Shown here: one piece after another, positions 1-64,000 of the stretch
Position numbering within the stretch: position 1 is the stretch's first letter
How the letters are laid out: every line of letters begins with the position of its first letter
Assembly (NCBI GenBank): GCA_000004985.1
Contig: GG738925.1
Source of the DNA: Naegleria gruberi
Taxonomy: Eukaryota
Reading direction: 5' to 3' (one strand)
Length of the DNA: 64,000 bases
Position numbers and translations under genes: made by a program
The notes under the pieces: generated by a model
What the model was told of the DNA's origin: nothing
Seen by the model: the letters and a program-made list of their open reading frames with translations, nothing else
The model's database searches: none

Positions 1-403
1 CATTCAATTTAATAATTTGTAAAGCTTGTCGTATAACTAACTCTGTTTCGTCCAATTCAATTCGTTCATTTAAATAAATATTCACACGATCCACAGTGAT
101 TATTCTATTATTCGATTCATTTCCCTCATCACATGGCGTATCTAAAATTTCAATTTTTAAATAATTTTTAATTTCCTTCTGATTAATATTATTCATTTTC
201 CTATTCAAATATTCGACAATATCCGCTCCTCTTGTTTCCATCATGAAATTCAAATAATCATCATCCGATTTGATCAGAGCACAATATTGATTAGATATTA
301 TTTGCAAGATAACCTTCTCATTAAATAAATTACACAATAGCATTTTGCACTCCGAACCATTTCTTTGAATCGCAAAATCCTGCCCCTCATCATTCGAAAG
401 CAT
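1..403 (-). CDS. partial hypothetical protein (ORF runs off window start; 3' end of gene not in window)
   Basis: Reverse-complement reading from an ATG near 403 is open for >130 codons down to position 1 (MLSNDEGQDFAIQRNGSECKMLLCNLFNEKVILQIISNQYCALIKSDDDYLNFMMETRGADIVEYLNRK...). It is absent from the supplied ORF track, presumably because no stop falls inside the window. No domain recognised. Confidence 0.3.
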   Translation of the reverse strand, partial: MLSNDEGQDFAIQRNGSECKMLLCNLFNEKVILQIISNQYCALIKSDDDYLNFMMETRGADIVEYLNRKMNNINQKEIKNYLKIEILDTPCDEGNESNNRIITVDRVNIYLNERIELDETELVIRQALQIIKLN

Positions 404-840
404 TTTTTTCTGATTTCGACTTTTAAAAAAATGCCTTTACATGACCGCCCTCCTGATCCAATAAATTGTCTGCAGCTGACTAACAGGATTCTTGTGTTAG
501 AACAAGCAGTCGATTCATATCGGATTGAAAATATTCGTCTTCAAAAATACATGGAAACTATGCAAAAGATTTACGACAAAATAATGTTTAATCCGAGTTT
601 GTACAAGACAAAGATGTAAAGGTTAAAGTTGATAATATTAATCAAGAAGATACTTCTACCACTAACATTTCTACTGATTCATTTAAAAAACCTACTTCAG
701 AAATCCAAAATATTAAGTCAACTCCCCAAAATAGAAATCAACAAATTCATTCCATTACTAGTAATATTAAACCAAAATATGAATGTAGTAAGAACCCTAT
801 TGAGCAAAATACCAAACTACAACTTACTCCATATTTGGAT

Positions 841-2070
841 ATGGTGAAGTATCACCCTATAAAAGCTCAACCAAGTATCAAACAAACTATAGCAAAACAA
901 ATCAAAATGAAACGCTCAATTTCATTCTATGGTAAAAAACCAGTCAAGCAAAATAAGAAATTCGATTTGACACATTCACTTAATATTATCTGCTATGAAA
1001 GAATTAATAACAAATTCATGGAACAAATAATGGACATCTTTGGGGAATTTGCCACCATTAAAATAAGACCCCAAACTAGTAATGTCATTAATCTTCATTG
1101 CAATAGTAATGACAATTATATTCTTTGCAAAGATATGCTTGATAGTGTACACAATGATTTAATATTGAAATTCTTCCCATCACCTGCTGTATTCGAGCAT
1201 AGCTTGTACGCTCTAACTCACTCTACACACATATATTCACAACACATTGATATGATTAAATCACTAATCAAACACTCAGTTAATAACGATAATACTATAC
1301 TTATCTCCCAAATGTATACAAACCAATCACATGGTAAATATATAATTAGAGTTTCATACGAAAACGAAGATGTGTGCGAAGTTATTAGAAAGAAGCTTAA
1401 TTTAACTAATTACAAATCTGTTGAACAATTGCGTAATGAAACTCCTACTAATGTTTCAGAATGTTTATTTCCACCTACCTTTACAAACAAGGAAATCATC
1501 GATGGTGTTACTCGTGCATACGAACGCATTAAAAAAGATTTCAATACTAACCAATGCATGATAACTGAATCCAAAAACAAATCCAATACCACTACCTTTA
1601 AATTATGTAAAGTCGTCCATTCAAATATTGACGAAATGAATCTATTTATTGACAAGAAAATTGTTCTCAATACCAAACAAAACATTACTGATGGAACCAG
1701 TTACTGTTTCGTACCATCTATTAAACAATTAGATGAAATAATTGAAAGAAAACAAAAACAATATCCATTTCTAACTAACTCTAAATTACCGGAAGTAACT
1801 AATCCTATGATCAATCCTATACAATCTAACGATAATACCAGTTCAACCACTAATTCTGTAGTTACTCCTACTATTAATACAACAACCAATCTATTTGAAA
1901 CTAGACTATCTAATATTGAAACTGAACTGCGTGATTTTAAGAAAGCATTAGCTGATACAATGGAACTTATTGACAAAATCTCCCATTATATAAATAATAG
2001 TACTAATAATTCTATTATGCAAGATGATGAAGAATCAAAAAGCTCATCATCTTGTACTCTTTCTAAATGA
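841..2070 (+). CDS. LINE ORF1 protein (nucleic-acid-binding/chaperone-type ORF1, C-terminal coiled coil)
   Basis: First ATG at 841 (the track ORF begins at an alternative TTG at 835, and the frame is open back to about 592). Ends with TGA that overlaps the ORF2 ATG. C-terminal heptad-like region ETRLSNIETELRDFKKALADTMELIDK. Position and size are typical of a LINE ORF1. Confidence 0.6.
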   Translation: MVKYHPIKAQPSIKQTIAKQIKMKRSISFYGKKPVKQNKKFDLTHSLNIICYERINNKFMEQIMDIFGEFATIKIRPQTSNVINLHCNSNDNYILCKDMLDSVHNDLILKFFPSPAVFEHSLYALTHSTHIYSQHIDMIKSLIKHSVNNDNTILISQMYTNQSHGKYIIRVSYENEDVCEVIRKKLNLTNYKSVEQLRNETPTNVSECLFPPTFTNKEIIDGVTRAYERIKKDFNTNQCMITESKNKSNTTTFKLCKVVHSNIDEMNLFIDKKIVLNTKQNITDGTSYCFVPSIKQLDEIIERKQKQYPFLTNSKLPEVTNPMINPIQSNDNTSSTTNSVVTPTINTTTNLFETRLSNIETELRDFKKALADTMELIDKISHYINNSTNNSIMQDDEESKSSSSCTLSK

Positions 2071-5000
2071 GTAATTATAGTAATTTACGACTAGCGTGTT
2101 ACAATGTAAACGGCCTGTATAAACATGCTAGTAAGAAATCGGTTACACCAGAAGTGAAATCAATGTGTCTTCATCATAAAATACACATGATTTCGTTAAC
2201 CGAAACTCATTTAAATACTCCTGATCTAGAATATAAAGTTAAAAATTCAGGAACAGGCTATATATTATTTAACTCCTTAATGAATACAACGAAAGGAAAA
2301 AAAGGGACGGCTGTTATGCACTTCCTTAACAACCCTCACAAGAGAAATATTACTAATATCAATCTAATTCCAGGTGTTCTTCAATGGACACGATTCGAAA
2401 GCAAAGGTATACCAATTAATATTTTCACTCCATATCTTAGTGGAAGAGTTGATGATAAAGAAAATGATGTTGAAGCCATGAACAGTATAACAAATGCAGT
2501 ACTGACATGTAGAGATGAACATGTCATAATTAATGGAGATCTTAATATCAATACCATTAATCCTTCAAACGGTAGAGATAAAGAATGGTGCTGGCTATTT
2601 AATCTACTCCAACTAACAGAATATAAGACTAATAATAAGACTTACATTAGAAGACAACAGAATAGAATCACCACTTCAAGATTAGACCACATTTTCGTGT
2701 CTAAAGATATTAAGGTTATCAAAGAAGAACTCCTTCCACCGCTCACAAGTAATGATCACATCCCTTTTTACATTGATATTGAATTCAAATCACATTTAAA
2801 TTGGAGATCATATATTGGTAAGAAGAAAAGAGAAGAAATGATCAAAGAGATAAATACGTCAAATGCCAATACATTTCAAGAATTAAATGCAGAAATACAA
2901 AACAACATTGCAAAATATGGAACCAAAGTTGACAGACTTGGTGGTAGCATTATTTCCTCCATATTTAAAGGTAAAATTCGTAAATTAGAAAATAAGATTA
3001 TGGGTAAATTAGAAGACCCAAATGTTGGACTTAATGAAATATCAGAACTACAAACAATTCTTAAAGAGACTCACATCCAATCATGTAAAGAAATCAAAGA
3101 ACAATTAACTGACAAATATAACAATAGTCACGCCTCCCACATGTATCAATTTGATAGAAAACTGCATTCTAAAGAAATTATCTGGAAAGAATTGCCATTT
3201 GGAGAACAAGAAATTTTAGATTATTTTTCCAAAAAGTTTACAACCTCCAATCAAACACCAACCTTTATGCCAAGTCCATCCACTATCACTTCAGGTCCTA
3301 GAGATATAGGTCGGATTTCATATAGAGATGTAAAAGAAACCATTAAAAGAATGAAATCGAATACACCAGGACAAGACGAAATTTCATTAGATATCATCAA
3401 GGGCTTAAAATTAGAGAAATTAGCTTTAATAGTTGAAGAGTTTAACAAATGTTTAACACAAGGAGATATCCCCCAAGAATGGAAACACGGTTGGGTTAAA
3501 CTGATTCCAAAGCGAGAAGTTAAAACATTAGGAGATATTAGACCCATCACAATACTACCAATATTTTATAGAATCCTTTTCAATTTAATCGCCCACAAAT
3601 TATGTGAATGGGCTAGCTCTCAGATTAATATGAGACAACAGGCCTTCATAAATAATAGAAATACAATGAACCATGGAATAGTACTTTCCTCCCTGGCCTT
3701 GAAAACTAGACGAAGAACATTTATATTAGTCAACCTTGACATTGAAGGTGCCTACGACGCAGTGGAGATGCCGGTTATTAGGATGGCCCTTAATCATTGT
3801 AAATTCCCAACACCACTAACTGATTTTATAATTAATGCATACAGCAATCACAGTTTACAATTAGAAATTGACAAACATCTATCAAATAACTTCACAAAAA
3901 CACGAGGAATTCCTCAAGGTTGCCCATTAGCACCTCTTATTTACGATTGTATTACACAACTCATAATAGACAAAGCAATAGACCAATGGCAACTACCAAT
4001 AGAACCATCTGAATTGAATGCAAACGAAATTGGTCTTTGTTGTTTCGCTGACGATATGAATATAGTATGCGACAGATTCACAAATTATAATGGAAGACTA
4101 GATAACATCGACGACTGGTTATCTCAATTGCTTTTCAAATTAAATGCAAAAAAGTCAATTGCCACTCTCCTTCCCACAAAAAGCAAAATCATACCAAAAA
4201 TCAAACAAGTGCCAATTCCCATTCAGAAAAATCTTAGAGTTCTCGGACACTACCCTTGGGAAGATAAATTGGTCAAAGAAGATATTGAAAGCAAGATAGC
4301 TAAATTCAATGAATCACTGAAATATTTCCCAATACTCAAACTTCAACCCCATAATTTAAGACAAGTCCTTCATGCTAAAGTGATTAGTTTATTTACACAT
4401 CTATCCAAACTTAATGTCATTCCTCCATCACTGGTATCAAGAATAGATATTTGCATTAGAAATGTACTCAGAACAAAGTTAAAACTAGACAGAACCACCA
4501 AAACAGCTTTTTTCCACCTACCATTAGAAGAAGGTGGACTCGGTGTTCCCTCAATTGAAGAATTTACAGACAGACTTAATTTAAGAACTCTCTCCTTAAT
4601 AGCAAATTCCAATAACAAGTTAGTTCAGAAAGCTTTTAAATTTGGAATTAGTCATACCAATGATAATAGTAATAACATTTTCATTCAATGGATGTCAATA
4701 CTTCAGAAATATAATTTAGATTTCAAAAAGAATCATACCAAATTCAGATTAAAGAAAGTGAATGAAACCAATAGATGCTTTATTATCCATACAGACGGAT
4801 CCAAGCTTGCAGGTAAAACAGGTATGGGTATTAATATATATGAATCCGGTGGAAGGTTATCACCTTGTAAAAGCCTTTCACTCCGTATCAATAATGAATA
4901 CTCTAATAATGTTGCAGAAATAGGAGCAATTATCACTGCAATGAAACTACTTCCAAATGGAACAACCGCTAGAATACACACAGATAGCAAAGTTGCAATA

Positions 5001-5795
5001 GATGTCCTATCCAGAAAATACAAAGGAAACTTTCTCCCTTTCAAAACTGAATTTTTCAATATCCAAAAAGAAAAGAATATTTCAGTTTATATAATCAAAG
5101 TTAAAGGACATGAAGATAAGGAAAATATAATAGTAGATCGCCTTGCGAAAGATGGAACTGAAAGAGATAAGATCTTTGATATCAAATCCTTACTAACCAA
5201 CCAATATTTACTTATGAAAAACGATATTGTGATCTTTGATTGCAAAAGAATGACTGTAAATCGCCAACTTAAGGAGATGCACGAAGCAATTGATAGTAAT
5301 CCCAACTTTATTCCAAACCAAAGCTGGTCATCAATTAATGTAGCCTACCTCAAGTCACGACTGTCACCTAAAACCAAATATCAAATTTGGCGAAACGCTT
5401 CAAATTCTCATATCAAATATACACAGAAGAAAGATGAATTGAATCCAACCTGCTCAGATTGTAATTGTCCCTCAAATTTAGAACATTACATACATGAATG
5501 CCCCAGACTAGACAATCAAAGAAGATATTGTCAAAATAGATTAACAGAAATACTTGATAGACCTGAGTGTTCACTCTCCCCTATCCAAGAAATTCCTTTC
5601 CAATACTCATATGTGCTATATTTCCATCACTCAGGCATAACCTTTTTTGAGAATGAATATATAGATAAGATCCCCAACCATAACGTCTTAAAGAAATGGC
5701 CAGAGATCCAAGCTGCTATTTCCAAATTTATTGGAAGAGCCTTCCTTATTTATCAAATTGATTCAAAACCTATTTACAAACGAAGTGAGAAATAG
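2067..5795 (+). CDS. LINE ORF2 polyprotein: apurinic-type endonuclease + reverse transcriptase + RNase H + C-terminal CCHC zinc knuckle
   Basis: N-terminal APE/EEP motifs (LRLACYNVNGL..., MISLTETHL). RT motifs (IRPITILPIFYRILFNLIAHKL; NLDIEGAYDAV; GIPQGCPLAPLIYD; CCFADDMNIVC = FADD box). RNase H (IHTDGSK...GMGI, TDSKVAIDVL, VKGHEDKENIIVDRLAKDG). Cys/His motif CSDCNCPSNLEHYIHECPRL. 1,242 codons uninterrupted. Confidence 0.9.
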   Translation: MSNYSNLRLACYNVNGLYKHASKKSVTPEVKSMCLHHKIHMISLTETHLNTPDLEYKVKNSGTGYILFNSLMNTTKGKKGTAVMHFLNNPHKRNITNINLIPGVLQWTRFESKGIPINIFTPYLSGRVDDKENDVEAMNSITNAVLTCRDEHVIINGDLNINTINPSNGRDKEWCWLFNLLQLTEYKTNNKTYIRRQQNRITTSRLDHIFVSKDIKVIKEELLPPLTSNDHIPFYIDIEFKSHLNWRSYIGKKKREEMIKEINTSNANTFQELNAEIQNNIAKYGTKVDRLGGSIISSIFKGKIRKLENKIMGKLEDPNVGLNEISELQTILKETHIQSCKEIKEQLTDKYNNSHASHMYQFDRKLHSKEIIWKELPFGEQEILDYFSKKFTTSNQTPTFMPSPSTITSGPRDIGRISYRDVKETIKRMKSNTPGQDEISLDIIKGLKLEKLALIVEEFNKCLTQGDIPQEWKHGWVKLIPKREVKTLGDIRPITILPIFYRILFNLIAHKLCEWASSQINMRQQAFINNRNTMNHGIVLSSLALKTRRRTFILVNLDIEGAYDAVEMPVIRMALNHCKFPTPLTDFIINAYSNHSLQLEIDKHLSNNFTKTRGIPQGCPLAPLIYDCITQLIIDKAIDQWQLPIEPSELNANEIGLCCFADDMNIVCDRFTNYNGRLDNIDDWLSQLLFKLNAKKSIATLLPTKSKIIPKIKQVPIPIQKNLRVLGHYPWEDKLVKEDIESKIAKFNESLKYFPILKLQPHNLRQVLHAKVISLFTHLSKLNVIPPSLVSRIDICIRNVLRTKLKLDRTTKTAFFHLPLEEGGLGVPSIEEFTDRLNLRTLSLIANSNNKLVQKAFKFGISHTNDNSNNIFIQWMSILQKYNLDFKKNHTKFRLKKVNETNRCFIIHTDGSKLAGKTGMGINIYESGGRLSPCKSLSLRINNEYSNNVAEIGAIITAMKLLPNGTTARIHTDSKVAIDVLSRKYKGNFLPFKTEFFNIQKEKNISVYIIKVKGHEDKENIIVDRLAKDGTERDKIFDIKSLLTNQYLLMKNDIVIFDCKRMTVNRQLKEMHEAIDSNPNFIPNQSWSSINVAYLKSRLSPKTKYQIWRNASNSHIKYTQKKDELNPTCSDCNCPSNLEHYIHECPRLDNQRRYCQNRLTEILDRPECSLSPIQEIPFQYSYVLYFHHSGITFFENEYIDKIPNHNVLKKWPEIQAAISKFIGRAFLIYQIDSKPIYKRSEK

Positions 5796-6281
5796 AATCT
5801 GAATAGATTCGCCAAAATGCATTAAAAGATTTTTTTCTGATTTCTTTTTTTCACTGGAAAGTGGTGTTGATTGTTTCTTGTTAGAACTAATAAGAGATTG
5901 CATACTGATGAAGTGAACATTCAAAACTCTTCAAAAAATAACATAAGAGTTCTTAATATATCAAGCGTATTGATATGATTCTTAGAGCAATAATACACAA
6001 TGATAATACTAATTCCACCATTTTAATAAGTGAAAGTTGGGCATGATTTATTTCAATCAATTCATTTTCCTTAATCTAACAACTTTCCAATTTTCTTTTT
6101 TGAAAATTGAATTAGAAACAATATTTTGCATTCCAACGTACAACCTCCATGTACGAATGCTCAAAATGCGCTCAACATTCACTTGAAGGTTTAAGCGTAC
6201 ATCATCTCCCTCAGAGTGTAGGAGAAGGGAAGAAGAAGGAAAACAGGTGTCGCACTCCTAAATTTTCATCCTTAAAAAAAA

Positions 6282-9200
6282 ATGATCAAGAAGAAGACAA
6301 GTGCTAGCAGTAAAAATCTGAGCGAGATGGCTACTGCTGCTGTTCAGAGTAATCAGTCTTCTTCATCGTCATCTTCATCATCAAATGCAGCAAATTTAGT
6401 ACCACCAAGTAGTAGTAGTGGTTTGAAGCACAAGTATCATTTTAAATTTGTGGTTAGTGCTTTGGAAATCTTACCCGAAAAACCAACAACATCAAATATT
6501 AATAACAATCACATTTCATCAAAGGAAGTCAAAAAAACAACATCTATTGGTACCTTCTTTAAACAATTCACTGAATCACCAAAGATTCCTAGAACAGCAT
6601 TATTGGAATGGAAACGAAATTCAAGAAAGAGAGGAAAACTTCCTGTTTGTAGATTTCAAAAATCCATTGATCAAAACAAACCAGACCACTTCATCTTTTA
6701 TACAAGGGATGAAAAGGCTTTCGAATTCAATACAAGATTGACAACAACCAGTAAGTAGTAGTAATTTTAAATGGTTACAGCAACAACCATCATCCTCTTC
6801 ATCATCTTCTAAAATAGCTTCTACTTCCTACGGTTACAAGGATAAATTTTTGAGAATGTCTCTTGAGCAATTGCAGGATGAAGCATTTACTGCTTCCCCA
6901 GCTTCTAAACTGCTCACATCAAAGAAGAGAATTTGTGAGGAGGAAATTAATTTGGCAGAAGCTGTATCAATGAATGCAATGGAAAGAAGTCTTGTTTTAA
7001 TGGAAATTACACAAAATGGCCTTTCTCAAATCGAGTCAACAATTGCTGCTAAAAAGCTAAAAAAGAAAACAGGAATCTTTCCGATTAAGTTAGGAGGAGA
7101 TGACCAAGACCAGGAAATTGTGGCCTATCTCGTTTTGAGATATACTATCAGTTGTTCAACAAACGACACCCAACCTAACCTATCAACAAGTATGGTATCT
7201 AATGACATCACTGATGATACTGAAGTGAGTATGACAGAACCAGAAGTTTCCGATGATGAAGAGGATGAAGAACCATTCAAAAGTCCTAGAATTCTAGGAA
7301 CAACTCCTCGTTCAGAGTACAAGGATAATGTAAATACACCTTTCGGATCACCAAGCCAACAAGAAATTTTCCAAAAGCCAGTGGTGAATGAAGTTGAAAA
7401 CAATTCACTTCAAAAAACACAAAATCAATCAAGTAACAATTTGGAATCAATTACTCAAACAAATGGTAGCACTGAAAAGAAAATTGAAACGGAACAACCA
7501 AGTATCATTGTAGAATCAAACACGAATAATACTATTGTGGAAAATGTCCAAGAATCAACAGTTAGTTCCGAAAAGATTGAAAACCCACTTGCAAAGACTG
7601 AAGATGAGGGATCTAACTTTTTCCTTCTCGATGAAGAGGAAGAGCAGGAGGAACCAAAGCAACTGGAACAATCTCCAGTTATGATAATGGAAATGCCAAC
7701 AATGACAACAACAGAGGAACAAAAAATCGACCCTTCTCAACCACCATCACAAGAGCCTCAACAAGAACCAGAAGAAATTGAGGTTGTAGAACAAGTACCT
7801 GAATCAACTAGTCTTCCTATTGAAGAGAATGTCACAGAGACTGTCACACCTCAACAAGAAGAACCAGAAAAACCACAAATCACCCCTTCCCAAGTTGAAG
7901 TTGAGTCACCAAAGAAAGATAGTATGATTGTAGTGCAGAAGGAACCTGAAGAATCTCAATCATTCTTAGATTTGAGTGATGAAGAAGAAGAAGAAGAAAC
8001 CAAACCTGAACAAATTAACGAGCCAATTAGTGTAAATACAACTCAATCAATCAGTTCAACAGTAGAGGAAGAGCCTTTGAAGGAAGAACCAGGACTTGAT
8101 GAAAAACCTCTCACTATTGAGACATCAGAAAAGCAAAGTGAAGAAGAGTCTGATTTTGATATCATTCTTTCTCCATACGAAGAGTCAAATTCTACTAACG
8201 ATGCTAACCTGGCCACTAATGTAGTACATAAACCAGAAGAGCAAAAACCAGTCGAAGAAACTCAACCTATTGCAGATATCAAAACTTCTGATATTGTCAA
8301 TAAGGACTCGACAGAAAAGTTGCTCACCCCTGAAGATCATCATGATCATTCCTATTCTAGCGATGAAGATATGTTTACTCCTGTATATAGTTCCAACAAT
8401 ATTTACGAATCAAAAATTCCAGATGTTGAAGAGCCAACAATCCCAAAACCTAACAATCTTCACACCAAGATAATTGAAAGTGTTCTAAATGAAAACAAGG
8501 CAAACGAAGAGACTGAATCACTTACATCTTCAGAATACAATGAGATACAAAGAGACTATAGCGAAGCACTTATAGTACTTGATTTACAAAAGCAAAAAAT
8601 TATTGAGCTGGAAAACTATTCAAATTCATTCCATCCATTGGTTGTTTCATTGATTTGGGGTTTAATTTGCTCCTTGTTGTACTCTGTTTCACAAGTAGAG
8701 GTTTCAGCCATTAGACCAATTTTGGTTGCTACATTCTACACTATAGTAGTATACTTTGGTGTACAATTAACTCGTGCCATGAAGTTCTATAGCTATGGAA
8801 CTCATTTGACTAATTACCTTAAGGAAATAAGATTTTTGAAAAAATTAGAATCCATGCCAAAGAAGGATATTGGAACACTTGGCAACTATCTCAAGAAATA
8901 CATTACTAGCGAAGACTTTAGATTTTTGGATGATATTTTCAGATCAGCATCTTGGGGAGCCCTCTTTGCTCTAGTAGCTCTCATCTTGAAAGCTCTATTC
9001 AGTTCGGGTGACGAACAACCAAATCTTGGAGATGATAATGCTATTTACAGATTTTTCGTTAGTGGAATTCTTTACAAGTGTTTGTACAGATCTGTAACAG
9101 AGGAATTATTTGAAAGGTTATTCTGTTTGCTGCTTTCTGTTTTTATCTTTAATGAATTCAATTTGACCATCAAGATCAAGTACATTATTGACAAGTATAC

Positions 9201-9513
9201 AAATCCAAAGCATTCAGATCAGTTCAGAAACTTGGCCGATTTTGAAAAACAACAACCAAAGCCAATCAAATCTGGTAAGGCTGTCCTATCCCTACCTCAT
9301 TATTCAAGTGTTATTCTTGCCACCATTATTTCTACAATATTTTCTATTGGACAACCGGCACGTCACACATACACAACAGATAGCTTTATTTTTGACAAGT
9401 TATTAGGATCTTTTGTTTATTCTTACATGTTTGTTGTACAAGAGAAGGTTGAATTGTGTATGGTTGCCCACTTTACCAAGAATTTGATTGATGTAATTTT
9501 CAGTTATTATTAA
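6282..9513 (+). CDS. Ser/Glu-rich acidic protein with C-terminal multi-pass membrane domain resembling CPBP/Abi (CAAX-protease-like) family; 2 exons
   Basis: Exon 1 runs 6282 to about 6750. It ends at a GTAAGT donor (ccaGTAAGTag), with the acceptor ...aaaatAG at about 6817. Exon 2 runs about 6818..9513 and is in frame with the 887-aa track ORF (intron about 67 nt). Long acidic disordered middle region. The C-terminal roughly 300 aa are hydrophobic, with EExxxR-like (TEELFER) and HxxxN-like (HFTKN) motifs reminiscent of Rce1/Abi intramembrane proteases. Confidence 0.5.
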
Positions 9514-10260
9514 ATATCTTTTTAATTGAAACTTTAATTTGAAACATCATAACGCACCAATGTGAAATCCCTAAACTCCGTATTTGCACTTACTTGAAGT
9601 TTACTATCATTTGGTTCCTCTGCTTTTGTGCTTATTTCCAAACTTTCACTAACAGTATACTTTCCAAACTGAGATTCGTCCTTAATCAATTGCAACAATT
9701 GTAAATCTCATCCTTGATCTTTACATTCCCCAAAAAAAGCCCTCACTCTCTCCTTATTGCACTTGTAAACAGTTCATTAACTTATTTTTCAACCCTCAAC
9801 AAGCACTTTAAGAACAAAGCCAAACATACGATATTGAGTCCTCCCGTTCATTTACAACATCATACAGAAACATGAATGAACTCCACAACAACTCAAAAAT
9901 ATTGTGCGTTTAGATTGTTGGGCCCTGCAACCTAAATCAACAAAATCCAACTGCGCAGGAATCCGGCTTGCCAAACAGTTTAAGCAAAACACAAGAAAAA
10001 AAGCTTCATCTCTTGAATCTGCTGTTTTATCACCTTTTTCTAAATTGAAAAAAATTACGGTCACTCCCCGGAGAAGAGACTTGTGAAGAGTTTCCATCAA
10101 GTTATTGTTGTTATTGCTATCATTCAAGGCATCACTTTGTCCAGTATTATATTATTTATAAGAAGTTTTCATTTTCGAAAAATCTCTTTTGATAATCATT
10201 TTGTTATCTTCATCATCCTTAATTTATCAACTATCTAGTATTGTTATTATCTGTTCCGAT

Positions 10261-12043
10261 ATGTCTACTGGTCATAGTCCAACGAATTCATCAGAGATTG
10301 ATTTGGCTGAGGCTGATCTCCATCCGATTGCATGTTTTGCTTGTAGAAAGGGACACAGGTAGGTTAACTTTACACAATAATTGATTTATTATATTCATTC
10401 TCATCATCATCTTCATTATCATCACAAATAATAGAAAATGTGATCGTCACCTTCCAGGATGCAATGAATGTAAATTGAAAGGAAAAGAATGTAAATATCC
10501 AGAACCTATGAAGAGAGGTCCTCCTAAAAACATGCAAGTCTCGTATAATAATCAACAACCAATTAATCAACAAGTACAAGGATCATCACCATCATTGTCA
10601 CCAAAGAATAGACACAGTCCGTATGGTAGTACCTCGCTCAGTCCAGAAAATGTACCAAACCAACAACCAATTAATCATCAAATTGTTGATTTGTACTTTG
10701 ATATTGTTAGTATTGGTTGTCCAGTTCTTCAAAGAACAACAATGTTGGGTATTTGCTCAAAGCAACCACAGGAAAATTCACAAGCAGAGGAAGTGGCAAT
10801 GCTCTATGCAATTCAAGCTAACTGTTATCAAAGACTAGGTAGAAAAGAAGAAGGAAAGGAAGCATTTAGAATGTCCAGAAAGTATCTTTCCGACGTGTTT
10901 GATTTGTTGGATAATTTTCATATTGCTGCTGCATTCCTGCATCTCTCACTTTACTGTTTGGGAGAAGGTGAACACAATCAATCTAAATATTATTTGAATA
11001 GTGTTCAATTTTTCATTAATCAAAATAAGGAACGTTTGAGAGATAATGATTCATTTGTGAATTTGTCTAAGCTTGTACTATATGTTCAATTGTTACTTGA
11101 GGAAGAAGAAGCATTAACAGCCTTGGATATAGAAATTCAAAAGGAATCTCAAGGTCTCCAACAAAATCTAGTAATTACTGAGAGATATACATTGCAAGTG
11201 TATCACTTTAAGAAAATGATTGATCTATTCCTATTTGTAACACAGAATGTATCTGATGGTTTGTGTGGAAAATCGATACCACAAGCTCCACCTGTATCAC
11301 CAAACGATATTGTAAAAACACACTTGGTCATGGCAAACACTCAGGCAATGCAATTCAATAGATATCACCTCGAAAATTCACCTGCAGCTAAGAGCATTAC
11401 CAAGTTGATGCATCTTTTGATTATTGATGGATTAAGATTGGGAATTTTGTCAAGATCTCCAGCTCAATCAGATGAGGCAATCATAGAAACAGCTAACAGA
11501 ATCACAGGATATACCACATTATCATACTTTCCTTATCTCCCTTCACATATTTATAACGTAATTAACAACGCAGCAAGAATACATCTTGCCCTCTACAAAC
11601 AAATTCAAAGAGGAGAAAGACCAGATAATGGTATTGACTATTACGACATTTTAAAGAAGGATCAGAGAGCATTGCTTCTCCTTTCAGAAAGATATTCAAT
11701 GGTAGAAAAGAGAGCTAAACCAATTTTGCAACAATTGAGCGAGGAAATTCTCAAGAGAGAACGACAAGTTGTACACATGCAACACATGTTTTCTGGCAAC
11801 ACAGGGCACGTATCAGCTGCTAATTTGCCAGCATATTTCCCTGAGGATAGAGAAGCTCTTCAAAGAATTGAACAAATTACTTCTCAAAATCCATCACTAA
11901 CACAACTTCCACCATTCCCTGAAACAATGCAAAAAGATGATCCATTCGCTGCTGTAATAGAAGACGGATTTGATTTTGATATTTTCTCTAATGTTCCACA
12001 AACTGAAAACTTTTATACTGACCCTCAGTTGCAACTGTTGTAA
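10261..12043 (+). CDS. Zn(II)2Cys6 (GAL4-type) fungal zinc-cluster transcription factor; 2 exons
   Basis: Exon 1 is 10261 to about 10358 (MSTGHSPTNSSEIDLAEADLHPIACFACRKGHR), ending at a GTAGGT donor. The intron runs to ...aaatAG at about 10434. Exon 2 (about 10435..12043) continues KCDRHLPGCNECKLKGKEC, completing the CX2CX6CX6CX2CX6C signature. The downstream 500 aa resemble a fungal TF middle-homology region. Confidence 0.8.
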
Positions 12044-12135
12044 ATAAATTCGAATAAATTTTAAGACATTAACTTTCAATTCACACCTTACAATGGAAAT
12101 TGTAAACAAAACTGTTATTTAGGAGTTGAACATCT

Positions 12136-12618
12136 ATGGAGTTAAAATTAGATTTGATTTTCAAGATTAAAAAAATGATTACAGGCACCATATTGGCAAG
12201 AAGTGGAAAAACAAGACTCTATTACACACCAAAAACACAATCTCCAAAGAGAGATCTCAACACTTTCACACCTTACAATGGAGGTTGTTCAAAACATAGA
12301 AAGAAATCTTCAACCAATCAAGAATATTCTTCGGGAGGAGAACGGTTCGATTCTAATTTTTCTGAATTGAATGAAAATTCAAAATGTAAAAATCATGATA
12401 TGTGTGCAGAGCCAGTATTGATAAATTCGAGCTCAAAATTTAATACAGTTAAGGGTTTGAATAAATTGGAATGGTGCAGAGCAAAGCATGAGGAGAATTA
12501 TAAGATTCGGGTGGATAAGCGAAATACAAGAAATCATAAAAAGTGGTATCGAAATCATCCAGAAGGAGGTTTTTGTCAGAAGAGAATGATTATGGATCTC
12601 CATAATACAGTGGAATAG
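12136..12618 (+). CDS. small hypothetical basic protein
   Basis: 160-codon ORF from the track with no recognised domain. It lies in an intergenic position between convergent genes. Low support. Confidence 0.15.
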   Translation: MELKLDLIFKIKKMITGTILARSGKTRLYYTPKTQSPKRDLNTFTPYNGGCSKHRKKSSTNQEYSSGGERFDSNFSELNENSKCKNHDMCAEPVLINSSSKFNTVKGLNKLEWCRAKHEENYKIRVDKRNTRNHKKWYRNHPEGGFCQKRMIMDLHNTVE

Positions 12619-12812
12619 GAAGTTCTTCAATTCATCAAAACCCATAGTTGCACAATTCAGATCAACATAGAACTCTTGACAAAAATACCAATCTTAGTAA
12701 CTTTCTGAATACACAAAAGTGAAACGAAGATAACATGTTTAATAATATTTAAAGATTGAAAGAGATCTTGAAAGGCACCACACAACAATTAAAAATAAAT
12801 TAAAAGTTTATG

Positions 12813-15800
12813 GGTTTAAATAGTTGGCAACTTGGTGTTAACACATTGTTGGTACAATTGCTTGGAGTAAGCAATTGGCAAAGTGTAAGTGTAGAGAGTC
12901 CATGACTTTTCCCAAACAGCAACCTTACCCTTCAAAGTAGCTTCAAAGTTGGCACTTTCCAATTTGTAAGACAAAGTGGCACACAAGTTACAAGAAGAGA
13001 AGGAGAGTTCTGGAATACCACGAGTAGTAGCAGAAGCAGAGATGGCAACAGTAGCCTTAGCCAATGGAATACCAACATCAGCAGAACCAGTAATATCAGC
13101 AACCAAAGTTGGTTCGAGAGACAATGAAGCACTGAAAGAATTCAAACAATAAGCATACTTCAAATCCTAAAATAATTAAATTATACATAAATAGTAATCA
13201 CAAAAAGATTAGATAATAAAATCAATTAAAAAACATACCACTCCATAGGAAATTCCGACTCCGAAAGAGAAGGTGATAGGGACTGGACCAACTGTAATTG
13301 TGTAAGATGTCTTGATAAGATTTGGAATGGCCTTAGTCAAAATATTCTTGGTTTCACTGGTACAAGTGGTGACTGATGGCAAGAATTGCTTATCAACAAA
13401 AGTAGTAGTGAACAACTTGACAAAGACTCTATTGTTGATAGAGCTGGCATCTCTATTATTCAATTCGGCATAGGCAGAAGCAACTGGGTAAGTGTTATCG
13501 AAGAGGTTAGCTTCAGCAGCAGCACGACCAAAGAAGACAGCATCAAAAGCAGATGATTTAGAACAATCAAAGCTAGCACCACCATATACAACAAATCCAG
13601 TGTAGATATTGATACCATTAGTACCGAACTTATTTTCATAAGAGTAGAACTTGGACTTGGAGATGGTTGACAAGTCACCTTGCTTTCTGACAAAGTTGAG
13701 CATTTCGTTATTGTAAATACACATCTTTTCAGTCTTTGAGGCGGCAAGACAAGTGCTCTTAGCACCGTTCCAGTTAGCACTTTCAAAGTATGACTTGATC
13801 TTTTCAGCAACTTGTTCAACCTTGCTCTTAGCATTGGATTCTTCTTCGTTCAATTCCAAAGTAACACCTTCATCTTCAATGTCACTTTGAGTGATCATTT
13901 CAGTGGTTTGCTCGTATGATTGTTCCAATTCCTTAGCAGATTCTTCAGTACCAACAGTGTACAAGTATTGCTTGATAGCATTCTTGATCAAGTCACTTGG
14001 ATTCTTCTTCAAGAGGGAGGCGAATTGTTGAACACTAGTACCATTCTTGAGCAAACCTTCTCTGTCAGTTTGAGCAGAGATGAGGGAAGCAATAACTGAT
14101 TCAGAGAGCCTCTTACTCTTGATGAGTGAGTGAATCAATTCATCAACCTTGATGTCACCAACTCTCTTCTTAAGATTTTCAGTGATCATGTTCTTGATAG
14201 ATTCTGGCATCTTTTCAGACAAGAGAACGCTCTTAATGATTGACAATGGAACACCCTTACCAGCATTGTTCAAAGCATGGATAGCAGTGAGGAATGATTC
14301 TTGAGAGGTAGCACCCATCAAAGCACTAATAATTTCACCAACAATTTCCTTAGTGATAGTAGCATCAGTTGATCTATCAGCAAGGTCAGCATAGGCGAGG
14401 AAAGCATTAGTCTTGGAGATGGAATGTTTGGTGGAGTTAGAGTGATGAGTCTTGAGTTGCTTGAGGAAAGTAACAACTTCCTTAGTTGGCTTCTTGATCA
14501 AAATTGAAGCATATGGATAGTTATTAGCAAGAACTGGGTGAATCTTGGAAATCTTGGCAAGCTTGTCTTGAACCTTGGTGTTATTAACAGAGGCAACCAA
14601 ACTTTGAACGCTTTCAATGTATGGAATAATCTTCTTGGTGACTGGTTCAGTTGGAGAAATCTTCTTCAAAGCCAAAACACCCTTCATCAATTCAGTCATC
14701 AAAACCTTTGAGGCCTTGACTGGACTCTTTGAAACATATTGAGCAACCTTGGACAATTTCTTGTTAGTGACTGGTGAGACATCCTTAAAGTCCTTCTTAA
14801 CAGATGATAAGAGCTTCTTAAGATTCTTTGGCTTGAAGGTCTTGCTAATCATCTTCTTGGCATCCTTTCTATCTTGCTTGGTCATACCGAAAGTCTTGAT
14901 AATAATGAATTGTGGCTTAACAGCAACAGATCCCTTAGCAACATTGAAGAATTTGGAGATAATCTTTGGAAGATCGGCCTTCTTCTTCTTAATAACCTTA
15001 TTCAACTTGAGAGAGCTGATGTGGAGAGTTTGAACTTGATCCTTATTCTTGGTAACAAACTTCTTCTTCTTTCCAGTTTCCTTTTCGAATTTCTTGAAAG
15101 ATGGAAGAGCTGGTCTCTTACCCATAGTGATTCTAGTACCCATCAAGGCTCTAGTGATCAAACCCTTCTTGTTAATCTTGACAAGGTGGCTTCCTTCATA
15201 ACCAATAGTTCTCTTCTTTGGAGAAATCTTCTTAAAGTCCTTTTCAGAGAATTTTTGAATAACTTGAGTAACCTTCTTCTTTGGTGATTTAGTCTTATTG
15301 AACTTTTGAGTGTAGGCAGAACCGAAACCATCAGTTTGCTTTCTTTGAACTCTCTTAGTTTCAGTAGTCAAAACTCTAACTAAACCCTTCTTAATACTCT
15401 TCAACCAGAATGGTTCTCTCTTGTGGAAAATCATCTTGGAAACTTGACCAGTCTTGCTACGAACAATAGCCAATGGATACTTATTCATGGCCTTGGTCAA
15501 ATTTCTTCTCTTTTGAAGAGTTCTATATTTCTTATTGAACCAAAAGTTGACATCCTTCTTACCCAAATTACCATACTTCTTCATTCCTTGGAATTGGAGG
15601 TATTGAACAGATGGGAAAGAAACAGCAATAAGATTCTTCTTGGTTGTTGATCCAGCACATGTCAAAGTCATCTTACCCATCAAGGTATTTTCTTGTGAAG
15701 AACCATTCTTGATAGCAGAAACAGATTGAAGATGTGGTTTAGTTCCCAAAAGAGTAGAGGCTTTAAAATTATAAACCATTTCATGATCAGTTGGACACAA

Positions 15801-16053
15801 AACTGACACAATCTTTGACTTGGTCTTGGCATCGGTGGTAATCTTGACTGGATTATGTTTTTGTTGTTGTTGTAGTATCCTCAACAATGGTATTATTATT
15901 ATTATTGGAAGCAATAGATGTAATAGCAGCAACTTCTTCATCGGTTGGAGTTGGGCTAGAATGAACAATTGCGATGGAAAGGGACAAGGCAAGAAGAGCC
16001 ATCATCATCATGACGATGATTCCCTTCTTTTCGAAACTCTTAGAACGCAGCAT
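12813..16053 (-). CDS. large secreted protein (about 1,050 aa): N-terminal signal peptide, long Lys-rich alpha-helical central region, beta-rich C-terminus; multi-exon
   Basis: The start ATG near 16053 gives MLRSKSFEKKGIIVMMMMALLALSLSIAIVHSSPTP, a clear signal peptide. The main 927-aa ORF is 13209..15992. The 3' exon is joined through a GTATGT...TTTTAG intron (about 13167..13238) to ORF 12816..13163 (...SYGV|DLKYAYCLNSF...). The signal-peptide exon is in a different frame from the main ORF near 15850-15900, so a short intron or an indel is needed there. Architecture is loosely reminiscent of large lipid-transfer/vitellogenin-like proteins, which is speculative. Confidence 0.5.
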
Positions 16054-17334
16054 CTTTGTGATGTAATGAGTGTACTCAACCAAAGAGAGAGGGAATTTTT
16101 TTCAAAGATACTTTTTTTAATGAGCGCTGGGTGTTCTGCTTGGCTTGACGGAAGTTCTAGGCAAAAGAAGCAACGATTGGGAAGTAATCAGAGCTAAAAT
16201 AATCGTGACTTTTCATTATTGTAATCAGGTGGAAAAACGAAGTGGCAACCTGGAGTTTGATATTTGTGTTGATATTTTTGAGATTATTAGAAGGGATGTT
16301 GTGGTTGGAGTTGGTTGGGAAAATGAGTAGTGTAACCTTGTAATGATTTTTTGAATTTTGATTTAAGGAATGAATTTGGTTGAGTTTGACATTTGGCAGA
16401 TGTTTGTCATATTGTAATCCTATGACTAAATATTAATATTTTCATTATCAATACTTCATTACCCTCAAAAAAGTCAACACATCATCACCTCTAAACTTTT
16501 TTTCACAATGGCAGCTGCCAAATGCCTCAATCTGCCAATTATTTTTACCAAATTGCCCACGCTCATCTCATAATGGCATTTGGGCGACTCAAAAAACCGC
16601 TCATTAGCAGCAACGTGTCATCAACTCGGACTTGCAGAGAGGACTTGAGATGAAATTGTCTTGTTTCACCTCATAACTCGAACGAACAATTTTTCAAAAA
16701 AAAACAAGTCAAAGTACTCAAAGTTCTTTTCACTTGCCAGGAGAAAAAAAGCAAAACAAACAACACAATACCTTTGTAGATTGCCTCTTTCTCACCAAGT
16801 CTAACGTTACTGTAACCTACAATACCCACAGTGATTCTCTTGTTGAACACAAATTGTAACCAAAACACTAAAAAGAGCACACAACAACAACTTCATCCGA
16901 AGAGAGTAACATACATTGACACCTCATCATTATCGATTGCCACATCAAGCTTTTTTAAACAGCACAGAGCAAACAACGATTCTTTCTTTTTAGCGCGCTT
17001 TTCAATTACAGTTTTATTTTTAAAATCTCTCAAAAGGCAATTCAGGTCTGCTACACACAAATTCCGAGCAACAACAAACGAAGGCTTTGAGAAAAAAAGA
17101 ACCTCCACATCACCACCATCATCACACTGTACTTTTATTATTATTATTTTTAATAATTTATAGAAGCAAAATCAACATAGATAACCAATAGTAGTAGAAG
17201 CACTAGCCTCAGTTGTATTTTGTCAAATAATTATCATCATATAGACGATTGTTATATAATTTAAAAGTCCTAATCGAGTGTAGTTTAATTATTTATTTGA
17301 TCATTACCATTATTTAGTGAGTATTGTAAAGCCA

Positions 17335-18299
17335 ATGAGTCAATCATCATCATCATCAGCCCCTATTGAAGAAATGAATCCAGATTGGAAGAATCATCAA
17401 GTATTTGGAGAATATAATCCAAATTTTCAAGCACCAACAGTTGAAGAGTTGTGTCACGCTCATCCAGAACGTTTACAAAACATTAATGAATTGAAAAAGA
17501 GATGTGAAGTTTGGATTCCATCTCTTGGATTGGAAGAACAAAAATTCATGACAGAAGAGGGATTACTCCTCTACTATAGATATCTTTCAGGTTACGGTTG
17601 GGATAAATTAAAGGTATGTAAAGAGATGTCACATTTTCATTAATCAATTCATAGGAAGCTGAAGAGGGTATTAAAAAGACCTGCGAGTGGCGTGCTAGAG
17701 TTAAACCACAAAACTTGACAATAGATGACCTTGGGGAAGTTGGAAAATCAGGATTTTTATTCCACTATGGGTATGACAAATGGAATAGACCTATTGTTTA
17801 TATTGATATGAAAAAGGATTCTACTCCAATGACCAAGGAAAATCTCGAGTTGAAATATTTGACATTTGTCTACTATACAGAAAATTTGATCAAGAGAATG
17901 CCAAAGAATGTTTATCAAATTAGTTGGATTTTGGATGTTACAGGTGCCAACGTTTCAATCAGTCTCGTGAAGCAAATGAAGGATACATTCTTGGATCTTG
18001 GTATTTATTATTGCGAAAGATTAGCATTGGCATTTGTAGTCAATGTCACAATGTCAATTAATTTGATCTGGAAGTTTGTTTCATCATTTTTGGCCAAGCA
18101 AACTGTAGAAAGATATCACGTTTTCACAAAGGATTGTAAGAAATTACGAGATGCCCTGCATCACTTTTTTGATGAGGGATCTCTATTGAAAGATTTCCAT
18201 GGTACAGCAAATTTTACATATAGCACAGATGTCATGAAATCATTCCATACACTGGTACCAATCCAGCAAGTAGATGTTGTTCGTGACAGTTCAAACTGA
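17335..18299 (+). CDS. Sec14-like / CRAL-TRIO phosphatidylinositol-transfer protein; 2 exons
   Basis: ATG at 17335 (the track start at 17317 is GTG). Exon 1 ends ...GWDKLK followed by GTATGT (17614). Acceptor ...ttcatAG at 17654, and exon 2 starts at 17655 (EAEEGIKKTCEWRARVK...). The CRAL-TRIO core includes WNRPIVYIDMKKD...YQISWILDVTGANVS...YYCERLALAFVVNV...LKDFHGT. Confidence 0.8.
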
Positions 18300-18558
18300 A
18301 ATAGTTTGCAATCTAATAGCATTTAACTTGTAAATAAACCCAATTTTCTACAATTTCAATTCAACGTTGATATTTACTCTCCAACCTTATTTAAAATTTA
18401 AGGAATCCACTCGGAGTTTATAACATGAAATAATGGCTAGGAATAGGAGTGGAGATGACTTGTATTGGTGCGCATGAAAACAGTAACCCTCTAATTTCCA
18501 GTATCTTTTGATCGACAATTGCTTATTATTCCTTAATCATCAAAAAAACAAAGGAAAG

Positions 18559-19703
18559 ATGCAAACATTCCAGCCAACATCTGTAATCTTATTACATTAT
18601 TTATTTACGTTCTGTATTATTGCACTACTTGTCTCGTCATGTGCTGAGGCCTCAGTCAAGATACTCGCCACCACCACAAGAATTAAGCCGGACACAATCC
18701 TGGAGATGGACCTTCCTAATCTTGGCTACGTCGATCGAGTAATTCCAATCAGCATGAAACAAGATGGTTTCTTTATTATTGCAAGTGGACCTACTCAAAT
18801 TCACAGAGTGGATTCATCGTATCATGTTAATTCCTTCAAGTTGGACATTCCAATGAAATGGTTAAGTATGGGCTCTGTTGAGAGATGTGTTGGTGGTTTG
18901 TTAACAGCACAATACAATTTGATGAATCTTGTTTATTCTGGTGGAGAATTGGGCAAGGCCTATATTGTTCAAGTCAACTTGAAGAATTTAACACAAATTG
19001 CTGAGGTTATTTCTCTTGGTGCCAATAGTCATGTGATTGATGTACATGAAGATAGTGAATTGGGCTTGTTGCACATTCTTGTAAAGAGAGCTCAAGCTCT
19101 TGTTCTTTTCATTTTCGATCCAAAGGATAATTACATGAGAGAGCAAGGTTATCCATTGATGACCACAGGAAAATTGGCAGTCATGAAAGATGCAGGTCTT
19201 TTTGTTGGTATTGGAAACTCACCTATTCCCAATTATTACTCCTTGAACCACATTCATTGAAAATCATTGACGGTCAGGAATTGGATTCTCTTGGAATTTT
19301 CAAATTCCAATCCTTGACCATCTCTGGTTCAATGTTGAGTCTTGTCTACTCCAAGTATGCAACACGTAATGTACTGTATCATTATGAAGCCTCCTCAAAA
19401 TCTCTTTATTCCCTTGGTGGATTATTCTATCCAACAATTAAGAGATTTTACGAGTGTGAAATTGTTAACAATCAACAACCAAAGGTGATTTGTATTAATG
19501 ATAATAGGGAATTGGTTAGAGTTCCAATATTTAAAGAAGATATGACTGTTTATTATCCATTCGAATCTGCTGAGAATGATTTGGCTAATGCTTTCATGCA
19601 GGCCGATGATGAAGGTCAAATGTTGCTTTATGTTCCACAAACTTATACAACTGATGACGATTCTTTTAGAATTGGTGTTTATAACTATGCAAAATTTGAA
19701 TAA
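18559..19703 (+). CDS. hypothetical secreted protein (signal peptide), frame discontinuity near 19255
   Basis: ATG at 18559 (MQTFQPTSVILLHYLFTFCIIALLVSSCAEA), a signal peptide. Track ORFs 18508..19260 and 19257..19703 abut in different frames, so there is either an unresolved short intron or a frameshift. No domain recognised. Confidence 0.4.
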
Positions 19704-19854
19704 ACAATCAATTACATTAATGCCAACAAATTGTAATACTCGTGTTGTGTATGTCTACTTACTCGGTTCCAACTCACAGTAACGCTCGAAACACAAAATT
19801 ACGAAAAAATAAATGAAAAAAAATGCCATGATGTGATGGCTAGCAAAATCTAGT

Positions 19855-22800
19855 TTACTTTGTTAGGCTTCCACTAGTGAAGGAAACTGTTTGCTGTTGA
19901 ATAATAACTTGTTCGGAAACGGATTTTCTTCTTTGGTTGGTTATTTTGTGTTGTTTGCATAATTTCTCACCCACATTCTTACAACATTTGGAACACATCT
20001 TGTTGGAACAATTAATAGAAACTTTGATCAAAGTGCAGCCATCATTTACGCACTGTACTTTCTTCTCGGAATTAACAATGGAATTAACAGTGGTGGGATT
20101 GAACTCTGTGTTGTTGCTAAGCTGCATAGTATTTCCAGAATCTTGACTAGCATTTGCTTGTGAATTATTAATTATTGGTACATTACTTTTGTTCTTCTTC
20201 TTATTCTTTTCTAACTTCTCGGCTATTTTAGTATGAAACACACAACCAGAATCCTCACAACAAGCAAAACAAGAACCTGATAAACAATCAATTGAAATAA
20301 CCTCAGTCTTTTTGCAAAAAGGACATTTGCTTTTTCCTCGCAATGCAGTAACAGTAATAACACATTTCTCCAATAGTCTTTCAAATTCCACTGATAATTC
20401 AGAATTATCTCCATGCATTATATGACCTTTACAATCATATTTCAAAAAATTTGGATAATTAGGAGCCAATATTTTGGATTCAAATAAGGATAACCATTTG
20501 GAATATTTTGGATGCTCCATAATTGCCTTTGGAATTACACTTGGAACAATTGGAATATCTTTCAATGCTTTTTCTACATTGGATTTTACACAAGATCTGT
20601 TGCTATAATTTTGTTTAACTACTTCACTCAAAACAGATCTCCGAATGATTTCAACTATTGCTGATTCAGTTTTGTGATTAGTATTATTTTTAGCAATTCT
20701 TTTTTCCTTTGAGAATGCTTGTTCACTCTTTTCTGCAGAAAGGTGATACACATTAACCTTCCAAACCAATAATGAAATATGGACCCACAAATCATGAAAA
20801 TGCAGCCCAACAACATTATTTCCCCATCTCATTACTGCCAATGTACCAAACACGAATACTTTAACACAGAATTGCTGATTTTCAATATTGGAATGTTCAT
20901 TTTTGGAATATAGGAATCTTAATATATCTCGCCAATATAACATGAGTAGTTCGGCGTTTTCTCTCTCTTGATTAACGAATGGAAGAACACATACATCATA
21001 TTTGCAAAATACTAATCTCCAATCTCCATTTGACATGGTGCTAGATTTTGCATTCAATCTGATATTTTCATCAAGAGCAGCATAACATTTCTCCTCTTGA
21101 AAGTCTTTCTCTTTTTGGAATAGACTAAACATTCCTGCTCCTATTCCTTTAGTTACATGCAGTATTTCAGAGCCATTTTCGTATTCATCAAGCCCTCTTT
21201 CTTTTAATGATGTGGATTTACCATCATTCACTAAATGAGGAAGACCTACTTGACCATCTGGGAATTTTTTGGTAGCATAGAGATTTTGTAATGATTTCCC
21301 ATTGTTTAAACAAGAAAGGCATTGCTCATAATCCCATTGATTTCCTGTAAATGGTAATGGGCATTTTGAACAACGATAATCACCTCCAACCTTATGATTC
21401 CATCTTTTAGAAGCATTACTATAATCAGCGCTCATGAATTTCAATTTAAAGGTTGCTGTCTTCTCATGTAAAGGCATTTTAAAATCCACTAATTGAGTGT
21501 ATTGATCCCTTAATAACTGTGAGATTGTTTTGACATTATATTTTGTTTCAGAGCACCATACATAGGTAAGTGGTAGTGGTTTAGTAACATAATCATATCC
21601 CTCTTTGTTAAATAGTTTTTCATCCCATAATAATTGAATGCTAACTTTTGTTAAGGATTGATTTAGCATAGCAGTACCATCCATCCAATCTATCAACTTG
21701 TATCCAATAACCAAATCTGCCACTTGTTTGATGAACCCATTTTGATCACATTTTAACAAATGGTGGATAAGTACTGGAATAATATTTCGCATTACTCCAT
21801 TTACCATTATTTCTTTTCCATTTAGATTAATTGGAACTTTAATTGGATTACCAATATATACTGCAAGTGGATTCTTCTTAAAAGCCTCACACCATTCATC
21901 AACAGAATACAAAACGGATTCATCAATATCTGTTTCAATTTCTTGTCCAATGCACCAAGCTTGCAAATCTTCCTTCATCTCCTTTTCATCAAAGAAAGGC
22001 ATATATATGTCATCATCAAGTTTAACATTTCTTCTTTGAAAACATCTAATCGGTGGTTTTTCACCAATTTGAAGGAAATAACCAAATCTACATATTTCAT
22101 CTCCGAATTTTTGAGTTATTTTCAAAGTCCGAGCAACCTCTTGCCATTTTCCTTCTTTTTCAACAAGTAATGAGCCACCAACTTTATCTACCATATCACA
22201 TATTTGTTGTAAATCCATCTCATTATTTAAATAATGATCAATATACAAATATTTCAAAATTGTAGGTATATCTGTATTGAGTGAGTGTTTTTGCTGATTC
22301 TCAAATGATTTTAAAATTTTGTCATACATTTCTGGATTGATCTTATTAAGAATATCATTGCTTTTTGCTTTAAGTTCAGCTAGAATATTTGTTGCAAGTA
22401 TTTTCATAGATACAGAGCTATTATTAATCATATCACATACATACTTCTCAAATATTGGATCGTGGAAACAAGCTCTAATTCGAGATAATGGATTTTTGAG
22501 ATATGTATTGGAAATTCTCTCCTTATTAGTTTGTTTGGAATTAATTATATTCATTAATTTAGCTGTAGACAGAGGAGTGTTTGTTCCGAAAGTTTGAAGA
22601 GGAGCCATTAATTGTTTCCTCTTTCTAATAGTTGCATTTACCTGCTTAATAATCCTTTTCTTTTGAATTTTTGAATTAGATTTGAACCATTTTGCATCCT
22701 TTACAGTGTCTTGCAGATCTTTCTTTTTAGCCATTAATTCCATAGTATCACTAGGAGAAGCATTTACTATTAATGAATTTAATGGAATACATTTTGCTCC

Positions 22801-32311: not shown

Positions 32312-33589
32312 TTACAAGTGTAAATCTGGGTTTTTGCTTAAGAAACTGTGATAGGTATTCTTCATCAGTGATGCAATAGTGACTGGTCCTACGCCTCCAG
32401 GAACTGAATATGAAATATATCAACAAATGCGTAAATAAAACTTACCTGGTGTAGCAGCACTTGCTCTCTTTTTGAGATTATCATCAAAGAGAACATCACC
32501 TACCAATCTGAATCCTCGTTCTTGTGTCTTGTCTTCAACTGGTGTCAATCCTACATCAATTACAATAGCTCCCTTTTTGATCCATTCAGGTTTAATGATT
32601 TCAGCACATCCACAACATACTACCAGAATGTCAGCCTTGGAAATCTTTTCTGGAATGTTTTGTGATTTGATGTGAAGCAGCTGTACAGAGGTCTGAAGTT
32701 GATTCAATAGTACCAAAGCTGTTGGAATACCAACAATATTCGAAGCTCCAACAACCACAGAATCTAACCCTTCCAAATTCATGTTCAATTTTTGGGCAGT
32801 TCTTCTAATCATTTCCATTATTCCAAGTGGTGTGCAAGGAACAAAATTGATACCATCAACTAATTTTCTTCCCTTCATTGAAATTAATCCAAAACTAAAT
32901 TGTGTCAAACCATCTACATCTTTAGCTGGAGAAATACTTTCCAAAATCTTTTCCTCATTCAAATGTGATGGAAGTGGTAATTGCACAAGTATTCCGTGCA
33001 CTCTATCATCAGCATTGTACTGTTGAATAGTTTTAATCACATCCTCATCAGTAACTGATTGATCATCTTCAAAATGTGTTTTAAAACTTTCAATTCCCAG
33101 CTCGGCACACGCTTCCTGCTTTCTCTGTACATAGGTCAATGAATCCTTTCTCGATCCCACCATAACCACGGCCAATCCTGGTCTTCTCACTTGTCCACCT
33201 TTTTGTTTTTCAACAATTCTTTCAATATCTCTTTTAATTTCCTCTTTAATTTCCGCAGCAATTTCCAATCCATTAATTAATACAAATTTATGAGGCTGAT
33301 TTTCTTCATCCATAACAATACTTTCCTCAAGTCCTCTCTCGCTATATCGTTGGTGACGTTCTTCGTGATGATGATTCATCAAACTGTGCGAATATTCGGC
33401 ACTCATTTTTCTTATTGTTGAGGAAATTAATTCCAAAGCCTTGCTCGAGTTGATGTAATTGATGCTATTAATATTATTATTTGATGAGGTTGTTTTGAAG
33501 GATGAGGATGACAGACCCGACATTTTCATGAAAGAAAAAGTGCGGAATAAGCTTTTTCTTTGTATTAATCTTTGCATTTTTTTTATCAT
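32312..33589 (-). CDS. bifunctional methylenetetrahydrofolate dehydrogenase / methenyl-THF cyclohydrolase (FolD/MTHFD family), probable mitochondrial form; 2 exons
   Basis: Family motifs LVQLPLPSHLNEEKILESISPAKDVDGL, GRKLVDGINFVPCTPLGIMEMIRR and VVVGASNIVGIPTALVLL. N-terminal presequence-like extension. The main exon ends ...SAATPG followed by a GTAAGT donor (about 32445). A 42-nt intron runs to attcAG (about 32404). The last exon encodes the conserved VPGGVGPVTIASLMKNT tail, with the stop near 32312. Confidence 0.85.
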
Positions 33590-33855
33590 GTGAATAAGTA
33601 TCTAAGTATTTAATTATTTATTCTTGTACTATTATTATTTAATATGAAATTTGGATGTCTCCGAGTTGATGAAGAATGAATAACCACTAAAGATTAAAAT
33701 TGTTTCATTGTTTATTAAGTTAATTTCCAAAGTAAAATAACAACTACCTTAACCTTACATGAAGATGAGGACCATCTCTAATTGAGAACTTCAGAGAGAC
33801 ATTGAAGAAGGATCCTGAACTAGAACCTTTGTTTTGTAACACAACAACATAAAAA

Positions 33856-35904
33856 ATGAATGGAAATGGTCTTGGTGGCAGGGGTTTCTCTCAGAAAAAA
33901 CGAAAGTTTTTGGATCATTATTCATCAAACTTTATTAAACCGAGTAAATATTTAATTCTCTCTCAAGAAAATCTTTGCTCTGATAAACAGCAGGATGACA
34001 AAAATTCACACTTTCGAGAAACAAGAATTATTCCAGAGAGAAATAATTACAATATTCATTCCCATAGCCAAATAGTTGATGATTGTTGGCAGATTATTTT
34101 TGATTTTGTGGAAAAGATTGAAGATAGGAAGAGTATGATTCTTGTGTGTAAACATTGGGCCAACATGTTTATGCAACCATTTATTGGATATTGTTATGAG
34201 ATTTATGATGAAAATAGACATTTGAATGGATTGACAGAATATGTCGAAGAGAATGGAGAAGATGGATTTGTTTGTGAGGGAGGAATGTTTTTTACTGAAA
34301 TGGCAACTTGGAAGGAACCTCTTTGCTATGATAGTCTGGAAGAGGAGGAATACTCTGGATTTAATTGGGATAGAATTCCAGAAAATCAAGTGGAATTTGA
34401 AGGATCTTCTTATAGACAACGAATTCTTCCATTTGGGGTTCCTCTATGTAAGGAAACAATATCAGATCAATATGAATTGGTTTCTAGTGAAATTGATTCA
34501 AGTACTTATAGGAATATGGTAGAAAAATTTATGGGAATTCCAAAATCTGAACAGGGAGCATTATCTCTAAAACCTTTCGAATTGTACGAACAAATTGAAC
34601 ATGAAAAACAAATGGTTTACTCATACATTCATGAAATTCAAAAATCCCTAGATTTTGATGCTGGCAATGCAATTTATGCAGAAGGTAAGGTGATGTATAA
34701 TGATGATGATTTTTATGATTCTTCACAGAATGATCCAGAGTTTATATTTTACGCACTTCGATCTGGAATTCAAAGATTGGCCAGAAAAGCAGGTGTCAAA
34801 TACTTTGAACCTGCTGTGATTGAGGATTATCTTTATGAATTGAAGAGGGTAATTCATTTGGTGCTTGAGAATGCATACGAGAGAAAGTTTTCAAGAAAGA
34901 CTGCGAATTTGGTATTTGAGGAGTCATCTGAACAATATGAACAGTGTTATATCGATCCATGTGATGCCTATCTGCCAACATGTGATGACAATCTTGATAC
35001 AGATCTAAAATTGGATCATACGGAAATATTGGAATCATTTGAGAGAATTACTGGAATGAAAATGTTTTATCAACCAATCAAAGATCCTTATAACTTGAAC
35101 GATACAGATCTCAAGCAATACTTTGCATTAGAGAATGGTACTGAAACAGTTTCTGAATTGCAACCAAAAGAAGAGTTTAAATTTAAAGAGCCAACCATTT
35201 TCAGCAATGAATCTATCCCCGATATTCTGAATGAATCTCAAATAGATGAAGATCTCACTTCAGAGGAGAGTGAAGATGATTCAACTTTACAAACAATTGC
35301 AAATGACAACTTTATAGATGACAGCGAACTATACCATGTCGATTTGGATAATTTAGGAGATTCCCTTCAAGATCAATTACTGAAAGTGTCAATTCGTGTC
35401 CATGAAGAAGTCTACGGAAAGGAAAGAGCTCACAAAGAAAAGCTCTATCTCAAAAATTGGTACGGCTGTAGTGAATTGTTTTACGAGAATTGTTCCAAGG
35501 AATTGGATAATCCACCTTCCATGCAATTCACCCCAATTGAAGAAGATGCAATTTCTGAATCAAATGAAGATGGTATTGATGAAGAGGAAGAGGAAGAGAA
35601 ACGAACACGAGGAATACAAACTAAATTTTCTTCATTGGATTTTGAAGAGGAATCTGAAGTTTCTATTGATGGAGAGTTTGATGTTAAAGAACAAGATACT
35701 ATTGAAAGAGTTAATGAGGAAGATTTGGAATATTTTGGCTATGCTCTCTATGAAGATGATTTCGATGAATTTCCAATATTCAGTGACCAAGATGATTCAG
35801 AAGAAACTTTGGAACAGTCCTCTGAGGAGGAATCTCTTCGATATCATTTAAGAAGAATGCTAAGGGAACAATCTTATGAATGCATTGTTAATTATAACCA
35901 ATGA
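33856..35904 (+). CDS. F-box-like domain protein with long acidic C-terminal region
   Basis: F-box-like segment DDCWQIIFDFVEKIEDRKSMILVCKHWANMF near residue 75. The remainder is Asp/Glu-rich. Single 682-codon ORF. Confidence 0.5.
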   Translation: MNGNGLGGRGFSQKKRKFLDHYSSNFIKPSKYLILSQENLCSDKQQDDKNSHFRETRIIPERNNYNIHSHSQIVDDCWQIIFDFVEKIEDRKSMILVCKHWANMFMQPFIGYCYEIYDENRHLNGLTEYVEENGEDGFVCEGGMFFTEMATWKEPLCYDSLEEEEYSGFNWDRIPENQVEFEGSSYRQRILPFGVPLCKETISDQYELVSSEIDSSTYRNMVEKFMGIPKSEQGALSLKPFELYEQIEHEKQMVYSYIHEIQKSLDFDAGNAIYAEGKVMYNDDDFYDSSQNDPEFIFYALRSGIQRLARKAGVKYFEPAVIEDYLYELKRVIHLVLENAYERKFSRKTANLVFEESSEQYEQCYIDPCDAYLPTCDDNLDTDLKLDHTEILESFERITGMKMFYQPIKDPYNLNDTDLKQYFALENGTETVSELQPKEEFKFKEPTIFSNESIPDILNESQIDEDLTSEESEDDSTLQTIANDNFIDDSELYHVDLDNLGDSLQDQLLKVSIRVHEEVYGKERAHKEKLYLKNWYGCSELFYENCSKELDNPPSMQFTPIEEDAISESNEDGIDEEEEEEKRTRGIQTKFSSLDFEEESEVSIDGEFDVKEQDTIERVNEEDLEYFGYALYEDDFDEFPIFSDQDDSEETLEQSSEEESLRYHLRRMLREQSYECIVNYNQ

Positions 35905-36089
35905 TTCCGTTTCAGATCTGAAATTTGATTAATCTCCATATTTAAAACTGGAGCACAAATTTAGCAACTTTTTAGCTCCAAACCAATAAATCACTTCTCA
36001 CAACACTTTACAAGTGCACTCTGGAATACAACACTGTTCACTAACACCATTCATCAGGTTCATCAACAAAAAAAAACAAGGCTAAAACA

Positions 36090-37508
36090 ATGACCCTTAC
36101 TACCACTTCATGTCTCTACATTGATTCCGAAGGGAATTGGGTAGATAATAATCATCCAAAGAGAACAGCTCCCAAGGTTGGAGATTACATCACTCACAGA
36201 GTTAGACTTTCGTTTTTCGATCTCTGCTTGTACTATGCAAATATTGTTGATTATTTGCGAATTGTGATGGTTGTGGTGGCATTGATAGCACTCATTGTGA
36301 ATGATGAGATGAATTTGGGATGTAATTGGTCTTCGATTAGTATTTCTGTTTTGGTATTTGGAAGTGTTTTATTGGATTGGGTGGATGGTCCATTGGCAAG
36401 AAATTTTGGTCAATCTTCAGTGATGGGATGTGGATGGGATTGGTTGGCTGATATTCTTACTCAATTGTGTTTGGCTATTTGGTGTATGTCATTAAGTAGT
36501 GATTACAAGATTTTCAAGTTGTTTACCGTCTTATTGACAGCTGTTGAGATTAGTACAGGAATTTTCGATTTTGCTGTGAGTGCACAAGGAGTTTATCCAT
36601 CAATGCACAATACTGAGAACCTACCTTGGTATGCTATTGTTGAGCATTGGCTTACTCCTAATCATAGCTATAACAATTTGGGAATTATTTGTTGGTTGGT
36701 GAATACCTTGTATCCAATTACTGTATTTTTGCAACTTCCTTCCATTGTTTCTAATTCCCTAATTCCTTTTGCAATTCTCTATGCTTGGCATGAATGTACA
36801 CAATGTGTTTTTATTGTGGTTAATTGGAAGGAAACTGCAGTAACACTTCATCAAGAAGGAATCGAACATGTTAGAAAGTGTAATGATACTGAAATTGAAA
36901 TGCTGAAAACAGCTCACGAAGCAACCCTTAATACTCCAGTGGAACTTGATGACGAAGCTACAAAAATTAATGAAATCACATGGGTGAACTTGTACAATAA
37001 TGGGAAAATTTCACCAGTATTCGAAAATCATCCACTGCAAAAGGAATTCCACGATTGGGTTAAGAGTTTGGTTAAATCAAATTGGTTAGACGAACAGGAT
37101 CGTATTATTCTCTCATATGGCTTCATCACTGCACCAAAGAATGGAAATGTCACTCAAGATTGGCACTTTGATTATGGTGAAAATGTCAGCAATTTATTCA
37201 TTCCTCTCTGTGATGTGACAGAAAAGAATGGAACTCAATTTATTCGTGGACCTCTCAGACAAGATATGCCACCAGGTGAATATTTCCCTAGACCATTTGA
37301 AATTATGACTGAAGAAAAGTCAGAATGTCTACAAGTTTGTCAAGTGGTTTGTAAGGCATTTAATTTATTGAAATTGCACCCAGGTGTATGCCATAGAGGA
37401 ATAGCTAATGGCGAAAATTATGACCGAGTAATGTTCTTCTTGAGCACTAATCCAACTCCTTTAGATATTGGAGAAGAAGGATATTTGAATAAGGCAACCT
37501 ATGATTAA
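36090..37508 (+). CDS. CDP-alcohol phosphatidyltransferase family protein (phosphatidylinositol-synthase-like N-terminal domain) with long C-terminal extension
   Basis: LDWVDGPLARNFGQSSVMGCGWDWLADIL fits the CDP-OH phosphotransferase motif D-G-x2-A-R-x8-G-x3-D-x3-D. Several predicted TM helices sit in the first roughly 230 aa. The C-terminal roughly 240 aa are soluble and of unknown function. Confidence 0.65.
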   Translation: MTLTTTSCLYIDSEGNWVDNNHPKRTAPKVGDYITHRVRLSFFDLCLYYANIVDYLRIVMVVVALIALIVNDEMNLGCNWSSISISVLVFGSVLLDWVDGPLARNFGQSSVMGCGWDWLADILTQLCLAIWCMSLSSDYKIFKLFTVLLTAVEISTGIFDFAVSAQGVYPSMHNTENLPWYAIVEHWLTPNHSYNNLGIICWLVNTLYPITVFLQLPSIVSNSLIPFAILYAWHECTQCVFIVVNWKETAVTLHQEGIEHVRKCNDTEIEMLKTAHEATLNTPVELDDEATKINEITWVNLYNNGKISPVFENHPLQKEFHDWVKSLVKSNWLDEQDRIILSYGFITAPKNGNVTQDWHFDYGENVSNLFIPLCDVTEKNGTQFIRGPLRQDMPPGEYFPRPFEIMTEEKSECLQVCQVVCKAFNLLKLHPGVCHRGIANGENYDRVMFFLSTNPTPLDIGEEGYLNKATYD

Positions 37509-37608
37509 ACCAAAATAAATATTATAATTGGAAATAACAAATGGAACGTTGCTTTTAATTAAAATTGCCAAACCCCATTTTATCAAAATTTCATGGCTCG
37601 CCACGTTA

Positions 37609-37679
37609 CCGTCTCGGGAGGAATCGAACCTCCGTCAATGGATTCAAAGTCCACTATGCTACCATTACACCACGAGACG
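37609..37679 (-). tRNA. tRNA-Gln (anticodon UUG)
   Basis: The minus strand reads CGTCTCG-TG-GTGTAATGGTAGCAT-AGTGGA-CTTTGAA-TCCAT-TGAC-GGAGGTTCGATTCCTCC-CGAGACG-G. This gives a 7-bp acceptor stem, a D-loop (GGTGTAATGG) closely matching eukaryotic tRNA-Gln, an anticodon loop CU-UUG-AA, and a T-arm GGTTCGATTCC. Confidence 0.8.
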
Positions 37680-39220
37680 AGCACATTCATGAAAAATGAT
37701 AAATACATAGATTAAGTATAATTAGATTTAAGGTTTTTAACTAACTATCATTAACACTAAGCAATATTACTAGCTTCTTTCCCAACACAAAATGTCAGCA
37801 AACTCGGTAGACCCCTTGGAAAAACAACACATGTAGAACAAGAACAACCCAGTAAAGAACCCAAATTAGATACAACAACAATAGACTCTTTCACGTGGGT
37901 AATGGGAAGTGATTCTTCAGAATTGTTCGATCATTTCGACGCAATAGAAAACGAGTTAATGCATTTGAACTCTTTTTCTTCTGATATTGTTGTAGTTCCC
38001 TATCAATTCTATTTCTTGGAAAGAATGTTTGATATTTCAACAATTCTACCCTAGATCAAACTCTAAATCATTTTTGGCTCTGCTTATATCTAACTTGTGG
38101 TTTCTACTGACAATATAATCAATGTTTTTCCAAAGCAAGCTCTAGTTGTATCATTTGGACTGTGTGTATTAGAAGCTTGAATTTTTTGTAACCTGTAAAT
38201 TCGAGTAATATCAACACCTCCAGTTTCTCCTGCTCCAACGTGGAATGCTCTAAATTTAATCATTCATTCCTTTTATATCAAGAATAGTAACTCTCTTCTT
38301 TTGACACCAATGGGAAAGAAGAGCCAAAATGTTGTCTAAACGAGTCTCTTTTGTCAATAGCGTTGCCTTACTCAACAAATCATAAACAATTCGGAAAATA
38401 ATAATAGTATCTAATGGAGAGATAGGTGCCCTTACATTTAGAATGATTCTTGACCTGCTTAACCCAAAAGTTGACTGTACAATTCTTAATGATTGAAATT
38501 CCTTGAGTACCCAAATCAATATTGTGGAGAGTTTAATAGATTTTATTAAGATCAGATTGATAAAATATTATGATCTTAAAGATTATCAGGAATGGTTGCA
38601 TCATTAACCTTTAGACCTAAATCAAAATTAGCAAGAAATTCATAAAAATTAACATTGTTAGCAATAATCAGATGCAAATTTTAGTTATCTTTACAAATTC
38701 CCAATACCTACTAGAATCGGTAAACCAATTTTTATAATATTTATTTTAAAAAAAAATGAAAAGAGCAAGTTCTTCTTCGGAGCAAGCTTCATCATCACAA
38801 TTAAATCAATATCGGATAGGTTATATTACAGAATTACTTATGGATATTCATCATCAATACAAAGATTCCGATACGCATGGAAAAAAGACAATCATCAATA
38901 CATTTATTAATCCCTTTCGGCAGGAAGAGTTGCAGGAAATATGTAAAGGATTTATGAGCGATATTGCTACATTGAAGAAAATTAGTGATGGAAATAGTAC
39001 ATCAAGTAAAATTGTTGATCCTCCACAAAATAAGAAGGCAAAAAATTAAATTCTCCAAAGGATGATAACCTTGTATTTAATTTAATTAGGATTTGGTATA
39101 AGAGAGACCAGACCATATTTGTAATTTGATTTGATTGGAAATCCGAAAATCTGACATATCTCTACAGAATATTTATATGGAAATATTGCAATAAACAACA
39201 CGTTGCAAATATTCTAATAT

Positions 39221-41622
39221 TTACAAGACGGAATCATTTATTAGAGATACTTTCAATGAGTCATGATGCTCAAATCTATAAATTGAACAGAATTGGTCAT
39301 CAATTTCAACAAAATTATTTTCATCCTTTTTTAGCATGATATTTCCAATCGACATTTCATCTCCAAGTTGGAGCACATTACTTTCCTCTTCTCTATTCTT
39401 TTGCAATCTTTTTTGAATGACATCTTTCAATTGATTCAATCCAATACTTTTTGGAATGGAAAGTCTAGTAGTTGGTGATTGCGTGCCAGTTGTTGTTACA
39501 AATGTCAAGAATACATTCACGGTTGGCTCTATGAATAATTCCTTCAAAATGTTTTTATCCTCTTCCTTAACTTGTTCAAATGTAGCAACAAGCGCTGTAT
39601 TATTCTCGTAATCTGATTTTTCCAAAGTTTCTGTTTCCATTTTAACTTCAAATTTTGGAATAATTTCATTTTCCTCTTTTTTCACAATAGGAGGTGGAAC
39701 ATTCATGTTAGGAAGAGACGTTTTTGCATCCTCTCTACTAGTACTGGTTACCATTGGTGGTGAATATGCTTGAGGAATACCAGATGCTACATGTACATTT
39801 CCAGGCAATGCTGGACCTGTTGCCACAATGGATGCCACACGAATTGGGGAAGGATTTGGAGAGTTTTGCAAATGTTCTTGAGTGTAAATCCTAGGTGAAT
39901 GTATCACATCTTCTCTGCCTGATGAACTAGTTCTATGTACATTACTACCATTACTGCTGTTGCTGTATGGATGATATCTGTGTGAAGAAAGTGGAGGTGC
40001 ACCATTTTCAACTCTTGCTGCGTTTTCATGCTTATTTTGACCATTGTTGAATGCATGCAATGGACTATTAGAATAATTTCTATTAACATTATTTGAAGTA
40101 TTATTTACAGTCTGCATTGCATTATTGGAAGGATTTGATCCAATCGCATAGGATGGAGGTGCAGTTCCCATCATTTCCATAATGGATGGAACAGATGTAT
40201 TAGTACCAGTGCCATTTCTAGGAGATTTTGGAGAAGTGGTTGCATGGGGATGTTGCATTGGTGAAGATCTCACAAATGGGTCATGCAAAGATGGTTGCAC
40301 CATACCTCCCCTGCTAGCAGCTCCTACATTATTACTCCCTCCACTACTTGTACTATTCGGTCCATTTAAATATTGAGAATTTTCATTGGATGCATATGGA
40401 TGGTAGTGATGAGATTTTCTATATGAAGATGATGAAGAATTTACATGTGTTGGTGATACAGGAGGTGAACGAGAATGACTTTGATAATGAGGAGGTGGTG
40501 GAGGTGCATTATGATGTGGAGAATAAGATGATGAATAATGTGCATGCATTGATGATCCATCATGTACAACATATGTATAATGTGGTGATGGTGGAGGAGG
40601 AGGTTGACTTTGCATGTCGTTATGATAGTACTTTACTCTGCCACTACTACCATTACTGTATTCTGCTTCATACTGTTTAGCATGATGCATGTCGACATGA
40701 TGATGATGTGAATGAACATGCATTCTAGATCCATCATGGTGATGGATGTTTCCTGCAGATGATGAAGGATAACCATGATGATGAGATGCATATTGTGCAT
40801 GATGCATGGTGCTGATAGTATTAGTATTACTAGTAGGATTAGTATTGAGTGATGGCAACACCCGAGATGCATGCGACACATGTGTATCACCAACACTACC
40901 TAGATGTCCATGAGGTGAAGGTGGAAGAGGTTGAGAAAGTGGACTATTCTCTTGTGTTGTTGTTGTTGCTCCCTTAGTTGTTGTTACATTATTCTTCCTT
41001 TTAACCTTGTTGATAGATAAACCAGTGACCTGAACATGTTCACATGTAATGAAAATGAAAATAATGAGAGATAGCAAGTTGACATGCAATTAATTTGATG
41101 TGCATTGTTGGAATACTTTTTTAGCAATTAAAACTTACATATTTGTATTTCTATTTAAAATCATGATTAGTTTTTGATATTAAAATTAAAAACTTACCTT
41201 TGCATAACAATTCTTACAAACACCATCTCCAATTCTAATTTCTGGTACATGTCTAAAGCATCCCTTATACTGTTCAATATTTGATTCGTTGATTGTATAG
41301 CTGATGTACTTATTTCCTGTTCACAATGTTCATTAGATCAGTGACACATGTCAAAGTATTAAAAGAGGTGATCCTGTCAGAAAATTAAGCGCTGTAAAAA
41401 CTTACCCGTGTCAGCTTTACCACAAATGATGCATGACTTGTGTTCTACCTGCTTGGCTTGAGTTTTTGCCATATGGTTCTTCATGGGATTTCTTTCTTGT
41501 GGTGTTGAATAAATATTCTGTTCCATAGTATTTTGTTGTGTTTCCATTGTGGGCCTTGAGATGGTATCAACCTCATTCAAATGTCTATGATACGAAGGAA
41601 CTGGACGAGTGGAGTTGGACAA
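39221..41622 (-). CDS. His/Pro/Ser-rich low-complexity protein with N-terminal Cys4 zinc-binding-like motif; at least 3 exons, 5' end lost in assembly gap
   Basis: Large exon 39221 to about 41029 (622-aa track ORF). It is rich in poly-His tracts (HVHSHHHHVDMHH, HHHGYPSS), PPPPP runs and Asn/Ser runs. The upstream exon about 41198..41316 and the exon about 41396..41622 are joined by GTAAGT...CAG introns. Together they encode ...CIICGKADTG-NKYISYTINESNIEQYKGCFRHVPEIRIGDGVCKNCYAK-VTGLSINKVKRK. The gene runs into the N-gap at 41655. Confidence 0.5.
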
Positions 41623-41654
41623 AGTATTAGGATAGGAAGCAACACTGAATGATG

Positions 41655-41900
41655 NNNNNNNNNNNNNNNNNNNNNNNNNNNNNNNNNNNNNNNNNNNNNN
41701 NNNNNNNNNNNNNNNNNNNNNNNNNNNNNNNNNNNNNNNNNNNNNNNNNNNNNNNNNNNNNNNNNNNNNNNNNNNNNNNNNNNNNNNNNNNNNNNNNNNN
41801 NNNNNNNNNNNNNNNNNNNNNNNNNNNNNNNNNNNNNNNNNNNNNNNNNNNNNNNNNNNNNNNNNNNNNNNNNNNNNNNNNNNNNNNNNNNNNNNNNNNN
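41655..41900. other. assembly gap (run of N)
   Basis: About 246 consecutive n characters. Track ORF 41649..42023 (poly-X) is an artefact of this gap. Confidence 1.
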
Positions 41901-42000
41901 AAATATGGAATTAATTCTGTAACTTTGACAGCTGTTGGAACAGCTGCATTAATTTATGAAAAGAAATTTGGTTTTGTTGAATGTGGAAGAGTAGTTTATA

Positions 42001-44486
42001 TCAATAGACATGAGCAGTTATAATTTCCAAAGCTTCCTTTGAGGATACTCTCTCTTCTGGGAGAAATTTGAGTGTTCCCTTCAAGAGAGTTTCCAGTTTT
42101 GCCATGGATGGCTTTCCAACTTTATCTGAATATATTCTCTCAATTTCACACTGAATGCATGCAAGTGTTTTTTCCTCTCCTTTTTGTATCATTTCCAAGA
42201 AGATATTCTTCCTCTCATTTCTTGTTAATAATTGATAGAGAACAATACCAGCGGACCATACATCGGCTTTTAGTCCATATCCTTGATTGAGTTGAAGCTC
42301 TGGGCTTTGGAATCCCATTGTTCCACTCACACTAAAAGCTCTACTTTCAACAATATGCTTGGAGAGACCAAAATCACCAACAAGAACATGCACTTTGGAG
42401 ATTTGATTTCTTTCATTCTTTTCAATGGAACCAATGAGAATATTTTGTGGTTTGATATCACGATGAATAACTTTTTTGGAGTGGAGCTCAACTAGAGCTG
42501 AGAATATTTGTTGCATGATTGAAATTATTGTTTTGAGTGGTAATATTGCAGCATCGGAAGTTCTAATGAGAGAGGACAAATCACCATATGGATAGTAGTG
42601 CATGACAATACACAGTACTGCACAGTCACTATTCGTATCGCTCTCCAAAGAAATTGGGTTGTAGTAATGTTGAAAGACATCTAAAACTTTAACAATATTT
42701 GGGTGATTGAACATAAGCATTTGGAGTGCCTCCTTCATAGCATCATTGAATGATTGATTAGAATTACTATGATCCATATCAACTGGGAGTAATTTGAGAG
42801 CTACTTGCTTTGTCTGTGAGGAAGATCCAAAATGATCTTCACACAAATAGACTGAGGAAAATCCACCACTTTGAATTTTTCTAAGAGGCAAGTATCTTTC
42901 ATTCCATAGTTGACTCTTTGGTTCTTGTGGAGAGGGAATAGATAAAGAAGATGCTGTATATGAAATATTGAAGGAGCTAAAACTCAATTTGGTGGAAGGA
43001 TTGGAAATTGGAGTAACTGGAGGAGAGTTGGTGGAAATTCTAATTTGATTAACATGTGGAGATTCCACAAGAAGGTCCAAATCATCCAACTCTATATAGT
43101 CATCACACTCTCTATCAAGGATTTCAATAAAGGAAATTCTTTGATTGCCCCTCAATATGGTTTCACACTTGTCCTTGATGAACTCTTCCACTGAATGAAT
43201 TGAAGGGAAAGGACTCTTTTGAGTGAGTTTCTTCTTTCTTGAACCGTGTTGAATCATCATGATATACCTGGGTTTATCATTCTTTTGAGAATTGTTTACA
43301 GTTGTTGTGGTCAAGTTTGGATTCACAGTATTTTCAACATGTTTCATTATCCAAGGATGATGAGTGAGATTCTTAATCAAAGATCGGGTGTAGGAATGAT
43401 TCTTGAAACACAGATTGAGGAAATCAATTACTGACTCTGAACATGACTCAGATTTAGGATAGTACTTTCTAATCATTTCTTCCATATTCTTTCCACTCGA
43501 TAACAGCTCAAATAAGGAATTCCAATCATAATCATAGAAGGGTCTTCTCTCAGTCATGAGCTCAATAACCAAACATCCAACACTCCAAATATCTGCCAAT
43601 GCTTGTTTTGTCCACTCACAACTCTTATTACATTTGAACAATGAAGGTGAGCTATAATTGATACATGGTTGATATTTAATATACTCATCTCTGGATAACA
43701 CAAATCCAATATCACACAATTTGATTTGTCCATTCCTGGATAACATGGTATTATTGGGAGTCAAATTCAGGTGTGCCATTTTGAGTTTCTGATGCATGAA
43801 CATAATACCCTGCAATACCTGATCAATATACTTGGCAATTACCTTCTCACTTGGTTTATATCCTTTCTGGGAGAGCATGGATAAGGAACCATTTTCTAGG
43901 AATTCCTCAACAACCACATAGAATTCCTCACCCTCCAAAATATTACCACTATCATTCATGATTGGAAGGGTGACACTGGCAAAGGTATGAGCCAGATATG
44001 GACTATATTCATTACTCAATTGTTTTGCTTTGAGGGTTTCAATTCGTTCTCTCAATTTTGGAACTACATCTTGATTGTAAACATGCTTGATTACTACAAA
44101 GTTTCCAGTTTGGATGTGATAGCCTTTGTAGATTTTATAGTACCAATTCTTTCCTAAACAATCAGATTCTCTATTTACTTGCTGTTCCTTCTTTGAGTAT
44201 TTTGAACTTTCTAACAACTTACATAGTTTCCAATATTTAACAAGGAATTTCCTGGATTGATTGCATGGCTTTCACTCGAAATACTACAACGTCTAAAGTT
44301 TTGATCATAGAATAGGAGAGGTCGTTTCCAATTCTCTTCCTCATCATCCACCAACAGATTATTTCCCAGCAATTGATTATTGTCATTAATTATTTGACAC
44401 GTAGCAGGTTCTAAATTTTCAGGATTTGCTGCTGCTTGTTCAAAACCTCGATCAGAGGAGTTTTTAGGAGAAGCAACTTGTTGCAT
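42001..44486 (-). CDS. tandem protein-kinase-domain protein: N-terminal degenerate (pseudo)kinase domain + C-terminal canonical Ser/Thr kinase domain; 2 exons
   Basis: Exon 1 runs about 44223..44486 (MQQVASPKNSS...NIGNY) and ends at a GTAAGT donor. A 41-nt intron runs to gaacAG (about 44182). Exon 2 is 42001..44181. Domain 1 has VVIK, the catalytic loop reads AHLNLTPNN (no catalytic Asp), and DIGF replaces DFG. Domain 2 has GGFSSVY, VALK, VIHRDIKPQNIL, VGDFGLSK and GTMGFQSPE, all canonical. Confidence 0.75.
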
Positions 44487-44936
44487 TTTTATTTGTATTG
44501 CAATTGGTAATTTCCCAACTATGTACTACCATATTTGGAAATTTGTGATATCTATATCACAAGAGAATCTTTGAAGGATATCTATCTCTATTATCCTTAA
44601 ATCTGTTGTTGACTGTGCAACAAATCTTCAAGAACTTGTTACATGTTTGCCTTAATATTTAACAGAATGCTACAAAGATGTTATTGTGGACCAAATTTTC
44701 CTCAATCCCAAGCAATATTACTACTTCATGAACAACGTTCCATATTAAACTGCTCCACCGAGCATGTGCTGGTATAGGAAAAACTCAGGTCATGAAACCT
44801 GAAAACAATTCGCTCAATATTAACATCACCTCGATTTATTTGGAACGGTGAGAGAAGAACTTTGGACTAGAAGAAGAACAAGGAGAGAAAAAATTGTCCA
44901 CACACACATTTCAATAGAACCGCATACACACACGTG

Positions 44937-47082
44937 ATGACCATGAGTGAAGAAAATCAACCTCAATCATCATCACGCTGCTCTTCCCCGACTTGTTCCC
45001 TTAATGATTCAGCATCCTCCTCAATAACAATGGCAACAGTATCATCGGTGGTGACTAAGAGTGATCTGATTTTGAATATTGCTGTTGGGAATAATTTTGG
45101 AGAAGAAGAAGAAGAGCGAGCAAGTGTTGTACAGAATAACTATTATTCAACTCCCTTACATACACATCGAGAAAGTGGGTTGATATCGAGTGCAGTTCCC
45201 TTCACTACTTCACCTCAACATTGTTCATCATCAACATCGATTAAGAGAATGGTTCAGATCAATATTAGTTCGGAGGTTACATTGGGACAAATGAAGAGGT
45301 GTCTCACGAATGTTATGGCTTGTGATATTCATGCTGTATTTGTGAGAGTCCTGTGTTCGAGATGTGAAAATTCATATACACTTCTTGGTGAGACCAATAA
45401 GCTCTATCTTACTGATCAATATTCGGAAAAAACAAAACTCTCATTCAGTAAGGGAGTTGAAATTGAATATAATTTTGAAATGTTGAATTCTATAAGATTG
45501 GAGTTGTATGGTTTTGCAGCAGTTACTTTGAGATCATCCATTGATTATAGTGCATCATATAGTGAGGACGCCAAGTTTATTGGTTTTTCAAGAGATATTG
45601 AACTGATTCATATTGTGAATGGTAAACAATCAAAAATTGAACTGTACTCTGGGAGAGAGACACTGATATCGAGTTTAAATTTACAAAGCGATCTCTACTA
45701 TGAGATTGGTAACAATCAAGAATTGAGAGATTTGATAGAATCAACCAAACGATGTGACCTTGCCGAGTTGGAGACATTATTGACAGAAGTGCCACCAACC
45801 ATTTTCACGGAAACAAACATGATCACTTTCAAATGTAGAGCTATGGGATTGGATAGGAAAGATATATTCGCTCTCAGTGACCCTTTTATTGTGATTTTGA
45901 ATGATGAAAAGGAAATTTTCAGGAGTGAAGTTATTAAGGTAAGTTATTTCTAAAGTTTATTATGTGAAATAATTTCTATTTTTTAAAATTTATAATATTT
46001 AGAATATGCTCGATCCTGAATGGAATAGTTTTTCGATATCTTCATCCAAGCTTTGTGAAAATGACTATAACAAACAATTGAAAGTGAGATGCTATGATTG
46101 GGATTTAATATCTAGTAATGACCTCATTGGAGAGTTTTACTTTACTATTCTCCAAGTACTCAATGGAAATAAGCTCTATGAAATTATAGAGCCAAACCTT
46201 GCCAGAAAGAAAAAGGGATACAAACACTCTGGCATCTTTCAATTTTTACATGTGACAGAGTTTATGGGCAATGAGGAGAGTAAAAATCCAGAAAGAATAA
46301 TCTATGAAAAGATGATATGTTTAAAGAAGAATAAGGAGCTACTCTTCATGGATTATATAGAAGATGGATTCAATCTCTCTCTACACTTTGCAATTAGTTT
46401 CAGTAAGGAAAATTCTTCATTACATTTTCAAGGTAACAAGAATACCTATGAAAGAGTTTTGAAAACCTTTGGAAGAGTATGCGAGTGTTATTGTGATACT
46501 GAATTTTCCATGTATGGATATTCAGCAATCCAAAGAACAGCAAGTTCTCCTCAACAACAGCCATTCTTTACCTTAGACGACATGTATATAAATTCAATGA
46601 AATTTACAGGATACGAGAGAGCAATTAATACCTACCGAACAGGTTTGCAAAATATTGATTTTGATGAATTATCAAATGTGAGAAATCCAAAAACTAATCT
46701 CAATTTTAGAAATGATGATTTCTATCACTTGATTAATCATGTTTCGAACAATGTGGAAGAAAATGAGAAAACCTACAAGGTTCTTGTTATCATGATTAAT
46801 GGAGATGATATTGAGCTACAAAGAACTGTTGATGCACTTGTCGATTGCAGTTCTAAACCCATATCAATAATAATACTAGGAGTTGGATCCTGTTCCTTCT
46901 CCTCCTGTAAAATTCTATTCAGCAATAACCAATTTCAACATGGCTCAACTGGAAAGAAACCAATTCGGTGCAATGTTAAATTTGTTAGACTTCAAGATGT
47001 AAATGAGAATGCCTATTCGAAAATACTTGCAGATATTCCAAAGCAATTTGTAGAATATTATCAAATTAATAAAGTTTTCTGA
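44937..47082 (+). CDS. copine (C2-C2-vWA/copine domain, Ca2+-dependent membrane-binding protein); 2 exons
   Basis: ATG 44937. Exon 1 ends ...FRSEVIK followed by a GTAAGT donor (45939). A 64-nt intron runs to tttAG (46002). Exon 2 begins NMLDPEWNSF..., with C2 hallmarks (ALSDPFIVILND, RCYDWDLISSNDLIGE). The C-terminal copine/vWA-like region includes KVLVIMINGDDIELQRTVDALVDCSSKPISIIILGVGS and VKFVRLQDV. Confidence 0.85.
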
Positions 47083-47166
47083 AAGGCTCGATTGCTTATT
47101 CGAAACATTTCACTCTCACATCCAATAAAGGCTTTGCTAATTGGCGCCAAAATAACGATTAAAAAA

Positions 47167-50096
47167 ATGTCGCAAGAACAAACTCTCGAACAACAAGAAA
47201 CAGTGGAGGAAGATTCTCATCTTGTGGTCGATTTGGATTCGATAGAGCATACTGTCATTGGTTTGGCATTGGAAGGTAGAGAGGAACATCCACTTGCTAA
47301 ATTCCAAACACTCTCTGTTGAGGAATTATATAAACAACACTTTCAATTGAATGGAAGTAATACAACATCAATGAAGGCTATTTTCGACAATGGTCTCGAT
47401 GATGAACAAGTTAAACAACAACGACAAAAATTCGGGGAGAATGATATTTATACAAAATTAGTGGAAAAGTCTAGTTCGAAAATTTCATTCTGGAAGGTTT
47501 TCATTTCCGAAGTGAGAGAACCAATGATTTTAATGTTGTTTGTGGTTGGAATATTATATTTCATTTGGGATTCATTGTGGAATGCTATTGTTGTGTTTTC
47601 CTGCATTATCTTGATGGTTTTGGTCGAGGTTGGAAATGAATACAGATCAAAGAGAGGCGTGATGGAGCTCAAGTCTTCTTATTTCATGTCAAAGACTTGT
47701 ACTGTAAGGAGAAATGGTATTCTTTCTAATATTTCAGTTTCTGATCTTGTTCCAGGAGATGTTATTAACTTTAATGGAGGACAAATTCTTCCAGCTGATG
47801 TGAGACTTTATAATTATGAAAATAGACAGATTAGTGTTCAAGTGGATGAATCTATTTTGACTGGTGAATCAATGGTTTGCAATAAGCATGGTAACAACAT
47901 CTCTTCGAATGAAGACATGTCAAAGTGTGAAAACATTCTACTGACAGGAACCTCAATCAAGAAAGGAAAAGGTTTCGGTATAGTAGTTAATGTTGGTTGT
48001 GAAAATACTGGACTCGGTAATATTCTCAAGCTATTAGGTAAAAGTATGGAAAAGGATAAGAAAACTGAACTCCAAAAAACTATGAAAGAACTTGCCAAGT
48101 ATTTGACAATCATATCTATTGTGATGGCTTCCATTATTGTCATTGTAGGTTGGATTAGAGGATTTGACTGGAAAAAGATGCTACTTTCAGGACTCAGTAT
48201 TATGTTTGCCACTATTCCTGAGGAATTACCAATCATCATTAAGAGCGTTCTTGCTTTGGGCTCTCTTAATCTCTCAAAAAGAGTCTTCTCATTAAGAAAC
48301 TTCATGTTCCAGAATCTTTGGCCAATATTACACATATAATAACAGATAAGACAGGTACAATTACTAAAAATTGTCTCCAACTCATTCAAGTCAATCAGGT
48401 TGATAAGGATGGAAATGTAGATCTTGTCTACGATACAAAGAAACAAATGGAAAAGAATAATTGGATTATAGAATGGTTGCTTTCTGGTTATACTGAAGTT
48501 GGTGCGGATTTAGCTGATCCATTTGAAAAGAGTGTTTCTGAAGAGTTAGAAAGATGTTCTAACCAATCGTGGAAAGGATTTTTGAAAAACAGAACTGAAA
48601 ACTCTTACAGCATTGTAGATGAGATGCCATTCGATCATACCAAAGGGTTTGCTACCCTTATTCTTTCTTCTGGAGAATCTAAGTTTGTTACTCATAAGGG
48701 AATTCCAGAGAGAATGATCACTAATTGTTTGTTCTACCAAGTATCTAATGAATCAGAACAAGTACCAATGACTGAAGAGGTAAGAGAACGTATCCTATCG
48801 TTTTTGGAGGTTGAAACAACGAAAGGAATGAGAGTAATTTGTCTATGCAAAGACAATGAACAATCACAGATGGTTTTTGTGTCATTGCTTTCATTCACAG
48901 ACCCTCTTAGAAGTGGTGTCAAGGAAGCAATTTCTGATTGCAAAAATGCAGGAATTAAGGTAATAATTGTGAGTGGTGATCACACAAACACAGTAATATC
49001 AGCAGCTAGGGAATGTGGACTATTGAGCAGTGTAAAACAAGATTTATTAGTTGAAGAGCATGAGCATTCAGAAGATGAAGACATTGAATTAGAAGCTTCC
49101 CTTCTCTCCAATAGACAATCTGTATGTATTGAAGGAAAGGATGTCAACGATAAAATGGATGTTGACTCTGTTTGTGCCATTTCGAGAGCAACACCTCAAA
49201 ATAAGTACGACTTGGTTGAAATGTTAAAAGAACAGAAGGGATATAAGGTTCTCGTCTCAGGTGATGGTATGAATGATGTTCCAGCAATTTCCAATGCAAC
49301 TGTTGGAATTGCTATGAGATCTGGAGTTGATTTGGCGAAAGAGGCAGCTGAAATCATCATAATGGATGATAATTTTGCTACCATTGTGGCTGGCATTAGA
49401 GAAGGAAGAAGATTGTATGCAAATTTGAGAAAATCTTTGCAATTCTACTTGTCATGCAAAGTCACCCTTGTTGTATTGTTTGTTACAAACATGATTGTTG
49501 GTGGTTCGAGTGCTATTCCATTTATTCCTCTCGAGCCAATGCAAATTATTCTTCTAGAACTATTTAGTGATATTGGAGCAGCCACTACCTTTGTGTTGGA
49601 AGAGGAAGAGGAAACCTTAATGAAAAATCCACCAAGGACCGAGAAGAATTTTGTTGACAAATCCTTTATTTATCACATAATAATTGGCTCCATATCTCTC
49701 TTTGCTACAGTATTCTCATCTTACATGTTAGGAGTGTTTGTGCTATCTCCAATGTATGGTCTTGAAGGTTCCTCTCACCAAGAATATGCTCAAAGTATGA
49801 CAATGATTGCTTGGCTGATTGGTCACGTCTTTTTAGGTTACAATTTCAGAACTATATCTACCCCTCTAACGATTCACGGTATTTTCTCAAACACTATGAT
49901 GAATGTTTGGTTTGCTGTTGTGTTGATTTCAGTTTTGCTACTCCAATTTGTTCCAATCCTCTACACTGCTCTGAGGTTGCAACCTTTGGGATTTATTGGG
50001 CATATTTCTATTTGGCTCCTCATTCTCATATTTATTGGATGGCAGGAAGCACTGAAATGGATAACAAGGTTATTGAAAATTAAACAAACTCTTTAA
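47167..50096 (+). CDS. P-type cation-transporting ATPase (P2-like) with a 1-nt frame disruption at about 48300
   Basis: ATG 47167. TM4 motif IPEELP, phosphorylation motif ITDKTGTITKN, and hinge motif GDGMNDVPAI. The two track ORFs (47092..48339 and 48318..50096) are in different frames. The switch needed (…SLRNF to HVPESLANITHIITDKTGT) lies at about 48298-48305, where no intron is possible. This indicates an indel at the a/t homopolymer: either a sequencing error or a recent pseudogene. Confidence 0.7.
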
Positions 50097-50488
50097 ACCG
50101 AATATATCTATTTAAGGAAGCCTAGTTATGCAAAATAATCCAATCACCACAGCTTTTCGATATTCAGTCACAGATTCTGAAACGGTCCTAATAAGAGAAC
50201 AATATTAATTATTTGTGTTAATGAAGACGATTACTGTAAAGTTGGGAGATACTGATATAATGCAGCCTTAAAACCACACGAACAAAAATGTCAGCAACTG
50301 GGCCCTATTATTCATCTACAACGGATGAAGGCACTAATATTAATTTTCCTCACCTTCATAGTTGCTCTTTTCTTTCACATTATGAGGTAGAAGTGTTTTC
50401 AAACACAAAATTACTCAAATGAACTCTCATGCATTTTAAATATTTAACAATAATTGAATATTGAATATTGTAAACACTAAAAAAATTC

Positions 50489-51052
50489 ATGATGAGGAAA
50501 TCAACAATCAAAACATCCACACCATCAGCTCTGAAACGTAATAATCTCTCCTCGCTCACACTCTCCTCTCTATATATTTGTTTCAACATTCGTCTATTAG
50601 ATTGGTTTGGTATGCATGGAATTGTCTTGTATCCTTTTGTATTATTTGCTCTCCCAAAGGATTGTCTGTACAAGGAATTAATTCAACACGAATTGATCCA
50701 TGCAAGGCAGATTAAACGAGAAGGCTTCTTCTCCTTCTACTTTTCCTATGCGAAGGAATTGATGATGAATATTGGAAGGGAATTATTGAAAGCCTTTGCA
50801 AAACAAGAACCAAAGAAGAGAAAGTCATCAAGATCAACAGCTGTTAGTATTGAAAGTAGTGGTGGTGGATTTTCTCTTGGGAAGATGATGAGAAATATTT
50901 CCTATGAAGATGAAGCCTACGGCTTGGAACATGTATCATTGTATGATGAAGAGAAGAAATATTTGAAGGATAGATTTGATATTGATATGGATGATTTGAT
51001 GACAGAGGAGGAATATAATTCGGGCGATGTTTATAGTAGTTGTGATGAATAA
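50489..51052 (+). CDS. small membrane-associated HExxH (zincin-like) motif protein, function unknown
   Basis: 187-aa ORF. Hydrophobic segment GIVLYPFVLFALP followed by LIQHELIHARQIKREGFFSFYF (an HELIH metalloprotease-type motif). Acidic C-terminus. Confidence 0.4.
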   Translation: MMRKSTIKTSTPSALKRNNLSSLTLSSLYICFNIRLLDWFGMHGIVLYPFVLFALPKDCLYKELIQHELIHARQIKREGFFSFYFSYAKELMMNIGRELLKAFAKQEPKKRKSSRSTAVSIESSGGGFSLGKMMRNISYEDEAYGLEHVSLYDEEKKYLKDRFDIDMDDLMTEEEYNSGDVYSSCDE

Positions 51053-51310
51053 TTTTCGATTTTGTGAGATTATGAAATTAATTTTGAAATTTAATATTGT
51101 TTGGTTGATGATAAGACTACTCAACTACAACAAAAGTTGATAATCTTCATCAGTAGACTAGATTGAAAGCAAGAAATCCATTGCTTGCCAAATTGCCGCA
51201 GATATTTAAACTTATTACCGTTACACTTTTATAAATTAATAAATTAATTCAATAAAATTCATTTATTATTAATAGCCTAAACCACAACCTCTCCCAACTA
51301 ACTATTATCT

Positions 51311-52030
51311 ATGATATGCCATCAAAACCTTTCAAAAGATGAAAATATAAATACTGGAAAATCAACCAACAAAAAAACCATAGAAATGGACCATCATACA
51401 AATCATCATCATTATTCGGGACAAGGCTTTAATCATAATGAAGGGAATAATCATCCCTACTATCAACCTAGAAATCCAATGAATAGAGCTAAAAGTCATG
51501 AAGATGTTTGTTTGCAGAGAATGGTTGGATTGAGAGAACAACATTCCAAGTCAACTCAACAATTAATGACTCAACTCAATTTGGCTAAGGAATTGGTTAA
51601 GGAAAGAGTGGTTATAAAAGAAAGTGCTAAGAGAAGAGAATCATCATCAGATGAGAATGTCACCCAAAACTATTCAGCCTCAGCTGATGAAGTTCAGCAA
51701 ATGAGAAGACAAAATCGATTGGGAAAAACATCATTGACAGCTATGAAATATCTCAGTAGTGTCGATCACAGGAGAAGCAGTAGTTTATTGGGAGTGAATA
51801 CAATTATTCACAAAAAGAAACCAGTCAACTGCTCTGAAAATATCCAATATTGTCAAAATGTTGAAGAGGACATCCATGGAGTGCCATTAGAAGATGAATC
51901 TAGTCAACCACCCACACAAAAAACAATTGTGGTAAACATTAATGAAAAGCTAAAAACTGGAGCAAAAAGAAGTGCAACTCAATCCAATCTCCTACACCAA
52001 CATTCATCGTCTGAATTGAAAAAGATTTAA
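51311..52030 (+). CDS. hypothetical protein (His-rich N-terminus)
   Basis: 239-codon ORF starting with ATG. HHTNHHHYSGQGFNHNEGNNHPYY. No domain recognised. Confidence 0.3.
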   Translation: MICHQNLSKDENINTGKSTNKKTIEMDHHTNHHHYSGQGFNHNEGNNHPYYQPRNPMNRAKSHEDVCLQRMVGLREQHSKSTQQLMTQLNLAKELVKERVVIKESAKRRESSSDENVTQNYSASADEVQQMRRQNRLGKTSLTAMKYLSSVDHRRSSSLLGVNTIIHKKKPVNCSENIQYCQNVEEDIHGVPLEDESSQPPTQKTIVVNINEKLKTGAKRSATQSNLLHQHSSSELKKI

Positions 52031-52509
52031 TCTCAATTTTTCATAATTAGAACACAATTGTACTAATTTGCTCACAAATTCTGTAAATATTCGCAATAAC
52101 ACATCATTGACAATTACTATTTATTAATTTAGAGTTCTCTACATATTATACAACAAACAAGATTAATTTAGGTTTACAAAAATACAATTTTGAAATCCAA
52201 TTGCCTTCACTCAAGGAAAGATAAATTATAAAGAGTAGTCAACCACGAAATGTTGCATTCAATAATACTTTCAATTTCCGTGAAAGTTAAACACATCCCA
52301 CAATCAGCGTACTCATTCTCCTTTTCGAGCGTAAAATTCCACATTAACTTTCAACTAAGCCCAAGTTTAAAATGATTCTGAAAACATGAGCGGGAAGCTG
52401 CTCGAAAACTCCCAGCTGGCATCATCGATAGAAAAAATCACACAAAGAGCCCTTGTTGTATTTCGTCTCTTTTCGAATAGTTTCAGATTTTCGCAAAAGC
52501 TTCTTGAAA

Positions 52510-53886
52510 ATGAAGAGACAGTTCGAGAGCATTGAAGATTCCAGCAGTGATTCTTCTTCATATGAATCCTCTACTACTCCTACAACAAATGCTTCATCAT
52601 CCTCCACAACTATTCGAAACAATTCTAATAACAGATCGAGAAGATATATCGATAATATTGTGCATCCCCAACCATCCTCTACTACAACACCAAGTCCTCA
52701 ACTCCATAATAACAATTCCAATAGAAACAACATAACAATTACTTCACAACAAGATTCGTATCCTTTCGTCACCTCTTCTACAAAAGTTCCAACCAACAGA
52801 AGGCATTTAAAGTTGAGAAAACAATTGAAAACATGTTCTAACTTTTCATCAAGCTACTTTGTATTGGACGTGAATGCTCCTGCTGCTAATACCATAGGAT
52901 TTATGGGATCAACGAGAGGTAATGATATTCCAGTGCTGTTGACTGATACAGTTTCGAATAGTAATCAAAGCGTAAATCATTTTCTGCCATCCTCCTCCAA
53001 TACTCCAAATACTCCATGTAAGAAGAAAACCAAAAGAGCACAAACTGGTTCAATTAACTTTGTTTCGAATAATAAGAAGGGAACTAATAAGAAATGGATT
53101 GCTTCTGTGAATACTACTGTCAGCAGTTCATCTTCAAGCCCAACCAATCCTCTTAATACCACAACTACTACAACAACTACTACTACTAACTCTACTCAAC
53201 CAACAGCTGAACAATCTTTCCTCCAACAATTAATCAATCCAATGAGTTCAATGATTCGTCCAAACACAAATAATGTACTTGTTCAAAATGTTCTTCCAAT
53301 TGGTCAAATTCAACCAACACAAAATAATCATTCACATAATCACCTTGTATCATCCATGAATCCATTCCAACATCAACAACACAATATGAATACTATCCAA
53401 TCGATGCTTCATCCACTTTCTAATAATATTTATCAATCAAATGTACAAAATACAGCTCCACAAAATCATATTTTCCCATCACTTGATACTATACTGAACT
53501 GTTATGCCAATCCTCTCTTGAATTCTCCTCCACTTGGTCAAATGACAAACTATTCCAATAACAGTCTTGATTCAAGTCCAATCACAACAACTCCATCTAC
53601 TCCTTCCAATACCACTAATAATAATGGTATTGCTTCTCCTATTTTTGGATCCTTGATCAATATGCCACAAGTTAATTCATTGACAAGTGGTAGTTCAACA
53701 GGTAATTCTTTTGGAATGCCAAATCAAAACTATAACATGGTCAATTACAATTCAGCTGCTTCAAATTCTGAAATGGTCAACCACAATCAACAAATTACTT
53801 TGGAAGATCTGCTCACTCACGATGAAGCTAGAATTTTGCTTAATACAGTTAGTTCTTACTTTAATCAACAAAACAACCAATTCTAG
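52510..53886 (+). CDS. Ser/Thr/Asn-rich low-complexity nuclear-type protein, function unknown
   Basis: ATG near 52510 (MKRQFESIEDSSSDSSSYESSTT...). Basic patches (KKKTKRAQTG), poly-T runs and Q/N-rich runs. Possibly a transcriptional regulator. No defined domain. Confidence 0.35.
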   Translation: MKRQFESIEDSSSDSSSYESSTTPTTNASSSSTTIRNNSNNRSRRYIDNIVHPQPSSTTTPSPQLHNNNSNRNNITITSQQDSYPFVTSSTKVPTNRRHLKLRKQLKTCSNFSSSYFVLDVNAPAANTIGFMGSTRGNDIPVLLTDTVSNSNQSVNHFLPSSSNTPNTPCKKKTKRAQTGSINFVSNNKKGTNKKWIASVNTTVSSSSSSPTNPLNTTTTTTTTTTNSTQPTAEQSFLQQLINPMSSMIRPNTNNVLVQNVLPIGQIQPTQNNHSHNHLVSSMNPFQHQQHNMNTIQSMLHPLSNNIYQSNVQNTAPQNHIFPSLDTILNCYANPLLNSPPLGQMTNYSNNSLDSSPITTTPSTPSNTTNNNGIASPIFGSLINMPQVNSLTSGSSTGNSFGMPNQNYNMVNYNSAASNSEMVNHNQQITLEDLLTHDEARILLNTVSSYFNQQNNQF

Positions 53887-53963
53887 AACACTATATTAAA
53901 CAATATATAGAACAACAAAATCACTTACAAATCACATTTTTACAATAAATTACAAAAAACTTG

Positions 53964-54653
53964 TTAATTTGCTACTTGTTCAAGTGAGGAAATCTTTTCA
54001 AAATGAACAAGTCCCAAGCCACTGACAATGAGTTGATATAAACTCTTATTGACAACCATATGAATTGAATATTCGTATTCAGTTTCGAATTGTCTTGTTG
54101 CTCCTTTGGTTGGAGAAGTTATACTTCCTCCACATTCTGAATAACTTGGAGTTGGAATTGCAGATCGACACTCAATTAGATCAATAGCTTCAATCTTGGA
54201 ATGTTGTGGATCCTTATTAACAATCTTAACACCAACCACATACCAACACTGTTCATGGTTGTAATAATAGACAATTATTTGAAAGTTATCGAATTCCTGA
54301 TCACAAAATCTTCCCTCTCCCTTCTTGATTCCCAATTCAAGATTGCTCTTTTCATGACAAGCTCGTTGAGTGATTTCATGTTGCACATCGTGTTCATCTT
54401 TGAATTTGAGTAAGAGTTGTTTGATAACTTCCTTCTCGTGCTGCTCAGTTGTGGGTATAATTGAGAGGAAGGTTGCAGGCATTAACCAAGTAGTTTCATG
54501 ATTGAGAGTGGAAGTTTGATTACTTGGATTAAATACTTTGCAAAATCCTGATGTATTCTCTGTTTCTTGATTACTGACTGTGGGTGGTTGATAAATGTTA
54601 GAGGTTGCAGTTTGTTGTGTTTTTTCTTGAGGTTGGGATAATTGTGTGCTCAT
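53964..54653 (-). CDS. hypothetical protein
   Basis: First ATG near 54653 (MSTQLSQPQEKTQQT...). 229 aa with no recognised domain. A mixed alpha/beta C-terminal region reads ...IIVYYYNHEQCWYVVGVKIVNKDP... Confidence 0.35.
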   Translation of the reverse strand: MSTQLSQPQEKTQQTATSNIYQPPTVSNQETENTSGFCKVFNPSNQTSTLNHETTWLMPATFLSIIPTTEQHEKEVIKQLLLKFKDEHDVQHEITQRACHEKSNLELGIKKGEGRFCDQEFDNFQIIVYYYNHEQCWYVVGVKIVNKDPQHSKIEAIDLIECRSAIPTPSYSECGGSITSPTKGATRQFETEYEYSIHMVVNKSLYQLIVSGLGLVHFEKISSLEQVAN

Positions 54654-54910
54654 CTTTAAAACTGTTTTCTTCAATTTTTATTCTTTTTTATTCAGAAAGA
54701 TTTGAATTTGTTGCCCTAATACTTGGAATGGTCAAATCAATAAAAGGATTCTTGGCATTTGGGGATTGTGCGTGATTTTGTAAACTTACCGAAAGAAATG
54801 TGAAATCCAATCTAGTGATCTTGTAGTAGAGCTTACAAAAGAAGAAATTTCTTTGTTGTAAAGATTAGTTGAATTAATTTACAAAAGAGGAAGTCCATGG
54901 ATCTCGTGCC

Positions 54911-56470
54911 CTACCTTAGGCAAATAATGGACACATCTTTGGGGCATTTGACACTTATTTCAAGAGCATTTTGAGAATTGATTTTGTAAAATTTACACCA
55001 ACCCAACCCGAAATGACTCAAATCCAATTGAATAAATCCAAGAATCGTATCAATGAAAAAGCTACTTTCACACAGCAGCGTTTCACCATTCGAAAGGAAT
55101 TGTAAAGTGCCCTCAAAATGTCCAGTAATCACAAGTGGATTCACATAACTTAGTCTGTACATAATTTTTGGCCGTGTTTTAGTGAGCTTCAAAGCATCTC
55201 GACTAAATTCATAAATTTTGGAGAGAAATTTCAATTTCACTTTCTTAACGAGATGGATTTCTTTTTTGTGGAAGGGAGTAATGGCGCCAAATCCTTCAAG
55301 TGGCAGATAATCATTCCTTGGCATTTTCGAATAGGATTCGTAGACAGCTGTTTCAAATCGGTAAATGAATCTTTTTTCATCAAAGATTGATTTCTTTTTC
55401 TTTGCTCTTCCAATCCAAGTATTTTTCTTCACTTCCAATCCAATTGTTGCATTTCCTCTGCAATTAGTTACCATATTGTGATAGTTTAGAGCTAGCGATG
55501 GATGGAATTTGGACACTAGCTGACATGCCGAATAGAATGAAATGTTACTGAGACGTATTCTTTGAGCTTTCAGAGGGGGTTTAAGATAATTGTTGAAATC
55601 CACATAATACCTCATTGCATCAATCTTTTCATAATTCACATTTTCAACATTGTAAATGGCATTTCCAAATATTACTTTGAAAAACATGAATAATATCTTG
55701 GAATTTGATAGAATGGCACCTCTTCCAGTCTTGATTGAGTAGGAAATCTTTTTCTCTTTCCAATATTTAAATAACTTATCAGTTCCACCATAAATTTCAA
55801 AAACTCCATTCAGCAATCCATTAGAAACCTTTTCATCTGAAAATGTAATCAATTCTGTTAGAAATCCTTGCTTAAACCTCGTTGATATGTTATCTGGTTT
55901 GTCATATTTCCACTCAAGTGAACTATTCTCATTCCATCCTTTCAAATCAGATTTACAAATCAATTTCATTCTCAGAACAGCTTGTTTAGAAATCCAAATT
56001 TCCAATCTGTGAATTAACATATTTGTCTTGATTGGTTCCCAACACATTACCTCACATTCCACTGGCATTTGAATTACAAATTCTGCTTCAATAGTCAACC
56101 CCAGAGACTCCTCAATTTTAACTCTTTTCAATTGTGAATCCAAAATTTCATTTCTAAATTCCTTCTTTAATTTGCCGACAAGATTTTCGACATTTTCAAT
56201 TTGTGGTGGATGTCTCTTGATGAATAGCAATATTTCATCCAGTGTTATTAATTTGGATCGGGTGATGCTATTCCACAATGAACCAAGAAAGGAATCTTGA
56301 AATTGTTTCTTTAATTCAATCGTGAATGTGTCATAATCGATAATTTGATTTTTAGCATCTTTGCTAATTGATGATGATGCCTCCGATAGTGCAAATTTGC
56401 TAATAACTGATGTGAATATTATTGTAAACAATTCTACAAGTCTATTGTGATTACAACAGAAGAAACCCAT
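54911..56470 (-). CDS. hypothetical protein (about 520 aa)
   Basis: Long ORF. First ATG near 56470 (MGFFCCNHNRLVELF...), and the track start is GTG. No recognised domain. Confidence 0.35.
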   Translation of the reverse strand: MGFFCCNHNRLVELFTIIFTSVISKFALSEASSSISKDAKNQIIDYDTFTIELKKQFQDSFLGSLWNSITRSKLITLDEILLFIKRHPPQIENVENLVGKLKKEFRNEILDSQLKRVKIEESLGLTIEAEFVIQMPVECEVMCWEPIKTNMLIHRLEIWISKQAVLRMKLICKSDLKGWNENSSLEWKYDKPDNISTRFKQGFLTELITFSDEKVSNGLLNGVFEIYGGTDKLFKYWKEKKISYSIKTGRGAILSNSKILFMFFKVIFGNAIYNVENVNYEKIDAMRYYVDFNNYLKPPLKAQRIRLSNISFYSACQLVSKFHPSLALNYHNMVTNCRGNATIGLEVKKNTWIGRAKKKKSIFDEKRFIYRFETAVYESYSKMPRNDYLPLEGFGAITPFHKKEIHLVKKVKLKFLSKIYEFSRDALKLTKTRPKIMYRLSYVNPLVITGHFEGTLQFLSNGETLLCESSFFIDTILGFIQLDLSHFGLGWCKFYKINSQNALEISVKCPKDVSIICLR

Positions 56471-56565
56471 CACTAACGATGAACACTTCGGCACTTATTT
56501 CAGGATGCAACACAAAATGCTGAAACTTCCAGCAATTTCTGGTTTGGCGCCATAATTATGAAAGA

Positions 56566-57074
56566 TGATGAAAATCTCACACGTCCTAACCATATCTTCA
56601 CACAAAACAAAAAAACCACACAACAACCACACAATGGCCACCAATTTTTTAACCATCACCAAGGAACAACTCCAAACTTCACCGAATGGCCGTGAATATT
56701 CAGCACAAGTTTCCGGAAGAGGCATTCCATTCCTCTTGAAAAAGGTTCATATTAACATTGAATTGGAAAATGATGAAGATCCATCCATTGTTGATTCACT
56801 CCTCACTATTGCTAATGACATGTTACAAAAATTGGATGTGTATGCTGCCAAGGCCACTGAAGAATTGTACGAACTTTTCAATGATGAGTGGAATGAGGAA
56901 GGAGAAGAAGTTTCCAAGGAAGATTTTGCAAAGAGATTAAAGTTGGAATCTTTAATCGTCAAAAGTTCATCAAGATTGGTCTATTTTGATGATGGAGAAC
57001 TTTTCTGTGGTCACGTTATTGAAGTCAATATTGATAATGAAGGAAATGTTGAAAGTGCTGACATTGCTGGATAA
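56566..57074 (+). CDS. hypothetical small acidic protein
   Basis: 169-codon track ORF (MMKISHV...). No domain recognised. Confidence 0.25.
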
Positions 57075-57172
57075 ATTTCAAGAGATTGATTCCAAAACAC
57101 TTTCAAAGTGCATTACAAAGTACAATATTAAAGAAGATTTCTTATTTTACAAAGTATAAATACATTTGGTTC

Positions 57173-57897
57173 CAATTATTCTTGTTGTTGTTTCTTGGCC
57201 AAAGCTACGATATTGTACAAATATTGTTCAGGATTCAAACTCATATAATTCTTGACAACCTTGATTGCATCCTTCAATAAATCACCAGAAGAAGCTCCTC
57301 TATTCATTGGGAACTTTCTTCTACCATCCAATTCAAATACATGGCCATTCTTTTCGACGAAACAAACAAAATGCAAATCTGTTACTTCCACAACTTCACT
57401 TTGATTTTGTTCGGAAAGGGCACTACTTTCGTGAGCTTCCTCAACTCTCTTATCACCTTCCAATGATTTGGCAATTTCTTCAGAACTCTTTCCTACATTT
57501 CCATTGATGAAATCTTGCAAAAAGCTTGAACTTGCAACTTGTAATGATTTGATATTGTTGGCCAAGGAGTGAATAATGGCAACAGTACCACATGCATTTC
57601 CTATTCATTGATTCTTAGATTAGACTTCTTCTTCAATAATTACTTACCAATAGTTTGCTTCATAAAGAATAATTCCTTTGGAATGGAGTCTTGATTCTTT
57701 TCCATTTCTTCATCTTCCTTTTGTTGGAGGTTTTGATTTTCCTTGGTCAAAGGAAACAACAACAAGACGGAAATCACAGGCTTTGGAACCATATCCAACA
57801 ATTCATCATCCAACCCGAAAACATCACAATATTCATAATCGCCTCCCAAGCCTAATTTATTAGCATAATTATTCATGAGCTCTGGATTTGACTCCAA
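57173..57897 (-). CDS. ubiquitin carboxyl-terminal hydrolase, UCH-L1/L3 type (peptidase C12); at least 2 exons, N-terminal exon unresolved
   Basis: Exon A (about 57648..57897) encodes ...AWFPLESNPELMNNYANKLGL...FFMKQTIG, matching the UCH N-terminus (compare WLPLEANPE...LKQLGL). A GTAAGT donor is followed by a 47-nt intron to aatAG (about 57601). Exon B (57173..57600) begins NACGTVAIIHSLANN (catalytic Cys) and contains the HFVCFV catalytic His. There is no in-frame ATG upstream of PLESNPE before a stop, so a short 5' exon is probably missing from this model. Confidence 0.75.
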
Positions 57898-58096
57898 TGG
57901 AAACCAAGCTTTTAGATTTTAAGCACAAGAAGTAATAATTTAAGATCAAAATAAATAAATTTCATCAAGCCTCTTTGATAACATACTCTTCATTTTTTTT
58001 TTAATGATTTATTTTTAGAATTATTTTCCAGATTTGAATTGAACCAAACAAATTTTTTGTAACAAGTTCATACTGTATTGTAATTAATAATTTATT

Positions 58097-59150
58097 TTAG
58101 TTCAATAATTCACTAAGGGAAAGTCGTGTTCTACCTTTCCTCATGTTTTCTATTTTTTTTGGTTTTTCAATTTTCAATTTCTTGTAAGAGTTTCGTCCAT
58201 AGGTTTGTTTAATATCCGAAATGAGATCTTTCATTAAGGGAACTTGAAAAAAACTGTATTCTAATGTATCAATATCCGTTTTCAATTCATTTTTCACTGA
58301 GGTTGGCAAATAGGTTAAAATCTGTTGAAAGAATTCAACAAGAATAATTTCCAAAATAGAATCGTGATTGAATGTTTCGTCTATTCCACAATATCCAACT
58401 GGTTCATATTTGTAATTGAAAATAGATTCAATTATGTTAAACCGAGAATGGTGGGTCAATGATAGAGAGTATTTTTCCATTTCAAAGAATTGTAAATCAT
58501 TAATATAAATTCCATATTTATCAACTTTCACTAATAATGGATATCCACAAAATGTAAATAAAACAAACTCCCATTCCTTTTGTTCAGATCCAACGTCCTT
58601 GGTATAAACTATTCCTCTACAATTCTTAATCCTAAATAATATATCGTCCATATCTAAGAATGAAATTTCCATCTCTGGAATAATTTGGTTATGGCTATCA
58701 TATATTAAATTAATATCTTTCAATGTATTTTTCACATATTGCTCATTAACAAGCATTCTTTTATCCAAAGAATTTATAATCTTTTGAAATTTGTCAATAT
58801 TCTCATCGAAACCATAATAAACTAAACTCAATATTTCCAACACATGTTTGTACTTATTCACAAGTTTAAATTTCTTCCCAAAAGAACCACTATAATTTTT
58901 TGTAAATATATTAACAATCTCCTCGAATGACACAGGATTAGCAAATAAATATTCCAAATAGCCTTGTCCATACAAATCCAATTTAAAAAACAAGCAAATA
59001 TATTCCTTGCAAAAACTCTCTCGATTCAACACTTGCCTCCATATTTTACAGACTTGAGAGGAGTGAACAAAGGTATCGGGTGTCGTATACAATAGAATAC
59101 TATGCACCAGATCGGCATAGAGGTTATTGCCACTTCTTTGTGCTGACATT
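58097..59150 (-). CDS. F-box-like domain protein
   Basis: ATG near 59150 (MSAQRSGNNLYADLVHSILLYTTPDTFVHSSQVCKIWRQVLNRESF). This is an F-box-like N-terminus, and the rest has no recognised domain. Confidence 0.45.
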
Positions 59151-59289
59151 TTTTTTTGTAACAAAGTCAATTAACAACAGGTTGATTCAAGACAACTAAA
59201 GTTATCCATTATGATTCAAATCTTGTTTAGAAACTTTGCCATCAATGTAGTCAACTCGTCAATCATAAATAGAATTTCATTGTAAAAAA

Positions 59290-60624
59290 ATGGCACAACA
59301 TGAAAATGTAATCCTTCTTCTCGATATCAGCATTTCATCATTTCTCTGGGTAGGAAAGTTTGTTATGCATCGGAAAATTCTAAAACTCATTCCAAACTAT
59401 CCGTGTCTAGCGTGTGTCTTTACTCCGAATGAAATTGCACTTCGGAAAGAAGCAATTAGAAGGATGATGGGAAAAGTTCCACCAATGCTCGTTCCCAAGT
59501 GTTTTTCTTTTGGAAAAAATGAAAAGGAAGAGGAAAATATATTAGAAATTATATTGGAAAGGGATATTTCAATATTTGATGGAACATTGATATTTTCATT
59601 AAGAAACAATGAAAGAATTTGTGAGGAAATTGTAAAGAAGGATGGATTGAAATTGGCCATGATGAGTTTGAATTTAAAAAGTAATGAAAATATTGTAAGA
59701 AATGCAGTTCAGCAAAATGGAATGGCTTTACAATTTGCTCATTACAAATTGAGGAGGAATAGAGAAATAGTTTGTTTAGCTCTAGATCAGAATGGAATGG
59801 CTTTACAATATGCTGCCAAAGAATTGAGACAGGAGTTGGAAATTGTATTGAGAGCTGTTTCACAAAATGGTAGTGCTTTTTCATACGCCATGTGTCACAG
59901 GACCAAAAAAACAAGAAGTAGACGAAAGGTTTCTCTTAAACTCGATCCTCAAGTGATTGAAACAGCTGTTAAAAGTGGAGCTGCACTATCAGGATACACC
60001 AAACAAGTCAGAGAGTTGAGAGAAAATCCAAATGTTGCCTTGCAATGCATAAGAAATGGTAATTCAATCTTTTCAGTTAGTGTCAGACTAAGGGAAGACC
60101 CAGAATTTAAAACACTTGCCGATCAAGCTCGTAATGAATTTGTTCAAAAGATTATACTTTCAAAAAGTTCTCAATTTTTGAATCATGTTTCTCCTCCACG
60201 AACTAAAACTCCATACGAATCCTTAAAGGAATTATATATCAATAGTGGATTCGATTACAGGAAAGATCCAGAAATGATTGCTTATGCTTCACGATTTTCA
60301 GGCTCAATAGACAGAGAACGAGTTCTAAAATCAATTAGGAAAATTCCACTGACATTAGTTTTCATGGATTATTATGCAGATGAAGACGAATTTCTTGAAA
60401 CAGCTTTGAAATATTTGGATGGTTCACATGTTTCATTGTTCGAAACGTTTTTTGCTAAAGTTTTTAATTCAAAGTCCAGAATGGATTTACTACTGAGATC
60501 AGTTGAGGAAAATATTGAGATTGTGAAATATCTCAGCACTACAAAGATTGTTGGACAATATGAATTTATGGAAAAGGTTATTCGAATCATACTGAAAAAG
60601 ATGACTAAGAAACCATACCATTGA
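59290..60624 (+). CDS. DUF4116-repeat protein
   Basis: Tandem roughly 30-aa repeats of the form N(A/R)VQQNGMALQFAHYKLRRNREIVCLALDQNGMALQYAAKELRQELEIVLRAVSQNGSAFSYA. This is the characteristic (E/R)-x-V-L-x-A-V-x-Q-N-G-x-A-L-x-Y-A repeat of the DUF4116 family. Confidence 0.6.
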   Translation: MAQHENVILLLDISISSFLWVGKFVMHRKILKLIPNYPCLACVFTPNEIALRKEAIRRMMGKVPPMLVPKCFSFGKNEKEEENILEIILERDISIFDGTLIFSLRNNERICEEIVKKDGLKLAMMSLNLKSNENIVRNAVQQNGMALQFAHYKLRRNREIVCLALDQNGMALQYAAKELRQELEIVLRAVSQNGSAFSYAMCHRTKKTRSRRKVSLKLDPQVIETAVKSGAALSGYTKQVRELRENPNVALQCIRNGNSIFSVSVRLREDPEFKTLADQARNEFVQKIILSKSSQFLNHVSPPRTKTPYESLKELYINSGFDYRKDPEMIAYASRFSGSIDRERVLKSIRKIPLTLVFMDYYADEDEFLETALKYLDGSHVSLFETFFAKVFNSKSRMDLLLRSVEENIEIVKYLSTTKIVGQYEFMEKVIRIILKKMTKKPYH

Positions 60625-60708
60625 ACAAAAGATATTAGAAAGGCAGTAGATAAAGAATATGAATATTAGTTCAAAGTTCCTGACATTCGAATAAAACACA
60701 TCAAAAAA

Positions 60709-63316
60709 ATGGGCAAAGTATTTGTATGGGGAGGCACCATTCTCACGAAACCAACTCTCGTTTCTTTTCTCTCACACATGAACGTGATTCAAGTGGGAAC
60801 AAATAATAGGGATCACTTTTATGTGTTAACAGATATCGGAGAAGTTTTAACATTTACAATTCATGATGTTTCTCGTGAGAGTAGTAAATTTACAAAGATT
60901 GATTTTGAATTGGGAGTAAAGGAAAAAATCATCATGATTGCACCATCTGATTATGGAGTTTTTGCCTTGACGAATTTTGGGAAAATTGTAACGTATTTGG
61001 CTAAGAATGGAAATTCATTCAATCGTTATGAAAAACAGATTTTCAATCCGATGGTTACATTGGATGCATCTAAAATTGTAAAGATTAGTTCAGGAGGACA
61101 TGATTCATTGATTTTGGAAAGAGGTTAGTTTAGTTTGAATAAGCTTTTAACGAAGAGATATCAGAAAGTGGAATGAAAACAGTTGTTTCAACTCGTAATA
61201 CTACATCCGATGAACCGTATTCCTCTGCACCTTTATTAGAAATGAAAGTTCCTTTTGTAACTTCATCGAATTATGCAACATATTACACAGATGGAAATGA
61301 TGATTCAGTGTTGCATCAGATGACTGATAATCAATATTCACTTTATTATTCGAGTAACAGAACTATAATAGATCATATTGGAATTAATAATTGGGTGGGA
61401 GGTTCTGCCAGACATCATCACTCCCTCTTTATTTCCTGTAAGTTTTAAATTTAGTGAAATTATGGAGTGATTGGAATTTCTGTATAATAGCTGATGGATT
61501 AGTTTATTCTTTGGGAAAAAATTACGAAACCTTACTGTGTGGAGAGACAATGATGGAAGATAAAAAGATTACCAAATTGAGTGTGCTAAGGAATGTGGAA
61601 AATGTCTATCAATGCAAAGACTATTTAGAAATTCATGGAAAGAATAAGCATTACTTTTCACTTGCTAGAACCAAGACAGGGCAATTGTTTTCATGGGGAG
61701 GAAATGCTGAAAAGCAATTAGGGATATCGTCAGATAGGAAATATGCGATATTCCCTTGTTTAATTACAGCTCTATATGGAATGAGTAAGTTTCATTTTTA
61801 TAGCAGACTTTTAATCTTTCGTATAGAAATTGCACAAGCAGACTGTGGATATAGTGTAGCTATTGCTCTGTCAGAGAATTACTCAACTGCCTTTTCAGAA
61901 CTGTTAAATAAGGAAACACTTAGTGATTTGAAAATTGAGCTCTATGCTAACAACACATCAGAAACAAAAGTAATTTATTTACACAAATGTATATTATTGG
62001 CTAGATGCCCTACCTTACTAAGTTTAATTTTGAGCGGTAAACTAAACTATTTCTTGAGGAAACTATTGATAGATTCACAAGCAAATTATGAAAATTACCA
62101 AAACAGAGAGAACCTTAAAAATTCAGAACAAGTCACTTCGAGAATAGATTGTACAGATCCTGAGGACAATGAGGATCATATTGCGAATGTTTACAATTCT
62201 TTTTTAGTTGTGCTACACTACCTATATGTTGATGATTTGGATTTTTTATCAATGGATTTAGATAAGAATAGAGAAAATGTGGCAATGGTACAAGAGCTCA
62301 TTAATTTTTTCTACTTCCTCGAGCTGAATTATTTCAATGATGAAACTTTTGTGAGTTATAGTATGGCACTGAGTTGTAATATTGATCATTCTCTTTTGAA
62401 ATCATTTAAGGAATGGAACTTTTCATCGAGGAAATTGGAAAATATGTCTCAAAACAATAGAATGATGAGAGCATTTGCTTTGGATAGTTCCAATTCAAAT
62501 ATTGATACAAAGTTTGCTGAGCAGAGAATTGGAGCTCACATGCTTTCAATTATGGGAAAAGAGGATACTTGTGATGATTACAAATTATCGCTTCAGAGCA
62601 AAGATGGTTCACTCAATGTTTCCCTACCACTTCACAAGGTCATTCTAACAAATTCCATTGAATTTTTCAAGGGAGTATTCGAATCCAATATGGAAGAGGA
62701 AAAGAGAGGTGAAATGCATTTGACCATGGATTCAAGTGAAGATTTATATCTATTCCAATTAGAAAATGTCATTCCTCTCCTTTATCATGCTTATTGTGGA
62801 TCCAATTCTGAGAATGTGCAATACCTATTCATGGATCAATTCGATGCCAACCTCACATTATCAAATGCATGTGAATGCTTGGCAGTGGCCAATTATTTTG
62901 CATCACGAGAGTTTAAAGCTTCATGTGAAACTTTCATTTCCAAATTTATAGCAGTTGAGAATGCAATTCCTCTTCTCCTTGTCTGTGAAACACACGAAGC
63001 ATACAGTCTCAAAGAGCTTGTCATTGATTTTGCAGCTTCACATTTCGAATCGATTCAATTAATTCAAGAGTTTCATGATGAAATTTCTGAGGAAATTCGA
63101 GAACATGTCAAGAAATTGGCTAGAAAGAGATCCAAGAAGATTTTGGACAGAAATATTTTGGAAAAGTATTGGAGGAATGAAATTAAGGAACAGGAGCTTT
63201 TTTATGAACCGAAACCTGCCACATCAAGTAGCTCATCTACAACTTCTACCACTCAATCCTCGAATAGAACAAGAAAACCTTCGATATTTTCCCGACTTTT
63301 CAAAGCATTCCAATAA
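60709..63316 (+). CDS. RCC1-repeat + tandem BTB/POZ domain protein; multi-exon (at least 4 exons)
   Basis: Exon 1 is 60709 to about 61123 (MGKVFVWGG... RCC1-like blades), ending at a GTTAGT donor. A 41-nt intron runs to atcAG (about 61164). The track ORFs 61173..61448 and 61454..63316 are in different frames, and the junction near 61400-61455 is unresolved. The downstream region has an RCC1 signature (FSWGGNAEKQLG). A probable 42-nt intron lies at about 61785..61826 (GTAAGT...TATAG). Two BTB domains follow (LSDLKIELYANNTSETKVIYLHKCILLARCPTL and DDYKLSLQSKDGSLNVSLPLHKVILTNSIEFFKGVF). Confidence 0.65.
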
Positions 63317-63547
63317 TTTTGTCACTTTGGAATTAGAAATAATTCGAAAGGAATCGAATGAGACCTTAGTTGATAATATTAATACTAATCTTCAATTAAC
63401 AAGAAAATTCAAAACTTTTTGAATCAATAATAGGCAAAGTTCTTTCACTTTCTACAGTCTTGAAAAGACTTTTGATTTAATATTTCATTAAAGATTGAAA
63501 ATTATGAAATTTTACTTTTTCAAAATTTTGAAAAATCTAAAAAAAAA

Positions 63548-64000
63548 TGTCAGCATCACAAATAGAAGCAAAAGAGGATCAGAGAGCACAAATCGTGATT
63601 CCTATTAATAAAAACTTGAGTAAACACGTTTGGATTAGAGGCTTTACCAATTACAACATCAGTAGACAGACAACAAATGCAGGAATGATTTTTCTTCCCT
63701 CTCCGATTTCATCAAGAAGGAAAACCAAAGTAGCCTTCGGATCAACAGATTATTTTGAGAAATTAAATGTTGAACGGTTATATTCATTCATGGGATATGA
63801 TACTTGGTATTCTAATATAGTAGAGGTTCCGTTTATTGAATTTTCAAGATTGTCATTGTTTGATGATTCGGAATCTTCAGAAGAAATGAATGATCAAGCA
63901 GTAGAGAATGTAGATAATGTAAAGAATGTAGAGAATGTAATGGTTGATGATCTTGTTGAGGATGAATATTTGAATGATGATGATGAATGGATGGACGATG
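63548..64000 (+). CDS. partial hypothetical protein with acidic C-terminal region (ORF runs off window end)
   Basis: ATG at 63548. It is open for about 150 codons to the end of the window (MSASQIEAKEDQRAQIVIPINKNLSKHVWIRGF...DDLVEDEYLNDDDEWMDD). No domain assigned. Confidence 0.35.

Follow-up and report, generated by a model that had tools for sequence, protein, structure and literature searches.

To our knowledge, the target-specific LINEs (non-LTR retrotransposons) known so far have multicopy RNA genes, telomeres, or microsatellites as their targets. Human LINE-1 combines an ORF1 and an ORF2, a CX3CX7HX4C-like motif, target-primed reverse transcription, target-site duplications (TSDs) of similar length, and an A/T-rich nick preference, all of which recur in, or are predicted for, the LINE from Naegleria gruberi described here; its endonuclease fold is also the closest solved structure, and the reverse transcriptases (RTs) are homologous (E 4e-16). 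LINE-1 differs in its long 5′ UTR promoter, 63-nt inter-ORF spacer, poly(A) tail, lack of RNase H, and nick at TTTT/AA. The Ingi/L1Tc elements of trypanosomatids, whose hosts belong to the same supergroup as Naegleria (Discoba), likewise have APE, RT, and RNase H in this order and then a zinc-binding motif. They are set apart by their single ORF, their 5′ Pr77 promoter/HDV-like ribozyme, their poly(A) tail, and their C2H2 fingers, as described in part in PMC1874656 and PMC4035085. Unlike these elements, the Naegleria LINE has no detected ribozyme, and neither an HDV-like ribozyme nor any Rfam family was found in positions 300-6100.

R1, TRAS1, and SART1 make a sequence-specific first-strand nick with an APE-type endonuclease, and the TRAS1 endonuclease is among the Foldseek matches of the Naegleria APE model. 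The targets of these three elements are multicopy repeats (rDNA, telomeric), whereas that of the Naegleria LINE appears to be a short motif at the starts of single-copy protein-coding genes. In SART1, ORF1 and ORF2 are coupled by an overlapping stop-start, UAAUG (PMC3894237).

Zorro3, an L1-clade element of Candida albicans, resembles the Naegleria LINE in its two ORFs, APE, RT, and C-terminal Cys motif, in an ORF1 ATG that directly follows an A tract in a very short 5′ UTR, and in entering homopolymer A/T tracts, frequently close to Pol II promoters (PMC1965478). It differs in its poly(A) tail, in non-overlapping ORFs with a poly-A tract between them, and in co-oriented insertion into poly-A tracts without sizeable duplications, and an RNase H domain, present in the Naegleria LINE, is not mentioned for it (PMC1965478). 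The Naegleria LINE, by comparison, has no tail, an ATGA overlap between its ORFs, and TSDs of 16-17 bp, and it lies in the opposite orientation in the A tract, exactly at the ATG. Zorro3 itself, considered as the identity of the element on GC content, was rejected because the proteins match N. gruberi at 100%.

Structure of the Naegleria LINE

The first 6 kb of the window (the whole 64,000-nt stretch of N. gruberi DNA analyzed) hold a region that we read, with a probability of about 0.8, as a full-length, recent insertion of an APE-type LINE whose family targets start codons, by steps set out under Proposed mechanism. Its layout is TSD, 13-nt 5′ UTR, ORF1, ATGA, ORF2, 33-nt 3′ UTR, and TSD, with the domain order APE-RT-RNase H-CCHC in ORF2 (Table 1). 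An earlier note, made from the letters alone, had recognized a LINE with this domain order, which Pfam, motif, and structure matches bear out, and had given it a span of 360-5900, which the boundaries in Table 1 replace. Target-site duplications, which the note had proposed to look for, are present as a perfect 16-bp pair, the sole terminal repeat in a direct-repeat scan of the element. The insertion is very young, as the note had supposed: the TSD copies are identical at 16 of 16 positions, and a second N. gruberi copy (the sister copy) differs by one residue per ORF compared. No further copy of the LINE was found inside the window.

Table 1. Features of the LINE and its junctions with the host gene (positions in the window).
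Feature	Position	Strand	Remarks
Host ORF, at least 134 codons, running off the window edge	1..403	-	Start codon 401-403, A7 before start
5′ TSD copy, ATTTTTTTCTGATTTC	402..417		AT of host ATG plus 14 nt of host leader
LINE (non-LTR retrotransposon), 5,411 bp	418..5828	+	Bounded by perfect 16-bp TSDs
13-nt 5′ UTR, GACTTTTAAAAAA	418..430	+	Immediately upstream of ORF1 ATG
Native ORF1, N-terminal fragment	431..619	+	53 authentic codons, 9 out-of-frame codons, stop 617-619
1-nt deletion site, TTTAAATCC to TTTAATCC	590..591	+	By comparison with the sister copy
ORF1 remainder, frame 1	592..2070	+	Contains 411-codon ORF, 835-2070
ATGA overlap, ORF1 stop/ORF2 start	2067..2070	+	Also in N. fowleri L008 and L009
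ORF2, 1,242 codons	2067..5795	+	Uninterrupted
APE-type endonuclease domain	2088..2786	+	Pfam below threshold; AF2 and Foldseek
APE catalytic N, E, D-N, D, D-H	2100-2117, 2196-2210, 2535-2552, 2679-2696, 2748-2765	+	
RT domain	3504..4250	+	Pfam RVT_1
RT motifs A; B; FADD	3732-3758; 3906-3935; 4044-4055	+	
RNase H domain (Pfam PF00075 type)	4779..5159	+	D, E, D, H, D all there
C-terminal CX2CX7HX4C cysteine-histidine motif	5451..5501	+	
6-bp hairpin, GAATCTGAATAGATTC	5795-5810	+	3′ UTR of LINE
33-nt 3′ UTR	5796..5828	+	Hairpin, ATTAAA signal, without poly(A)
ATTAAA signal	5821-5826	+	3′ UTR of LINE
3′ TSD copy	5829..5844		16/16 identical to 402-417

The catalytic motifs of ORF2 that had been read as intact (FADD, RNase H, CCHC) are all present. 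ORF2 carries the family-conserved residue at 333 of 363 positions, and the 30 exceptions all lie outside the catalytic motifs. Pfam matches are to RVT_1 (ORF2 aa 480-728, E 2.8e-26) and RNase_H (aa 905-1031, E 6e-14), with APE matches below threshold, and the identity of the APE domain was confirmed by a predicted structure, an AF2 model (pLDDT 85.8) that Foldseek matches to the human L1 endonuclease (E 1e-13, TM 0.74). The 4-nt ATGA overlap, also noticed earlier, holds up and is shared by the L008/L009 family of N. fowleri; a further relative, L001, carries TTGA in its place.

The 5′ ends of the relatives resemble that of the window LINE. A poly(A) tail, sought at the 3′ end of the window LINE, is absent there and from all six 3′ ends compared (window LINE and relatives). 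The 3′ hairpin is identical in the window LINE and L001 and is missing from the L008/L009 family, in which the 3′ UTR measures just 11 nt; the hairpin is thus not a general recognition element, and a universal 3′ hairpin was rejected.

A one-base deletion in ORF1

Both ORFs counted in the earlier note (411 and 1,242 codons) exist on the plus strand, but ORF1 is not uninterrupted, as had been claimed. Native ORF1 has 546 codons, starting at ATG 431, and one A inserted at 590/591 restores a 546-codon ORF1 equal to that of the sister copy apart from A363V. With this A missing, translation stops at the out-of-frame stop given in Table 1. The 411-codon ORF, which was counted from a TTG and has its first in-frame ATG at 841, is, judging from this sequence comparison, the out-of-frame remainder of native ORF1. 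The description "apparently intact, potentially autonomous" therefore fails for the window copy as assembled: ORF1 is truncated after codon 53, so the copy is probably not autonomous. The LINE family probably is, and the family, not the window copy, is the candidate for current activity.

A search for near-identical copies yielded the sister copy, which lies on a different 99-kb scaffold and has an intact ORF1 of 546 aa (P0020, EFC36307). It differs from the window copy at 1 of 546 residues in ORF1 and is identical at 812 of 813 in the ORF2 gene models (>99.8% identity at the protein level over the regions compared). The deletion is absent from the sister copy, whose ORF1 is uninterrupted. The deletion could be an assembly error. 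The perfect ORF2 and TSDs, the single residue by which the remaining ORF1 differs from the sister copy, and the location of the missing base in a short A run would all suit a fully intact and autonomous copy whose frameshift at 590/591 arose in sequencing or assembly; the assembled sequence nevertheless reads TTTAATCC, and the NCBI gene model for ORF1 of this copy (P0021, 387 aa) also starts downstream, which fits a deposited sequence that is broken here. We consider a fully intact copy unlikely. No empty allele was found, and the nearest strain contig (L005) ends 160 bp before the insertion site.

A frameshift that is real might also be tolerated, by a -1 shift within 592-619 or by reinitiation at ATG 841 to give a 409-aa ORF1p that supports retrotransposition. 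The two frames overlap by 28 nt, and the part of ORF1 conserved with L001 lies downstream of 841. Against this, 592-619 contains no X XXY YYZ slippery heptamer, and both the sister copy and L001 have a continuous ORF1 from the 5′ ATG, so the family does not normally express ORF1 by frameshifting; programmed -1 frameshifting was rejected on these two grounds. An N-terminal helix (residues 10-54 in a low-confidence model) would also be lost, and a tolerated frameshift, by either route, is in our estimate highly improbable.

In profile searches ORF1 matched nothing in Pfam or the PDB and showed no detectable resemblance to L1 ORF1p with its coiled coil/RRM/CTD (Transposase_22) arrangement. Reading the 546-aa ORF1 showed no CCHC knuckle of the gag-like kind found in ORF1 of I, R1, LOA, and Jockey types, and there was no zinc-finger Pfam match. 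An AF2 model of ORF1 from the single sequence was unusable (pLDDT 36).

Distribution and relatives

The family was found only in Heterolobosea: N. gruberi and N. fowleri carry it, and Willaertia magna has distant relatives of it. One N. fowleri LINE family is represented by at least 14 annotated fragments, and two copies (L002 and L003) are degenerate; none with a truncated 5′ end and a verified junction came to light. LINEs make up 1.85% of the N. fowleri genome (PMC6831594). The matches looked up outside Heterolobosea are 24-30% identical, none carries a family name, and they are mostly metagenome or read-assembly proteins, together with two arthropod hypothetical proteins and one mislabelled 'bacterium' entry; relatives in two metagenome scans are only 28-29% identical.

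By sequence, the best PDB matches of the RT are R2 (E 9e-21) and human L1 (E-value as above), about equally distant. The nearest relatives outside the LINE family also have RVT_1 and RNase_H. A PF00075-type RNase H downstream of the RT is, at the level of predicted domain architecture, a feature in common with the I, Tad1, Ingi, LOA, and R1 group clades, and implies no clade assignment.

Insertion at host start codons

The earlier note had placed the element beside, or inside the 3′ region of, the minus-strand ORF at 1..403. It adjoins instead the 5′ end of this ORF, at the start codon, in head-to-head orientation. The small sample of junctions comprises four complete insertions from three families and two species (the window copy and three N. 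fowleri copies, the latter from two families) and two partial ones (L001, L003). All four insertions with both junctions stand head-to-head on a host gene start codon, and all four have TSDs of 16-17 bp that start with A-T(6-9) and are preceded by C, the arrangement that places the insertion head-to-head on the host ATG. On the opposite strand the target reads A(6-9)TG, the context in which Naegleria genes usually start, and the first two letters of the TSD are the AT of the host start codon. The two ATGs, of LINE and host, are 26-28 nt apart. In the N. fowleri copies, annotated minus-strand genes end exactly at the junction CAT, and no in-frame ATG precedes the junction ATG in any of the three reconstructed empty sites. 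The reconstructed empty site of the window has another in-frame ATG 30 codons upstream of the junction ATG, so that this insertion could lie inside the host coding sequence and not at its start. Host genes adjoining these LINEs include TELO2 and a mitoribosomal protein gene.

A-T7 occurs at 2e-4 of positions in the window, and of the 21 sites there with A6 followed by TG, 15 begin an ORF of 100 codons or more. The association with start codons might reflect survivorship in a gene-dense genome, or chance, instead of endonuclease specificity: Naegleria intergenic regions are short (divergent starts lie 141-279 nt apart in the window), so most random insertions would be purged. Selection of this kind leaves unexplained a precision of a single nucleotide, with four of four TSDs starting at the AT of ATG and continuing into T6-9, a motif at only ~2e-4 of positions. 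The insertions, moreover, belong to two species and to three families that have diverged from one another, and the 3′ junctions of both partial insertions also adjoin T runs. Survivorship or chance is on this evidence quite improbable as the source of the pattern.

We favor specificity of the endonuclease and put forward, as a tentative reading at somewhat below even odds, that the Naegleria LINEs are an undescribed class of target-specific retrotransposons. In this class the endonuclease would recognize A(6-9)TG, every new copy would land head-to-head on a start codon, with the host ATG and a short leader regenerated in the TSD, and the LINE 5′ end would act as a compact bidirectional promoter for the element and the host gene. 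No earlier description of start-codon targeting was found in the searchable literature.

Proposed mechanism

The endonuclease is predicted to nick the sense strand of the host gene within A(6-9)T^G, the leader and start codon typical of Naegleria. The freed 3′-OH would prime reverse transcription at the extreme end of the 3′ UTR, which would leave the new copy without a poly(A) tract. The TSD would arise from a second nick, 16-17 nt away, and would keep the host ATG and ~14 nt of leader joined to the host coding sequence. ORF2 would be translated by termination-reinitiation at the ATGA overlap. Given the short distance between the LINE and host ATGs, the promoter of the LINE must be internal, and the host gene probably relies on the LINE 5′ end as an antisense or bidirectional promoter. 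The promoter and endonuclease-specificity steps are putative.

The point of interest is this insertion pattern; as a young LINE of a protist the element would be unremarkable. If true, aiming at the start-codon context of single-copy genes would be a new answer to the safe-haven problem in a gene-dense genome. The pattern also raises the question of how promoters function with two divergent ATGs spaced by 27 nt, and it offers an endonuclease with a predicted, defined preference of 8-10 nt. It further flags systematic mis-annotation of such LINEs in Naegleria gene sets: both N. gruberi copies are annotated as "predicted proteins", and their gene models wrongly splice out the RT.

Identity and coding capacity

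The element is a real LINE and a member of a heterolobosean lineage. Its ORF2 matches the N. gruberi "predicted protein" EFC36780 at 100% identity, which rules out Candida Zorro3 as the identity of the element. Relatives with ORF2 at 42-56% identity come from N. gruberi (a second family), N. fowleri, and environmental assemblies, followed by Willaertia magna at 27-28% and, beyond Willaertia, a plateau of LINE reverse transcriptases (RTs) at 24-30%. The plateau RTs looked up carry no family name, being mostly unnamed environmental or read-assembly proteins with two arthropod hypothetical proteins, and several combine RVT_1 with RNase_H. The solved R2 and L1 proteins lie at roughly the same distance from the RT.

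The earlier note described APE, RT, RNase H, and CCHC-type domains with intact catalytic motifs in an uninterrupted ORF2 of 1,242 codons, and this description held. Pfam searches matched RVT_1 (E 2.8e-26) and RNase_H (E 6e-14), with endonuclease matches below threshold; the endonuclease domain was confirmed through structure comparison of a predicted model (AlphaFold, residues 1-248, pLDDT 85.8), for which the best Foldseek match was human L1 endonuclease (E 1e-13, TM 0.74) and TRAS1 EN was also matched. All the catalytic motifs were found: in the RT, FADD at 4044-4055 alongside motifs A and B; in APE, N, E, D-N, D, and D-H; in RNase H, D, E, D, H, and D; a CX2CX7HX4C motif was present as well. 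Of 363 positions conserved among relatives, ORF2 matches 333, and the 30 mismatches all lie outside the catalytic motifs. ORF1 had no match in Pfam or PDB searches, and its single-sequence structure model was unusable.

The ATGA overlap of the two frames, also claimed earlier, was recovered and is kept in an N. fowleri family (loci L008 and L009); in a related element, L001, the homologous position reads TTGA. Because the overlap is conserved over about 50% protein divergence, it supports a presumed termination-reinitiation, as shown for UAAUG in SART1 (PMC3894237).

Boundaries and ends

A 16-bp perfect direct repeat, ATTTTTTTCTGATTTC, at 402-417 and 5829-5844 provides the target-site duplications (TSDs) that had been sought, and therefore places the element at 418-5828 (5,411 bp) rather than 360-5900. 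The 3′ UTR hairpin, taken together with one flanking base at each end (18 nt, AGAATCTGAATAGATTCG), recurs unchanged in L001, a 52%-identical relative; it is not universal, and the L008/L009 family has an 11-nt 3′ UTR without it. The poly(A) tail considered earlier is absent from the 3′ end, and no Rfam families, including HDV-like ribozymes, were detected in the element region.

ATTTC occupies the 5 nt before the element start both in the window (413-417) and at 1-5 of L001, an unrelated Logan contig; this may be coincidence or 5′-end microhomology. In L008, two extra bases (GA, 3386-3387) separate the 5′ TSD from the element start that L008 and L009 have in common, and they may be untemplated or cap-derived nucleotides from 5′ joining.

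Features of the element, its host sites, and the start context
Feature	Position	Strand	Details
5′ UTR	 	+	13 nt, GACTTTTAAAAAA, then ATG at 431
ORF1 remnant	835..2070	+	411 aa, counted from TTG; ORF reading
ATGA overlap of the two ORFs	2067-2070	+	 
ORF2	2067..5795	+	1,242 aa; ORF reading
CX2CX7HX4C motif	5451-5501	+	motif reading
3′ UTR	 	+	33 nt
Small 3′ UTR hairpin	5795-5810	 	dG -5.3, z -2.1
ATTAAA signal	5821-5826	+	 
Host ORF	1..403	-	ATG at 403-401, A7 before it
L002 (N. fowleri, one family), TELO2-like gene	2343..5372	host -	TSD ATTTTTTTTTGATATTA, 17 nt
L008 (N. fowleri, second family), host gene	2702..3371	host -	TSD ATTTTTTTTGTTGTTC, 16 nt
L009 (L008 family, 97.7% nt identity to L008), Img2 gene	2803..3381	host -	TSD ATTTTTTAGGAGGATG, 16 nt
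A(6-11)TG example sites	6282, 31568, 33856, 59290	+	 
A(6-11)TG example sites	24918, 33577, 59149	-	 

A damaged ORF1 and a sister copy

The supposedly uninterrupted ORF1 of 411 codons proved to be an out-of-frame remnant. A short ORF (431-619, frame 2) begins 13 nt into the element and overlaps a frame-1 open stretch (592-2070); in L001, an ATG at the corresponding place opens a continuous ORF1 of 517 codons. Conceptually repairing the window ORF1 leads to N. gruberi EFC36307 (P0020, 546 aa), the ORF1 protein of a sister copy on a different, 99-kb scaffold. P0020 reads ...KIMFKSEFVQDK... where the window DNA reads ATGTTTAATCCGAG, and insertion of the one A missing at 590/591 gives a 546-codon ORF whose sole difference from P0020 is A363V. 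In the window copy as assembled, translation from the ORF1 start would stop after 62 residues. The frameshift may be an assembly error; no slippery heptamer suggesting programmed frameshifting was seen in the 592-619 overlap. The claim of an intact copy stands for ORF2 and, in the assembled sequence, fails for ORF1; the LINE is nearly, not fully, intact.

The sister copy is a near-identical copy of the kind the earlier note proposed to look for: the ORF2 gene models differ at 1 of 813 residues, so the family is very young. The suggestion of a recent insertion is likewise borne out, the TSD being perfect. Among homologues of the downstream host gene there is no second N. gruberi copy, which argues, without proving it, that the two are not alleles of one locus.

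In the gene models, the RT is skipped via a false intron in EFC36780 (813 aa), the whole RT domain is likewise spliced out of sister EFC36306 (813 aa), and both begin at an internal Met; NCBI annotates the window ORF1 only from Met 907 (EFC36779, 387 aa). The L008 copy (3388-8551, N. fowleri VFQX01000066) has an intact ORF2 of 1,217 codons and ORF1 in three pieces, and L009 shows the opposite pattern of damage; this family is recent, with neither sampled copy intact.

Insertion at host start codons

The sample that supports start-codon targeting by these LINEs is small, though precise: besides the window copy, it takes in every related element with both junctions readable (L002, L008, and L009). 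In these three the TSDs are perfect, start A-T(6-9), and are preceded by C, and at each locus the junction CAT serves as start codon for a minus-strand gene that was annotated independently. Two more 3′ ends (L001 and L003) adjoin T7-8 runs. The background frequency of A-T7 is 2e-4 of window positions. The window TSD starts with the AT of the host ORF ATG, and the element therefore lies head-to-head at the 5′ end of that ORF: directly beside it, as first noted, and not in its 3′ region. When the empty sites are reconstructed, no in-frame ATG precedes the one at the junction at 3/3 N. fowleri loci; in the reconstruction for the window another in-frame ATG stands 30 codons upstream, so this insertion may lie 30 codons inside the host coding sequence, not at its start.

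Start codons would be targeted automatically because the preferred sequence, A(6+)TG, is the normal Naegleria start context, a strikingly A-rich leader right before the ATG, given that 15 of the 21 A(6-11)TG sites on both strands of the window open ORFs of at least 100 codons. Prior to insertion, about 450 bp separated the host gene on the minus strand from the gene at 6282 (+, A9TG), the two being divergent (window 5845-6281). The nearest annotated gene or long ORF 3′ of the element is on the plus strand in 4/4 insertions, which leaves the original promoter region facing the 3′ end of the LINE. Window 6004-12051 is 98.5% identical to L005, a contig of another N. gruberi-like strain (ENA metagenome, ERZ929261), which ends 160 bp downstream of the LINE and fits an assembler stop at a repeat or a polymorphic insertion.

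Proposed mechanism

The following steps are inferred from observed junction sequences and gene positions. The endonuclease would nick the host sense strand inside A(6-9)T^G, reverse transcription would begin at the 3′ UTR end with no tail copied, and a second nick 16-17 nt away would produce a TSD retaining about 14 nt of leader along with the host ATG. The LINE would carry an internal promoter, because its ATG and the host ATG are just 26-28 nt apart (no natural divergent starts in the window are closer than 141 nt). The original host promoter would have been moved away by 5.4 kb, and the host gene probably relies on antisense promoter activity within the LINE 5′ end. More speculatively, the T run always found after the element may aid 3′-end formation behind AATAAA/ATTAAA. 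Such insertions at host starts are tolerated, as shown by the old, degenerate L002 copy still beside TELO2.

Comparison with known elements

Closest in behaviour is Zorro3 of Candida albicans, with a very short 5′ UTR bearing an A tract and targeting of homopolymer tracts (PMC1965478), but it has a poly(A) tail, non-overlapping ORFs, and co-oriented insertion without a sizeable TSD, and RNase H, present in the Naegleria LINE, is not mentioned for it in that paper. R1, TRAS1, and SART1 likewise use sequence-specific APE-type endonucleases, although their targets are repeats. Ingi/L1Tc come from hosts of the same supergroup and also order their domains APE-RT-RNase H, but have one ORF, the Pr77 ribozyme-promoter, and a poly(A) tail. 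The searchable literature yielded neither an account of how Naegleria LINEs are built or targeted nor a report of a LINE targeting start codons; the N. fowleri genome paper gives LINEs as 1.85% of the genome and nothing further on them (PMC6831594). As first described the window LINE is ordinary; the start-codon targeting merits genome-wide follow-up.

Elsewhere in the window, a 34-nt match (88%) between 665-696, in the ORF1 linker region, and 54921-54954 is probably low-complexity coding sequence. The sole tRNA of the window, tRNA-Gln (TTG) at 37608-37680 (-), is unassociated with the element.

Follow-up and report, generated by a model that had tools for sequence, protein, structure and literature searches.

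A two-exon gene of Naegleria gruberi encodes a pseudokinase and a Ser/Thr kinase separated by a putative PB1-like domain

Introduction

Does a locus of Naegleria gruberi encode a tandem pseudokinase-kinase protein, and if so, is this protein related to the Janus kinases? Tandem proteins of this type represent the best natural systems in which to study the control of a live kinase by a dead domain, and the well-studied cases are JAK in animals, GCN2 in animals and fungi, and the TKPs of plants. An initial annotation of a 64,000-nucleotide stretch of DNA (hereafter the window) described a JAK-like polypeptide in which a degenerate kinase domain precedes a canonical one, and placed it in a fungal lineage-specific kinase expansion. 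We analysed the structure of the gene, the nature and the origin of its domains and their distribution, and compared the protein with known systems.

Results

Gene structure

The locus is a real two-exon gene that encodes a single polypeptide made of a pseudokinase, a PB1-like domain and a Ser/Thr kinase (Table 1). It lies on the minus strand, with its ATG at position 44486, its second exon at 44181-42004 and its TGA stop codon at 42003-42001. One ORF of 738 codons, free of stops, encodes both kinase domains. A GTAAGT donor directly follows position 44223, and two acceptors are in frame, yielding introns of 41 nt (44222-44182) or 32 nt (44222-44191). The N. fowleri orthologue has a 61-nt intron at the identical junction, between GNY and QVN, and an orthologue on a metagenome contig, L002, is also interrupted there. 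In Willaertia, the orthologue is one ORF of 972 codons, without intron and with a matching domain layout, which runs unbroken across the junction and reads ...DYQVNK.... The last 30 residues encoded by exon 1 are kept in all three. The comparison of orthologues thus favours the 41-nt intron over the 32-nt alternative, and backs the short 5' exon proposed initially.

Two neighbouring ORFs match the N. gruberi proteins XP_002669530.1 and XP_002669531.1 exactly. Exact look-up of nine plausible gene models and protein searches did not retrieve a deposited N. gruberi model for the gene itself, and kinome counts for the N. gruberi genome may therefore miss it. An assembly gap lies ~100 bp past the stop codon, on the 3' side.

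Table 1. Features of the tandem kinase gene and its product (positions in the window).
Feature	Residues	Position	Strand	Basis
Whole coding gene, 2 exons, 814 aa + TGA stop		42001..44486	-	ORFs and orthologue comparison
Exon 1 (88 codons), low-complexity N-terminus	1-88	44223..44486	-	ORF from ATG 44486
Conserved basic phospho-acceptor-like motif FRRCSIS (RRxS)	64-70	44277..44297	-	orthologue conservation
Intron, 41 nt, phase 0, GTAAGT...ACAG		44182..44222	-	orthologue introns at same site
STE20-like pseudokinase domain	97-366	43348..44157	-	Pfam Pkinase and PDB relatives
Degenerate glycine loop LGKNWYYKIYKG, G-x-N-W-Y-Y for GxGxxG		44122..44157	-	alignment to MKK4/TNIK
Catalytic loop AHLNLTPNN; HRD Asp to Asn, catalytic-loop Lys to Thr	224-232	43750..43776	-	alignment
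DIGF replacing DFG(x), Asp kept	245-248	43702..43713	-	under DFG of MKK4 and TNIK
PB1-like β-grasp domain (predicted), between the two kinase domains	394-473	43027..43266	-	
Acidic OPCA-like stretch LDRECDDYIELDDLDLL within the PB1-like domain		43069-43119	-	
Ser/Pro/Thr-rich spacer, poorly conserved	474-512	42910..43026	-	10% invariant columns; pLDDT <50
Canonical Ser/Thr kinase domain, ULK/CDPK/NEK-like	521-807	42025..42885	-	Pfam Pkinase and PDB relatives
VALK	548-551	42793-42804	-	C-terminal domain motif
HRDIKPQN	661-668	42442-42465	-	C-terminal domain motif
DFG	691-693	42361-42375	-	C-terminal domain motif
SPE	714-716	42298-42309	-	C-terminal domain motif

The N-terminal pseudokinase domain

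The Pfam Pkinase signature (PF00069, gathering threshold 31.7 bits) independently matched each half of the protein taken alone, with 111.8 bits (E 4.9e-32, profile positions 7-263 of 263) for the N-terminal half and 147.2 bits (E 7.9e-43, profile 4-259) for the C-terminal half. The succession of a degenerate and a canonical kinase domain in one chain was therefore confirmed, and the motifs that had been read, namely VVIK (aa 117-120), AHLNLTPNN and DIGF in the former and VALK, HRDIKPQN, DFG and SPE in the latter, are all in place.

At the sequence level, a pseudokinase is defined by the lack of one or more of the VAIK Lys, the HRD Asp and the DFG Asp, and here Asn227 replaces the HRD Asp. In phmmer alignments, AHLNLTPNN corresponds to HRDIKPSN of MKK4, with H-L-N under H-R-D and Thr under the catalytic-loop Lys, and GKNWYY is found under GNGTYG in the comparison with MKK4 and TNIK. 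The domain lacks the Asp of the catalytic base, the Lys of the catalytic loop and two glycines out of three in the glycine loop, and it retains the β3 Lys (K120), the catalytic-loop Asn (N232) and the Asp of the DFG position (D245). The initial description of its degeneracy, i.e., loss of the catalytic Asp and DIG for DFG, is thus borne out, with the refinement that D245 is still present.

These three retained residues and the degenerate motifs are invariant in all four orthologues, including G98, N100, W101, Y102 and Y103 in the glycine loop, H225, L226 and N227 in the catalytic loop, and DIGF. The best conserved parts of the domain are elements of the ATP cleft, namely the glycine loop, the hinge EEFLENGSL, HLN and DIG. 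The APE Glu is missing in three of the four proteins. The bulk of the W-Y-Y residues in the glycine loop may block the phosphate site.

A profile search of the PDB with the N-terminal half gave TNIK/MINK/MAP4K4 as top relatives (6e-24), with DAPK2, CDKL2 and ULK3 following within ~15 bits. MKK4/6 are also among the best PDB relatives. A word-indexed search with the pseudokinase profile yielded only generic kinases and proteins named as MAP3Ks, with identities of 23-32%; the orthologues were not among its matches, and no closer active relative emerged from it.

The C-terminal kinase domain

The C-terminal domain had been described as harbouring every canonical motif. This holds for VALK, HRDIKPQN, DFG and SPE, but its glycine loop, IQSGGFSSV, is partly non-canonical. 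The domain looks catalytically competent; we nevertheless treat its activity as an assumption, because the QSGGFSS segment of this loop is unusual and DFN replaces DFG in the orthologue from Willaertia. In PDB profile searches its best relatives are ULK2/ULK1, CDPKs and NEK7, with ULK2 on top and CDPKs and NEK7 nearly equal. We rejected membership of the ULK/ATG1 family, as the protein has no ATG1 C-terminal (MIT/EAT) domain and ends 7 residues past the kinase domain.

The regions outside the kinase domains

A conserved domain absent from the initial annotation is found between the two kinase domains. We assigned it as PB1-like on the basis of a predicted model of moderate confidence generated from 6 sequences. 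This model has a β-grasp fold of ββαββαβ topology superposable on PB1 structures, and two fold searches both returned PB1/β-grasp. The Pfam PB1 signature (PF00564, gathering score 23.6 bits) matched neither the window protein nor its orthologues, and only a paralogue, P0028, gave a sub-threshold match (16.1 bits, E 0.011). A word-indexed search with the linker profile gave zero matches. PDB profile searches with the linker yielded only weak matches to EF-hand loops (E 0.003-0.04), which we attribute to the acidic stretch D-x-D-x-N-x-Y-I-x-L-D-x-L. We dropped the EF-hand reading, since both fold searches point to PB1/β-grasp and a paired EF-hand is absent. Judged by eye, the acidic stretch, with the pattern D-x-[DE]-x-[DN]-x-[YF]-I-E-L-D-[DS]-L-[DS]-L, resembles the OPCA motif of type A PB1 domains. 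A basic cluster, RKKK, is located on the predicted β2 strand rather than on β1, and there is no obvious counterpart of the canonical β1 Lys that characterises type-B PB1 domains.

Upstream of the pseudokinase, in an N-terminus that is disordered, the basic motif reads QNFRRCSI(S/T)S in both N. fowleri and L002 and RRPSI in Willaertia; it might serve as a phosphosite or a pseudosubstrate. An AlphaFold2 model of the full-length protein, built from four sequences, has a pLDDT of 51.8, too poor for inter-domain contacts.

Distribution and conservation

Three orthologues, 54, 50 and 40% identical to the window protein over ~90% of its length, were identified in the pathogen N. fowleri (FDP41_013630), in Willaertia magna and on the related metagenome contig L002. 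A search of 1.84 billion representative sequences with the full-length profile retrieved only P0003 (1432 bits), P0002 (1362 bits) and one fragment of 258 residues, the next match being at 251 bits. The gene thus appears to be restricted to Naegleria and Willaertia-type heteroloboseans. The proposed fungal kinase expansion has to be abandoned, given that the organism is N. gruberi, that orthologues are heterolobosean only and that the 64-kb window contains just one other kinase-bearing ORF.

Among the four orthologues, the proportion of invariant columns is nearly equal for the pseudokinase (35.9%) and the kinase (35.2%), and lower for the PB1-like domain (25%) and the spacers (0-10%). The pseudokinase is therefore conserved to the same degree as the active kinase, while the spacers diverged freely. 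This pattern suggests that the fusion protein has been retained, with its degenerate motifs frozen, since before the split between Naegleria and Willaertia. We found no specific description of the Naegleria kinome or of this tandem-kinase protein in the literature.

Origin of the tandem

The initial annotation had raised internal duplication as a question to be checked. The two halves are 22% identical over 118 residues (27 bits), and their scores against human kinases are 64 bits for the N-terminal half (MKK4) and 79 bits for the C-terminal half (ULK2). We rejected internal duplication in favour of fusion, because neither half is closer to the other than to unrelated kinases, and because the first is STE20-like and the second ULK/CDPK/NEK-like.

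Three Willaertia paralogues have the linker and the kinase type in common with the Naegleria protein. In P0028 they follow ankyrin repeats, in P0030 a different, unassigned non-kinase N-terminal region, and P0074 has two linker-like copies before its kinase. As the PB1-like domain and the kinase are found behind other N-termini in these proteins, the pseudokinase is likely to have been added onto an existing module. We thus propose that an STE-type kinase domain was fused onto a heterolobosean combination of PB1-like domain and kinase that predated it.

Discussion

Proposed mode of action

The explanation that we favour overall, and hold to be fairly probable, is that of a heterolobosean protein born by fusion, in which the pseudokinase regulates the kinase in cis or serves for docking, and the PB1-like domain mediates assembly. 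The C-terminal domain would be the sole source of phosphotransfer. The PB1-like domain would form homo- or hetero-oligomers that bring kinase domains close to each other for trans-autophosphorylation. PB1 domains pair MEKK2/3 with MEK5 and aPKC with Par6, and a ubiquitin-like dimerisation domain plays a similar part in PKD. In cis, the pseudokinase would offer the kinase a surface for regulation or docking that does not depend on catalysis, perhaps with retention of nucleotide binding. The nearest analogies for such a role would be the action of JAK JH2 on JH1, or that of the STE20-like STRAD on its CAMK-like client LKB1. In our view, the likely role of the pseudokinase is that of a module without catalytic activity, which would serve for cis regulation or docking on a kinase assembled through PB1.

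The pseudokinase might instead have no effect on the C-terminal kinase and act in trans, as a docking platform, decoy or scaffold for partners of STE20/MAPK-cascade kinases, thereby targeting the attached kinase to them. This would parallel the decoy model put forward for the tandem kinase proteins of plants. In the paralogues, unrelated modules, ankyrin repeats in one case and another non-kinase region in the other, precede the PB1-like domain and the kinase, which suggests that the N-terminal position accommodates a swappable targeting module. The STE20-like character of the domain agrees with this possibility, and decoy or scaffold roles of pseudokinases have been documented or proposed (PMC6170490; PMC13519141). 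However, conservation extends beyond surface patches to the former active-site cleft, which a conformational or nucleotide-dependent role would explain at least equally well, and a scaffold can also be a cis-regulator. We regard a role purely in trans as unlikely.

HxN pseudokinases, including JAK2 JH2 and HER3, keep weak activity, and for this reason the non-catalytic nature of the N-terminal domain is a prediction. The domain might be an atypical kinase of low activity that takes part in a phospho-relay within one chain, as in RSK/MSK, in which one kinase domain activates its partner, or in the autophosphorylation of regulatory sites by JAK2 JH2. K120, N232 and D245 are all kept and invariant, the cleft is the most conserved part of the domain, and JAK2 JH2 and HER3, with HxN catalytic loops, both bind ATP/Mg (PMC13519141). 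Nevertheless, the domain has jointly lost its catalytic-base Asp, the Lys of the catalytic loop and two of three glycines in the glycine loop, the APE Glu is missing in most orthologues and the W-Y-Y residues may occlude the phosphate site. A relay of this type therefore appears rather improbable to us.

That two adjacent genes were read as one, or that the first domain is a functionless, decaying kinase, is hardly credible in spite of the lack of a deposited N. gruberi model and of the nearby assembly gap, as this gap lies outside the CDS, one stop-free ORF spans both domains, the architecture is shared by three further genomes or contigs, including an intronless case, and conservation of the pseudokinase matches that of the active kinase, in contrast to the freely diverging spacers.

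Within the favoured explanation, a more elaborate version can be imagined, which we view as quite speculative. The protein would be a self-contained switch, in which a ULK/CAMK-like kinase is controlled by a nucleotide-binding STE20-like pseudokinase, either as a built-in allosteric activator similar to STRAD or as a JH2-like clamp, the PB1-like domain polymerises the protein head to tail and the RRxS motif forms a pseudosubstrate or autophosphorylation latch. If true, this would represent an independently evolved, cis-encoded pair of pseudokinase and client in Discoba, and such a logic would not be confined to animals and plants.

Comparison with known systems

The Naegleria fusion protein does not contradict current understanding, and it provides a further example, from Discoba, in support of repeated evolution of the pseudokinase-kinase architecture. 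As in JAK and GCN2, the pseudokinase directly precedes the active kinase in the polypeptide, and, as in JAK2 JH2, Asn replaces the HRD Asp. Cis regulation and dimerisation are established for JAK and GCN2, which serve as precedents (PMC13519141). The term JAK-like is thus apt for the order of the domains and not for their descent. Unlike in JAK or GCN2, the two halves come from different kinase groups, with a PB1-like domain between them, and there is no sequence kinship past the kinase fold.

JAKs are composed of FERM, SH2-like, JH2 and JH1 domains, both kinase-like domains being of the tyrosine-kinase group, and GCN2 comprises RWD, a pseudokinase, a PEK-family kinase and a HisRS-like domain. 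A Pfam scan revealed no FERM, SH2, RWD or HisRS domain in the Naegleria protein. Membership of the Janus kinases was rejected on these grounds and because neither half is a tyrosine kinase, their relatives being STE20 and ULK/CDPK Ser/Thr kinases. GCN2 membership was likewise rejected, as RWD and HisRS are absent and the best 60 PDB matches of the C-terminal domain contain no GCN2 or eIF2α-kinase structure as such; the only related entry among them is a PKR-fusion chimaera, 6npy, which ranks below ULK and CDPK.

The protein resembles plant TKPs of the 'fusion' type (WTK1/Yr15), with two kinase domains of different families, one of them degenerate. Plant TKPs arose by independent fusions and are polyphyletic (PMC6170490). 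They harbour RLK/Pelle-type domains, usually in the order kinase then pseudokinase, and function in immunity, whereas the Naegleria protein combines STE20-like and ULK/CAMK-like domains in the reverse order, in a free-living amoeboflagellate.

The pairing of a STE20-family-like pseudokinase with a CAMK-like kinase is reminiscent of STRADα-LKB1 (with MO25). STRAD is a separate protein that allosterically activates its client LKB1 in trans, and, unlike LKB1, the C-terminal domain scores best against ULK, CDPK and NEK. RSK and MSK, which unite an AGC and a CAMK kinase in one chain, are also fusions of kinase domains from different groups. One kinase domain regulates the other in RSK/MSK, and both domains of RSK are active; the domain families differ from those of the Naegleria protein, and RSK lacks a PB1-like linker. 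In PB1-containing kinases (MEKK2/3, MEK5 and aPKC) the PB1 domain is N-terminal, whereas in the Naegleria protein the PB1-like domain, which does not reach the Pfam PB1 threshold, lies between the kinase domains.

Composite kinases recur in protists, as illustrated by the dual-ePK proteins of P. infestans (PMC3019232), although both domains of the latter belong to one family, unlike those of the Naegleria protein. Closer at hand, a triple-kinase protein of N. lovaniensis, P0027, mixes canonical and degenerate domains, as the N. gruberi protein does, but the orthogroup of the latter is separate, with scores of at most 251 bits outside it compared with at least 1362 within it. The Naegleria protein is a lineage-restricted variant of the known tandem pseudokinase-kinase theme and not a relative of JAK.

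Gene structure

The table gives the coordinates of the features discussed here. The initial annotation had described a short 5' exon and a 41-nt intron, both supported by comparison with the orthologues. Two acceptors restore the reading frame after exon 1, and the comparison favours the 41-nt intron over the 32-nt alternative: in Naegleria fowleri, a 61-nt intron (GTAAGT...TAG) interrupts the orthologue at the identical codon boundary, between GNY and QVN, the orthologue on a metagenome contig (L002) also carries an intron at this position, and that of Willaertia magna is a single intronless ORF, continuous through the junction (...DYQVNK...). The spliced product has 814 residues.

An assembly gap is found ~100 bp past the stop codon, in the 3' UTR/terminator region, leaving the CDS untouched. 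The ORF directly downstream of it has a very high content of His, Pro, Ser and Asn, with poly-His and poly-Pro runs, and yielded zero matches in a Pfam scan. A Naegleria gruberi protein model for the target was absent from the similarity matches, and exact look-ups of nine candidate models gave none either, although neighbouring ORFs match RefSeq entries exactly. Annotation of the gene may be missing in this species, with the adjacent gap as a possible reason, unless self-hits were masked in these searches.

Features of the target gene and of its surroundings in the window
Feature	Coordinates	Strand	Details
Target gene	42001-44486	-	ATG at 44486; TGA at 42003-42001
Exon 1	44486-44223	-	88 codons; GTAAGT immediately after
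RRxS motif, exon 1	44277-44297	-	FRRCSIS, aa 64-70
Intron, preferred	44222-44182	-	41 nt, ...ACAG
Intron, alternative	44222-44191	-	32 nt, ...AAAG
Frame without stops	44217-42001	-	738 codons, down to TGA
N-terminal Pkinase domain			aa 97-366
Conserved linker block	43027-43266	-	~80 aa, aa 394-473
C-terminal Pkinase domain			aa 521-807
Assembly gap	41655-41900		246-nt N-run
ORF downstream of gap	39221-41089	-	622 aa
Second predicted pseudokinase	28249-30285	-	679-aa ORF, 12 kb from target
Neighbour ORF	33856-35901		XP_002669530.1, exact
Neighbour ORF	36090-37505		XP_002669531.1, exact
Copine-like gene	44934-47079	+	C2 and Copine Pfam matches on ORF 46006-47079; ORF 44934-45950 without match, presumed same gene
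P-type cation ATPase	47092-50093	+	spread over two ORFs

A pseudokinase and a kinase from different groups

Scanned alone, each half independently matches the Pfam Pkinase profile, the N-terminal one with 111.8 bits (E 4.9e-32) over almost the entire profile and the C-terminal one with 147.2 bits (E 7.9e-43), confirming the two kinase domains. The motifs quoted in the initial annotation, for both halves, are all present. Alignment with MKK4 and TNIK pairs H-L-N with H-R-D, Thr with the catalytic-loop Lys, D-I-G with D-F-G and G-K-N-W-Y-Y with G-x-G-x-x-G, and by the sequence criterion in common use the N-terminal domain is therefore a pseudokinase. K120 (β3 Lys), N232 (catalytic-loop Asn) and D245 (metal-binding Asp) are retained. 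The Asp-to-Asn change in HRD is shared with JAK2 JH2 and HER3 (review PMC13519141).

The C-terminal domain harbours VALK, the αC Glu, HRDIKPQN, DFG and SPE, but the claim that it has every canonical motif was slightly overstated, as its glycine loop (IQSGGFSSV) keeps the middle glycine alone. Loops with only this Gly (QSGGFSS or NTGGFSS) are found in the whole orthogroup, and the otherwise canonical C-terminal domain of the W. magna protein has DFN for DFG (CDFNLSK).

For the JAK tandem, internal duplication is usually invoked. Such an origin does not fit here: the two halves are only 22% identical across 118 residues (27 bits) and each scores higher against human kinases than against its partner, which points to a probable fusion between members of different kinase groups. 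The N-terminal half, which matches MKK4 (64 bits) and also TNIK as a single sequence and TNIK/MINK/MAP4K4 (about 6e-24) as a profile, appears to be STE20-like, its assignment below group level being uncertain. The C-terminal half appears closest to ULK2 (79 bits for the single sequence, 4e-35 for the profile), with CDPKs, NEK7 and DCLK1 closely behind, and its family below group level is likewise uncertain. Plant 'fusion-type' tandem kinases similarly join domains of different families (PMC6170490).

A conserved PB1-like linker

The initial annotation overlooked a conserved domain between the kinase domains. Pfam gave no match for this linker in the target protein, and PDB profile searches with it returned nothing beyond weak EF-hand-loop matches; one sub-threshold Pfam PB1 match (E 0.011) was obtained in a paralogue. 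Three Willaertia paralogues harbour the same linker and the same kinase type with differing N-termini, namely ankyrin repeats in P0028 and another region without Pfam match in P0030, while P0074 has two linker-like copies and the kinase. In the simplest history, an STE-like kinase domain would have joined a pre-existing PB1-like and kinase module, and its catalytic residues would have been lost before the Naegleria/Willaertia split.

Distribution, constraint and neighbourhood

The target protein has close relatives in N. fowleri (FDP41_013630, 54% identity), on an environmental contig (50%) and in W. magna (ABK040_003925, 40%). Given these heterolobosean relatives and the exact N. gruberi neighbour ORFs, the earlier assignment to a fungal lineage is wrong. 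Nor is there a local kinase expansion, as the 64 kb window holds a single further kinase-bearing ORF.

A HMMER search of 1.84 billion representative proteins with the full-length profile retrieved the Willaertia protein (1432 bits), an environmental/Naegleria cluster (1362 bits) and a 258-aa fragment encoded on an ENA metagenome contig, identical to the C-terminus in the window (467 bits). The best match after the orthogroup, at 251 bits, corresponds to unrelated multi-kinase proteins. Within this library, the orthogroup is restricted to Naegleria and Willaertia-type heteroloboseans. Its invariant residues include G98-x-N100-W-Y-Y, K120, H225-L-N227, N232 and D245-I-G-F, and invariant columns amount to 35.9% of the pseudokinase, 35.2% of the active kinase, 25% of the conserved linker and 0-10% of the two spacers. 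The pseudokinase is therefore under constraint comparable to that on the enzyme domain, and is no decaying relic.

The second predicted pseudokinase comprises ankyrin repeats, a Pro/Gln-rich spacer and a kinase domain of the same heterolobosean family as the target C-terminal domain (153 bits to profile A6), with HRNIKPHN (HRD Asp to Asn) and IGFR for DFG; the PB1-like linker is absent from this ORF. The copine-like and P-type ATPase genes lie divergently upstream of the target. A P-type ATPase is also found near the N. fowleri orthologue (region compared: 13574-14671 of L001, a relative's contig), suggesting loose microsynteny with rearrangement. In N. fowleri and L002, an Acyl_transf_1 gene directly precedes the orthologue.

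Proposed mechanism

We propose that the C-terminal domain provides the phosphotransfer output. The PB1-like domain would mediate homo- or hetero-oligomerisation, favouring trans-autophosphorylation; the analogy is with the PB1 domains that pair MEKK2/3 with MEK5 and aPKC with Par6, and with the ULD of PKD. The pseudokinase would act on the kinase in cis as a non-catalytic module, either clamp or activator, and its action may be nucleotide-dependent, since it keeps the Lys, Asn and Asp and what was once its ATP cleft is extremely conserved. Within an N-terminus that otherwise diverges, FRRCSIS, common to N. fowleri and L002 and replaced by RRPSI in Willaertia, is a candidate regulatory phosphosite for a basophilic kinase, or a pseudosubstrate.

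The full-length structure model (pLDDT 51.8) is too poor for inter-domain contacts. We consider it improbable that the pseudokinase acts purely in trans, in a docking or decoy role, and less probable still that the N-terminal domain has weak residual activity in an RSK-like relay. That the architecture is an artefact is very unlikely, considering that one ORF holds both domains and that four genomes or contigs agree.

Comparison with known systems

The likeness to JAK drawn in the initial annotation holds as an analogy but not as membership: the gene probably works like JAK, GCN2 and plant TKP families without belonging to any of them, as it lacks the accessory domains and kinase groups that define them. 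Composite kinases are common in protists, and the architecture as such is therefore unsurprising. Phytophthora infestans encodes dual-ePK proteins (PMC3019232), and Naegleria lovaniensis C9374_006567 (P0027) has three kinase-like domains, the first (HGD) and third (HRS, GFG) of which are degenerate. Together with a 2911-aa ENA protein (P0026) with 10 separate stretches matching the query profile, the latter suggests that tandem kinase arrays with interspersed pseudokinases are common outside animals and plants. The literature searched held no instance of STE20-like pseudokinase, PB1-like domain and ULK/CAMK-like kinase in combination, and it is this combination that appears new, the tandem theme being already known.
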